Source: Actinomycetes bacterium (lineage in GTDB: Bacteria > Actinomycetota > Actinomycetes > JAHEKZ01). Taken from it: a stretch of DNA of 37,199 bases. Each line of letters begins with the position of its first letter. Within the stretch, counting starts at the first letter, position 1. This document shows positions 1-37,199 of this stretch, piece after piece. A model generated the notes under the pieces. It was not told the origin of the DNA, did no database searches, and saw only the letters and a list, made by a program, of their open reading frames with translations. The position numbers were made by a program, and so were the translations under genes. The stretch lies in the NCBI GenBank assembly GCA_036274415.1, contig DASUFV010000072.1, positions 1 to 37,199 of the forward strand, written 5' to 3'.

Positions 1-664
1 CCGGGTCGTCACCAAGTCGGTGCAACCAGACCCGTCGGTGGAACTGCTCCTCACCCGCAGGTACTTGTTCGGGGGGAAGCCGGCGTACGTAGTAGAACGC
101 CTCGCCCCCTGGCAACCAGGCGATGGGGGAGTAGCGCGCACGGTCGATCGGTCCGTCGACGATCTCGCCCGTGGTGACGTCCATCACCCGGATGACCGAC
201 TCTTCGGTTCCTCCCTCGGAGAGCTGGTACGCGAGCAGATCTCCTTCCTTGCTCGGCTGCCAGCTGTCCAGCGTCGTCGTGCCAGAGGCATCCAACTGCA
301 TCGGATCGATCAGAATGCGTTCTGAGCCGTCGCCCTCGATCACGAGCAGGACCGCATGCTCCTGCTCGGCGGATCTGCGCATGACGAACTGTCGATCGCC
401 TCGCCACACCGGCACGGTGATGAGCCCGGCGCCAACCAGCTCTGAGACCCGGCGACGCACGTGGTCGCGGCCGGGCCAGGTCGAGCGCACCTGCTCGAAG
501 AGGGCGTCTTCGGCATCAGACCAGGCCTTCGTACGCACGTCCTCGGCGTCTTCGAGCCAGCGATAAGGGTCAGATACCTCGTGGCCGTGGAGCTTCTCGA
601 CCAGGTCAAGCCGTTCGGCTTCTGGGTACGCGGGGCGTTCTCGACGGTGTTGGCTGGCCGGCAT
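1..664 (-). CDS. Prolyl oligopeptidase (peptidase S9A family), N-terminal part; the 3' end lies outside the window
   Basis: This ORF is absent from the supplied track because it runs off the left edge. Manual minus-strand translation from the ATG at 664 gives MPASQHRRERPAYPEAERLDLVEKLHGHEVSDPYRWLEDAEDVRTKAWSDAEDALFEQV...RVMDVTTGEIVDGPIDRARYSPIAWLPGGEAFYYVRRL... It stays open to position 1. The 'DPYRWLED...W' N-terminus and the propeller-like continuation are typical of prolyl endopeptidases. Confidence 0.75.
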   Translation of the reverse strand, partial: MPASQHRRERPAYPEAERLDLVEKLHGHEVSDPYRWLEDAEDVRTKAWSDAEDALFEQVRSTWPGRDHVRRRVSELVGAGLITVPVWRGDRQFVMRRSAEQEHAVLLVIEGDGSERILIDPMQLDASGTTTLDSWQPSKEGDLLAYQLSEGGTEESVIRVMDVTTGEIVDGPIDRARYSPIAWLPGGEAFYYVRRLPPEQVPAGEEQFHRRVWLHRLGDDP

Positions 665-739
665 GCGACAACCCTAGGGCTCGTCTCTTGTGGGTCGCTG
701 CTGGCACCAGAGCGTGACTCGGGTCACACTGGTCTGGCC

Positions 740-1294
740 ATGTCCAGGGCCCTGGTGCTGAATGCCACCTTCGAGCCGCTCTGTGTCGTACCCGACCGCA
801 GGGCGCTCGTCTTGGTGCTCGCGCAAAAAGCGGACCCGGTCGAGCACACCGACCGCCTGGCCAGAAGTGAACGTCGTACCGAGCCGATGCCGTCCGTCGT
901 CCGACTCGTTCGTTACGTGCGGGTCCCGTACCGGGCTGCTGTGCCGTTGACGCGGCGCGCTGTCTTCGCCCGAGATGGGAGTCGATGCGTCTACTGCGAT
1001 TCGCCGGCCACCAGCCTTGACCACGTCGTCCCGCGGAGTCGGGGCGGCGAGCACGTATGGACCAATGTCGTCTCGGCCTGCCGCCGGTGCAACCACCTCA
1101 AGGCAGACCGCAGCGTGGCCGAGCTCGGTTGGCGCATGAGGCATGCGCCGTTCCAACCGGTTGGCCCGGCCTGGCGGATCTTGGGAGCAGGACGTGCAGA
1201 TCCGGCGTGGGTGCCGTATCTCGTCGATCACGCCGGCGGCAGCGGCACCGCTTCTCCTCCCGCCCTGATGGAGGAGCTCGCCCTACCGGCGTGA
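740..1294 (+). CDS. Stand-alone HNH endonuclease-domain protein
   Basis: This is the in-frame ATG at 740 inside track ORF 461..1294. The product begins MSRALVLNATFEPLCVV. It carries the motif CVYCDSPATSLDHVVPRSRGGEHVWTNVVSACRRCNHLK, which shows the HNH/zinc-finger pattern. A similar stand-alone HNH gene sits near pepN in other actinobacteria, as far as I recall. Confidence 0.8.
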   Translation: MSRALVLNATFEPLCVVPDRRALVLVLAQKADPVEHTDRLARSERRTEPMPSVVRLVRYVRVPYRAAVPLTRRAVFARDGSRCVYCDSPATSLDHVVPRSRGGEHVWTNVVSACRRCNHLKADRSVAELGWRMRHAPFQPVGPAWRILGAGRADPAWVPYLVDHAGGSGTASPPALMEELALPA

Positions 1295-1336
1295 TCCCGC
1301 GCCACGACCCGACCGCTGCTTCGGTACCGTGACCGC

Positions 1337-1558
1337 ATGTCCACACTCGAAGTACTGGGCTGGTTCGTGCTCCTGCCGCTGACCATCTACGTCGTGATCA
1401 GTCTTCTGGTGTTCACGCCCTCATGGGTGCGTGGCCCGAAGTACCGACCGGGACTCTCGTGGTGGGCTGAGCCGGTGTGGATCGGTGGAGTCGGGCTGGA
1501 CGCCGCACGCGACGTCGAGCCAGTCACGGAGAAGGGTGGATGCAGTGCCCGCTGGTGA
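1337..1558 (+). CDS. Small single-pass membrane protein (73 aa); possibly CtaJ-like (tentative)
   Basis: The ORF reads MSTLEVLGWFVLLPLTIYVVISLLVFTPSWVRGPKYRPGLSWWAEPVWIGG... It has one clear N-terminal transmembrane helix followed by a KYRPG...PVW motif. It overlaps the next gene by 14 nt. The function is not verifiable here. Confidence 0.5.
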   Translation: MSTLEVLGWFVLLPLTIYVVISLLVFTPSWVRGPKYRPGLSWWAEPVWIGGVGLDAARDVEPVTEKGGCSARW

Positions 1559-1940
1559 CGCCTTCACCTCAGGTCAGGTTGCCGCCATCGAGCGGGCCAT
1601 CGAACAAGCTCGCGCCGAAAGCGATCTCACCTACTCGGTGTTCGTCGGCGAACCCGACGGTGACCTTCGCGACCAGGGCAGGCGGCTGATGGGGGCGTTG
1701 GGACCAGATGCCGATCGAGCAGTCGTCATCTTGATCGATCCAGCGCAGAGGCGGCTGGAGATCCTGACCGGCGGCACCGCTGCGCGATACCTCGACGACC
1801 GCGCGACCGCCCTCGGCGCCATGTCGATGACGTCCTCGTTCACCGCAGGCGACCTCGCCGGCGGCATCGTCGCTGGGCTGCACACGCTCGCCGAGCACGC
1901 CCGCCACCCGCGCACGCTGCACGCGGGTTCAGAGGGCTGA
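1545..1940 (+). CDS. DUF5130/TPM-like domain protein (tentative family assignment)
   Basis: This is the in-frame GTG at 1545 within track ORF 1431..1940. The product reads VPAGDAFTSGQVAAIERAIEQARAESDLTYSVFVGEPDGDLRDQGRRLM...VVILIDPAQRRLEILTG... The residues upstream of 1545 in that ORF are Arg/Ser-rich and overlap the preceding gene in another frame. Confidence 0.6.
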   Translation: MPAGDAFTSGQVAAIERAIEQARAESDLTYSVFVGEPDGDLRDQGRRLMGALGPDADRAVVILIDPAQRRLEILTGGTAARYLDDRATALGAMSMTSSFTAGDLAGGIVAGLHTLAEHARHPRTLHAGSEG

Positions 1941-1955
1941 GCTCTTACGTCTGGT

Positions 1956-4478
1956 TCAGGAGTACGCCTGTTGCGCCCTGAGTGACCGTCGGACGCCGTC
2001 AGCACCTTCGAGCAGAAGTCGGCGCAGCGCGGGTGGGGTGTCGTGTTCTGCGAGATACGCCTCGGTGCGGTCGACGATGTCCCGCTCGACGAGGAACCCG
2101 GGGTAGAGGCCGACCACGAGACTCTGAGCCGTGTCGTTCGTCCGAGTGCGCCACACTTCTTCGAGCATCCCGAAGTAGCGGTCGACCAGCCTTCGGTTCA
2201 GCTCTGACTGGTCGGGGGAGTTGAGACCGGCGATCGTCGCGCTGAGCAGGGCGTTCGGCAGCTCGTCTGACTCGACAGCGGCGCGCCACGCGCGGTCTTT
2301 GGCTTCTTCAGTCGGTACCGCCGACCTGGCGGACGCCGCTTGGCGTTCGCCGCTCGCTGTCCGGTCGCGCTCGAACTCCTCGTCGACGAGCTCGACGGGC
2401 TCGCGTCCGGTGGCCACCAGCCGGTGCACAAGACTCCACCGCAGGTCGGCGTCCACCGTGAGGCCGTCCGGCACCCGCGTGCCGTCCAAGACGTGCGCGA
2501 CGACGTCGAGCTGCTCATTCGTGCGCGCGATGCTCACGAACGCACGGAAGAGCGCGAGCTGGTGATCGCTCCCGGGCGCCGCCGCATTGGCCTGCTCGAG
2601 CAGGAAGTCGGCGAACTCGGTCAGCGCCTGTTCGCGTGGCTCCTTTGGCGTGAACAGGTAAAGGGCCGAGACCGCCTGTCGCACGACTCCCTGGAGCACT
2701 CCGATGTCGGCTTCATGCGGTAGCCCGCTGCGGACCAACGTCACCCAGTCGCGTGCGGACAGCTCGGCGTCCCGGGTCATGTCCCATGCCGCCGTCCAGC
2801 ACAGGGCGCGCGCCAAGCTGTCCGTCAGCTCGCCGATGCTTTCGACGAGCGTCTGAGCCGAGCGTGGGTCGAGCCGGATCTTGGTGTACGCGAGGTCTTC
2901 GTCGTTGACGAGCAGGAGGTCCGGCTGCTGGACGCCGATCAGCTGGGGAACCGACGTGCGTTCACCCACGACGTCCAGCTCGACGCGGTCTTGCCGTACC
3001 AGCCCGTCGTCAGTGCGCTTGTAGAAGCCGATGGCCAGCCGATGCGACCTCAGAGTCGGGTGGTCCTCAGGGGCAGACTGCAACACGTCGAACGAGGTGA
3101 ACGCACCTGCATCGTCCACCGTGAACTCTGCACGCAACGTATTGAGGCCGGCCGTCTCGAGCCACTCCTTCGCCCAGCTCGAAAGGTCGCGTCCGGAGGT
3201 TTCCTCCAAGGCGGAAAGCAAGTCGACCAGCTCGGTGTTCCCCCACGCGTGTCGGTCGAAATACGAGCGGACACCGGCGACGAAGGCATCGCGTCCCACC
3301 CACGCGACGAGCTGCTTCAGCACGGACGCACCCTTGGCGTAGGTGATGCCGTCGAAGTTGACTTCGACATCTTCGATGTCGCGAATGTCAGCAGAGATCG
3401 GGTGGGTCGACGGCAGTTGGTCCTGTCGGTAGGCCCATGTCTTCTCGAGATTCGCGAAGGTCGTCCATGCATTCACCCAGTGAGTCGCTTCGGCTTGGCA
3501 GATCACTGAGGCGAAGGTGGCAAAAGACTCGTTCAGCCACAGGTCATCCCACCAACGCATCGTGACGAGGTCGCCGAACCACATGTGTGCGAGCTCGTGC
3601 AAGATCGTCTCCGCGCGTCGTTCGTACGCAGCGTCTGTGACCTTCGACCGGAAGACGTAGTCCTCGAGGATCGTCACCGCCCCTGCGTTCTCCATCGCGC
3701 CGGCGTTGAACTCAGGGACGAACAGCTGGTCGTACTTTTCGAAGGGGTAGGGCCGAGCGAAAAGCTCTTCGAAGTAGTCGAAGCCCTTCTTGGTCACATC
3801 GATGACGCGTTCGGCGTCCAGGTGCTCGGCAAGCGACCTTCGGCAGAAGACGCCGAACGGGATACCCCGGTGCTCGTCGCGTACGACGTGATACGGCCCA
3901 GCCACGAGGGCAGTGATATAGGTCGACATCCGTGGCGTGGCGGGGAAAGTCCATCGAGCGGTCCCGGTGCTGAGCGGCTCCGGCTCTGGCGTGGGTGAGT
4001 TCGAGATGACTTCCCAGTCGTCCGGAGCAGTGACGGTGAAGGAGAAGGTCGCCTTCAGGTCGGGTTGGTCGAAGCAGGCGAACATTCTGCGTGCGTCGAT
4101 CACCTCGAACTGGGTGTAGAGGTACACGGCCTTGTCGACCGGATCGACGAAGCGGTGGAGTCCCTCGCCGGTTCGCATGTATGCGCAATCCGCAATGATC
4201 CGGAGCTCGTTCTGTGCGGCTAGCGACGACAGCTGCACTCGCGCGTCCTGGAAGGCACTGACATCCACCGGTGACCCGTTGAGCGTGATCTCGCGGACGC
4301 GTGGCGCGATGAGGTCGACGAACGTGTCCGATCCGGGCTCGGCGGCGAACCGGATGGTGGTGTCGGAAACGAAGGTCTCGTCACCCGTCATGAGGTCGAG
4401 GGCGACCTCGTACGACTCGGTGGTGACCAATCGTGCCCGTTCGCGGGCTTCATCACGGGTCAAGTTCTCGCCGGGCAC
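1956..4478 (-). CDS. pepN: Aminopeptidase N (M1 family zinc metallopeptidase)
   Basis: The product has the GAMEN motif (FNAGAMENAGAVT) and the zinc site HELAHMWFGDLVTMRWWDDLWLNESFA. I set the start at the GTG at 4478 (VPGENLTRDEARERA...), which has an AAGGAG Shine-Dalgarno sequence about 6 nt upstream. The track ORF extends to 4592. Confidence 0.93.
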   Translation of the reverse strand: MPGENLTRDEARERARLVTTESYEVALDLMTGDETFVSDTTIRFAAEPGSDTFVDLIAPRVREITLNGSPVDVSAFQDARVQLSSLAAQNELRIIADCAYMRTGEGLHRFVDPVDKAVYLYTQFEVIDARRMFACFDQPDLKATFSFTVTAPDDWEVISNSPTPEPEPLSTGTARWTFPATPRMSTYITALVAGPYHVVRDEHRGIPFGVFCRRSLAEHLDAERVIDVTKKGFDYFEELFARPYPFEKYDQLFVPEFNAGAMENAGAVTILEDYVFRSKVTDAAYERRAETILHELAHMWFGDLVTMRWWDDLWLNESFATFASVICQAEATHWVNAWTTFANLEKTWAYRQDQLPSTHPISADIRDIEDVEVNFDGITYAKGASVLKQLVAWVGRDAFVAGVRSYFDRHAWGNTELVDLLSALEETSGRDLSSWAKEWLETAGLNTLRAEFTVDDAGAFTSFDVLQSAPEDHPTLRSHRLAIGFYKRTDDGLVRQDRVELDVVGERTSVPQLIGVQQPDLLLVNDEDLAYTKIRLDPRSAQTLVESIGELTDSLARALCWTAAWDMTRDAELSARDWVTLVRSGLPHEADIGVLQGVVRQAVSALYLFTPKEPREQALTEFADFLLEQANAAAPGSDHQLALFRAFVSIARTNEQLDVVAHVLDGTRVPDGLTVDADLRWSLVHRLVATGREPVELVDEEFERDRTASGERQAASARSAVPTEEAKDRAWRAAVESDELPNALLSATIAGLNSPDQSELNRRLVDRYFGMLEEVWRTRTNDTAQSLVVGLYPGFLVERDIVDRTEAYLAEHDTPPALRRLLLEGADGVRRSLRAQQAYS

Positions 4479-4694
4479 TCGGCGCTCCTTTGGATTCCGG
4501 GACAACCCGCGGAGGCGGGAACCTCCAACGTAGTTGAGCGGCCGGGTGACGGCTGCCCGATTCATCCAAGTGTGTGATGGCGGGGCAATCAATTCGTCAC
4601 ACCAGAGGCGCGCGCCCGAGTGGCGGCTGCGCTAGCGTGCCCGGGGTCAAGGCGGGCGTTCACGTTCGCGGCTCTGGACGACGTGAGAGGTCTG

Positions 4695-5162
4695 ATGCGG
4701 ATCCACATCGGCTCCGACCACGCTGGGTTCGAGACCAAGCAAGCGCTGGTCGGCGAGTTGACCCGGCTCGGTCATGACGTCATTGATCATGGACCGCACG
4801 AGTACGACGCGCAGGACGACTACCCCCCGTTCTGTCTGGCGGCCGGCGCTGGAGTGGTGGCAGACCCGGGAAGCCTCGGCATCGTGATCGGAGGCTCCGG
4901 CAACGGCGAGCAGATGGCGGCGAACAAGGTGGCTGGCGTTCGCGCTGCCCTGGTCTGGAGCGTTGAGATCGCACGGCTGGCGCGCGAGCACAACGACGCC
5001 AACGTGATGTCCATCGGCGCACGCATGCATGACGAGACCGACGTGTTCGAGTTCGTGCGAGTGTTCGTCGAGACGCCCTTCAGTGGCGACCCTCGCCACG
5101 TCCGACGGATCAGCCAGCTCGCCGAGTATGAGAAGACTGGCGTCCTACCGCCAGTCCCGTAG
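4695..5162 (+). CDS. rpiB: Ribose-5-phosphate isomerase B
   Basis: The product begins MRIHIGSDHAGFETKQALVGELTRLGHDVIDHG...GGSGNGEQMAANKVAGVRAA, which is RpiB/LacAB family. I chose the ATG at 4695, preceded by GAGAGG. The track ORF begins at 4620. Confidence 0.9.
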   Translation: MRIHIGSDHAGFETKQALVGELTRLGHDVIDHGPHEYDAQDDYPPFCLAAGAGVVADPGSLGIVIGGSGNGEQMAANKVAGVRAALVWSVEIARLAREHNDANVMSIGARMHDETDVFEFVRVFVETPFSGDPRHVRRISQLAEYEKTGVLPPVP

Positions 5163-5187
5163 GTGACGATGAACGGCAATCGTCGGC

Positions 5188-5979
5188 ATGCCTGAGGGTC
5201 ACACGATCCACCGCCTTGCCAACCAGCATCGCTCCCGGTTCGTCGGGGAAGTCGTGCAGGTATCGAGTCCTCAGGGTCGGTTCCTGGACGCGGAGCGGCT
5301 CGACGGTCGTCAGATGGTGCGAGCCGAAGCATTCGGCAAGCATCTGCTCTTCGAGTTCGAGGGCCGTCGGTTCGTTCACGTTCATCTCGGCCTGTTCGGA
5401 CGCTTCCTGACCGGCGCGCAACCTGCGCCCAATCCTGGTCCGAGTGTGCGCATGCGCCTCGAGGTCGGCGATTGGTACTCCGACCTGGTGGGTGCCACAC
5501 GATGCCAGCTGATCGACGGTGACCAGCGTGCGAGCCTCATCGCCCGGCTTGGCCCGGATCCCCTTCGACGGGGCGCTGACCCCGCCAGGGCTTACGCACG
5601 ACTGTCGCGCAGCACGCAGCCGATCGGACTGCTGCTGATGGACCAGTCGGTGGTCGCCGGCATCGGCAACGTGTATCGAGCCGAGTTGCTGTTTCTTGCT
5701 GGTTTGGACCCCTACCGCCCGGGTCAGCACGTGGAGGCGTCCACTTGGGATGGCATCTGGAACAACGCGCGCTCGTTGATGCGTGCTGGGGTGAGGAGCG
5801 GCCGGATCATCACGACTGATCCGCGTGACCGCGAGCACCTCGGGCGGCTGGTGCGACCGTCCGACGCTCACTACGTGTACAAACGCGCGGGGCAGTGGTG
5901 TCGCCGCTGCCACAAGAACGTGCGTGCAGCAGATCTCGCCGGACGCGTCCTCTACTGGTGCCCGACGTGTCAGTCGTAG
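5188..5979 (+). CDS. nei: Fpg/Nei-family DNA glycosylase (endonuclease VIII-like)
   Basis: The N-terminus MPEGHTIHRLA carries the catalytic Pro2/Glu3 arrangement. An H2TH region is present (IGLLLMDQSVVAGIGNVYRAELLF). The C-terminus has a zinc finger, CRRCHKNV...YWCPTC. Confidence 0.88.
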   Translation: MPEGHTIHRLANQHRSRFVGEVVQVSSPQGRFLDAERLDGRQMVRAEAFGKHLLFEFEGRRFVHVHLGLFGRFLTGAQPAPNPGPSVRMRLEVGDWYSDLVGATRCQLIDGDQRASLIARLGPDPLRRGADPARAYARLSRSTQPIGLLLMDQSVVAGIGNVYRAELLFLAGLDPYRPGQHVEASTWDGIWNNARSLMRAGVRSGRIITTDPRDREHLGRLVRPSDAHYVYKRAGQWCRRCHKNVRAADLAGRVLYWCPTCQS

Positions 5980-5991
5980 CGAGCTGAGGCC

Positions 5992-7239
5992 TCAGAACAC
6001 GAAGGGACAGTGTGGCGCTCTGGGTGCCTCGAACGCCGCACTCACCGCGGCGAGCGATCCCTGGGTGTGCTCGGTCAGCCAGGACGCGTCACCGTGAGCC
6101 TGAAGCGTCGGACCACCGAGGAGAACCGCCCCGAGCGACCGAATGTCGAGCGAGATGTCAGGTGAGGTGGACGTACGTTCGCAAGTGGCGCCCTCCGAGC
6201 CAGCGCTGAGGCGCCACGTACCTGCGTTGGCTTCGAAGTCGCGATCGGCTACCTCGAGCACGACGTCGACGTCCCGTGCGTAGGTACGACCGGCAAGTGC
6301 CGATGGCAGGTCGAGGATGCGCACCCACATCGTGTCACCCACCTCGCGGACGCTCTGGCGCGAGTGCTCGAGCCACGTCAGCACTGGATCGTCGACCGGA
6401 AGGTTCCAGTGGCGTGTTGTGGTCATCAGGTCCAGCGAGAAGCAGTAGCGCCAGAGTGCTGCGTGGGCGGCTGCGTCACGACTCAGCAGACGCTGGACCT
6501 TGACCTCCCCCTCGCCGTATCGACCGGTCGGCCATGCGGCTTTCAGTGAGTACCGCACTAGACCGCGCACACCGTTGTCGTCCTCGGCGATCACCGTCAT
6601 CGCTCGAGTCGCGCCCTCCCGATAGCGAGGCGGGTCGAAGACGTGACGCGTGTTCCATGCTTCGGTCAGCTCGAGCATCCCTCCGCGCGTCCCGCGCACG
6701 TGGTCGTACACCGGCTTGACGTACTCGAAGTCCGAGCTCGTGTCGACCATCCGCAGACGGAGAGACGGATCGTGTGGAGCGTCCACCAGCGTGCTATGAG
6801 TGTGAGGAACGGTGAGCTTCATGCCTTGCGTGGCCAGGCCGTAGCCGAAGCGCCCGTAGATCGCGGCGTCGGCCGCCCAGAGCGCAGCGATGGGTTCATT
6901 GCGTGCGATCCCGTCAGCGTGGAGCACCCCGAGCATGCGGCGCAGCACACCGCGTCGGCGGTGGGTCGGGCGAACCGCGATCAGCGTGACGCCGGCGGTC
7001 GGCAGCTCTCCGCCTGGAGTACTGGTGTTCAGCGTGAAGTTGGCACACAGGCCGATGACCTCGTCGCCTTCCCACGCGAAGAAGGTGCGGTCGTCTTCGA
7101 CGACCCCGTAGATCGGCGACTCGATGTCGTCCTGCTCGACAGGCTCACCGAACGCGGTCTCGTCAAGCTCCTGCGCCGCCTCCAGGGCCGCCTTGCGGTC
7201 GCCAAAGTCCTGGAGCATGTCCCGGATCTCAATGGCCAT
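5992..7239 (-). CDS. Eis-like GNAT N-acetyltransferase (three-domain, UPF0256-type)
   Basis: The 415-aa product has a GNAT acetyl-CoA motif, IAVRPTHRRRGVLRRML. Its length and C-terminal region (...LSLDIRSLGAVLLGG...) resemble Eis-family enzymes. The assignment rests on recall, not on a search. Confidence 0.8.
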   Translation of the reverse strand: MAIEIRDMLQDFGDRKAALEAAQELDETAFGEPVEQDDIESPIYGVVEDDRTFFAWEGDEVIGLCANFTLNTSTPGGELPTAGVTLIAVRPTHRRRGVLRRMLGVLHADGIARNEPIAALWAADAAIYGRFGYGLATQGMKLTVPHTHSTLVDAPHDPSLRLRMVDTSSDFEYVKPVYDHVRGTRGGMLELTEAWNTRHVFDPPRYREGATRAMTVIAEDDNGVRGLVRYSLKAAWPTGRYGEGEVKVQRLLSRDAAAHAALWRYCFSLDLMTTTRHWNLPVDDPVLTWLEHSRQSVREVGDTMWVRILDLPSALAGRTYARDVDVVLEVADRDFEANAGTWRLSAGSEGATCERTSTSPDISLDIRSLGAVLLGGPTLQAHGDASWLTEHTQGSLAAVSAAFEAPRAPHCPFVF

Positions 7240-7299
7240 GTGCCTTTGCCTACCACTCCCGCATCATCGGAGGCCATTGGATTAGTGGCGGGTCGGCCG

Positions 7300-7305
7300 T
7301 AGGGT
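7300..7305 (+). promoter_or_regulatory. Putative -10 hexamer (TAGGGT) for a leaderless DinB-family transcript
   Basis: A TANNNT-type hexamer ends 6 nt before the GTG start at 7312. No Shine-Dalgarno sequence lies in between. This geometry is typical of actinobacterial leaderless mRNAs. Confidence 0.3.
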
Positions 7306-7311
7306 CGCGCC

Positions 7312-7830
7312 GTGAGCTGGTCATCCCCAACGGTCGAACGGCGCTTCGTCCCCGACGAGGGGGACGAGCGCACCCTCCTGAATGCCTTTCTCGAGTTTCA
7401 CCGAGAGACGTTCCTCTGGAAGTGCTCCGGGCTCACTGGTGAGCAGCTGGCAACCCGCTCAGTGTCCTCGACCGATATGACGTTGCTCGGGCTGATTCGT
7501 CACCTGACGGACGTCGAGCGGCACTGGCTCCGCGACGTGGCGGTCGGCGAGTCGATCGAATCGCGCTACTGGGACAAGCCGGACCGCGACTCAGACTTCC
7601 TGCACATCGATGCTGCAGCAGCCGAGGCCGACTACGTCGCCTACATCGAGGAGGTCGAGATCTGTCGCGAGAACCAGGGCATCGATCTCGACGCGACGAT
7701 CGATGCCCCCAACGGTCGCGACCGGTTCACCTTTCGCTGGATCCTGATTCATCTGATCGAGGAGTACGCCAGGCACAACGGTCATGCGGACTTGATCCGC
7801 GAGGCCATAGACGGTGCGACTGGCGAGTAA
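7312..7830 (+). CDS. DinB-superfamily protein (DUF664 / mycothiol-transferase-like)
   Basis: The product contains FLEFHRETFLWKCSGLTGEQLATRSVSSTDMTLLGLIRHLTDVERHW...LIHLIEEYARHNGHADLIRE. This is the characteristic DUF664/DinB four-helix pattern with conserved His residues. Confidence 0.8.
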   Translation: MSWSSPTVERRFVPDEGDERTLLNAFLEFHRETFLWKCSGLTGEQLATRSVSSTDMTLLGLIRHLTDVERHWLRDVAVGESIESRYWDKPDRDSDFLHIDAAAAEADYVAYIEEVEICRENQGIDLDATIDAPNGRDRFTFRWILIHLIEEYARHNGHADLIREAIDGATGE

Positions 7831-8005
7831 GTCCCGCGTCCGCCAACTCCTACGCGAGGCGCATGGCCACTCCAACCCTCAGGTCATCCCCGCAGCGCAG
7901 ACGGAACGCGACAGCCTTACCAACTTCCTTCAGATGTCGCTCGGCGTCACCGGCAAGCTCGACGATTCGTGCACCGGTCTCATCGATCCATAGCACTGCC
8001 ACGCG

Positions 8006-9133
8006 TCAGTCCCGCCTCAGTCGTTCGGAAACCCACCGGTGGAACTCCTGGATGTGGTGTTCGCCGGGAACGAGCACCCCGCCCTGGCGGTAATTGCGAG
8101 AGGACATACCGACCTGGCAGCGCTCGCACGCGTCGAAGTCCTGCTCGTTGACCCGGTGGAAGAGCTCGACGGACTTCGTGAGGTCGAACCCGCTGTCGAG
8201 CGTCTCCTGCGTGTAGAGCCAGTCGCAGTCGACTCTCGTGCGGTCGGCTGACAGGGGGGTCATTCGGTGGAAGATCACATGATCGGGAACGAGGTTGATG
8301 AACACCTGCGGGGCAACGGTCACCGCGTAGTACCGCCGGTCGTGTTCCTCCGGTAGGTCGGGAATGGGTGCACCGCCGACCGAGCCGTCGACTGTGAACG
8401 CATCGACATCGGCACCGAAGGACGCCCCGTGTCCGACGAAATACTGCGCCGCGAGACCGTCGGCGAACTCCGGGATCACATCAGTGAGCTCTGGATGGAT
8501 GGTCGCGCAGTGATAGCACTCCAGGAAGTTCTCGATGATGAGCTTCCAGTTGGCGGCAACGTCGTAGCTGATGCGGTGCCCAAGGTGCAACGAGCCGATC
8601 TGCCATCGGTCGATGACGGCAGCTCCGCCCAAACGATCGGCCACTGCGCCCAAGACGTCGTCCTCGAAGGACGGCGGGGTGGGTGCCAGGCACACCCAGA
8701 CGTAGCCGAGCCATTCCCGAAGGTGGACGCCGACAAGTCCGAACTCGTCACGATCGACATCGTGCATCGACGCCAGATTGGGCGCCGCGATCAGCCGGCC
8801 GTCAAGCGCGTACGTCCACGAGTGGTAGGGGCACTGAAACTTTCGCGTGACCTGACCACGTGGCTCAGCGCACAGCAAGGCACCACGGTGGCGGCACACG
8901 TTGAGAAACGCACGCAGCACGCCGTCATTGCCGCGCACGATGAGCACGCTCTCTCGACCCACGGTCGCAGTCTGGAACGCACCTGGCTCGGATAAGTCGG
9001 TCGAACGAGCTACCGCCGACCACGTCTGCTCGAAGATGCGCTCTTGCTCGAGACTGAAGTGGTCAGGGTCGGTGTACTCGCGACCGGCCGGTGTCGATCG
9101 AAAGCTCTCGGGCAACGCGCGCATCTCAGTCAC
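8006..9133 (-). CDS. Rieske [2Fe-2S] non-heme-iron oxygenase, alpha subunit (alpha-only type)
   Basis: The Rieske motif is CRHRGALLC...CPYHSW. The mononuclear-iron motif is ENFLECYHCATIHPEL. The start is either the GTG at 9133, which forms a GTGA overlap with the upstream stop, or the ATG at 9124. No beta-subunit gene follows. Confidence 0.88.
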   Translation of the reverse strand: MTEMRALPESFRSTPAGREYTDPDHFSLEQERIFEQTWSAVARSTDLSEPGAFQTATVGRESVLIVRGNDGVLRAFLNVCRHRGALLCAEPRGQVTRKFQCPYHSWTYALDGRLIAAPNLASMHDVDRDEFGLVGVHLREWLGYVWVCLAPTPPSFEDDVLGAVADRLGGAAVIDRWQIGSLHLGHRISYDVAANWKLIIENFLECYHCATIHPELTDVIPEFADGLAAQYFVGHGASFGADVDAFTVDGSVGGAPIPDLPEEHDRRYYAVTVAPQVFINLVPDHVIFHRMTPLSADRTRVDCDWLYTQETLDSGFDLTKSVELFHRVNEQDFDACERCQVGMSSRNYRQGGVLVPGEHHIQEFHRWVSERLRRD

Positions 9134-9510
9134 GACTCACCGCCGGCTGCTGCCACGGGGGAGCTGACCCAGATCACGTCGTCGATCACGGTCACCTGGT
9201 GCACGCGCACCGGCTTGGTGGCTGGGAGCCCATGCACTTCGCCATTGCGTACGTCGAAGCACGAACTGTGCAGTGGACATTCCACGAGGTGACCCTCGAG
9301 CCATCCCTCGGAGAGCGATGCGCGCTGGTGGCTGCACGTGTCGTCGATGGCGTGGAAGACACCGCCGACGTTGAAGATCGCGATCGGTACGTCGAGGACG
9401 ACGCGCGCGCATTCGCCTTCGGGGATGTCTGAAGCGCGGACTGTTGGCCGCGCCTCGGTAAGAGCTGGCAGAGCTGGCAGAGCTGTCACAGCCTGGTCGA
9501 TCAGTTCCAC
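9130..9510 (-). CDS. Rieske-type [2Fe-2S] ferredoxin (oxygenase electron-transfer component)
   Basis: The product contains CSHQRASLSEGWLEGHLVECPLH, which is the CxH...CxxH pattern. I chose the GTG at 9510 because a GAGGGAG Shine-Dalgarno sequence lies 6 nt upstream. The track ORF extends to 9690, but that extension is Arg/Ser/Pro-rich and overlaps the riboswitch. The start remains uncertain. Confidence 0.78.
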   Translation of the reverse strand: MELIDQAVTALPALPALTEARPTVRASDIPEGECARVVLDVPIAIFNVGGVFHAIDDTCSHQRASLSEGWLEGHLVECPLHSSCFDVRNGEVHGLPATKPVRVHQVTVIDDVIWVSSPVAAAGGES

Positions 9511-9655
9511 GAGTGTCTCCCTCGTCAACGCTGGTACGTGGCGCGACTTCGGGGAGCAGCTCGACAGCGGAACGGCCGACGGCGACCGCCGGCTGTTCCT
9601 CGCCTTCGGGCCTCCCCACGAGGCCGCGGACACCCGAGCGCATGGGCGGTCGGGG

Positions 9656-9860
9656 GAGCTGGCAGGTCTTCGGACTTGCGGGCGAACCACACGAACCCAT
9701 GGCTCGTGTGGTTGTGGTCCTACTGGCCGTCGCTTCCCGAGGCTGACGCCTCAGTGCTTGGTGACGGCGGTCGTTCCCGCTAACCGCTGCGGGGCAGTCC
9801 CGGATTCGCACCGGGTTCCCTCTTGCGACGACCTTCCTGGCGAGAAGGTCGAACCAGCTC
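9656..9860 (-). promoter_or_regulatory. Cobalamin (AdoCbl/B12) riboswitch, Rfam RF00174-like
   Basis: All elements below are read 5'->3' on the minus strand. The P1 helix pairs GAGCTGG (9860-9854) with CCAGCTC (9662-9656). A P2 hairpin pairs CGACCTTC with GAAGGTCG (9851-9829). The conserved core is AGGGAA-CCCGGTGCGAATCCGGG-ACTGCCCCGCAGCGGT (9821-9783). It is followed by GCACTG...GGGAAG and by a peripheral hairpin, AACCACACGA/TCGTGTGGTT. The B12 box is AAGTCCGAAGACCTGCC (9677-9661). Order and spacing match the E. coli btuB leader as I recall it (AGGGAA..CCAGUGCGAAUCUGG..GCAGCGGU..CACUG..GGGAAG..AAGCCCGAAGACCUGCC). Confidence 0.9.
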
Positions 9861-9867
9861 GGCGCAC

Positions 9868-9873
9868 ACAGTA
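9868..9873 (-). promoter_or_regulatory. Putative -10 hexamer (TACTGT) for the riboswitch transcript
   Basis: This TANNNT-type hexamer on the minus strand ends 7 nt upstream of the first P1 nucleotide at 9860. No convincing -35 element was seen. Confidence 0.3.
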
Positions 9874-9971
9874 GGGCCGACGCCGCGAGTTCGGCAGGTT
9901 GGACGCGCCGCGGTTTCACGGGACGGGACGGTGACGAGCACGACATCGACGGAGCGACGTTGACGAGGGGT

Positions 9972-10045
9972 TGGAGCGGGTGACGGGAATCGAACCCGCG
10001 TGGCCAGCTTGGAAGGCTGGGGCTCTACCATTGAGCTACACCCGC
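9972..10045 (-). tRNA. tRNA-Gly (anticodon UCC), CCA encoded
   Basis: The minus strand reads GCGGGTG-TA-GCTC-AATGGTA-GAGC-C-CCAGC-CTTCCAA-GCTGG-CCAC-GCGGG-TTCGATT-CCCGT-CACCCGC-T-CCA. This gives a full cloverleaf with a TCC anticodon. Confidence 0.95.
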
Positions 10046-10096
10046 GAAACCGCCGCCTCGAGCGGCGGTCGGCGTCTAACCCTAGCCGCCCGCAAG

Positions 10097-10169
10097 CGGG
10101 GCGTAGCGTAGTGGCTAGCGCGCCTGCTTTGGGAGCAGGAGATCGGGAGTTCGAGTCTCCCCGCCCCGA
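10097..10169 (+). tRNA. tRNA-Pro (anticodon UGG)
   Basis: The sequence reads CGGGGCG-TA-GCGT-AGTGGCTA-GCGC-G-CCTGC-TTTGGGA-GCAGG-AGATC-GGGAG-TTCGAGT-CTCCC-CGCCCCG-A. This gives a full cloverleaf with a TGG anticodon. The 3' CCA is not cleanly encoded. Confidence 0.95.
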
Positions 10170-10248
10170 CCCCCACAGGTCCATCCGGGCCTGTGACGCG
10201 TCGATCCTCGATCGGCTCGATCGGCACATCCAAGGAGCACAGACCCAC

Positions 10249-11598
10249 GTGAAGACCGATGTCGAGACCCTGAGCCCCACGCGCGTGCGGTTGTCGATCG
10301 AGATTCCGTTCGACGAGCTACAACCCAACGTCGATGCGGCGTACAAGAAGATCGCGTCGCAGATCACGATTCCGGGTTTTCGTAAAGGCAAGGTTCCGGC
10401 TCAGATCATCGACCAGCGAGTGGGACGCGGTGCGGTGCTCGACGAGGCGGTCAACGAAGCACTCCCCAAGGCGTACGGCGATGCGGTCTCGGAGAACGAC
10501 ATCAAGGTGCTCGGACAGCCGGACGTCGAGGTCGGGGAGTTTGCCGACGGGCAACCCCTCACGTTCACCGCAGAGGTAGACGTCCGACCGGAGATCGAGC
10601 TTCCCGACATCGCCTCGCTGGAGGTCACCGTCGACACCGCCGAGGTGTCCGACGACGACATCGACACCGAGCTCGAACAGCTTCGTCAGCGTTTCGCGAC
10701 GCTGAAGGCCGTCGACCGTGGCGCACAGAAGGGTGACTTGCTGTCCATCTCCATGGCCTCGACCAAGGACGGCGAGCCCGTGGAAGCACTCTCGGCGACT
10801 GGTCTTACCTACGAGGTCGGCTCTGAGTCACTCCTGCCAGGGCTCGACGACGCGGTCACGGGTCTGCGCGAAGGCGAGGAAGCGCAGTTCAGCGTGACAC
10901 CCGAGAGCGGCGACCTGCAGGGACAGTCGGTCGACGTCAGCGTCACGGTCTCATCGGTGAGAGAGCGGGAGCTCCCGGATCTCGACGACGCGTTCGCCGA
11001 GCTGGTCAGCGAGCACGACACGTTGGAGGAGCTGCGCAACACCATTCGGAACGAACTGGAGCCACGGAGCAAGGTTCAGCAGCTCATGGCGGCTCGTGAT
11101 GCCGTGCTGAATGCGCTCGTCGAGCAGGTCGATGTGCCGCTCCCCGAAGGGGTCGTTGCGAACGCCGTTGCCGACCACTTCCAGGACGGACACGGGGACG
11201 CCGACCACAAGGATGAGTTCGAGAACCAGGTGCGTGAGTCATTGACGCGTGACTTGGTGCTGGACACGTTGGCCGACCGCGATGACGTCCAGGTGACGCA
11301 GGCCGAGCTGACCGAGTACTTGATCAGGCAGGCGCCTCAGTACGGCATGTCACCAGACCAGTTTGCTCAGGCCATCGCTCAAGCCGGTCAGGTGAGCGCC
11401 ATCGTCGGCGACGTGCGGCGCTCCAAGGCGTTGTCCCTCGTGCTCGAGCAGGCGACCGTGCTGGATCGCGACGGCAACGTCGTTGAGATGTCCGCCAGTG
11501 GCGGAAGCGAGTCCGAGACGAGTGAAGACGCAGACGAAGCAACCGATCAGGGCACCGGCGAGGGCGCCGGCGAGGACGTCCGCGACGACACGGCCTAG
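10249..11598 (+). CDS. tig: Trigger factor (ribosome-associated chaperone/PPIase)
   Basis: I set the start at the GTG at 10249, with AAGGAG 11 nt upstream. The product begins VKTDVETLSPTRVRLSIEIPFDEL and carries the ribosome-binding motif GFRKGKVP. It ends in an acidic tail. The part of the track ORF before 10249 runs across both tRNA genes and is spurious. Confidence 0.93.
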   Translation: MKTDVETLSPTRVRLSIEIPFDELQPNVDAAYKKIASQITIPGFRKGKVPAQIIDQRVGRGAVLDEAVNEALPKAYGDAVSENDIKVLGQPDVEVGEFADGQPLTFTAEVDVRPEIELPDIASLEVTVDTAEVSDDDIDTELEQLRQRFATLKAVDRGAQKGDLLSISMASTKDGEPVEALSATGLTYEVGSESLLPGLDDAVTGLREGEEAQFSVTPESGDLQGQSVDVSVTVSSVRERELPDLDDAFAELVSEHDTLEELRNTIRNELEPRSKVQQLMAARDAVLNALVEQVDVPLPEGVVANAVADHFQDGHGDADHKDEFENQVRESLTRDLVLDTLADRDDVQVTQAELTEYLIRQAPQYGMSPDQFAQAIAQAGQVSAIVGDVRRSKALSLVLEQATVLDRDGNVVEMSASGGSESETSEDADEATDQGTGEGAGEDVRDDTA

Positions 11599-11617
11599 CC
11601 CGGGTTCTTCCGTCAGC

Positions 11618-11653
11618 GAACACCCCGCCCCTTCGGATGGAGCCGGGGTGTTC
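11618..11653 (+). terminator. Stem-loop downstream of tig (possible terminator or processing site)
   Basis: GAACACCCCG (11618-11627) pairs perfectly with CGGGGTGTTC (11644-11653). The stem starts 20 nt after the tig stop. There is no clear U-tract, so the function is uncertain. Confidence 0.4.
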
Positions 11654-11712
11654 CGACGTTAGGGTCCATGTACGTATTTCGGGTACGTCGTTTCGGCTTG
11701 AGAGGTGGACCT

Positions 11713-12387
11713 GTGACTGACCGTCCGATCACCGGCCAGCCCCTGCTCGTTCCTGGGGCAGCCGATCCATTCGGCGATCCATTCGGCCGGGCGCCGCAGC
11801 CGGGCAACAATCTCGGGTTCGACGACTCGGTGTACCAGCGCCTGTTGCGCGAGCGGATCATCTTCCTCGGGTCGGCGGTCGAGGACAGCATCGCCAACGC
11901 CCTGTCGGCTCAGATGCTGCTGCTGGCGGCAGAAGACCCCAGCAAAGACATCTATCTCTACATCAACTCGCCAGGTGGGTCTGTTTCCGCCGGTATGGCG
12001 ATCTACGACACGATGCAATACGTACCGTGCGACGTCGCAACCGTCGCGATGGGGCTGGCCGCCTCGATGGGGCAGTTCCTCCTGTGTGCGGGCGAACGCG
12101 GTAAGCGCTACGCCCTGCCGCACGCGCGGATCATGATGCACCAGCCGTCCGGTGGCATCGGGGGCACTGCGTCCGACATCAAGATTCAAGCCGAGCAGAT
12201 GCTCTACACCAAGAAGAAGATGGCCGAGCTGATCGCCGAGCACACCGGTCAGCCGCTCGACGCGATCGAAGCCGACTCCGACCGTGACCGTTGGTTCACC
12301 GCCGGCGAGGCGAAGGACTACGGATTCGTCGACCACGTTGTCAGCCGAGCCCACGACGTCGCAGGCAGCGGCGGAACGAACGCCTGA
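11713..12387 (+). CDS. clpP1: ATP-dependent Clp protease proteolytic subunit 1
   Basis: The product contains [65 protein letters not shown] and later MMHQP. The catalytic Ser and His contexts are present. I prefer the GTG at 11713, preceded by GAGAGGTGGA. The ATG at 11668 is an alternative. Confidence 0.9.
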
Positions 12388-12417
12388 CCCGATCTCGGAC
12401 GGAAGGACCCCACGAAC

Positions 12418-13080
12418 GTGAGCAAGCTCTGGACCGCCGGTCAGACTGTCGGCGACCTCATGCGGCAGTCGCCCCAAGCGCGGTACATCCTTCCGGAGTT
12501 CCGGGAACGCACAGCGCAAGGTGAGCGGCTCCACAACCCGTACACCAAGCTCTTCGAAGAGCGGATCATCTTCCTCGGCGTGCAGATCGATGACGCGTCC
12601 GCCGACGACGTCATGGCGCAGTTGCTGTGTCTCGAGTCGATGGACCCCGACCGTGACATCTCGATCTACATCAACTCACCAGGTGGTTCCTACACCGCGA
12701 TGACGGCCATCTACGACACGATGCAGTTCATCAAGCCAGACATCCACACCGCGTGCTTGGGTCAGGCGGCCTCGGCTGCTGCCGTCCTTCTGGCCGCGGG
12801 CACTCCTGGCAAGCGCTCAGCGCTGCCACACTCACGCATCTTGATCCACCAGCCGTACACCGAGGGTGGCGGTCAAGGGTCCGACATCGAGATCCAGGCC
12901 AACGAGATCCTTCGCATGCGCGGTGAGATGGAGGGCATCTTGGCCCGTCACACCGGCAAGAGCGCGGACGACGTCCGCCAGGACATCGAACGCGACAAAA
13001 TCCTGACCGCAGATGATGCGAAGGACTACGGCATCGTCGATCAGGTGATCTCCAGCCGGAAGACCTCTGCGGCCGGGTGA
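12418..13080 (+). CDS. clpP2: ATP-dependent Clp protease proteolytic subunit 2
   Basis: The product contains ARYILPEF...[52 protein letters not shown]. This matches the N-terminus typical of actinobacterial ClpP2. The start is the GTG at 12418, after GGAAGGA. The ATG at 12460 is an alternative. Confidence 0.9.
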
Positions 13081-13234
13081 GAATCGCTGAGGATCAGGGG
13101 CTGATCGGGCGACTCGCCCGCGACCAGAGCAGGTATTCCGGGCCGGTGAGGGGTACCGTCGTCTGGTGCGATGTCGCTGAGACAGCGCGCGGTGTCGGAC
13201 GTACATCGACCTGACGGGTACTCGAGGGAGTCAC

Positions 13235-14515
<1,281 letters not shown>

Positions 14516-14527
14516 CGACCCAGCGAG

Positions 14528-15208
14528 TTACTTCTCGATCGCGTCGCGAACCTTCAAAGCGGTTTCGGCCGCGGTCCCTTGCATCGGAGACATCGCGAAC
14601 GCCCCAAAGGTGTCGTCGCTGATCCAGGCACACGTCCCACCGGTCGGCAGTTCGAGGCACTTCATCTGACCCCCATGAGGTCCCGCGTTCACCTCGGTGA
14701 GCTTGAGGGATGAGCCAGCTTGGGCGAGTCCTCCCTCGAACCCGGCAAAGTAGTCCTCAGCTCCACCGGATACGTCGTCGGTGCCTGCTTCCCCGCCCAT
14801 GACGAAGAGCATCGTCCGGTCGCCCTGGAAGAGGCCGACCTCTACGTCGACGTCTCCGCCGAATTGGCTCGTGGCCTTCTCCAGTTCACTCTGCAGCTGT
14901 TGCGCGGCGGGTGAGCTGGCGTCCATCTTCTCCAGTCCGAGCATGGTGTCCGGGATTTCGATCTGGGAGCCGGCGAACATCATCCGGTACCCGGCAAACG
15001 CGAGCACGCCGACGAGTGCGAGAACCACCGCACCGATCACCAATGGCAGAGCGTTCGACGAGCTCTGCTTCGGGGGGAGGCCGACGTGACCGTAGTTGGC
15101 GTATTCCTTGTTGACAGCCAGGTGCGGGTTCGACGCCCCAGGTGCTTGCCCAGGGTTGGGCGCCGGCGGCGTGACCGAGCCACCGAAGAAGTCGTCATTC
15201 CCGTTCAT
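14528..15208 (-). CDS. Hypothetical membrane-anchored protein (Pro/Gly-rich N-terminus, one TM helix, ~150-aa extracytoplasmic domain with two Cys)
   Basis: The ORF has GC3-rich coding composition. The transmembrane segment is LPLVIGAVVLALVGVLAFAGY. The C-terminal domain contains ...KCLELPTGGTCAWISDD... I recognise no family. Confidence 0.65.
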   Translation of the reverse strand: MNGNDDFFGGSVTPPAPNPGQAPGASNPHLAVNKEYANYGHVGLPPKQSSSNALPLVIGAVVLALVGVLAFAGYRMMFAGSQIEIPDTMLGLEKMDASSPAAQQLQSELEKATSQFGGDVDVEVGLFQGDRTMLFVMGGEAGTDDVSGGAEDYFAGFEGGLAQAGSSLKLTEVNAGPHGGQMKCLELPTGGTCAWISDDTFGAFAMSPMQGTAAETALKVRDAIEK

Positions 15209-15286
15209 GCCCAGCCCCGTTCTGGCGCACCCGTTGCGCGCCTCTGGGGATGATCGACTACTTCGACAGACTCCTTGAGCCCCGGT

Positions 15287-17878
15287 TTACGTAGTGACAG
15301 CAAGCTCGACGCTGACCGAGAGCTCGGTGGCGCCGTCAACCAAGTCGAGCGTGGAGATTCGCCCAGCCGCGGCCAGATCGTCGCGGGCGTCGGCCAGCAT
15401 CGCGATCTGCTCGTCGGTTGCGCGCACCTCAGCGTGTTTGACGTCAGTACGCATGGAAGCCTTCGCGTCCGACTTCGCCCTGCGCACGTCGCTGAGCACA
15501 GCCGCCACGGTGTCGAGCACAGCTGGGTCTCCAGAACCTGCGAGCGCGCTTACCTCGTCCGCACCAGGCCAGCTTGCTCGATGCACCGAGCCGCTTTGCC
15601 ACCACGACCACACTTCCTCGGTGACGAAAGGCAGCACAGGCGCGAAGAGCCTGTGCAGCACCGACAGCGCCGTCGCGAGCGTTGCGTGCGCTGATCGTGC
15701 ACCCGGGTCGGAATCTGTGCGGTACGAGCGCTCTTTGACAAGTTCGACGTAGTCGTCGGTGAACGACCAGAAGAACGACTCGGTGACTTCGAGCGCTTTC
15801 GCGTAGTTGTAGTCGTCGAAGGCTTGGGTTGCCTCGCTGACCACATCCGCGAGACGAGCGAGCAGCGCGCGGTCGAGTGGTTCGGTCACGGCCGAACTGT
15901 CGAACGCCAGCGATGCGTCGGCTCCGACCCCCAGCACGAACTTGCTGGCGTTCAGCACCTTGATCGCGAGCCGGCGTCCGACCTTCATCTGACCGGTGTC
16001 GAAGGCAGTGTCGGTGCCCGGACGCCCGCTCGCGGCCCAGTAGCGGACGCCGTCGGAGCCGTACTCCTCGAGCAGATCCATGGGAGTGATCACGTTGCCC
16101 TTGGATTTGCTCATCTTCTTGCGGTCAGGGTCGAGGATCCACCCTGAGATGGCGACATCGCTCCACGGAACCGTGTCGTGCTCGGAGTCCGCCCTGACCA
16201 CGGTCGAGAAGAGCCAGGTGCGGATGATCTCGTGAGCCTGAGGGCGCAGGTCCATGGGAAAGACCCGAGCGAACAGGTCGTCGTCGTACGACCACCCGCC
16301 GGCGATCTGAGGGGTGAGCGACGACGTCGCCCACGTGTCCATGATGTCTGGATCACCGATGAACCCGTTCGCTGCGCCGCGCTGATCCTCGGTGTAACCG
16401 GGTGGGGTGTCTGCCTGTGGGTCGATCGGGAGCGTCGAGTCCTCGGGAATGATCGGCTCGCCGTACTGAGGCTCGGCATTGCCGTCGAGGGGGTACCAGA
16501 GGGGAAGCGGCACTCCGAAGAAGCGTTGACGAGAGATCAGCCAGTCACCGTTGAGGCCGGAGACCCAGTTGTCGTAGCGCACCTTCATGTGCGGTGGGTG
16601 CCACCGCAGCTGGCTGCCTCGTTGCAGCAGGCGCTCGCGCAGGAGCTCGTCGCGACCACCATTGCGGATGTACCACTGCCGGGTGCTGACGATCTCGAGC
16701 GGCTTGTCGCCCTTCTCGAAGAACTTCACCGGGTGCTTGATAGGGCGCGGGTCGCCGACCAGGTCACCGCTATCGCGGAGCATCTCCACGATGGTCTGAC
16801 GAGCGGTGTGTGCTGTGGATCCGGCGAGGCGGGCAAAGGCTGAGCGCCCGTTCGGCGACGTGATGGCGTCCGGTGCTTCGGCGATCACCCGACCGTCGCG
16901 GCCGATGATCGCCCTCGTTGGCAGGTTCAGCTCGCGCCACCACGTCACGTCGGTGATGTCACCGAACGTGCAGATCATCGCGACGCCAGTGCCCTTTTCA
17001 GGATCGGCGAGAGAGTGGGCGACCACCGGGACTTCCACGTCGAAGATCGGCGTGCGCACCGTCGTGCCGAACAGCGGTTGGTAGCGGGCGTCGTCTGGGT
17101 GCGCGACCAGGGCGACGCACGCCGGAATCAGCTCAGGACGCGTCGTGTCGATCGTGATGGTCTCGCCGTCGGCGCGGTGGAATGTGATCGCGTGATGCGC
17201 GCTGTCGCGCTCGCGGTCCTCGAGCTCCGCCTGCGCCACGGCCGTGCGGAAGGTGACGTCCCAAAGCGTGGGCGCTTCTGCCTGGTACGCCTCGCCACGG
17301 GAGAGATTGCGGAGGAACGCTCGCTGCGACACCGCGCGTGCTCGCCCGTCGATGGTCTGATACGTGTGCGACCAGTCGACCGACAATCCGAGGCGCCGCC
17401 AGAGCTCTTCGAAAGCTTTCTCGTCCTCGACCGTGAGCTTCTCGCACAGCTCGACGAAGCTGCGGCGGCTGATCGGCAACTGTTGCTTGCCAGGCTCGTC
17501 GGGCGGGGTGAACGACGGGTCGTAAGGCAACGAGGGCTCACAGCGGACGCCGAAGTAGTTCTGCACCCTTCGCTCTGTAGGCAGACCGTTGTCGTCCCAG
17601 CCCATGGGGTAGAACACCTCGCGTCCACGCATGCGCTGGTAGCGGGCGATCGTGTCGGTGTGGGTGTAGCTGAAGACGTGGCCGACGTGCAGCGATCCGC
17701 TGACCGTTGGGGGTGGCGTGTCGATTGAGTAGATCTGCTCGCGCACCTTGGAACGGTCGAAGCGGTAGATGCCGTCGTGCTGCCACACCTGCTGCCATTT
17801 CAGCTCGATCCCATCGATCGATGGCTTCTCAGGAACGTGGGCTGCGCGAGGGCTTGGCATCGATCTCGGCTGCTCCAT
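15287..17878 (-). CDS. valS: Valine--tRNA ligase
   Basis: The product has a HIGH-type motif (SGSLHVGHVFSY) and KMSKSKGN. Its length of about 860 aa is typical of actinobacterial ValRS. The start is uncertain: TTG at 17887, ATG at 17878 (chosen) or ATG at 17860. Confidence 0.93.
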   Translation of the reverse strand: MEQPRSMPSPRAAHVPEKPSIDGIELKWQQVWQHDGIYRFDRSKVREQIYSIDTPPPTVSGSLHVGHVFSYTHTDTIARYQRMRGREVFYPMGWDDNGLPTERRVQNYFGVRCEPSLPYDPSFTPPDEPGKQQLPISRRSFVELCEKLTVEDEKAFEELWRRLGLSVDWSHTYQTIDGRARAVSQRAFLRNLSRGEAYQAEAPTLWDVTFRTAVAQAELEDRERDSAHHAITFHRADGETITIDTTRPELIPACVALVAHPDDARYQPLFGTTVRTPIFDVEVPVVAHSLADPEKGTGVAMICTFGDITDVTWWRELNLPTRAIIGRDGRVIAEAPDAITSPNGRSAFARLAGSTAHTARQTIVEMLRDSGDLVGDPRPIKHPVKFFEKGDKPLEIVSTRQWYIRNGGRDELLRERLLQRGSQLRWHPPHMKVRYDNWVSGLNGDWLISRQRFFGVPLPLWYPLDGNAEPQYGEPIIPEDSTLPIDPQADTPPGYTEDQRGAANGFIGDPDIMDTWATSSLTPQIAGGWSYDDDLFARVFPMDLRPQAHEIIRTWLFSTVVRADSEHDTVPWSDVAISGWILDPDRKKMSKSKGNVITPMDLLEEYGSDGVRYWAASGRPGTDTAFDTGQMKVGRRLAIKVLNASKFVLGVGADASLAFDSSAVTEPLDRALLARLADVVSEATQAFDDYNYAKALEVTESFFWSFTDDYVELVKERSYRTDSDPGARSAHATLATALSVLHRLFAPVLPFVTEEVWSWWQSGSVHRASWPGADEVSALAGSGDPAVLDTVAAVLSDVRRAKSDAKASMRTDVKHAEVRATDEQIAMLADARDDLAAAGRISTLDLVDGATELSVSVELAVTT

Positions 17879-17886
17879 GGGACGCA

Positions 17887-17892
17887 ATGGTA
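17887..17892 (-). promoter_or_regulatory. Putative -10 hexamer (TACCAT) for valS
   Basis: This TANNNT hexamer on the minus strand lies 8 nt upstream of the ATG at 17878. No Shine-Dalgarno sequence is present. The transcript could be leaderless or nearly so. Confidence 0.25.
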
Positions 17893-17909
17893 GAGAAGGG
17901 CCACGTCCC

Positions 17910-17915
17910 TAGACT
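17910..17915 (+). promoter_or_regulatory. Putative -10 hexamer (TAGACT) for a leaderless folC transcript
   Basis: The TAGACT hexamer ends 6 nt before the GTG start at 17922. No Shine-Dalgarno sequence is present. Confidence 0.3.
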
Positions 17916-17921
17916 CACCAC

Positions 17922-19286
17922 GTGACCAGTGAGGGCGACGACGCAACCCGGATCGACGAGGCCGAGCGGCTCTTGGCGCTCGAGCTGGAGCTCATCCGAC
18001 GCGCGCCGGAGTCCCAGATCGAACCGACCCTTGATCGAGTGCAGAAGGCGCTCGATCTGATGGGCAACCCAGAACGTGCCTACCCGACCATTCACGTCGC
18101 AGGAACGAACGGGAAGTCGTCGACCGCCGCGATGGTCGACTCGCTACTCACCGCGTACGGGGTTCGTACCGGACGATTCACCAGCCCGCACCTCGAGACG
18201 CTCCGGGAGCGGATCCGCCTCGATGGTGAGCTGATCGACTCCGGGCGGCTGCTGGCCGCGTGGGAAGACCTCGCGTCGATCCTCGCCATCGTGGAGTCCG
18301 ACGGCGGGCGTCAACTGACGTACTTCGAGGTCGTCACCCTGCTGGCGTTCGTGGCGTTCGCGGACACCCCTGTCTCCGTCGGCATCCTGGAAGTCGGTCT
18401 CGGCGGCCGCTGGGACGCCACGAACGTCATCGAACCGAAGGTCGGCGTCATCATGCCGATCGGCCTCGACCACACCGACTGGCTCGGCGACGACCTGGCG
18501 ACCATCGCCGGGGAGAAGGCCGGAATCATCAAGCCGGGCCAGATCACCGTCGTTGCCGGACAAGATCCAGAGGCGACCGATGTGCTCGTCGAACGGTCCG
18601 CCGCTGTGGGCGCGACGTTGGTGCGTGAGGGCGTCGACTACGGATTGGTCGATCGACAGGTTGCTGTAGGGGGCCAGCAGCTGACCATCAGAGGAATTGG
18701 CGGTGTCTATCAGGACGTGTTCCTGCCGCTGTTCGGAGAACACATGGCGCGCAACGCCGCCACTGCGCTGGTCGCCGTGGAGATGTTCCTCGGCGGGGGA
18801 GCTGGAGCCTTGGACGCCGAGGTGGTCGAGCAAGGCTTTGCTGCAGTCAGCGTCCCTGGCCGCCTGGAGGTGATTCGCCGGAGCCCCACGGTCCTGCTCG
18901 ACGTGGCCCACAACCCGCACGGCGCTGCGGCACTGGTTGAAGCCGTCGCCGAGGCGTTCAGCTTCCAAAGGCTGGTCGGCGTTGTCGCCGTTCTCGGCGA
19001 CAAGGACGCGGCGGGGCTGTTGACCGAGCTCGAGCCGCTCCTCGACGAGATCGTGATCACCCAGTCGTCATCTCCACGAGCCATCGACGCCGACGACCTC
19101 GGATCGCTCGCGTCCGAAGTGTTCGGATCCGAGCGCGTGACCGTGATGCCGTCACTTCCGGACGCCATCGAGGCCGGTGTGACGGCCGCGGAGTCCGAAG
19201 GCGACCTGGAGGGGGCAGGGGTCCTGGTCACCGGATCGGTCACCGTCGTCGGCGAGGCGCGCACACTGCTGCGTCGTCGTCGTTGA
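17922..19286 (+). CDS. folC: Bifunctional folylpolyglutamate synthase / dihydrofolate synthase
   Basis: The product has a Mur-ligase-type P-loop, HVAGTNGKSSTAAM, and the overall FolC architecture. It sits in the conserved valS-folC-ndk neighbourhood. Confidence 0.9.
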   Translation: MTSEGDDATRIDEAERLLALELELIRRAPESQIEPTLDRVQKALDLMGNPERAYPTIHVAGTNGKSSTAAMVDSLLTAYGVRTGRFTSPHLETLRERIRLDGELIDSGRLLAAWEDLASILAIVESDGGRQLTYFEVVTLLAFVAFADTPVSVGILEVGLGGRWDATNVIEPKVGVIMPIGLDHTDWLGDDLATIAGEKAGIIKPGQITVVAGQDPEATDVLVERSAAVGATLVREGVDYGLVDRQVAVGGQQLTIRGIGGVYQDVFLPLFGEHMARNAATALVAVEMFLGGGAGALDAEVVEQGFAAVSVPGRLEVIRRSPTVLLDVAHNPHGAAALVEAVAEAFSFQRLVGVVAVLGDKDAAGLLTELEPLLDEIVITQSSSPRAIDADDLGSLASEVFGSERVTVMPSLPDAIEAGVTAAESEGDLEGAGVLVTGSVTVVGEARTLLRRRR

Positions 19287-19304
19287 GTCGGGGAGACTTC
19301 TCAC

Positions 19305-19673
19305 ATGCGCGTCATCGCGTCCAGCGTCTTGGTCTTCGAAGCGATCGTCGTTGTGCTCGCCATCCCCGTGGCCATCACGCTCGGCGACGTGGACGGAGCT
19401 GTCGCAGGAATCGTTGGTGGCGCGTTGGCACTTCTCTGCTTCGTCGTCGCAGGGTCGCTGCGGCGTCCATGGGGATACACCGCGGGCTGGGTGCTGCAAG
19501 GTCTGATCCTCGCCAGCGGTTTCGTGGTGCACGCCATGTTCTTCGTCGGCGGTTTGTTCGTGGCCTTGTGGTGCATCGGCTTGATGGTGGGCCGCCGCGG
19601 TGAGCAGCTGCACGCGCAGCGATGGGCGGGCGTCGATGACCCTCGTCAGCCACCGACGGACGCGGCTGGCTAG
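19305..19673 (+). CDS. DUF4233-type small integral membrane protein
   Basis: The product has three to four hydrophobic helices (MRVIASSVLVFEAIVVVLAIPVAI...). It occupies the conserved position between folC and ndk in Actinomycetota. Confidence 0.78.
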   Translation: MRVIASSVLVFEAIVVVLAIPVAITLGDVDGAVAGIVGGALALLCFVVAGSLRRPWGYTAGWVLQGLILASGFVVHAMFFVGGLFVALWCIGLMVGRRGEQLHAQRWAGVDDPRQPPTDAAG

Positions 19674-19712
19674 AGTTTCGCCCGACTTTCCGTACCTCAC
19701 CGGGAGAATCTC

Positions 19713-20120
19713 GTGTCTGAACGCACCCTCGTACTCGTCAAGCCGGACGGCGTTCGCCGGGGTCTCGTTGGTGAGGTTCTTTCACGGATCGAACGCAAGG
19801 GCTACGACCTGATTGCGCTGGAGATGCGCACTCTCGACCGCGCAACGGCCGAGGCTCACTATGGAGAGCACGCCGACAAGCCGTTCTTCGGCGACCTGGT
19901 CGAGTTCATCACCGGCGGCCCACTCGTTGCTGCGGTCATCGAGGGCCCGGACGCCATCGAGGCGTGGCGGACGATGATGGGCGTGACGAATCCCATCAAG
20001 TCCGCACCTGGCACCATCCGCGGCGACTTTGCCAACGTGATGACCGAGAACCTGGTTCACGGCTCTGACTCGCCGGAGTCGGCGTCCCGTGAGATCGCCC
20101 TGTTCTTCCCGTCCCTCTGA
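19713..20120 (+). CDS. ndk: Nucleoside-diphosphate kinase
   Basis: The product begins [29 protein letters not shown] and contains the active-site motif NLVHGSDS. The start is a GTG preceded by GGGAGA. Confidence 0.96.
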
Positions 20121-20402
20121 CGCACGTCCGCACAGGGTCTCCACTCCTCCGTCACCTTCCACCTTCGCTGCTGTTCTCTGCGCCTCATCGCGCCTCATCG
20201 CGCCCAGAGGAGCCGAGGGGACAGGTTTGGCGCCGGAAAGGGCTGGAGACGGTCCCTTCACCTCCTCTCGGCGTGAGGTCCGAATGGATCGGTGGCGGCT
20301 TGGGGCGTGCGGCGGACGCCGATTCGCGAGTTTGGGGAGCGGCAGATCTCACGGGTATCGTGAGCCGCTGATGCCCGCTTCCCCGTCCTTGGAAGAGACC
20401 CC

Positions 20403-21431
20403 ATGAGCAACATGTCGTTCATCGGCCGTGACATGGCCGTCGACCTTGGCACTGCCAATACGTTGGTGTACGTCCGCGGACGCGGCGTCGTCCTCAACGA
20501 GCCGTCGGTCGTCGCGATCAACCAGGCGTCCGGTGGCATCCTCGCGGTCGGCGCTGAGGCCAAGAAGATGATCGGGCGTACGCCAGGCAACATTGTGGCG
20601 ATCCGGCCACTGAAGGATGGCGTCATCGCCGACTTCGACACCACCGAGCGCATGCTCCGGTACTTCATCCAGAAGGTGCACCGTCGCCGCCACTTGGCCA
20701 AGCCGCGAATCGTCGTGTGCGTGCCGAGCGGAATCACCGGCGTCGAGCAGCGGGCAGTCAAGGACGCTGGCTACGCGGCGGGTGCCCGCAAGGTGTACAT
20801 CATCGAAGAGCCGATGGCTGCTGCGATCGGCTCCGGCCTTCCGGTACACGAGCCGACCGGAAACATGGTCGTCGACATCGGCGGTGGCACGACTGAAGTT
20901 GCTGTCATCTCGCTCGGCGGCATCGTGACCGCGCAGAGCATCCGCATCGGCGGTGACGAGCTCGACAACGCGATCATTCAGTACGTCAAGAAGGAGTACT
21001 CGCTCCTCTTGGGTGAGCGCACTGCTGAGGAAATCAAGATGGCGATCGGCTCGGCGTTCCCGATTCCGGACGAGCCGCACGCCGAGATTCGCGGTCGCGA
21101 CCTCGTGTCTGGTCTTCCGAAGACGATCGTCGTGTCGGCCGAAGAGATCCGAAAGGCGCTCGAAGAGCCGGTCAACCAGATCGTCGACGCGGTCAAGACC
21201 ACACTCGACAAGTGCCCGCCGGAACTGTCCGGCGACGTGATGGACCGCGGCATCGTGCTGACCGGTGGTGGTGCGCTGCTGAAGGGTCTGGACGAGCGGC
21301 TCAAGCACGAGACCGGCATGCCCATCCTGATCGCCGACAACCCCCTCGACTCGGTGGCCATGGGTTCGGGCAAGTGCGTCGAGGAGTTCGAGGCGCTGCA
21401 GCAGGTCCTCATCTCCGAACCACGTCGCTAG
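20403..21431 (+). CDS. mreB: Rod shape-determining protein MreB (actin homologue)
   Basis: The product contains [29 protein letters not shown]...[16 protein letters not shown]...[13 protein letters not shown]. Confidence 0.96.
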
Positions 21432-21558
21432 CCACCCACCCACCCCTCCGGCCACATCGCCGAAACGTGGACTCTCGTCGGCGTCCCCTCGTTTGGAATC
21501 TGCATCAGGGGGTTGGACGCGGCACGGTCGAACGAGCGTCGCGTAGGGTGCCGGTTCG

Positions 21559-22500
21559 ATGAGGGACACCCGGCGGACGCGCATCGTGTTAGCGGTGCTG
21601 CTGCTGACCGCGTTCACCTTCATCACGCTGGACGCGCGGGGCGGGGAAGGCTCGGTGATGGACCGCCTGCGCGAGTCCGCGTCCTCCGTGCTCGGACCCA
21701 TCGAGCGGGCAGCCGGTGCGGTCGTCAACCCGGTGTCGGACTTCATCGACGGGCTGACATCGATCAACTCCAACGCCGAGACCATCGACCAGCTCGAAGC
21801 TGAGAACGCCGAGCTGCGTCGCCAACTGTTGACCACCGATCTCGATCGCGCTCGTGTCGAAGAGCTCGACAAGCTGCTCGGGATTCCGTCGCTCGGGAAC
21901 TACGAGATCGTGCCGGCACAGGTGATTGGAGTATCGGCTGAGGTCGGTTATGCAAGATCAGTGACGGTAGACGCCGGAACACGCGATGGCATCCAACGCG
22001 ACATGACTGTGCTCAACGGTGACGGGCTAGTCGGTCGTGTGGTCGCCGCTGGGCCGACCACGGCGACTGTTCTGTTGCTCAGTGATCCCGAGTTCTCCGT
22101 CGGTGCTCGGGTCGCGTCCTCACAAGAGATGGGCATCCTGCATGGCAACGGTGCTGAGCCACTGACGCTCGAGCTGTACAGCGGTCAGGCCGCGATCAGT
22201 GAGGGCGACGACATCTTCACAACGGGGAGCAAGAACAATCGACCGTTCGTCCCGGGTGTCCCGATCGGTGACGTCACTGAAGTGATCGCGACTCCTGGTG
22301 CGCTGTCGCGACAGGCGGTCGTCGAACCGTTCGCCAACCTCACCGCTCTGAACGTTGTCGGAATCGTGATCGAGGCTCCGCGACACGCTCGGCGGCAGCC
22401 CCTCGTTCAGCCGACTCCCAGCCCGTCGCCGACCCCGACCACCAGTCCGTCCACGTCGGCCAGCCCCAGCGCCACACCCGGCGCGTCACCCTCACCCTGA
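21559..22500 (+). CDS. mreC: Rod shape-determining protein MreC
   Basis: The product has an N-terminal transmembrane helix, a coiled-coil region (IDQLEAENAELRRQL) and a beta-barrel region (VLNGDGLVGRVV...). It ends in a Pro/Ser/Thr-rich tail. It follows mreB. Confidence 0.88.
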   Translation: MRDTRRTRIVLAVLLLTAFTFITLDARGGEGSVMDRLRESASSVLGPIERAAGAVVNPVSDFIDGLTSINSNAETIDQLEAENAELRRQLLTTDLDRARVEELDKLLGIPSLGNYEIVPAQVIGVSAEVGYARSVTVDAGTRDGIQRDMTVLNGDGLVGRVVAAGPTTATVLLLSDPEFSVGARVASSQEMGILHGNGAEPLTLELYSGQAAISEGDDIFTTGSKNNRPFVPGVPIGDVTEVIATPGALSRQAVVEPFANLTALNVVGIVIEAPRHARRQPLVQPTPSPSPTPTTSPSTSASPSATPGASPSP

Positions 22501-22510
22501 GGTTGAGGTC

Positions 22511-23023
22511 GTGTCCGCCAGTCGTGTGCTGCTCTGTGTCGCGCTGGTGTTGACCGCTGCCGTGCTGCAGGTCACGGTCGTCAACCGCCTGCCCCTGCCT
22601 GGAGCGGGCCCCGACCTGGTGCTCCTGGTCGTGATCGGGATCGCGCTGGTGGTGGGGCCGACCGCTGCGGCGTCCATCGGGTTCGGCGCGGGTCTGCTGG
22701 TCGACCTCATGCCGCCGACAGCGACGGAGGTCGGACGCTGGGCCCTGGTGTTCTGCGTCGTGGGATACCTCGCCGGCCAGGTGCAGCTGGACGTGCGGCG
22801 CTCAGTGTGGGTGGTGATGGCAGCTGTTGCGGGGCTGTCGGCGGTGTCGGTCCTGCTGTTCGCCGGTCTCGGCCTCCTGTTCGGTGACGAGCGCATCGAG
22901 GCGTCCATCGTCGTGTCCGCAACCGTGTCGACGGTTCTGTACGATCTGTTGTTGGCTCCCTTCGTGATTCCCGGCGTCATGGCACTCACTCGACGGACCG
23001 CGATCAACTCCGCGATGCCTTAG
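22511..23023 (+). CDS. mreD: Rod shape-determining protein MreD
   Basis: This is a polytopic membrane protein of 170 aa placed immediately after mreC. The start is a GTG preceded by GAGG. Confidence 0.8.
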   Translation: MSASRVLLCVALVLTAAVLQVTVVNRLPLPGAGPDLVLLVVIGIALVVGPTAAASIGFGAGLLVDLMPPTATEVGRWALVFCVVGYLAGQVQLDVRRSVWVVMAAVAGLSAVSVLLFAGLGLLFGDERIEASIVVSATVSTVLYDLLLAPFVIPGVMALTRRTAINSAMP

Positions 23024-23168
23024 CGGACGGTTGTGACCGGCATCACGACGTTGACGCGGAACGCGAGACCATGCACCGCCGTCGATCGGCAGGGGCGCCA
23101 CCTGAGTAGCCGACCAGCCGTAGAGGCCGAGAGCCGTAGAACAGCGTGCATTGCGCTGAGGAGACAAG

Positions 23169-25400
23169 GTGACCAACCGTTCGCGGACGCGCCTCGTGGT
23201 GCTCCAGGTGTTGGTCCTGTCGTTGCTCGCTGCGCTCGTAGGGCGCCTCTGGTACATGCAGGTCGTGGCCGGGCATGAGTACGCGGCCGAGGCTTCGGAG
23301 AACCGGATTCGCGAGGTGGTCACCCCGGCAGTACGGGGTGCAATCCTCGACGACCGAGGCCGCCCTCTGGTGCAGAACCGCACGTCGTTGGTCGTCTCGG
23401 TCGACCGCTCAGTGCTGCTCGATCTGCCGGATGACGGAGAGAAGGTCGTTCGCAAGCTCGCGACCGTTCTTGGCATCAAGCAGAGTCAGCTCGAGCGGCA
23501 GTTGACGCTCTGTGGCGCACCCGATGCCGCAAAGCCTCCGGTCTGTTGGAACGGGTCTCCTTACCAACCGATCCCGGTAGCCGAAGACGTGCCCACCGAC
23601 ACTGCACTCGAAGTGATGGAGCGCAGCGAAGAGTTCCCCGGCGTCACCGCAGACATGACGGGCATTCGTGACTACCCCCAGCCGTATGGTGCGCGCGCTG
23701 CACAGGTGCTCGGTTACGTCGGCCCGATCAGTGCAGAAGAGCTCGAGGCGGCTGAGCAAGCAGAGGGACGCCGGGGCAGCACGTACACGAACTTCGACAT
23801 CGTGGGAAAGGCCGGTCTCGAGCAGGTCTATGACGACTACCTCCGGGGGCGTCCAGGCATCAAGAAGCTGGCGGTCGACTCGGCCGGAAATGTGACGGGC
23901 ACGGTCGCTGAACGCCGGGCCCAGCCCGGAAACCACCTGGTCACGAGCATCGACGCCCACGTGCAGAAGGTCGTCGAGGACCAGTTGAAGGCGGCCATCG
24001 AGCGCGCCCACCAGCCGGGCGCCAACGGTACCGAGCGCTCGTATCCCGCTGACACCGGCGCGGCGGTCGTCATGGAGGTCGACACCGGTCGGGTCGTCGC
24101 GATGGCGAGCTATCCCGACTACGACCCGTCCATCTGGGTGGGCGGTGTCAGCAACAAGCAGTACCGGCAGCTCACTAATGACAAGTCGAACTATCCGTTC
24201 CTCAACCGCGCGATCTCAGGTGAGTACGCGCCGGCTTCAACCTTCAAGGTCGTGACCGCGTCGGCAGCTGCCGCCGCCGGTTTCGCACTCAACGGGCTGT
24301 ACGAGTGCGCGGAGAGCTTCACGCCACCCGGCTCGACTCAGGTCTTCACGAATTTCGAAGCGGGCATGAACGAGATGATGACGGTCGGTCGTGCGATCGA
24401 GGTGTCGTGTAACACCGTCTTCTTCAAGCTCGCCTATGACATGTACGTGAACGAGGGTGGGCTCGACGCCGGGCCGAACGCTCCCGAGTACCTCTTCAAC
24501 ACCGCGTCCAGTTTCGGCTACGGGAAGAAGACGGGCATCGACCTTCCCGGCGAGGCCGATGGACGCGTCCCGGATCGCGAGTGGCGTCAGGAGTACTGGG
24601 AGGCCAACAAGGACACCTACTGCAACTTCGAGAAGGAGGCATCACCCCAGGAGCTGGCCAGCGACTACCTGCGTCAGCTCAACGCCGAGTTGTGCGTCGA
24701 CGGATATCAGATGCGTCCTGGAGATGCGATCCAGGCGGCGATCGGTCAAGGAGACGTGCTCGCGACACCACTGCAGGTGGCACGCGCGTACGCGGCGATC
24801 GCCAATGGGGGCACCTTGTACAAGCCGCGGGTGGCCAAAGCCGTGATGACCCCGGACGGCAAGGTGGTCAAGAAGTTCGCACCTAAGGCGCAGGGCAAGG
24901 TCGGGGCGTCGCAGGAGACCCTGGCCTACATCCGGAGCGCCTTGGCGAACGTGCCTGTGCAGGGATCGGCGTCCTACCGTTACGCCGACTTCCCACTGAC
25001 CGAGATCCCAGTCGCGGCTAAGACTGGTACTGGTCAGGTTGGCGACAATGAGCCGACCACTTCCTGGTACGCCTCATATGCACCGGCGAACAACCCCAAG
25101 TACGTCGTCGTGATGACGGTGCCCGAGGGCGGCACCGGCTCGGGCACCTCCGCTCCCAGCGTCAACGAGATCTACCGCGCGCTGTTCGGCATCGAAGGCA
25201 TGACGGTTGACCCGAAGCGGGCCGTCCTGCCGCATGGACGTCCCGTCGAGGAACTGCCGACCATCAACCCGGACGGCACGATCGAGATCCCCAAGGACGA
25301 TGGGCTGCCCGGGTCGAAGCAAACCGGGATCCCGGTCGTTCCCGCCGACAACAAGAATCCGAAGAAGCAGAACCGACGGCGTCCGCGGGGCAGTCCATGA
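23169..25400 (+). CDS. mrdA: Penicillin-binding protein 2 (elongasome class B transpeptidase)
   Basis: The product has an N-terminal transmembrane anchor and three transpeptidase motifs: STFK (PASTFKVV), SCN (EVSCNT) and KTGT (AAKTGTGQ). Its stop overlaps the rodA start (ATGA). Confidence 0.9.
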   Translation: MTNRSRTRLVVLQVLVLSLLAALVGRLWYMQVVAGHEYAAEASENRIREVVTPAVRGAILDDRGRPLVQNRTSLVVSVDRSVLLDLPDDGEKVVRKLATVLGIKQSQLERQLTLCGAPDAAKPPVCWNGSPYQPIPVAEDVPTDTALEVMERSEEFPGVTADMTGIRDYPQPYGARAAQVLGYVGPISAEELEAAEQAEGRRGSTYTNFDIVGKAGLEQVYDDYLRGRPGIKKLAVDSAGNVTGTVAERRAQPGNHLVTSIDAHVQKVVEDQLKAAIERAHQPGANGTERSYPADTGAAVVMEVDTGRVVAMASYPDYDPSIWVGGVSNKQYRQLTNDKSNYPFLNRAISGEYAPASTFKVVTASAAAAAGFALNGLYECAESFTPPGSTQVFTNFEAGMNEMMTVGRAIEVSCNTVFFKLAYDMYVNEGGLDAGPNAPEYLFNTASSFGYGKKTGIDLPGEADGRVPDREWRQEYWEANKDTYCNFEKEASPQELASDYLRQLNAELCVDGYQMRPGDAIQAAIGQGDVLATPLQVARAYAAIANGGTLYKPRVAKAVMTPDGKVVKKFAPKAQGKVGASQETLAYIRSALANVPVQGSASYRYADFPLTEIPVAAKTGTGQVGDNEPTTSWYASYAPANNPKYVVVMTVPEGGTGSGTSAPSVNEIYRALFGIEGMTVDPKRAVLPHGRPVEELPTINPDGTIEIPKDDGLPGSKQTGIPVVPADNKNPKKQNRRRPRGSP

Positions 25401-26578
25401 CCCTCGGCTACCCGCAAACCATCGCGCCGCCGCGACGTCGGCGTTCGTTGGTGTCGCGCGCAACGGGACGCGACTCGCTGCTGCGACGCTTCGACTGGGT
25501 GCTGTTCCTCGCAGCTTTGGGTCTCAGCCTCGCCGGTGCTGTGTTCGTCTACTCGGCAACGCGGATCGTGCCCCCCGACGGCGACCCCCAGGCATTCCTC
25601 AAGCGTCACCTGCTGAACCTGGTCATCGGCCTGGCGCTCGGCTTCGTCACGATGATGTTCGACTATCGGACGCTGCGCGCCTATGCCCCGTTCGTCTACG
25701 TGGCGTCGCTCATCGGATTGGTCGCCGTACTCGTCGTCGGCACCGAACTGAACGGAGCGCAGGCCTGGATCCAACTGCCTGGCGGTTTCTCGATCCAGCC
25801 ATCGGAGTTCATGAAGGTGGCCCTCTGCGTTGGCCTCGCCATGCTCTTGGCAGAACGAAGAGATGGGGAGACCGAACCGCAGCTGAACGACGTGGCGTTC
25901 GCTTTGCTGATTGCTGCTGTCCCGCTGGGTCTCGTGATGCTCCAGCCCGACCTCGGCACCGCCGTGGTGATGGGCATGATCGTGCTCGGCATCCTCGCCG
26001 TCGCAGGAACTCGACTGTCGTGGCTGGTTGCGTTGCTGGCGCTCGGCGCCATCGGCGCATTCATCGCGATCCAGGTCGGAGTGCTCGACCAGTACCAGAT
26101 CGACCGCTTGCTCGCGTTCACCAACCCTGAGCTGGATCCGCAGGGTGTCGGCTACAACACGAACCAGGCGTTCATCACGATCGGATCTGGCCGAATCTTC
26201 GGGCTGGGGATCTTCCAAGGAACGCAAACCGGAGGCGGCTTCGTTCCCGAGCAGCAGACCGACTTCATCTTCACCGTGGTCGGCGAAGAGCTGGGATTTG
26301 TCGGCAGCGCTGGTCTGGTCGTCCTGTTCGGCGTCCTGCTGTGGCGTGCGATGCGTATCGCGATGCGCGCAGAGGATCTGTTCGGCACGCTGATGGCGAC
26401 CGGGATCGTGTGCTGGTTCACGTTCCAGATGTTCCAGAACATCGGAATGGCCGTGGGGATCATGCCGGTCACCGGCGTCCCGCTGCCTTTCGTGTCCTAC
26501 GGCGGCACCAGCATGTTCGCCAACTGGATGGCGATCGGGCTGCTCGAGAACGTGCACCTACGCCGGTCCGTCCGCTAA
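25397..26578 (+). CDS. rodA: Peptidoglycan glycosyltransferase RodA (SEDS family)
   Basis: The product shows the FtsW/RodA/SpoVE pattern of about 10 transmembrane helices. It contains ...QPSEFMKV...TDFIFTVVGEELGF...GVPLPFVSYGGTSM. Confidence 0.92.
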   Translation: MTLGYPQTIAPPRRRRSLVSRATGRDSLLRRFDWVLFLAALGLSLAGAVFVYSATRIVPPDGDPQAFLKRHLLNLVIGLALGFVTMMFDYRTLRAYAPFVYVASLIGLVAVLVVGTELNGAQAWIQLPGGFSIQPSEFMKVALCVGLAMLLAERRDGETEPQLNDVAFALLIAAVPLGLVMLQPDLGTAVVMGMIVLGILAVAGTRLSWLVALLALGAIGAFIAIQVGVLDQYQIDRLLAFTNPELDPQGVGYNTNQAFITIGSGRIFGLGIFQGTQTGGGFVPEQQTDFIFTVVGEELGFVGSAGLVVLFGVLLWRAMRIAMRAEDLFGTLMATGIVCWFTFQMFQNIGMAVGIMPVTGVPLPFVSYGGTSMFANWMAIGLLENVHLRRSVR

Positions 26579-26581
26579 CCC

Positions 26582-26713
26582 CCCGCCGAGTGCACACCTG
26601 GTGGACGCCAGATCCCGCCGAGTGCACACATGGTGGACGCCGGGCGGCGTCGAGTGCAGCCCCACCCGTGCACTCGGTGGTCTAATCCGTCAACTGGGTG
26701 TGCACTCGGCGGG
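26582..26713. repeat. Cluster of five copies (three direct, two inverted) of a CGAGTGCA-centred unit in the rodA to radical-SAM spacer
   Basis: Two direct 28-mers, CCCGCCGAGTGCACAC(C/A)TGGTGGACGCC, lie at 26582-26609 and 26614-26641 with one mismatch. A partial direct copy, CGAGTGCA, lies at 26651-26658. Inverted copies lie at 26665-26680 and 26696-26713. The last one is perfectly complementary to 17 nt of copy 1 and 16 nt of copy 2. Confidence 0.85.
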
Positions 26714-26751
26714 AAGTAGGCTGGAGCGGTTCCCTTCCCCGGAGGTTTTCG

Positions 26752-28710
26752 ATGTCGGCGGCCACGGTCGAGTCGGTGTTCCCCCGGCTCGAGGCCCTGC
26801 TCCCCAAGGTCAACAAGCCGATCCAGTACGTCGGCGGTGAGTTGAACGCGGTCAACAAACCGTGGGACGCCGCAACGGTCCGATGGGCGTTGATGTATCC
26901 GGACGCCTACGAGATCGGCGTGCCCAACCAAGGCGTCCAGATCCTTTACGAGGTGCTCAACGAGCAGCCGGACGTTCTGGCTGAGCGCACGTACTCGGTC
27001 TGGCCTGATCTCGAGCACCTCATGCGGCAGCACGGAGTGCCGCAGTTCACCGTCGACGCGCATCGCCCGGTTGCCGCGTTCGATGTGTTCGGCCTCTCGT
27101 TCGCCACCGAGCTCGGCTACACGAACCTGCTGACCGCCCTCGATCTCTCCGGAATCCCGCTGCATGCGGCCGATCGTGACGACACTCACCCGATCGTCGT
27201 GGCCGGTGGACATGCCGCATTCAACCCTGAGCCGATCGCCGACTTCATCGATGCCGCGGTGCTCGGCGACGGTGAACAGGTCGCGCTCGAGATCAGCGCC
27301 ATCATTCGCGACTTCAAAGCCGAGGGGTCACCAGGCGGACGCGACCAGCTGCTGCTGCGCCTCGCTCAGACCGGAGGCGTGTACGTCCCGGGCTTCTACG
27401 ACGTCGAGTACCTGCCGGACGGACGGATCAAGCGCGTTGTGCCCAACCGCCCCGGCGTTCCGTGGCGGGTCAGCAAGCACACCGTCACCGACCTCGACGC
27501 GTGGCCGTACCCGAAGAAGCCGCTCGTCCCCTTGGCCGAGAGCGTTCACGAGCGGGCGAGCGTCGAGATCTTCCGCGGTTGCACGCGCGGCTGTCGCTTC
27601 TGCCAGGCCGGCATGATCACCCGGCCGGTTCGCGAACGCAGCATCACTGGCATCGGTGAGATGGTCGAGCAGTCGCTGCAGGCGACCGGCTTCGAGGAGG
27701 TCGGTCTGCTGTCGCTGTCTAGTGCTGACCACTCAGAGATCAAGGACGTCGCCAAGGGACTCGCCGATCGCTACGAGGGAACCAACACCTCGCTGTCACT
27801 ACCCAGCACCCGCGTGGACGCGTTCAACATCGATCTGGCGAACGAGCTCAGCCGCAACGGCCGCAGGTCGGGTCTCACATTCGCCCCAGAGGGCGGCAGC
27901 GAACGCATTCGCAAGGTGATCAACAAGATGGTCACCGAAGAGGACCTCATTCGCACCGTCGCCACCGCATACGGCAGCGGCTGGCGCCAAGTGAAGCTCT
28001 ATTTCATGTGCGGGCTGCCAACCGAGACCGATGATGACGTGCTTCAGATCGCCGCACTCGCCCGCGAGGTCATCAAGACCGGTCGCGAGGTGTCAGGTCG
28101 CCGCGACATCAGGTGCACGGTCTCGATCGGTGGTTTCGTGCCCAAGCCGCACACGCCGTTCCAGTGGGCCGCCCAGCTCGACCACGAAACCACTGACGCT
28201 CGCCTCCTCAAGCTACGCAACGCGATCAGGGACGACAAGGACTACGCCAAGGCGATCGGATTCCGGTACCACGACGGCAAGCCCGGCATCGTCGAAGGAT
28301 TGCTCTCGCGGGGCGACCGGCGGGTAGGACGCGTGATCGAGGCGGTGTGGCGCGACGGCGGTCGCTTCGACGGGTGGAGCGAGCACTTCAGCTTCGAGCG
28401 GTGGATGCGTTGTGCGGACGCCGCACTCGCCGACGAACCGGTCGACGTCGATTGGTACACGACCCGCGAACGCGACTTCTCAGAGGTGCTGCCCTGGGAC
28501 CATCTCGACTCCGGTCTCGACAAGGACTGGCTGTGGCAGGACTGGCAGGACGCGCTCAGCGAGGTTGAGGTCGACGACTGCCGGTGGACGCCGTGCTTCG
28601 ACTGTGGGGTGTGTCCGCAGATGGGCACCGACATCGAGATCGGGCCCACCGGCAAGACCTTGTTGCCGCTCACCGCTGTCGGTGCGTCGGCCGACAAACT
28701 GCGCGCCTGA
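26752..28710 (+). CDS. Radical SAM protein with N-terminal B12-binding-like domain (TIGR03960-type), function unknown
   Basis: The product carries the CxxxCxxC cluster motif RGCTRGCRFCQAGM. I chose the ATG at 26752, with GGAGG 6 nt upstream. The track ORF starts at 26698, inside the repeat cluster. Confidence 0.87.
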   Translation: MSAATVESVFPRLEALLPKVNKPIQYVGGELNAVNKPWDAATVRWALMYPDAYEIGVPNQGVQILYEVLNEQPDVLAERTYSVWPDLEHLMRQHGVPQFTVDAHRPVAAFDVFGLSFATELGYTNLLTALDLSGIPLHAADRDDTHPIVVAGGHAAFNPEPIADFIDAAVLGDGEQVALEISAIIRDFKAEGSPGGRDQLLLRLAQTGGVYVPGFYDVEYLPDGRIKRVVPNRPGVPWRVSKHTVTDLDAWPYPKKPLVPLAESVHERASVEIFRGCTRGCRFCQAGMITRPVRERSITGIGEMVEQSLQATGFEEVGLLSLSSADHSEIKDVAKGLADRYEGTNTSLSLPSTRVDAFNIDLANELSRNGRRSGLTFAPEGGSERIRKVINKMVTEEDLIRTVATAYGSGWRQVKLYFMCGLPTETDDDVLQIAALAREVIKTGREVSGRRDIRCTVSIGGFVPKPHTPFQWAAQLDHETTDARLLKLRNAIRDDKDYAKAIGFRYHDGKPGIVEGLLSRGDRRVGRVIEAVWRDGGRFDGWSEHFSFERWMRCADAALADEPVDVDWYTTRERDFSEVLPWDHLDSGLDKDWLWQDWQDALSEVEVDDCRWTPCFDCGVCPQMGTDIEIGPTGKTLLPLTAVGASADKLRA

Positions 28711-29492
28711 TGGCCCGCCAACCACCTCAGCGCGACGTGGCGCCGCCGGTGCAGAAACTCCGGGTGCGGTACGCGAAGAGGGGCAGGTTGCGCTTCACCA
28801 GCCATCGCGACATCCAGCGTGCGCTCGAGCGGGCGCTCCGACGGGCGAGCGTCCCGATGGCGTACAGCGCCGGATTCACGCCGCACCCCAAGATCAGCTA
28901 CGCAGGCGCCGCCGCAATGGGCGCAGCCAGCGAGGCCGAGTACCTCGAGATCTCGGTCACCGAAAGGCTCGATCCGGAGCGGGTGCGTGCCGCGCTGGAC
29001 GCGGCCCTCCCGGCCGGCCTCGACGTGGTGGAGGTCGTGGAGGCCGGGCCGGGTGCCCTCGCCGACCGGCTCGAGGGGTCCGAGTGGTTGATCGAACTCC
29101 CCGAGCTCCCTTTGCCCGAAGTGTCGTCGGCGGCCCAGGCCCTGCTGGCCCAGCCAGCCGTGGAGGTGGAGCGGATGATGAAGTCTGGGCCTCGCAGATT
29201 CGACGCCAGGGGGCCGATCGTTCGACTCGCCGCTGAGCCTGGCCAGACGGGGTCGGGCACCCCCTGTGCGATACTTCGGATGGTGGTACGGCATGCCACA
29301 CCCGCCGTGCGACCCGACGACGTCCTCACCGCCCTGCGACAGGTTGCGGGCCTGACGCCGCCGGTCCCGCCTCTGGTGACTCGGCTGGCGCAAGGTCCCC
29401 TCGACCAGGAAAGCGGTCAGGTGGCTGATCCTTTGGCCGCCGATCGCGCCAGCGTTGCCGGCGCCGTCGAGGCCGATCCGCAGCCGCGGTGA
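28710..29492 (+). CDS. Radical SAM-associated protein (TIGR03936 / DUF2344-type), function unknown
   Basis: The product begins MARQPPQRDVAPPVQKLRVRYAKRGRLRFTSHRDIQRALERALRRASVPMAYSAGFTPHPKISYA... Its ATG overlaps the upstream TGA by 1 nt (TGATG). The family name comes from recall. Confidence 0.78.
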   Translation: MARQPPQRDVAPPVQKLRVRYAKRGRLRFTSHRDIQRALERALRRASVPMAYSAGFTPHPKISYAGAAAMGAASEAEYLEISVTERLDPERVRAALDAALPAGLDVVEVVEAGPGALADRLEGSEWLIELPELPLPEVSSAAQALLAQPAVEVERMMKSGPRRFDARGPIVRLAAEPGQTGSGTPCAILRMVVRHATPAVRPDDVLTALRQVAGLTPPVPPLVTRLAQGPLDQESGQVADPLAADRASVAGAVEADPQPR

Positions 29493-29570
29493 CGCCCGAC
29501 CGACTGCCCCACTGGGGCCGAAGACTTTGCCTGGGCCGTCCAGCGGCACAGGGTGACGGGAGCAACCCGG

Positions 29571-31961
29571 ATGCTCGACAACGAGCCCACCACAGATACG
29601 ACCACGACCGAATCAACCTCAGCCGCACCACGCACCAGGCGCCGCGCAGCCGCCCGACCCGCCGGCCCGCCCAGCGCCTCGGCCGCATCCGGAACCGACG
29701 CTGCGGCTGACACCAGCTCGGCTGACGCGAGTGGTGCACCACCAGCGCAGAAGGCGACCAAGAAGAGCACCAAGAAAACCGCTGCGAAGAAGACCGCGAA
29801 GAAGTCGGCCACCACCAAGGCAGGCGGCAAGGCCGACGAGGCAAGCGCGGCGGAGTCGACGACTGCGTCGAGCAGCAAGAAGGCCGCGCCGTCCCCAGCG
29901 CCGCTCTTTCAGGCTCCTGACGTGCCGCCAGCAAGCAGCGAGTCTGCTGGCGAGTCCTCGGGAACTGCCAAGAAGACCACGAAGAAAGCCGCGAAGTCGG
30001 CCGCCAAGAAGACCGCAAAGAAGGCTGCGACCAAAGGCGCGACCGCCAAGGACGCCGGTGCGAAAGACCCGGACGCGGAGGATTCCGGCTCGGCCGAGTC
30101 CGGCGACGGAGCAGCCGACGATGACAGCGGCACGCGCCGTCGTCGTCGCAGGGGTGGACGTGGCCGCAGCAAGAAGTCGACGGCAGCCGCCGAGGGCTCA
30201 GACGACGCGACCGACTCCGACGACAGTGACGCCGCATCCGGTGAAGAGTCGGAGACCGAAGGCCCGTCCTCACGCCGACGCCGCCGACGCCGTCGCAGGG
30301 GCACCGGTGGTGACGGCGAGAGCTCGGACGATCCGGAGCGCACCGTCGTGCACGTGCGCGAGCCGCGCAAGGCGTCCGACGAGATCTCCGGCTTCAAAGG
30401 ATCGACGCGCCTCGAGGCCAAGAAACAGCGCCGCCGGGAAGGTCGCGAGCAAGGCCGGCGTCGTCCGCCAATCCTGACCGAGTCCGAGTTCCTGGCCCGC
30501 CGCGAAGCCGTCGACCGAGTCATGGTCGTGCGGCAGAGGGGCGACCGCACCCAGATCGCCGTGCTCGAGGACGACGTCCTCGTCGAGCACTACGTCGCGC
30601 AGAGGTCGGCGACCACGATGGTCGGCAATGTCTACCTCGGCAAGGTGCAGAACGTCCTTCCGAGCATGGAGGCCGCATTCGTCGACGTGGGACGCGGTCG
30701 CAACGCCGTGCTGTACGCCGGTGAAGTCAACTGGGACGCCGCAGGTCTCGACGGTCAGCCGCGCCGGATCGAGCACGCCATGAAGTCGGGCGGCTCGGTG
30801 CTCGTGCAGGTCACCAAGGACCCGATCGGTCACAAGGGCGCCCGGCTCACCGCGCAGGTGTCGCTGCCAGGTCGCTACCTGGTCTTCGTCCCCGACGGCT
30901 CGATGACAGGGATCAGTCGCAAGCTGCCCGACACCGAGCGATCGCGCCTGAAGTCGATCCTCAAGAAGATCGTCCCGGACGACGCCGGCGTCATCGTGCG
31001 AACGGCCGCCGAAGGCGCGAGCGCTGAAGAGCTGCAGCGGGACGTCGACCGATTGACCGCACAATGGGAGACGATCAGCAAGGCGGCGGAGACCGCCAAC
31101 GCACCTGCCCAGCTGTATGAAGAGCCGGATCTGACGATCCGAGTGATCCGCGACGTCTTCAACGAAGACTTCTCGTCGTTGGTCGTCGAAGGCGACGAGG
31201 CGTGGGAAACGATCGAGGCGTATGTGTCACAGGTCGCGCCCGACCTCACCGAGCGCCTCAGCAAGTGGACGGGCACCGAGGACGTCTTCGCCGCTCGTCG
31301 GATCGATGAGCAGCTCACCAAGGCGCTCGACCGCAAGGTGTGGTTGCCCAGTGGTGGCTATCTGATCATCGACAGCACCGAAGCGATGGTGGTTGTTGAC
31401 GTCAACACCGGCAAGTTCACCGGCTCCGGCGGCAACCTCGAAGAGACCGTCACCAAGAACAACCTCGAGGCGGCCGAAGAGATCGTGCGCCAGCTTCGAC
31501 TGCGCGACGTCGGCGGCATCATCGTGATCGACTTCATCGACATGGTGCTCGAGAGCAACCGTGAGCTGGTGCTCCGGCGTCTCGTCGAGTGCCTGGGACG
31601 CGACCGCACCAAGCACCAGGTGGCCGAAGTGACCTCGCTCGGTCTCGTCCAGATGACGCGCAAGCGGGTGGGCCAGGGCCTCCTGGAAGCGTTCTCGACC
31701 CCGTGCGAGCACTGCGGCGGACGCGGTCGGCACATCTCGCTCGAGCCGGTCGAAGCCAAGAAGGCGGCCGACGGCAAGCGCAGCGACGATCGTGGGCAGC
31801 GGCGACGCGGCAGAAAGGCGGCGGCTCCGGAGATCGATCCAGAGGTCGCAGCACGCGAGGCAGCTGCCCGCGAGGCCCTGGCGAAGGTGGCCGTCGCGAC
31901 CGTCGGGGCGCATTCTGAGCCCGCTGAGGAAGGGCCCGAGCCTGAGGAGACCCTGGTTTGA
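29571..31961 (+). CDS. rne: Ribonuclease E/G family endoribonuclease with long disordered N-terminal region
   Basis: The S1 domain contains VGNVYLGKVQNVLPSMEAAFVDVG. The catalytic core contains IDSTEAMVVVDVNTGKF and GGIIVIDFIDM. The Zn-link motif is CEHCGGRG. I prefer the ATG at 29571, with GGGAG 8 nt upstream. The GTG at 29553 is an alternative. Confidence 0.9.
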   Translation: MLDNEPTTDTTTTESTSAAPRTRRRAAARPAGPPSASAASGTDAAADTSSADASGAPPAQKATKKSTKKTAAKKTAKKSATTKAGGKADEASAAESTTASSSKKAAPSPAPLFQAPDVPPASSESAGESSGTAKKTTKKAAKSAAKKTAKKAATKGATAKDAGAKDPDAEDSGSAESGDGAADDDSGTRRRRRRGGRGRSKKSTAAAEGSDDATDSDDSDAASGEESETEGPSSRRRRRRRRRGTGGDGESSDDPERTVVHVREPRKASDEISGFKGSTRLEAKKQRRREGREQGRRRPPILTESEFLARREAVDRVMVVRQRGDRTQIAVLEDDVLVEHYVAQRSATTMVGNVYLGKVQNVLPSMEAAFVDVGRGRNAVLYAGEVNWDAAGLDGQPRRIEHAMKSGGSVLVQVTKDPIGHKGARLTAQVSLPGRYLVFVPDGSMTGISRKLPDTERSRLKSILKKIVPDDAGVIVRTAAEGASAEELQRDVDRLTAQWETISKAAETANAPAQLYEEPDLTIRVIRDVFNEDFSSLVVEGDEAWETIEAYVSQVAPDLTERLSKWTGTEDVFAARRIDEQLTKALDRKVWLPSGGYLIIDSTEAMVVVDVNTGKFTGSGGNLEETVTKNNLEAAEEIVRQLRLRDVGGIIVIDFIDMVLESNRELVLRRLVECLGRDRTKHQVAEVTSLGLVQMTRKRVGQGLLEAFSTPCEHCGGRGRHISLEPVEAKKAADGKRSDDRGQRRRGRKAAAPEIDPEVAAREAAAREALAKVAVATVGAHSEPAEEGPEPEETLV

Positions 31962-32118
31962 CCGGTGAGCGGGGCACTCCGTACCCTGGTGCCTCGGCGC
32001 GCTGGAGCGGTGGATCACGCCTGAGGCCCCCTTCGAACCGCGCAGATCATTGACCAACGCGAGGTTGACCTCGCACGAATGGGTCGCTGCCGCCTGGTGG
32101 TGACGTGAGGAGACCGCG

Positions 32119-32433
32119 GTGTACGCGATTGTCCGCGCCGGCGGCCGTCAGGAGAAGGTCGCTGTCGGCGACGTCGTCCGGATCGACTCGGTCGACGGGG
32201 AACCAGGCAGCACGCTCACGCTTCCAGCTGTGCTGGTCGTGGACGGCGACAAGGTCACGAGCGACGCGAAGGCCCTGGCGGGCGTCACGGTGAGCGCCGA
32301 GGTGGTTGGCACCACCAAGGGCCCCAAGATCACGATCATGAAGTTCAAGAACAAGACCGGTTACCGCAAGCGCCAGGGACACCGCCAGAAGTACACCGAG
32401 GTCAAGATCACCGACATCGCTGCGGGGAAGTGA
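32119..32433 (+). CDS. rplU: 50S ribosomal protein L21
   Basis: The product begins [20 protein letters not shown] and contains ...[23 protein letters not shown]. The start is a GTG preceded by GAGGAG. Confidence 0.96.
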
Positions 32434-32442
32434 GAGACGACC

Positions 32443-32697
32443 ATGGCACACAAGAAGGGCGCGTCCTCAACGCGCAACGGCCGTGACTCCAACGCCCAGC
32501 GACTCGGCGTGAAGCGCTTCGGCGGCGAGGTCGTGAACGCGGGCGAGATCATCGTTCGTCAGCGCGGCACGCACTTCCACCCGGGCCGCAACGTCGGGCG
32601 CGGCGGCGACGACACGCTGTTCGCGCTGTCTGCCGGAGCGGTCGAGTTCGGCACGCGTCGCGGACGCCGGGTCGTCAACATCGTCCCAGCGGAGTAG
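32443..32697 (+). CDS. rpmA: 50S ribosomal protein L27
   Basis: The product begins [48 protein letters not shown]. Confidence 0.97.
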
Positions 32698-32740
32698 TAC
32701 TCGACTCAGCCAGAGCGGCCACGAGCAGCTGCCACGACTT

Positions 32741-32780
32741 CGGCCTCGCCCGTTCTCGGGTGAGGCCGTTCGTGTGTTCG
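32741..32780 (+). terminator. Probable intrinsic terminator after rplU-rpmA
   Basis: CGGCCTCGCCCG (32741-32752) and CGGGTGAGGCCG (32757-32768) form a 12-bp stem with one G-U pair and a TTCT loop. A T-rich tract, TTCGTGTGTTCGG, follows. Confidence 0.55.
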
Positions 32781-32816
32781 GTTCGTGTGTTCGCTAGGTA
32801 GGAGAGGCAGGTCGAC

Positions 32817-34187
32817 ATGGGTGCGACGTTCGTCGACCGTGTCGCGCTTCACGTCGCGGGTGGACGCGGAGGCAATGGCTGCGCCTCGATCCATCGTGAG
32901 AAGTTCAAGCCGTTCGGCGGTCCCGACGGTGGCAACGGCGGGCGGGGCGGTGACGTCGTCCTCGTCGTCGATCGCAACGTGACGACGTTGCTCGACTACC
33001 ACCACAGCCCTCATCGCAAGGCCGGTCACGGTAAGCCAGGCATGGGTGGACACCGCAACGGTTCAGACGGTGAAGACCTCGTGTTGCCGGTGCCGGACGG
33101 AACGGTGGTCACGACTCCAGATGGCGACGTCATCGTCGACTTGGTCGGCGAGGGGACGCGCTGGGTCATCGCTCCCGGCGGAGCTGGCGGTTTGGGAAAC
33201 GCAGCGCTCGCGTCACCACGGCGCAAGGCACCCGGCTTTGCGTTGCTCGGCGAGCCCGGCGTCGAGGCCGACATCGTGCTCGAGCTGAAGTCGGTCGCGG
33301 ATGTCGGTCTCGTGGGGTTCCCGAGTGCCGGCAAGTCGAGCATCGTCGCGGCGGTATCCGCAGCGCGGCCGAAGATCGCCGATTACCCCTTCACCACGCT
33401 GATTCCGAACCTCGGAGTGGTCGAAGCCGGGTCGGTGCGCTTCACCATCGCCGACGTTCCAGGGCTCATTCCCGGCGCGAGTGAGGGCAAGGGCCTGGGG
33501 CATGAGTTCCTACGCCACATCGAGCGTTGTGCCGTGCTGGTGCACGTACTCGACTGCGCCACGCTCGAGCCCAACCGTGACCCGGTGACCGATCTGCAGG
33601 TGCTCGAAGACGAACTGGCTGCACACGGGGGGCTCAGCGATCGGCCTCGGGTGATCGCCCTGAACAAGATGGACGTCCCCGAAGCGCGGGAACTGGCCGA
33701 AATGGTCCGCCCCGACCTGGAATCACGCGGCTGGCCCATCTTCGAGATCTCAGCGGTGAGCCACGAGGGCCTGCGTGAGCTGTGCTTCGCTCTGGCCGAC
33801 ATCGTCGCGAGCCACCGCGCCGCAGCGCCCGAGCCGGAAGCGACCCGCATCGTGCTACGACCGACCCCCGTCGACGAGAAGGGATTCACCGTCGAGGTCG
33901 AGGACGGTCGGTTCCGCGTCCGTGGAACGAAACCCGAACGCTGGGTCCGGCAGACCGACTTCAGCAACGATGAAGCCGTGGGCTATCTAGCTGACCGCCT
34001 CGCTCGCTTGGGCGTCGAGGAGCAGTTGCTCGAGCTCGGCGCACAACCGGGCGCAGAGGTGGTCATCGGGAGTGACGAGGACGGCGTCGTGTTCGACTTC
34101 GCACCTCACGTCGATGCGGGCGCCGAGCAGTTGAGAAGTCCGCGTGGCACAGACCGTCGGGTCGAGGCGTGGGAGCGTGAGCAGTGA
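32817..34187 (+). CDS. obg: GTPase Obg/CgtA
   Basis: The Gly-rich Obg fold is [33 protein letters not shown]. The G1 motif is GFPSAGKSS and the G4 motif is NKMD. A C-terminal extension domain is present. Confidence 0.95.
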
Positions 34188-35359
34188 CGCCGTCGAGGAA
34201 GGCGCCGACGTCTCGTTCCGCCTCGGTGGGCCAGGCCAAGCGCATCGTCGTCAAGGTGGGGTCCACGTCGCTCACGACCGACAGCGGCGGCATCGACGAG
34301 GCAAAGGTCAAGCGCCTGGTGGATGCACTGGCCGAGCGCAGGGCGTCCGGCGTCGAAGTCGTCCTGGTGACGTCTGGTGCCATCGCGGCCGGGCTCGAAC
34401 CGCTTCGGCTGCGCCGTCGCCCCCGTGACCTGGCGACGCAGCAAGCCGCGGCAAGTGTTGGCCAGGGGTTGCTCATGCACCGCTACACCGAGGCGTTCGC
34501 CGCGCATGGGGTGACCGTAGGACAGGTGCTGATGACGGCTGAGGACGTCATCAGGCGCTCGCACTACCGCAACGCTCAGCGGACTCTCTACCGGTTGCTC
34601 GAGATGGATGCGCTCCCGATCGTCAACGAGAACGACACCGTCGCCACCGACGAGATCCGCTTCGGTGACAACGATCGGCTCGCTGCCCTTGTGGCGCACC
34701 TGGTCCATGCCGATCTTTTCGTCATGTTGTCCGACGTCGACGCCCTGTACGACGCCCCGCCCTCACGTAAAGGCGCCAGCCGCATCGCAGAGGTAACTGA
34801 GCCATCGCAGCTCGACGCGGTCGATCTGGGACGTCAAGGCTCCCAGGTGGGGACCGGCGGAATGGTCACCAAGGTCGCCGCGGCGCGAATCGCAACAGGT
34901 GCGGGCATTCCGGTCGTGCTGGCCCACGCTGATGCAACGAAGCGGGCGCTGGCAGGTGACGACGTCGGCACCTGGTTCGCGCCGACGGGTCGTCGCATTC
35001 CGACCCGGCTGCTGTGGCTGGCGCATGCCGCTACGCCGCACGGCCGGCTGACCCTCGATGCCGGAGCCGTTGTTGCCGTGGTCGAGCGGCGCGCGTCTCT
35101 GCTGCCCGCTGGGGTGACTGGCGTCGACGGCTCTTTTGTCGCAGGCGACCCTGTTGACCTGGTTGATCAAAATGGCCACGCCGTCGCTCGCGGACTGGTG
35201 AACTTTGACGCGAAGGAGCTGCCCCCGTTGCTCGGCAGGTCGACTCGTGAGCTGGCCGAGCAGTTGGGGACTGCCTACGAACGTGAGGTCGTGCACCGCG
35301 ACGACCTCGTAGTGCTGGGACGAGGCCCCGACGGGGCGGAGGCGAGCCGAGGTGCCTGA
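34184..35359 (+). CDS. proB: Glutamate 5-kinase (with C-terminal PUA domain)
   Basis: The product contains [12 protein letters not shown]...[11 protein letters not shown]...[21 protein letters not shown]. The GTG at 34184 forms a GTGA overlap with the obg stop. A later in-frame GTG start is possible. Confidence 0.92.
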
Positions 35360-35762
35360 CCTGAGGGTGGTGTCAGACGACGAAGGCGGTGAAGCCCCGT
35401 CGCGTCGGATGTGGCACGTCGTGATCACGACTGCCGGCCCGGCACTGCCCGCTGAAGAGGTCCGCGAGGCACTCGAGCGGCTCGCCGAGCGGCATCAGTT
35501 CCTGCTGTCCGCACGCTACGCGTCCGATCGGGCAGAGGTGCGGTACTGGGACGAGAGCGACCATGTCCGCGACATCGCCGCCCGAGCGTTCTCGGTTTGG
35601 GGCGACTACAGCGAGATTGCGGCGCTGCCACCGTGGGAGGTCGTCGGACTCGAGGTCATCGAGCGCGACGCGTTTCACGCTCGCATGGGCGGCCGTCCCG
35701 GACGTCGTGCCAGTGACCCGGATGCGACGGGGCTGGCGTCCGGCAACATTCACCCGTTCTGA
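35352..35762 (+). CDS. Hypothetical protein (136 aa; no family recognised)
   Basis: The ORF is GC3-rich. Its GTG at 35352 has GGAGG 9 nt upstream and overlaps the proB end by 8 nt. The ATG at 35409 (MWHVVITTAGPALPAEEVREALERLAERHQF...) is an alternative start. Confidence 0.6.
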   Translation: MPDLRVVSDDEGGEAPSRRMWHVVITTAGPALPAEEVREALERLAERHQFLLSARYASDRAEVRYWDESDHVRDIAARAFSVWGDYSEIAALPPWEVVGLEVIERDAFHARMGGRPGRRASDPDATGLASGNIHPF

Positions 35763-35804
35763 GTGCTTCGTGGGCTTCAGGGGCGAGGCCCGTACGCTTG
35801 AGAG

Positions 35805-37127
35805 ATGAGTACAGCAATGAGCGGCACGAATGACGTGAGCGCCGCCGCGCCGGTGGCGACTGGCGAACGCGATGCCGTGCTGGACGCCGCACGGCGAGCA
35901 CGGCAGGCGTCGACGGTGTTGGCGCCCGCGACCCGCGCCACAAAGGATGCTGCCATCCGGGCGATGGCCGATGCGATCGACGCGCGCGCCGCCGAGGTCG
36001 TCGCCAAGAACCGGGAAGACGTCGACCGCGCCGTGGCGTCCGGCACCGCTTCCGGACTCGTCGACCGGCTCACGCTGACACCGGAGCGACTCAGTGCAAT
36101 CGCTGACGCGTTGCGTGACGTCGCCGAGCTGCCCGACCCGGTGGGCGAAGTCGTGCGCGGTTACACGCTGCCGAACGGGCTAGAAGTGCGTCAGCTTCGA
36201 GTGCCGCTTGGAGTCGTGGGAATCATCTACGAGGCTCGACCCAACGTCACCGTTGACGCTGCTGGTCTTGGGCTCAAGTCCGGCAACGCGGTGCTGCTGC
36301 GCGGCTCGTCGTCAGCGTTCGCGTCGAACACTGCGCTCGTTGCCGTGATGCAGGACGCGCTCGAGTCATGCGGCCTGCCCCGCGACTCGGTCCAGCTGGT
36401 GCCGGGAACGACGCACGAGGCTGCCAAGCACTTGATGACCGCGCGTGGCCTCGTTGACGTGTTGATTCCCCGAGGTGGGGCGAGCCTGATCAGATCCGTC
36501 GTCGAAGAATCGACTGTTCCAGTGATCGAAACGGGCGTCGGCAATTGTCACGTGTACATCGATGCAGATGCCGACATCGACAAGGCGGTACGACTGCTCG
36601 TCAACTCCAAGACTCAACGCACGAGCGTGTGCAACGCCGCCGAGACGTTCCTCGTCCACGCTGACGTAGCCGATGCGTTCTTGCCCAAGGCTTTGGCGGC
36701 GTTGAAGGACGCCGGTGTCACCGTCCATGGTGACGCCCGCATGCGCGAGTTCGCGGCGTCCAGCGGTGTCACGTTCGCCAACGTGACCGATGACGACTGG
36801 GCAGCGGAGTACTACTCGCTGGACATCGCCGGTGGCGTGGTCGACTCACTCGACGACGCTGTTGATCACATCAGGCGCTGGTCGACCGGGCACACCGAGG
36901 CGATTGTCACCGAGAACCAGACGGCGGCCAGGGCGTTCGTGTCGCAGGTGGACGCCGCCGCGGTGATGGTGAACGCGTCCACCCGGTTCACCGACGGCGG
37001 GGAGTTCGGCTTCGGGGCCGAGATCGGAATCAGCACCCAGAAGCTGCATGCCAGGGGTCCCATGGGGCTGACCGAGCTGACCAGCACGAAATACGTCGTG
37101 ACAGGTGAAGGACAGATCAGGGAATAG
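35805..37127 (+). CDS. proA: Glutamate-5-semialdehyde dehydrogenase (gamma-glutamyl phosphate reductase)
   Basis: The product contains [34 protein letters not shown] and the catalytic Cys context [14 protein letters not shown]. It ends ...[16 protein letters not shown]. Confidence 0.95.
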
Positions 37128-37199
37128 GGCGACGCGTCGGTGGCCGTGCGTCGTCCTCGGCACTCGCTTCGGTAGGGTTTGCTCGTCCGTCCGCGTGTA

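Follow-up and report, generated by a model that had tools for sequence, protein, structure and literature searches.

Besides metE-type enzymes, the nrdEF-type cases are further B12-independent isozymes placed under cobalamin riboswitches. In glycine betaine catabolism, the closest described system is gbcAB of Phaeobacter inhibens: it is preceded by a cobalamin riboswitch and becomes necessary only when cobalt is limiting, while MtgBCD works with B12 available (bioRxiv 10.64898/2025.12.19.695462). Riboswitch-controlled gbcAB is also present in other Rhodobacterales and in Sinorhizobium meliloti (bioRxiv 10.64898/2025.12.19.695462). Of marine mtgC reads, roughly 5% have been assigned to Actinomycetota (PMC12478193). 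Here we describe a cobalamin riboswitch preceding a Rieske ferredoxin-oxygenase pair on an actinobacterial contig; by the window we mean the whole stretch of DNA that was analysed, 37,199 nucleotides in length. Such a pairing is already described in marine Alphaproteobacteria, and it is absent from every related actinobacterial locus examined.

The aptamer is located on the minus strand (9644..9873) and was identified with the Rfam covariance model of the classical cobalamin riboswitch, RF00174: the match at 9873-9644 reaches 104.6 bits against a gathering score of 31.5 (E = 2.3e-25). The aptamer is complete, its alignment spanning model positions 1-189 of 189; its B12 box is the variant AGCACUG, and an extra hairpin of 33 nt is inserted in its 3' half. 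The riboswitch stands 134 nt upstream of the ferredoxin gene, in the 5' leader and on the same strand as both genes. Given the E-value and this position, a chance match is implausible, and the coupling of riboswitch and gene pair claimed in a previous sequence-only reading of this DNA is upheld.

The rest of the leader, with the putative expression platform (9511..9643, minus strand), was characterised by folding and sequence inspection. It contains a long GC-rich imperfect hairpin without a U-tract, and the Shine-Dalgarno sequence is placed 3' of that hairpin. The latter, GAGGGAG (9524-9518), is situated in the loop of a small hairpin, the stem of which extends into the start codon. A sequence complementary to it, CUCCCCC, is present in the P1 helix of the aptamer, on the 3' strand. 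Scanning the leader for consensus promoters and terminators returned neither an intrinsic terminator nor a sigma-70 consensus promoter. The fold of the leader is no more stable than that of shuffled sequence (z-score -0.59, not significant), and inspection by eye showed no clear partner with which the Shine-Dalgarno hairpin could form a kissing loop. The mechanism would be translational and/or Rho-dependent.

The first gene (9130..9510, minus strand) encodes a Rieske-type [2Fe-2S] ferredoxin of 126 aa, recognised by the Pfam Rieske (65.9 bits) and NCBIfam HcaC-like (126 bits) models. Its cluster ligands CSH...CPLH are present and are conserved in the ferredoxins encoded at orthologous loci, to which the protein is 45% identical. 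The longest reading frame (9690-9130) is too long, as it overlaps the aptamer; we prefer the start GTG 9510, since the Shine-Dalgarno sequence lies 6 nt upstream of it. In the N-terminal part there is a 9-nt tandem duplication, CTGCCAGCT occurring twice and encoding LPALPAL. The second gene (8006..9133, minus strand) encodes an alpha-only Rieske non-haem-iron oxygenase of 375 aa. Minus-strand bases 9133-9130 read GTGA, in which the GTG start of the oxygenase and the TGA stop of the ferredoxin overlap. In the public-collection gene call the oxygenase begins from an ATG three codons further on (372 aa) and the genes are then separated by 5 nt; they are tightly coupled with either oxygenase start. 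The gene after the oxygenase (7312-7830, mycothiol S-transferase/DinB family) is on the plus strand, therefore the operon consists of two genes. No beta-subunit or reductase gene was found in the operon, and a tblastn search of the whole 37-kb window with representative reductases was negative. In all these respects, namely a Rieske ferredoxin with an alpha-only oxygenase, the GTGA overlap, and neither beta subunit nor reductase, the sequence-only reading described the operon correctly. The best explanation of the pair is a three-component Rieske monooxygenase, for which it would provide the ferredoxin and the catalytic subunit. Its reductase must come from elsewhere in the genome or be borrowed from another system.

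Pfam, NCBIfam and alignments place the oxygenase in the Group V (quaternary-amine) clade. It has the Pfam domains Rieske and Ring_hydroxyl_A (E = 9.8e-50), and the motifs CRH...CPYH and ENFLECYHCATIHPEL are both present. The Rieske cluster is bound by C80-R-H82 and C101-P-Y-H104. Residues E205-C206-Y-H208-C209...H213 and D332 align with the site residues of CntA, among them the ligands of the 2-His-1-carboxylate iron site (H208, H213, D332). Both the bridging Glu and the adjacent Cys pair are present, ENFLECYHC of the oxygenase being matched in CntA by DNYMECYHC; the role of E205, C206 and C209 has been described (PMC10952381). The closest solved structures are 3n0q, Stc2 and CntA, and the top NCBIfam family is GbcA at 202 bits, the next family scoring 116 bits. 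The family guess of the sequence-only reading, the GbcA/CntA(YeaW)/Stc2 clade, is hence supported. As expected of an alpha-only enzyme, there is no further operon gene, and the recurrent neighbour families at orthologous loci include no beta subunit. The GbcA equivalog (NCBIfam NF058607) has a cut-off of 670 bits, which the oxygenase fails at 202 bits; five orthologues score 207-231 bits on the same model, also under the cut-off. The whole actinobacterial family is then outside the equivalog, and we therefore call the oxygenase GbcA-like in predicted function and do not file it as GbcA.

Compared with 133 orthologues, the oxygenase is 64-68% identical, while the orthologues are about 74% identical among themselves. 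By neighbour-joining it falls within the family, next to Pseudonocardiales sequences and sister to that of locus L018, on a long terminal branch (0.183). Nevertheless, it keeps 147 of the 153 near-invariant family columns, defined as at least 97% conserved, and the six changed positions are all conservative: L15P, A105S, M204L, L220I, G245A and V311T. Scans of genome collections and metagenomes for relatives with the same cassette gave nothing above 68% identity, and a protein search gave nothing above 70% except the window's own protein. This large and strongly conserved family was met at hundreds of sites across the genome collection, and several thousand database proteins belong to it, annotated only as "aromatic ring-hydroxylating dioxygenase". 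Some members are labelled 'glycine betaine catabolism A' by JGI; the family is otherwise unnamed. A literature search returned no biochemical study of it and no characterised three-component betaine monooxygenase from actinobacteria.

The gene context of the orthologues was counted at the 112 family loci of at least 7 kb. At least one betaine/C1 neighbour gene is present at 101 of them and at least two at 85. These neighbours are BetA (choline dehydrogenase), betaine-aldehyde dehydrogenase, dimethylglycine oxidase, sarcosine oxidase, PurU and mycothiol-dependent formaldehyde dehydrogenase; NCBIfam checks gave 864 bits for BetA, 691 bits for the formaldehyde dehydrogenase and a score above cut-off for PurU. 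A ferredoxin reductase is found at 78% of the loci, a Rieske ferredoxin at 71% and BetA at 54%. Some orthologues share an operon with dimethylglycine oxidase and sarcosine oxidase, and in Hoyosella the gene order is PurU-DMGO, reductase-ferredoxin, oxygenase-BCCT transporter and GMC oxidoreductase. At locus L168 the ferredoxin-then-oxygenase pair also comes without a reductase, adjoining an IclR regulator. From this context, conversion of glycine betaine to dimethylglycine and formaldehyde is the most likely reaction of the window oxygenase. Very probably, the family supplies the enzyme missing from the start of the choline-to-glycine pathway of Streptomyces, Actinoplanes, Pseudonocardiales, mycobacteria and their relatives.

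The window copy itself stands alone, without betaine genes, transporter, reductase or IclR regulator: no choline, betaine, dimethylglycine, sarcosine or C1 gene accompanies it within 37 kb. Neither a corrinoid-protein gene nor an MttB-type gene was found in the window or at any locus. Scanning about 170 loci for the corrinoid-protein pattern DxHxxG...SxL...GG returned a single false positive, inside a dimethylglycine oxidase.

With moderate confidence, we propose that the operon encodes a B12-repressed betaine demethylase replacing a B12-dependent route when B12 is scarce. The oxygenase would hydroxylate one N-methyl group of glycine betaine; formaldehyde would leave and dimethylglycine remain, making this the first catabolic step. 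Plentiful coenzyme B12 would bind the 5' leader and turn the operon off, probably through blocked translation initiation and/or Rho-dependent termination, and the enzyme would therefore be made only under B12 scarcity. The most likely reason for such control is that a B12-dependent route for the same step cannot run when B12 is scarce; we presume this route to be an MtgBCD-type system with a betaine:corrinoid methyltransferase of the MttB superfamily. Both the OFF-with-B12 direction of regulation and the existence of the B12-dependent partner are what we infer by analogy with the known systems. An oxygen-dependent stand-in of this kind had been put forward in the sequence-only reading. The position of the orthologues in glycine-betaine clusters and the Phaeobacter precedent make it the best-supported, if still putative, reading for this genome.

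An Rfam scan found a cobalamin riboswitch at none of 49 homologous loci, thus the riboswitch-oxygenase coupling is without comparative support within the family. When 160-170 loci were scanned for motifs of the riboswitch core and the B12 box, only the window, a short match at L157 and a candidate at L051 came up. Rfam scans of the last two loci gave no cobalamin riboswitch at either, and both were rejected. A nhmmer search of the first 80 loci with the window riboswitch as single query gave no matches, which on its own is weak evidence. Among about 170 loci, riboswitch and Rieske pair were seen together on one contig only, and a literature search returned no actinobacterial Rieske gene preceded by a cobalamin riboswitch. 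Of the two observations that had been named beforehand as adverse to the stand-in hypothesis, orthologues lacking riboswitches were indeed encountered (0/49), whereas a family of unrelated function was not: its presumed betaine function is the one predicted.

Breakpoints determined by blastn against the close relative L162 delimit a window-specific cassette of 2.1 kb (7833..9972) composed of riboswitch, ferredoxin and oxygenase, between the mycothiol S-transferase gene and tRNA-Gly. Window positions 4692-7832 and 9973-14514 align to L162; the interval between them does not, and in L162 it is occupied by a monomeric-sarcosine-oxidase-like gene. The tRNA-Gly gene (anticodon TCC; 9972..10045, minus strand) directly precedes the cassette, shares its strand and marks the boundary of a variable site. 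At locus L164 a phage integrase is found at the same site, beside the same tRNA pair. Close relatives of the host, retrieved through ValS, miss the whole cassette at the tRNA-Gly site and have other genes there. The cassette is a lineage-specific insertion next to tRNA-Gly, and as the relatives have neither riboswitch nor genes at that site, these probably arrived as one unit. The GC content of the cassette (0.647) is indistinguishable from that of the window (0.655), hence composition is uninformative on foreign origin.

Other explanations retain different parts of this picture. It is unlikely, though credible, that enzyme and substrate are the same and that the riboswitch ties betaine oxidation to the one-carbon/methionine economy, with no B12-dependent betaine demethylase in the organism. 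Under B12 scarcity and with MetH stalled, for instance, betaine methyls would be released as formaldehyde/methylene-tetrahydrofolate, or betaine use would be rebalanced. This would suit the folate/C1 genes also held by orthologous clusters (PurU, an MTHFR-like gene, SHMT, GcvH) and the corrinoid-protein genes missing near every actinobacterial locus; moreover, among B12 producers, co-occurrence of B12-dependent and B12-independent betaine demethylases is 93% alphaproteobacterial (bioRxiv 10.64898/2025.12.19.695462). However, the well-studied cobalamin-riboswitch genes outside transport and biosynthesis all follow the isozyme rule (metE and others; PMC2211319), and so does the sole studied riboswitch-controlled betaine oxygenase. 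Since the window copy is isolated and its terminal branch long, a change of substrate is possible as well. The enzyme could have switched after horizontal transfer to proline betaine, carnitine, gamma-butyrobetaine, choline or similar, the alternative route being B12-dependent (MtpB, MtcB or MtyB type). With 147 of 153 near-invariant columns kept, only conservative differences in the remaining six, and about 66% identity to the betaine-cluster family, to which it is far closer than to Stc2 or CntA, we regard such a switch as distinctly unlikely. In its favour, all betaine-pathway neighbours have been lost in addition to the branch length of 0.183, the clade includes Stc2 (proline betaine) and CntA (carnitine), and the reference list of PMC12478193 names MttB-superfamily enzymes for carnitine, proline betaine and gamma-butyrobetaine. 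More doubtful is the idea of a mobile, self-contained B12-gated module with a new substrate, replacing a B12-dependent reaction that has no known oxygen-dependent alternative. That reaction might be another MttB-superfamily demethylation, a B12/radical-SAM reaction or a corrinoid/lower-ligand step, and the long branch, lost pathway neighbours and unique riboswitch might then be read as marks of neofunctionalisation.

The remaining two explanations question the link between riboswitch and enzyme, or its chemistry. The riboswitch could be a remnant of another gene's control, or the cassette a passenger that is not B12-regulated in practice; the arrangement on one contig only among about 170 loci, the integration hotspot beside tRNA genes and a leader with no convincing expression platform all point that way. 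Such a fortuitous or decayed juxtaposition is nonetheless very improbable: the aptamer is intact and full length at 104.6 bits, both reading frames are intact with every cofactor ligand present, and spacing and strand suit a 5' leader. Nor is the riboswitch a local leftover, because the relatives have none at the site. Finally, the oxygenase could act in aerobic corrin-ring or lower-ligand chemistry, as a CobG, CobZ or BluB replacement or in corrinoid remodelling, and be feedback-repressed by B12. This was the second hypothesis of the sequence-only reading, and here we abandon it as extremely improbable. It would draw on the riboswitch, as most cobalamin riboswitches control biosynthesis or transport genes (PMC2211319). 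The orthologues are, however, embedded in betaine catabolism, the active site is of the quaternary-amine type, no corrinoid-protein motif holds up at the roughly 170 loci, and no cobalamin-biosynthesis gene was found among the recurrent neighbour families of the orthologues or among the window proteins scanned against Pfam or NCBIfam. A CobG/CobZ/BluB-type enzyme was rejected on the same context and active-site type; the oxygenase has no such family match.

If the B12-gated betaine demethylase is the right reading, the turnover of glycine betaine would be gated by B12 availability in this uncultured and probably aquatic lineage of actinobacteria, as it is in marine Alphaproteobacteria. A cobalamin riboswitch before an oxygen-dependent betaine demethylase would then have been arrived at independently, with a different enzyme system, and a B12-dependent MttB-type betaine demethylase would be predicted in Actinomycetota.

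Among characterised enzymes, the oxygenase resembles the proline-betaine demethylase Stc2 (PDB 3vca, E = 2e-48) and the carnitine monooxygenase CntA (PDB 6y8j, E = 1e-42), matches that are enough to assign its fold from sequence. All three share ECYHC with the bridging Glu and Cys pair, the 2-His-1-Asp site and the alpha-only form (PMC10952381). Stc2 and CntA differ in substrates and genomic contexts, and their C-terminal halves align weakly with the window oxygenase; CntA cleaves a C-N bond with release of trimethylamine and performs no demethylation. GbcA/BmoA of Pseudomonas aeruginosa and Chromohalobacter salexigens (NF058607; PMC12478193) are likewise alpha-only, with the same predicted reaction. 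These are two-component systems with a flavin/[2Fe-2S] reductase and proteins of about 420 aa, whereas the actinobacterial family has about 375 aa, an HcaC-like Rieske ferredoxin and an HcaD-like FAD reductase, and scores far under the equivalog cut-off. In terms of regulation, the proposal follows the metE-type isozymes, where the riboswitch represses the cofactor-independent enzyme when B12 lets the dependent one work (PMC2211319); unlike there, the dependent partner is presumed here, and the step is catabolic, not essential and biosynthetic.

The nearest parallel is gbcAB of Phaeobacter. It differs from our locus in its host phylum (Alphaproteobacteria, not Actinomycetota), in the clade of its oxygenase (the window enzyme reaching 202 bits on the GbcA model, with its cut-off of 670) and in its partner gene, which is the GbcB reductase and not a Rieske ferredoxin in an operon without reductase. 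The window riboswitch, furthermore, is not conserved among orthologues, and the B12-dependent counterpart of the window oxygenase is presumed. In both, a Group V Rieske oxygenase assigned to betaine demethylation has a cobalamin riboswitch in its 5' leader, and the proposed logic would be shared: only a shortage of B12 or cobalt would call for the B12-independent enzyme.

The window holds one cobalamin riboswitch, on the minus strand at 9873-9644 (Rfam, 104.6 bits, E = 2.3e-25, full model covered), and its aptamer fits the classical model RF00174. Two genes on the same strand form the operon: a 126-residue Rieske ferredoxin (CSH...CPLH) and a 375-residue Rieske oxygenase (9133-8006), with Pfam Rieske and Ring_hydroxyl_A catalytic domains. 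The longest ferredoxin ORF, from 9690, reaches into the aptamer; we prefer the GTG at 9510 as its start, because it follows a Shine-Dalgarno sequence, GAGGGAG, at a distance of 6 nt. Coding-strand bases 9133-9130 read GTGA, where the ferredoxin stop overlaps the oxygenase start; the public gene call begins the oxygenase at an ATG three codons later, just 5 nt past the ferredoxin. The operon is limited to two genes, since the next one, encoding a mycothiol S-transferase/DinB protein (7312-7830), is convergent to it. It contains neither a beta-subunit nor a reductase gene, and tblastn returned no reductase match across the 37-kb window. The sequence-only reading had described all of this correctly: riboswitch, two ORFs, GTGA overlap, absence of beta subunit and reductase. 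The stretch encoding the N-terminal part of the ferredoxin also carries a perfect 9-nt tandem duplication (9461-9478, minus strand), CTGCCAGCT twice, encoding LPALPAL.

Between aptamer and ferredoxin, the 134-nt linker folds into a long hairpin rich in G and C. A small hairpin, which extends into the start codon, has the Shine-Dalgarno sequence in its loop, and CUCCCCC in the 3' strand of P1 is complementary to that sequence. A scan for an intrinsic terminator or a consensus promoter came up empty. Such a leader suits control of translation, Rho-dependent termination or both, the usual modes in high-GC actinobacteria. Because these folds do not stand out statistically, we assume by analogy that B12 turns the switch OFF.

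From its motif and architecture, the oxygenase had been guessed to belong with GbcA, CntA and Stc2, and this placement is supported. Its top NCBIfam match is the glycine betaine monooxygenase GbcA (NF058607, 202 bits), followed by HcaE (116 bits). Among solved structures it matches best 3n0q, Stc2 (3vca), a proline-betaine demethylase, and CntA (6y8j), a carnitine monooxygenase. In the CntA alignment ENFLECYHCATIH falls on DNYMECYHCGPAH, and the window oxygenase has the bridging Glu, the pair of Cys, the two His ligands and the Asp (D332), residues whose roles in the clade have been described (PMC10952381). With a curated GbcA cut-off of 670 bits, the window oxygenase is not a GbcA equivalog. 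Its orthologues, the actinobacterial betaine-cluster Rieske oxygenases, stay at 207-231 bits against this model in every case tested, which sets the whole family apart as a separate clade. The family's redox partners are of HcaC/HcaD type, whereas GbcA uses GbcB.

A protein search gave more than 5,000 homologues. The best 120, at 65-70% identity, come from Streptomyces, Actinoplanes, Pseudonocardia, Hoyosella, Kibdelosporangium, Nocardiopsis and others; their annotations go no further than a generic name or JGI's "glycine betaine catabolism A". We compared 80 genome and 80 metagenome loci by gene clustering and tblastn censuses, counting shares over the 112 loci of at least 7 kb. The family neighbourhood is very consistent: at least one choline, betaine or C1 gene occurs in 101 of the 112 loci, and at least two in 85. 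Ferredoxin reductase (78%), Rieske ferredoxin (71%) and BetA (54%) recur alongside mycothiol-dependent formaldehyde dehydrogenase, betaine-aldehyde dehydrogenase, a dimethylglycine-oxidase-like FAD/GcvT protein, PurU, an MTHFR-like protein, sarcosine oxidases, SHMT, GcvH and BCCT transporters. NCBIfam placed BetA (864 bits) and S-(hydroxymethyl)mycothiol dehydrogenase (691 bits) over their cut-offs, and also confirmed PurU and the HcaD-like reductase. In several loci dimethylglycine oxidase, monomeric sarcosine oxidase and the oxygenase follow one another on a single strand. The independent Pfam annotation of Hoyosella subflava reads PurU-DMGO, IclR, reductase-ferredoxin, IclR, oxygenase-BCCT and GMC oxidoreductase.

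These neighbourhoods spell out a pathway from choline through betaine, dimethylglycine and sarcosine to glycine, with formaldehyde handling. From this genomic context we infer that the oxygenase, the only candidate for the step, converts betaine to dimethylglycine. We found no biochemical study of the family in the literature. A likely betaine monooxygenase family of Actinomycetota, to which synteny points, is the most useful by-product of this work. In a Mycobacterium MAG (L029), a tandem glycine riboswitch (8962-9154, minus strand, 57.2 and 33.5 bits) is found some 2 kb away from the orthologue, consistent with glycine as the end product. The MTHFR-like protein, about 278 residues long, is conserved directly 3' of betA in many Streptomyces betaine clusters; it occurs in L028, L079 and 27 other loci, and matches methylenetetrahydrofolate reductase weakly (27 bits).

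Among 143 full-length homologues, the window oxygenase is 64-68% identical to 133 family members, themselves about 74% identical to one another. A neighbour-joining tree places it deep within the family, where a Kutzneria MAG is its sister and Sciscionella and Prauserella are close by, but its terminal branch is long (0.183). It keeps 147 of the 153 columns that are at least 97% conserved, and the six changes are conservative. The ferredoxin is 45% identical to those of orthologous loci. Judged by its sequence, the oxygenase is a family member, with probably unchanged chemistry.

Among the loci compared, only the window copy has the riboswitch. Rfam gathering scans found no cobalamin riboswitch in any of 49 homologous loci. 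Besides the window, motif scans of the full set of loci, about 170 in the final scan, picked up one short match (L157) and one candidate (L051), both of which we rejected, as Rfam finds no riboswitch in either. Most family loci (73%) have an IclR regulator instead. A metagenomic locus (L168) shares the ferredoxin-then-oxygenase order without reductase; there an IclR gene is divergent to the pair, and the intergenic space is too small to accommodate a riboswitch. The B12-control reading thus concerns one contig only, and comparison across the family lends it no support. Other riboswitches were met in passing: a TPP riboswitch (L150, 4586-4701, minus strand, 69.9 bits) beside a distant homologue (44% identity), and a borderline Guanidine-II (L036, 7127-7179, plus strand, 33.8 bits against a threshold of 32) just downstream of a Geodermatophilus orthologue.

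The window ValS shares 83-87% identity with its counterparts in uncultured "Actinomycetes bacterium" MAGs, and about 72% with those of Candidatus Nanopelagicales. Close relatives (L163, L164 and a JGI contig) carry heliorhodopsin between valS and clpX, which suggests an aquatic lineage; the window has there a 226-residue ORF (14528-15208, minus strand) without Pfam or NCBIfam match. Relatives keep the flanks of the site, with pepN, rpiB, GNAT and mycothiol S-transferase to one side and tRNA-Gly, tRNA-Pro, tig, clpP, clpX and valS to the other, while the interval by tRNA-Gly is variable. In L162 (17867-18991, minus strand; 196 bits, NF008425) and a JGI contig, a gene for a monomeric-sarcosine-oxidase / N-methyl-amino-acid-oxidase-like FAD enzyme fills the exact cassette interval, downstream of that for mycothiol S-transferase: at this site one gene of oxidative N-demethylase type stands in for another. 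L161 has unrelated genes there. In L164 the tRNA-Pro/tRNA-Gly pair that lies downstream of tig has a phage-type integrase (18197-18859, plus strand) as its immediate neighbour, which identifies an integration hotspot. A riboswitch is absent from the site in all three relatives with available DNA (L161, L162 and L164). The blastn breakpoints, 7832/7833 and 9972/9973, delimit a window-specific segment of exactly riboswitch, ferredoxin and oxygenase, with the same GC content as the host. The three probably came in as one unit, which argues for a functional link between riboswitch and genes.

What that link might be allows several readings. The best-supported one joins the family guess to the earlier proposal of an O2-dependent stand-in for a corrinoid-dependent route; the proposal has published regulatory precedent and lacks comparative support inside the family. 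Among four alternatives, the likeliest is that the riboswitch ties betaine oxidation to one-carbon or methionine economy, with no isozyme partner. No corrinoid-protein motif occurs in any locus scanned, and the rest of the window consists of housekeeping genes and one TIGR03960 "B12-binding radical SAM" protein. The latter (26698-28710, plus strand, 670 residues, 695 bits), between rodA and RNase E, is the sole other B12-related item in the window and is also present in close relatives. Next in order comes a switch of substrate following transfer, and then a fortuitous juxtaposition of riboswitch and genes. A role in corrin or lower-ligand chemistry, also raised by the sequence-only reading, ranks last and finds no support: a cobalamin-biosynthesis gene was recognised neither in the window nor among the orthologues' recurrent neighbours, and the active site is of quaternary-amine type.

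The locus is best seen as a Rieske oxygenase cassette of betaine type, dependent on ferredoxin and gated by a cobalamin riboswitch, in an uncultured actinobacterium. The idea of a B12-gated betaine oxygenase already has published precedent. In Phaeobacter inhibens, a cobalamin riboswitch lies in the gbcAB leader, growth on betaine needs gbcAB under cobalt limitation only, and the B12-dependent MtgBCD is used when B12 is available (December 2025 preprint, bioRxiv 10.64898/2025.12.19.695462). The riboswitch occurs in Rhodobacterales genomes and Sinorhizobium meliloti having both systems and is absent without MtgBCD; co-occurrence of both is reported to be 93% alphaproteobacterial (same preprint). 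About 5% of marine mtgC reads have been assigned to Actinomycetota (PMC12478193). Set beside gbcAB and MtgBCD of Phaeobacter, the window locus, with a presumed B12-dependent partner, fits this logic in another phylum and through another enzyme system.

Follow-up and report, generated by a model that had tools for sequence, protein, structure and literature searches.

The stretch of DNA analyzed here (hereafter the window) is a 37,199-nt contig (DASUFV010000072.1 of assembly GCA_036274415.1) from an actinomycete, and it carries on its minus strand a two-gene operon comprising a Rieske [2Fe-2S] ferredoxin and the alpha subunit of a Rieske non-haem-iron oxygenase, preceded by a cobalamin (Cbl) riboswitch aptamer (Table 1). 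The aptamer ends 133 nt before the ferredoxin start and lies on the same strand, the GTG start of the ferredoxin is backed by a strong Shine-Dalgarno (SD) sequence, and the ferredoxin stop abuts the oxygenase start. The operon ends at the oxygenase, given that the next gene (MST/DinB-type, nt. 7312-7830) converges on it. The element does point at the Rieske ferredoxin (start about 9510) and the oxygenase, as a first-pass annotation made from the sequence alone had proposed. The rest of the window is given over to housekeeping genes (pepN, rpiB, nei, an Eis-like GNAT gene, tig, clpP1P2, clpX, valS, folC, ndk, mreB, PBP2, rodA, a radical SAM protein, and RNase E), and across the 37-kb contig we found no other B12-related gene, reductase, betaine transporter, dimethylglycine (DMG) oxidase, MttB/MtgB, or corrinoid protein.

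Table 1. Features of the riboswitch-ferredoxin-oxygenase locus, in window positions.
Feature	Position	Strand	Basis
Rieske non-haem-iron oxygenase alpha subunit, 375 aa (or 372 aa from ATG 9124)	8006..9133	-	PF00355 + PF00848
Rieske [2Fe-2S] ferredoxin, 126 aa, first operon gene	9130..9510	-	PF00355 1.2e-18
SD GAGGGAG of the ferredoxin gene, 6 nt upstream of GTG 9510	9517..9523	-	read from sequence
Anti-SD CUCCCC, pairs with GGGGAG (SD free) or with the SD (SD closed)	9551..9556	-	folding
Small hairpin GGCCUC-GUGGG-GAGGCC, candidate P13/L13	9609..9625	-	constrained folding; putative kissing role
Cobalamin riboswitch aptamer (RF00174)	9644..9873	-	104.6 bits, full-length model
B12 box AAGTCCGAAGACCTGCC	9677-9661	-	motif read from sequence
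Variable hairpin	about 9712-9684	-	
GGGAAG	9738-9733	-	motif read from sequence
GCACTG	9757-9752	-	motif read from sequence
Riboswitch core	9821-9783	-	motif read from sequence
P1 helix	GAGCTGG 9860-9854 paired with CCAGCTC 9662-9656	-	motif read from sequence
Candidate -10 hexamer TACTGT	9868..9873	-	putative, from the aligned TAnnnT; start at about the first P1 base
tRNA-Gly(tcc)	10045-9972	-	Rfam + ARAGORN
tRNA-Pro	10097-10171	+	Rfam + ARAGORN

A scan of the whole window with Rfam cmscan returned three matches above the gathering score, namely RF00174 and the two tRNAs. The RF00174 match (104.6 bits against a gathering score of 31.5; E 2.3e-25) covers positions 1-189 of the 189 in the model. 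The core (GGGAA..GGUG..AAUCC..CUGCCCCGCA), the B12 box, and the closing P1 helix are all present and in the correct order (9860-9656 on the minus strand), as is a peripheral P6 extension (model positions about 90-153) that includes GCCACUG...GGGAAG and an inserted hairpin. The first-pass annotation had called a B12 riboswitch on the minus strand from these same hallmarks and suggested the RF00174 search; the full-length match, far over the gathering score, bears out that call, with all the named motifs in their places, and the interval it gave (9656-9860) runs exactly from the 5′ strand to the 3′ strand of P1. The RF00174 element in the window is an ordinary member of its family, probably a class-I-type cobalamin riboswitch with adenosylcobalamin (AdoCbl) as its ligand.

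Three overlapping open reading frames (9137..9946-, 9338..9874+, and 9780..10391-) exist here only as mechanical ORFs. Their codon statistics (GC2 0.66-0.69, GC3 0.60-0.71) are non-coding in character and unlike those of the real genes of the window (GC2 about 0.45, GC3 about 0.8), in keeping with the earlier view that spurious ORFs mask the element. While a strict scan found no consensus sigma-70 promoter, the candidate TACTGT hexamer included, a TAnnnT hexamer occupies the same alignment position in 10/10 oxygenase-linked leaders (described below), and we infer that this hexamer, which opens all ten leaders, is their -10 box. We also considered an integrative island at the tRNA-Gly gene and rejected it, as there was no att-like repeat of the tRNA 3′ end, no integrase, and no compositional break.

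The ferredoxin matches the NCBIfam model PRK09965 (HcaC-type ferredoxin) at 126 bits (cutoff 113), is 45-46% identical to ferredoxins encoded beside homologous oxygenases, and retains invariant C-x-H and C-P-L-H ligand motifs. The oxygenase contains both expected domains (PF00355, 2e-18; PF00848, 9.8e-50), and in an alignment with GbcA-type proteins its Rieske ligands (C80/H82/C101/H104), together with H208, H213, and D332, are invariant, as is the bridging E205 typical of the N-demethylase group. Its best relatives of solved structure are 3n0q, the stachydrine demethylase Stc2 (3vca, 4qup), and the carnitine monooxygenase CntA (6y8j), at E 1e-42 to 5e-50; ring dioxygenases match at E 1e-28 or worse, and an aromatic ring dioxygenase identity is ruled out by the better GbcA/Stc2/CntA matches. 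The best NCBIfam model is GbcA, yet only the N-terminal half is matched and the score of 202.4 bits lies below the curated equivalog cutoff of 670 bits (NF058607). This cutoff is strict, given that the Phaeobacter GbcA with a published riboswitch itself reaches only 517 bits. Even so, judged by its sequence the window oxygenase clearly belongs to a separate, shorter subfamily than GbcA, and we assign it to the GbcA/Stc2/CntA N-demethylase group as a member of a short actinobacterial subfamily. No GbcB-type flavin/[2Fe-2S] reductase is encoded adjacent to the oxygenase in the window, where the partner is instead the Rieske ferredoxin. As the homologues rely on a ferredoxin and a separate FAD reductase, the enzyme would work as a three-component system with a reductase encoded elsewhere.

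While no characterized member of the short subfamily was found in the searchable literature, the genomic context of its homologues is informative regarding the substrate. We retrieved the 84 closest loci by protein similarity (the 80 best genome loci, Hoyosella, and metagenomic relatives), and their neighbors included an IclR regulator and a reductase (68/84 each), a Rieske ferredoxin (62/84), a GMC oxidoreductase (45/84), PurU (21/84), and a DMG-oxidase-type gene (14/84). At the Hoyosella locus, the oxygenase is accompanied by a BCCT gene, a ferredoxin, an FAD reductase, a DMG-oxidase-type protein (DAO-FAO_M-GCV_T), PurU, and a GMC oxidoreductase; a 46% identical gene on a Priestia plasmid is flanked by a DMG-oxidase-like gene, solA, BCCT, and gcvPB; and at a further locus (L173) a DMG-oxidase-type gene follows the oxygenase in the same operon. 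The route indicated by these neighbors runs from glycine betaine via DMG and sarcosine to glycine. Based on this association, and on the conserved positions shared across clades of the subfamily (see below), the most likely activity of the enzyme is the O2-dependent N-demethylation of glycine betaine or of a compound much like it, which would yield dimethylglycine and formaldehyde.

Under the same regulatory logic, the substrate could instead be a different N-methylated or quaternary amine, with proline betaine, carnitine, choline, trigonelline, and dimethylglycine as candidates, or else an O-methyl compound that is also served by a corrinoid-dependent demethylase. The nearest solved relatives do use differing betaines (stachydrine in Stc2, carnitine in CntA), some Streptomyces encode two paralogues 10-30 kb apart (L006/L018, L035/L038, and L067/L075), and no betaine-pathway genes are adjacent in the window or in its nearest relatives (L082-84). 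However, the family-wide neighbors (DMG-oxidase type, PurU, BCCT, GMC oxidoreductase, solA, and gcvP) point specifically at the glycine betaine route, and we regard another substrate as unlikely.

The pairing of a Cbl riboswitch with an oxygenase of this kind has a precedent. The gbcAB genes of Phaeobacter inhibens have a Cbl riboswitch in their 5′-UTR and, on genetic evidence, serve as a Cbl-independent alternative to MtgBCD, with the riboswitch selecting between the two systems, while Rhodobacterales genomes without mtgBCD are also without a Cbl riboswitch on gbcAB (bioRxiv 10.64898/2025.12.19.695462, a preprint of December 2025). We confirmed the arrangement on plasmid pGal_C110 of Phaeobacter gallaeciensis, where RF00174 (119.3 bits) lies 116 nt upstream of gbcA-gbcB. 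The first-pass annotation had known of no Rieske oxygenase as a described target and had set this one apart from the usual B12-independent isozymes. The former statement is contradicted by gbcAB in Phaeobacter and other Rhodobacterales (bioRxiv 10.64898/2025.12.19.695462), and the latter does not hold either, given that membership in the GbcA/Stc2/CntA group fits the oxygenase into precisely that isozyme class of riboswitch targets.

The two systems share an RF00174 element about 115-135 nt upstream of a GbcA-group oxygenase, a proposed sequestration of the ribosome-binding site, and the role of a B12-independent counterpart to a corrinoid-dependent demethylase, a role that for the window is proposed here. 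They differ in phylum (Alphaproteobacteria versus Actinomycetota), and their oxygenases are only 33-34% identical, with two insertions missing from the window enzyme. In the window, the partner is a Rieske ferredoxin that is encoded first, whereas gbcAB has the GbcB reductase as its second gene. Only the universal core is common to the aptamers of the window and of Phaeobacter (44% identity), and their B12 boxes are different variants.

Among the 84 closest loci, no B12 element was found (19 of them examined with Rfam, the best 80 genome loci with a core-plus-box regular expression), and 80 syntenic clpX-tig loci of other actinomycetes lack both a riboswitch and Rieske genes at the corresponding position. 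Taken by themselves, the 84 loci suggested that the pairing was a one-off, which was ruled out once pattern scans reaching beyond the best 80 found a riboswitch-linked clade. A ferredoxin-first pattern (B12 box, 281-341 nt, IDDTCxHQ) gave only a chance match without RF00174 in genomes (L174) and nothing in metagenomes. An oxygenase-first pattern (B12 box, 341-401 nt, CRHRG motif) was productive: in a Streptosporangiaceae metagenome-assembled genome (MAG; L182, JASHOE010000008.1), RF00174 (93.7 bits) lies directly upstream of a 63.5% identical orthologue, and in a Steroidobacteraceae MAG (L177), RF00174 (99.4 bits) precedes a GbcA-like oxygenase. In metagenomes, the same pattern returned 15 contigs, 14 of which encode a 59-67% identical homologue; RF00174 (66-103 bits) is immediately upstream and on the same strand in 10 of these 14, and in two further cases the contig or locus runs out at the expected position of the aptamer. 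One candidate (L197) was set aside as evidence for the pairing, as its oxygenase is fragmented, probably a decayed copy, and no aptamer was found upstream even at E<=1.

The pairing therefore recurs in 11 further loci of the short subfamily, comprising L182 and ten metagenome contigs, with oxygenases 60-67% identical, leader lengths of 103-133 nt, and SDs of the form GAGG(G)AG. The first-pass annotation had proposed looking for the element before orthologous genes, with covariation in P1 and P2; upstream conservation was found in these 11 loci, but not at the 84 closest ones. Among ten oxygenase-linked leaders, both partners have changed in a compensatory manner in 13/55 predicted pairs, some of which lie in P1, P2, and the P6-extension hairpin, so the covariation expected in P1 and P2 is present. 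A cross-phylum set of six leaders shows compensatory changes in 14/38 pairs.

In a neighbor-joining tree, the riboswitch-linked oxygenases form their own clade, represented by L182 and contigs L185-L199 from JGI soil/peat-type metagenomes, and the window enzyme lies near the base, outside both this clade and that of the IclR-linked enzymes. In the riboswitch-linked clade, unlike in the window, the switch is followed directly by the oxygenase, usually as the sole gene, with no ferredoxin in between, and the surroundings are riboswitch units of metE, nrdAB, and NicO, whereas the window unit lies between tRNA-Gly and housekeeping genes. The aptamers cluster by target gene into nrdA-linked, metE-linked, and oxygenase-linked groups, and that of the window falls within the main oxygenase-linked group (72-75% identity, versus 64-65% to metE-linked and 55-57% to nrdA-linked aptamers). 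We rejected the idea that riboswitch and oxygenase moved between phyla as one module, as aptamer similarity follows taxon. Recruitment of aptamers within each phylum seems to have occurred instead, given that the two aptamers of L177 share 77% identity with each other, while that of the window and that of Phaeobacter share 44%.

The IclR-regulated three-component Rieske monooxygenase clusters (in Streptomyces, Hoyosella, and Nocardiopsis) encode ferredoxin, reductase, and oxygenase with a GMC oxidoreductase, PurU, and a DMG-oxidase-type protein. They share with the window the same enzyme subfamily (64-70% identity) and the same kind of ferredoxin partner, and the nearest relatives (L082-84) even share the compact ferredoxin-oxygenase operon. 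They differ in having a divergently encoded IclR protein, with an intergenic region of 112-189 nt (as in L082-84) and no riboswitch, while no genes for IclR, a reductase, or the pathway lie close to the window operon. Across the riboswitch- and IclR-linked clades, 182 positions are conserved in both and only eight are clade-specific, all of them conservative, which indicates the same enzyme with only the regulator differing, be it an IclR protein or a riboswitch. At seven of the eight discriminating positions, the window carries the state of the IclR/betaine clusters. The window thus looks like a hybrid, with an operon and protein of the IclR-clade type and an aptamer of the riboswitch-clade type, which could be the ancestral arrangement or could have come about through exchange of the regulatory region. 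Among all loci recovered, a ferredoxin-first layout under a riboswitch was found only in the window.

Downstream of the aptamer, the expression platform (9655-9511) has two nearly isoenergetic folds (-76.9 and -76.5 kcal/mol). In the former, a long hairpin pairs GGGGAG with the anti-SD CUCCCC and leaves the SD mostly open; in the latter, the small hairpin forms together with a helix between the anti-SD and the SD. Enforcing the small hairpin raises the pairing probability of the SD helix to about 1. The GGG of its loop is complementary to the CCCC of L5. An L5-L13 kissing loop is an established architectural principle of cobalamin riboswitches. Comparable elements are seen in orthologous leaders: that of L182 forms an 8-bp anti-SD:SD helix (probability about 1), and those of L193 and L198 have CTCCC(TC) about 30 nt upstream of the SD, with an equivalent anti-SD in L182. 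Given the lack of an intrinsic terminator in the window leader, the SD-sequestering fold, and the same anti-SD/SD design in these three leaders, we propose that the element is a translational OFF switch.

Under this model, the riboswitch would be transcribed from its own promoter just upstream of P1 (start at about 9861), in one mRNA with the ferredoxin and oxygenase genes. In a transcript that instead ran on from tRNA-Gly, a helix between 9969-9958 and 9530-9519 might form. Binding of a corrinoid would close the aptamer, which would stabilize the small hairpin, probably via the L5-L13 kissing contact; this in turn would free the anti-SD to pair with the SD and turn translation off. When B12 is lacking, the anti-SD would be held in the long alternative hairpin and the operon translated. 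Thermodynamic folding alone gives no decision between the two platform states, and the folding z-score of the whole leader is unremarkable (-0.59). This weak discrimination, together with a C-rich stretch after P1 (9655-9630), would also suit an intact aptamer that acts mainly on transcription, through Rho-dependent or intrinsic premature termination, or one that is a non-regulating evolutionary leftover. Both variants are highly improbable in our estimation: the search for intrinsic terminators came up empty, the orthologous leaders again have a strong SD preceded at about 30 nt by a complementary anti-SD, and the aptamers score as well as the neighboring metE and nrdA aptamers, which speaks against decay.

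The neighbors of the orthologous units bear on why such an enzyme would be placed under B12 control. A riboswitch-controlled metE lies beside the unit in L182, L185, and L187, and a riboswitch-controlled nrdA or nrdAB in L177, L191, L197, and L199, while in L198 an AdoCbl riboswitch precedes a NicO Ni/Co transporter gene, with a BtuF-class binding protein nearby. Downstream of the oxygenase itself lie a NicO gene in L190 and a CobK gene in L191. As the riboswitch-controlled metE, nrdA/nrdAB, and NicO neighbors are classic Cbl-riboswitch units, the oxygenase counts as a regular part of the B12-scarcity response in these bacteria. The regulatory logic would match that of the metE and nrdAB switches of Actinomycetota, in which a B12-independent isozyme is repressed when B12 is available, although the enzyme chemistry is different and the B12-dependent counterpart in the source organism is presumed.

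Our overall reading, which we hold to be reasonably probable, is that the B12 riboswitch translationally shuts off an oxidative demethylase that needs no B12 and stands in for a corrinoid-dependent one. The enzyme would be a backup for an MtgB/MttB-type methyltransferase route, made only when B12 is scarce. Corrinoid-dependent methylamine methyltransferases are both encoded and expressed by peat Actinobacteriota (PMC10805028). Among marine mtgC reads, the share assigned to Actinomycetota is about 5% (PMC12478193). A prediction that follows is that the high-GC hosts also run corrinoid-dependent methylamine demethylation and switch between routes according to B12 supply, with a bearing on betaine and one-carbon turnover in soil and on the economics of B12.

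Alternatively, the oxygenase could serve the supply side, whereby B12 scarcity would direct one-carbon units from betaine to methylene-THF, methionine (via MetE), and S-adenosylmethionine (SAM) for corrin methylation, or the enzyme could act directly in corrinoid or cobalt acquisition or biosynthesis. The NicO and CobK genes that follow the oxygenase in L190 and L191, and the proximity of the oxygenase to the riboswitch-controlled NicO and the BtuF-class protein in L198, would fit such a role, as would the stimulation of B12 production by betaine that is noted in the preprint (bioRxiv 10.64898/2025.12.19.695462). Yet metE and nrdAB neighbors are at least as frequent as supply genes, and the enzyme is essentially unchanged from its homologues in IclR betaine/DMG clusters (182 shared versus eight conservative differences), which also disfavors a diverged B12-biosynthetic function of the riboswitch-linked enzymes. 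We know of no step in B12 biosynthesis that uses a Rieske oxygenase, and CobG, CobZ, and BluB are not Rieske enzymes. Moreover, a bona fide GbcA under a like switch has genetic support as an isozyme of MtgBCD. We therefore favor substitution for a corrinoid-dependent enzyme, based on the near-identical enzyme across clades, the gbcAB/MtgBCD precedent, and the corrinoid methyltransferases of Actinobacteriota, and judge a supply role to be distinctly unlikely. A bolder version, in which the oxygenase is an unrecognized part of the B12/cobalt supply response of high-GC soil bacteria (e.g., providing betaine methyl groups for corrin, or acting on a corrinoid-related substrate), strikes us as a long shot; if true, it would account for the repeated linkage to NicO cobalt transporters, CobK, and BtuF-like genes.

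The pairing of riboswitch and oxygenase is real and recurrent, yet precedented by gbcAB of marine bacteria. As far as the searchable literature shows, three aspects are new: a Cbl riboswitch in Actinomycetota on a shorter, ferredoxin-dependent oxygenase subfamily (33-34% identical to GbcA), the recurrence of this pairing in environmental high-GC bacteria beside metE, nrdAB, and cobalt-transporter units, and the ferredoxin-first operon of the window. Together with the aptamer, these add a Rieske N-demethylase of Actinomycetota to the B12 riboswitch regulon and parallel the link between glycine betaine and cobalamin lately described in marine Alphaproteobacteria.

The window oxygenase is a singleton in a collection of 5.8 billion proteins, where its best other match has 70% identity, and the ClpX encoded on the contig is at most 82% identical to that of any sequenced genome, so the contig derives from a poorly sampled actinomycete lineage; no same-genus orthologues were found in that collection or in the genome ClpX comparison. 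Homologues of 60-70% identity are abundant in Actinomycetota, and for this large subfamily, now annotated only as 'aromatic ring-hydroxylating dioxygenase', the riboswitch provides a functional handle.

At loci carrying homologues of the Rieske oxygenase, several units under cobalamin riboswitches (drawn from metE, nrdAB, NicO, and the oxygenase) are grouped within a few kilobases, with neighboring units frequently divergent or convergent. This was seen in a Streptosporangiaceae MAG (L182), a Steroidobacteraceae MAG (L177), and the metagenome contigs L185, L187, L191, and L197–L199. Within these high-GC contigs, an aptamer groups with others of its target gene and not with its contig neighbors, implying that the riboswitch–gene pairs are old and were inherited separately. 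In L197, the oxygenase homologue (nt. 2246–3215) is broken into two frames with no aptamer detected upstream even at E ≤ 1, and the adjoining nrdA riboswitch is intact; this homologue is probably a decaying copy. The fusion protein found downstream of the riboswitch-linked oxygenase in metagenome contig L194 (Table) could serve as a membrane-anchored electron donor in place of a soluble ferredoxin.

Other riboswitch classes were also noted at these loci. In L031, a Mycobacterium MAG, a tandem glycine riboswitch lies ~2 kb away from an oxygenase cluster of the IclR-type (beside an IclR regulator gene and lacking the cobalamin riboswitch), which fits a pathway whose end product is glycine. The NhaB antiporter in L177 (nt. 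810–2315) is read as two consecutive ORFs, owing to a frameshift or to an error in the assembly.

Table. Features in the window and at related loci.
Feature	Location	Strand	Details
Tandem glycine riboswitch	L031 6962–7154		57.2 + 33.5 bits
nhaA-I riboswitch	L177 467–523		40.7 bits; upstream of NhaB antiporter
DUF2231 membrane domain + Rieske domain fusion	L194 1400–2233		277 aa
Complementary segments	window 9958–9969 + 9519–9530	−	12 bp perfect; 21 nt at 81%
Tandem repeat, 9-nt unit GCTCTGCCA x2.5	window 9463–9485	−	within ferredoxin N-terminus
Eis-like GNAT acetyltransferase	window 5992–7239		NF002367, 369 bits
Mycothiol-S-transferase (MST)/DinB-family gene	window 7312–7830

In the window, a segment beginning 3 nt past the CCA end of tRNA-Gly is complementary to the ferredoxin Shine–Dalgarno (SD) region, in its 5′ half. 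Provided the transcript includes nt. 9969, the 12-bp helix is predicted in the minimum free energy fold (pairing probability ~0.98), closing around the entire riboswitch. A 12-nt match occurred in 0/2000 shuffles; the pairing was picked out post hoc, and ~2 such repeats are expected region-wide by chance. The complementary pair could act to silence tRNA read-through, provide an RNase III site, or represent the remnant of an insertion.

The tandem repeat, encoding ALPALPAL, sits in a ~22-aa N-terminal extension missing from most homologous ferredoxins, and may be a slippage product. A second in-frame GTG (nt. 9489) lacks an SD as a ferredoxin start.

No ClpX among ~185,000 species genomes exceeds 82% identity to the one encoded here, and the oxygenase is a singleton; by sequence comparison, the contig represents a poorly sampled actinomycete. 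Its gene order (pepN-rpiB-nei ... tRNA-Gly/tRNA-Pro-tig-clpP1P2-clpX) resembles that of Mycobacterium, yet the contig carries mreB, PBP2, and rodA and is therefore not of Corynebacteriales origin. The Eis-like and MST/DinB-family genes are flanked by nei on one side and the Rieske operon on the other; having an MST-family gene suggests that the actinomycete produces mycothiol.
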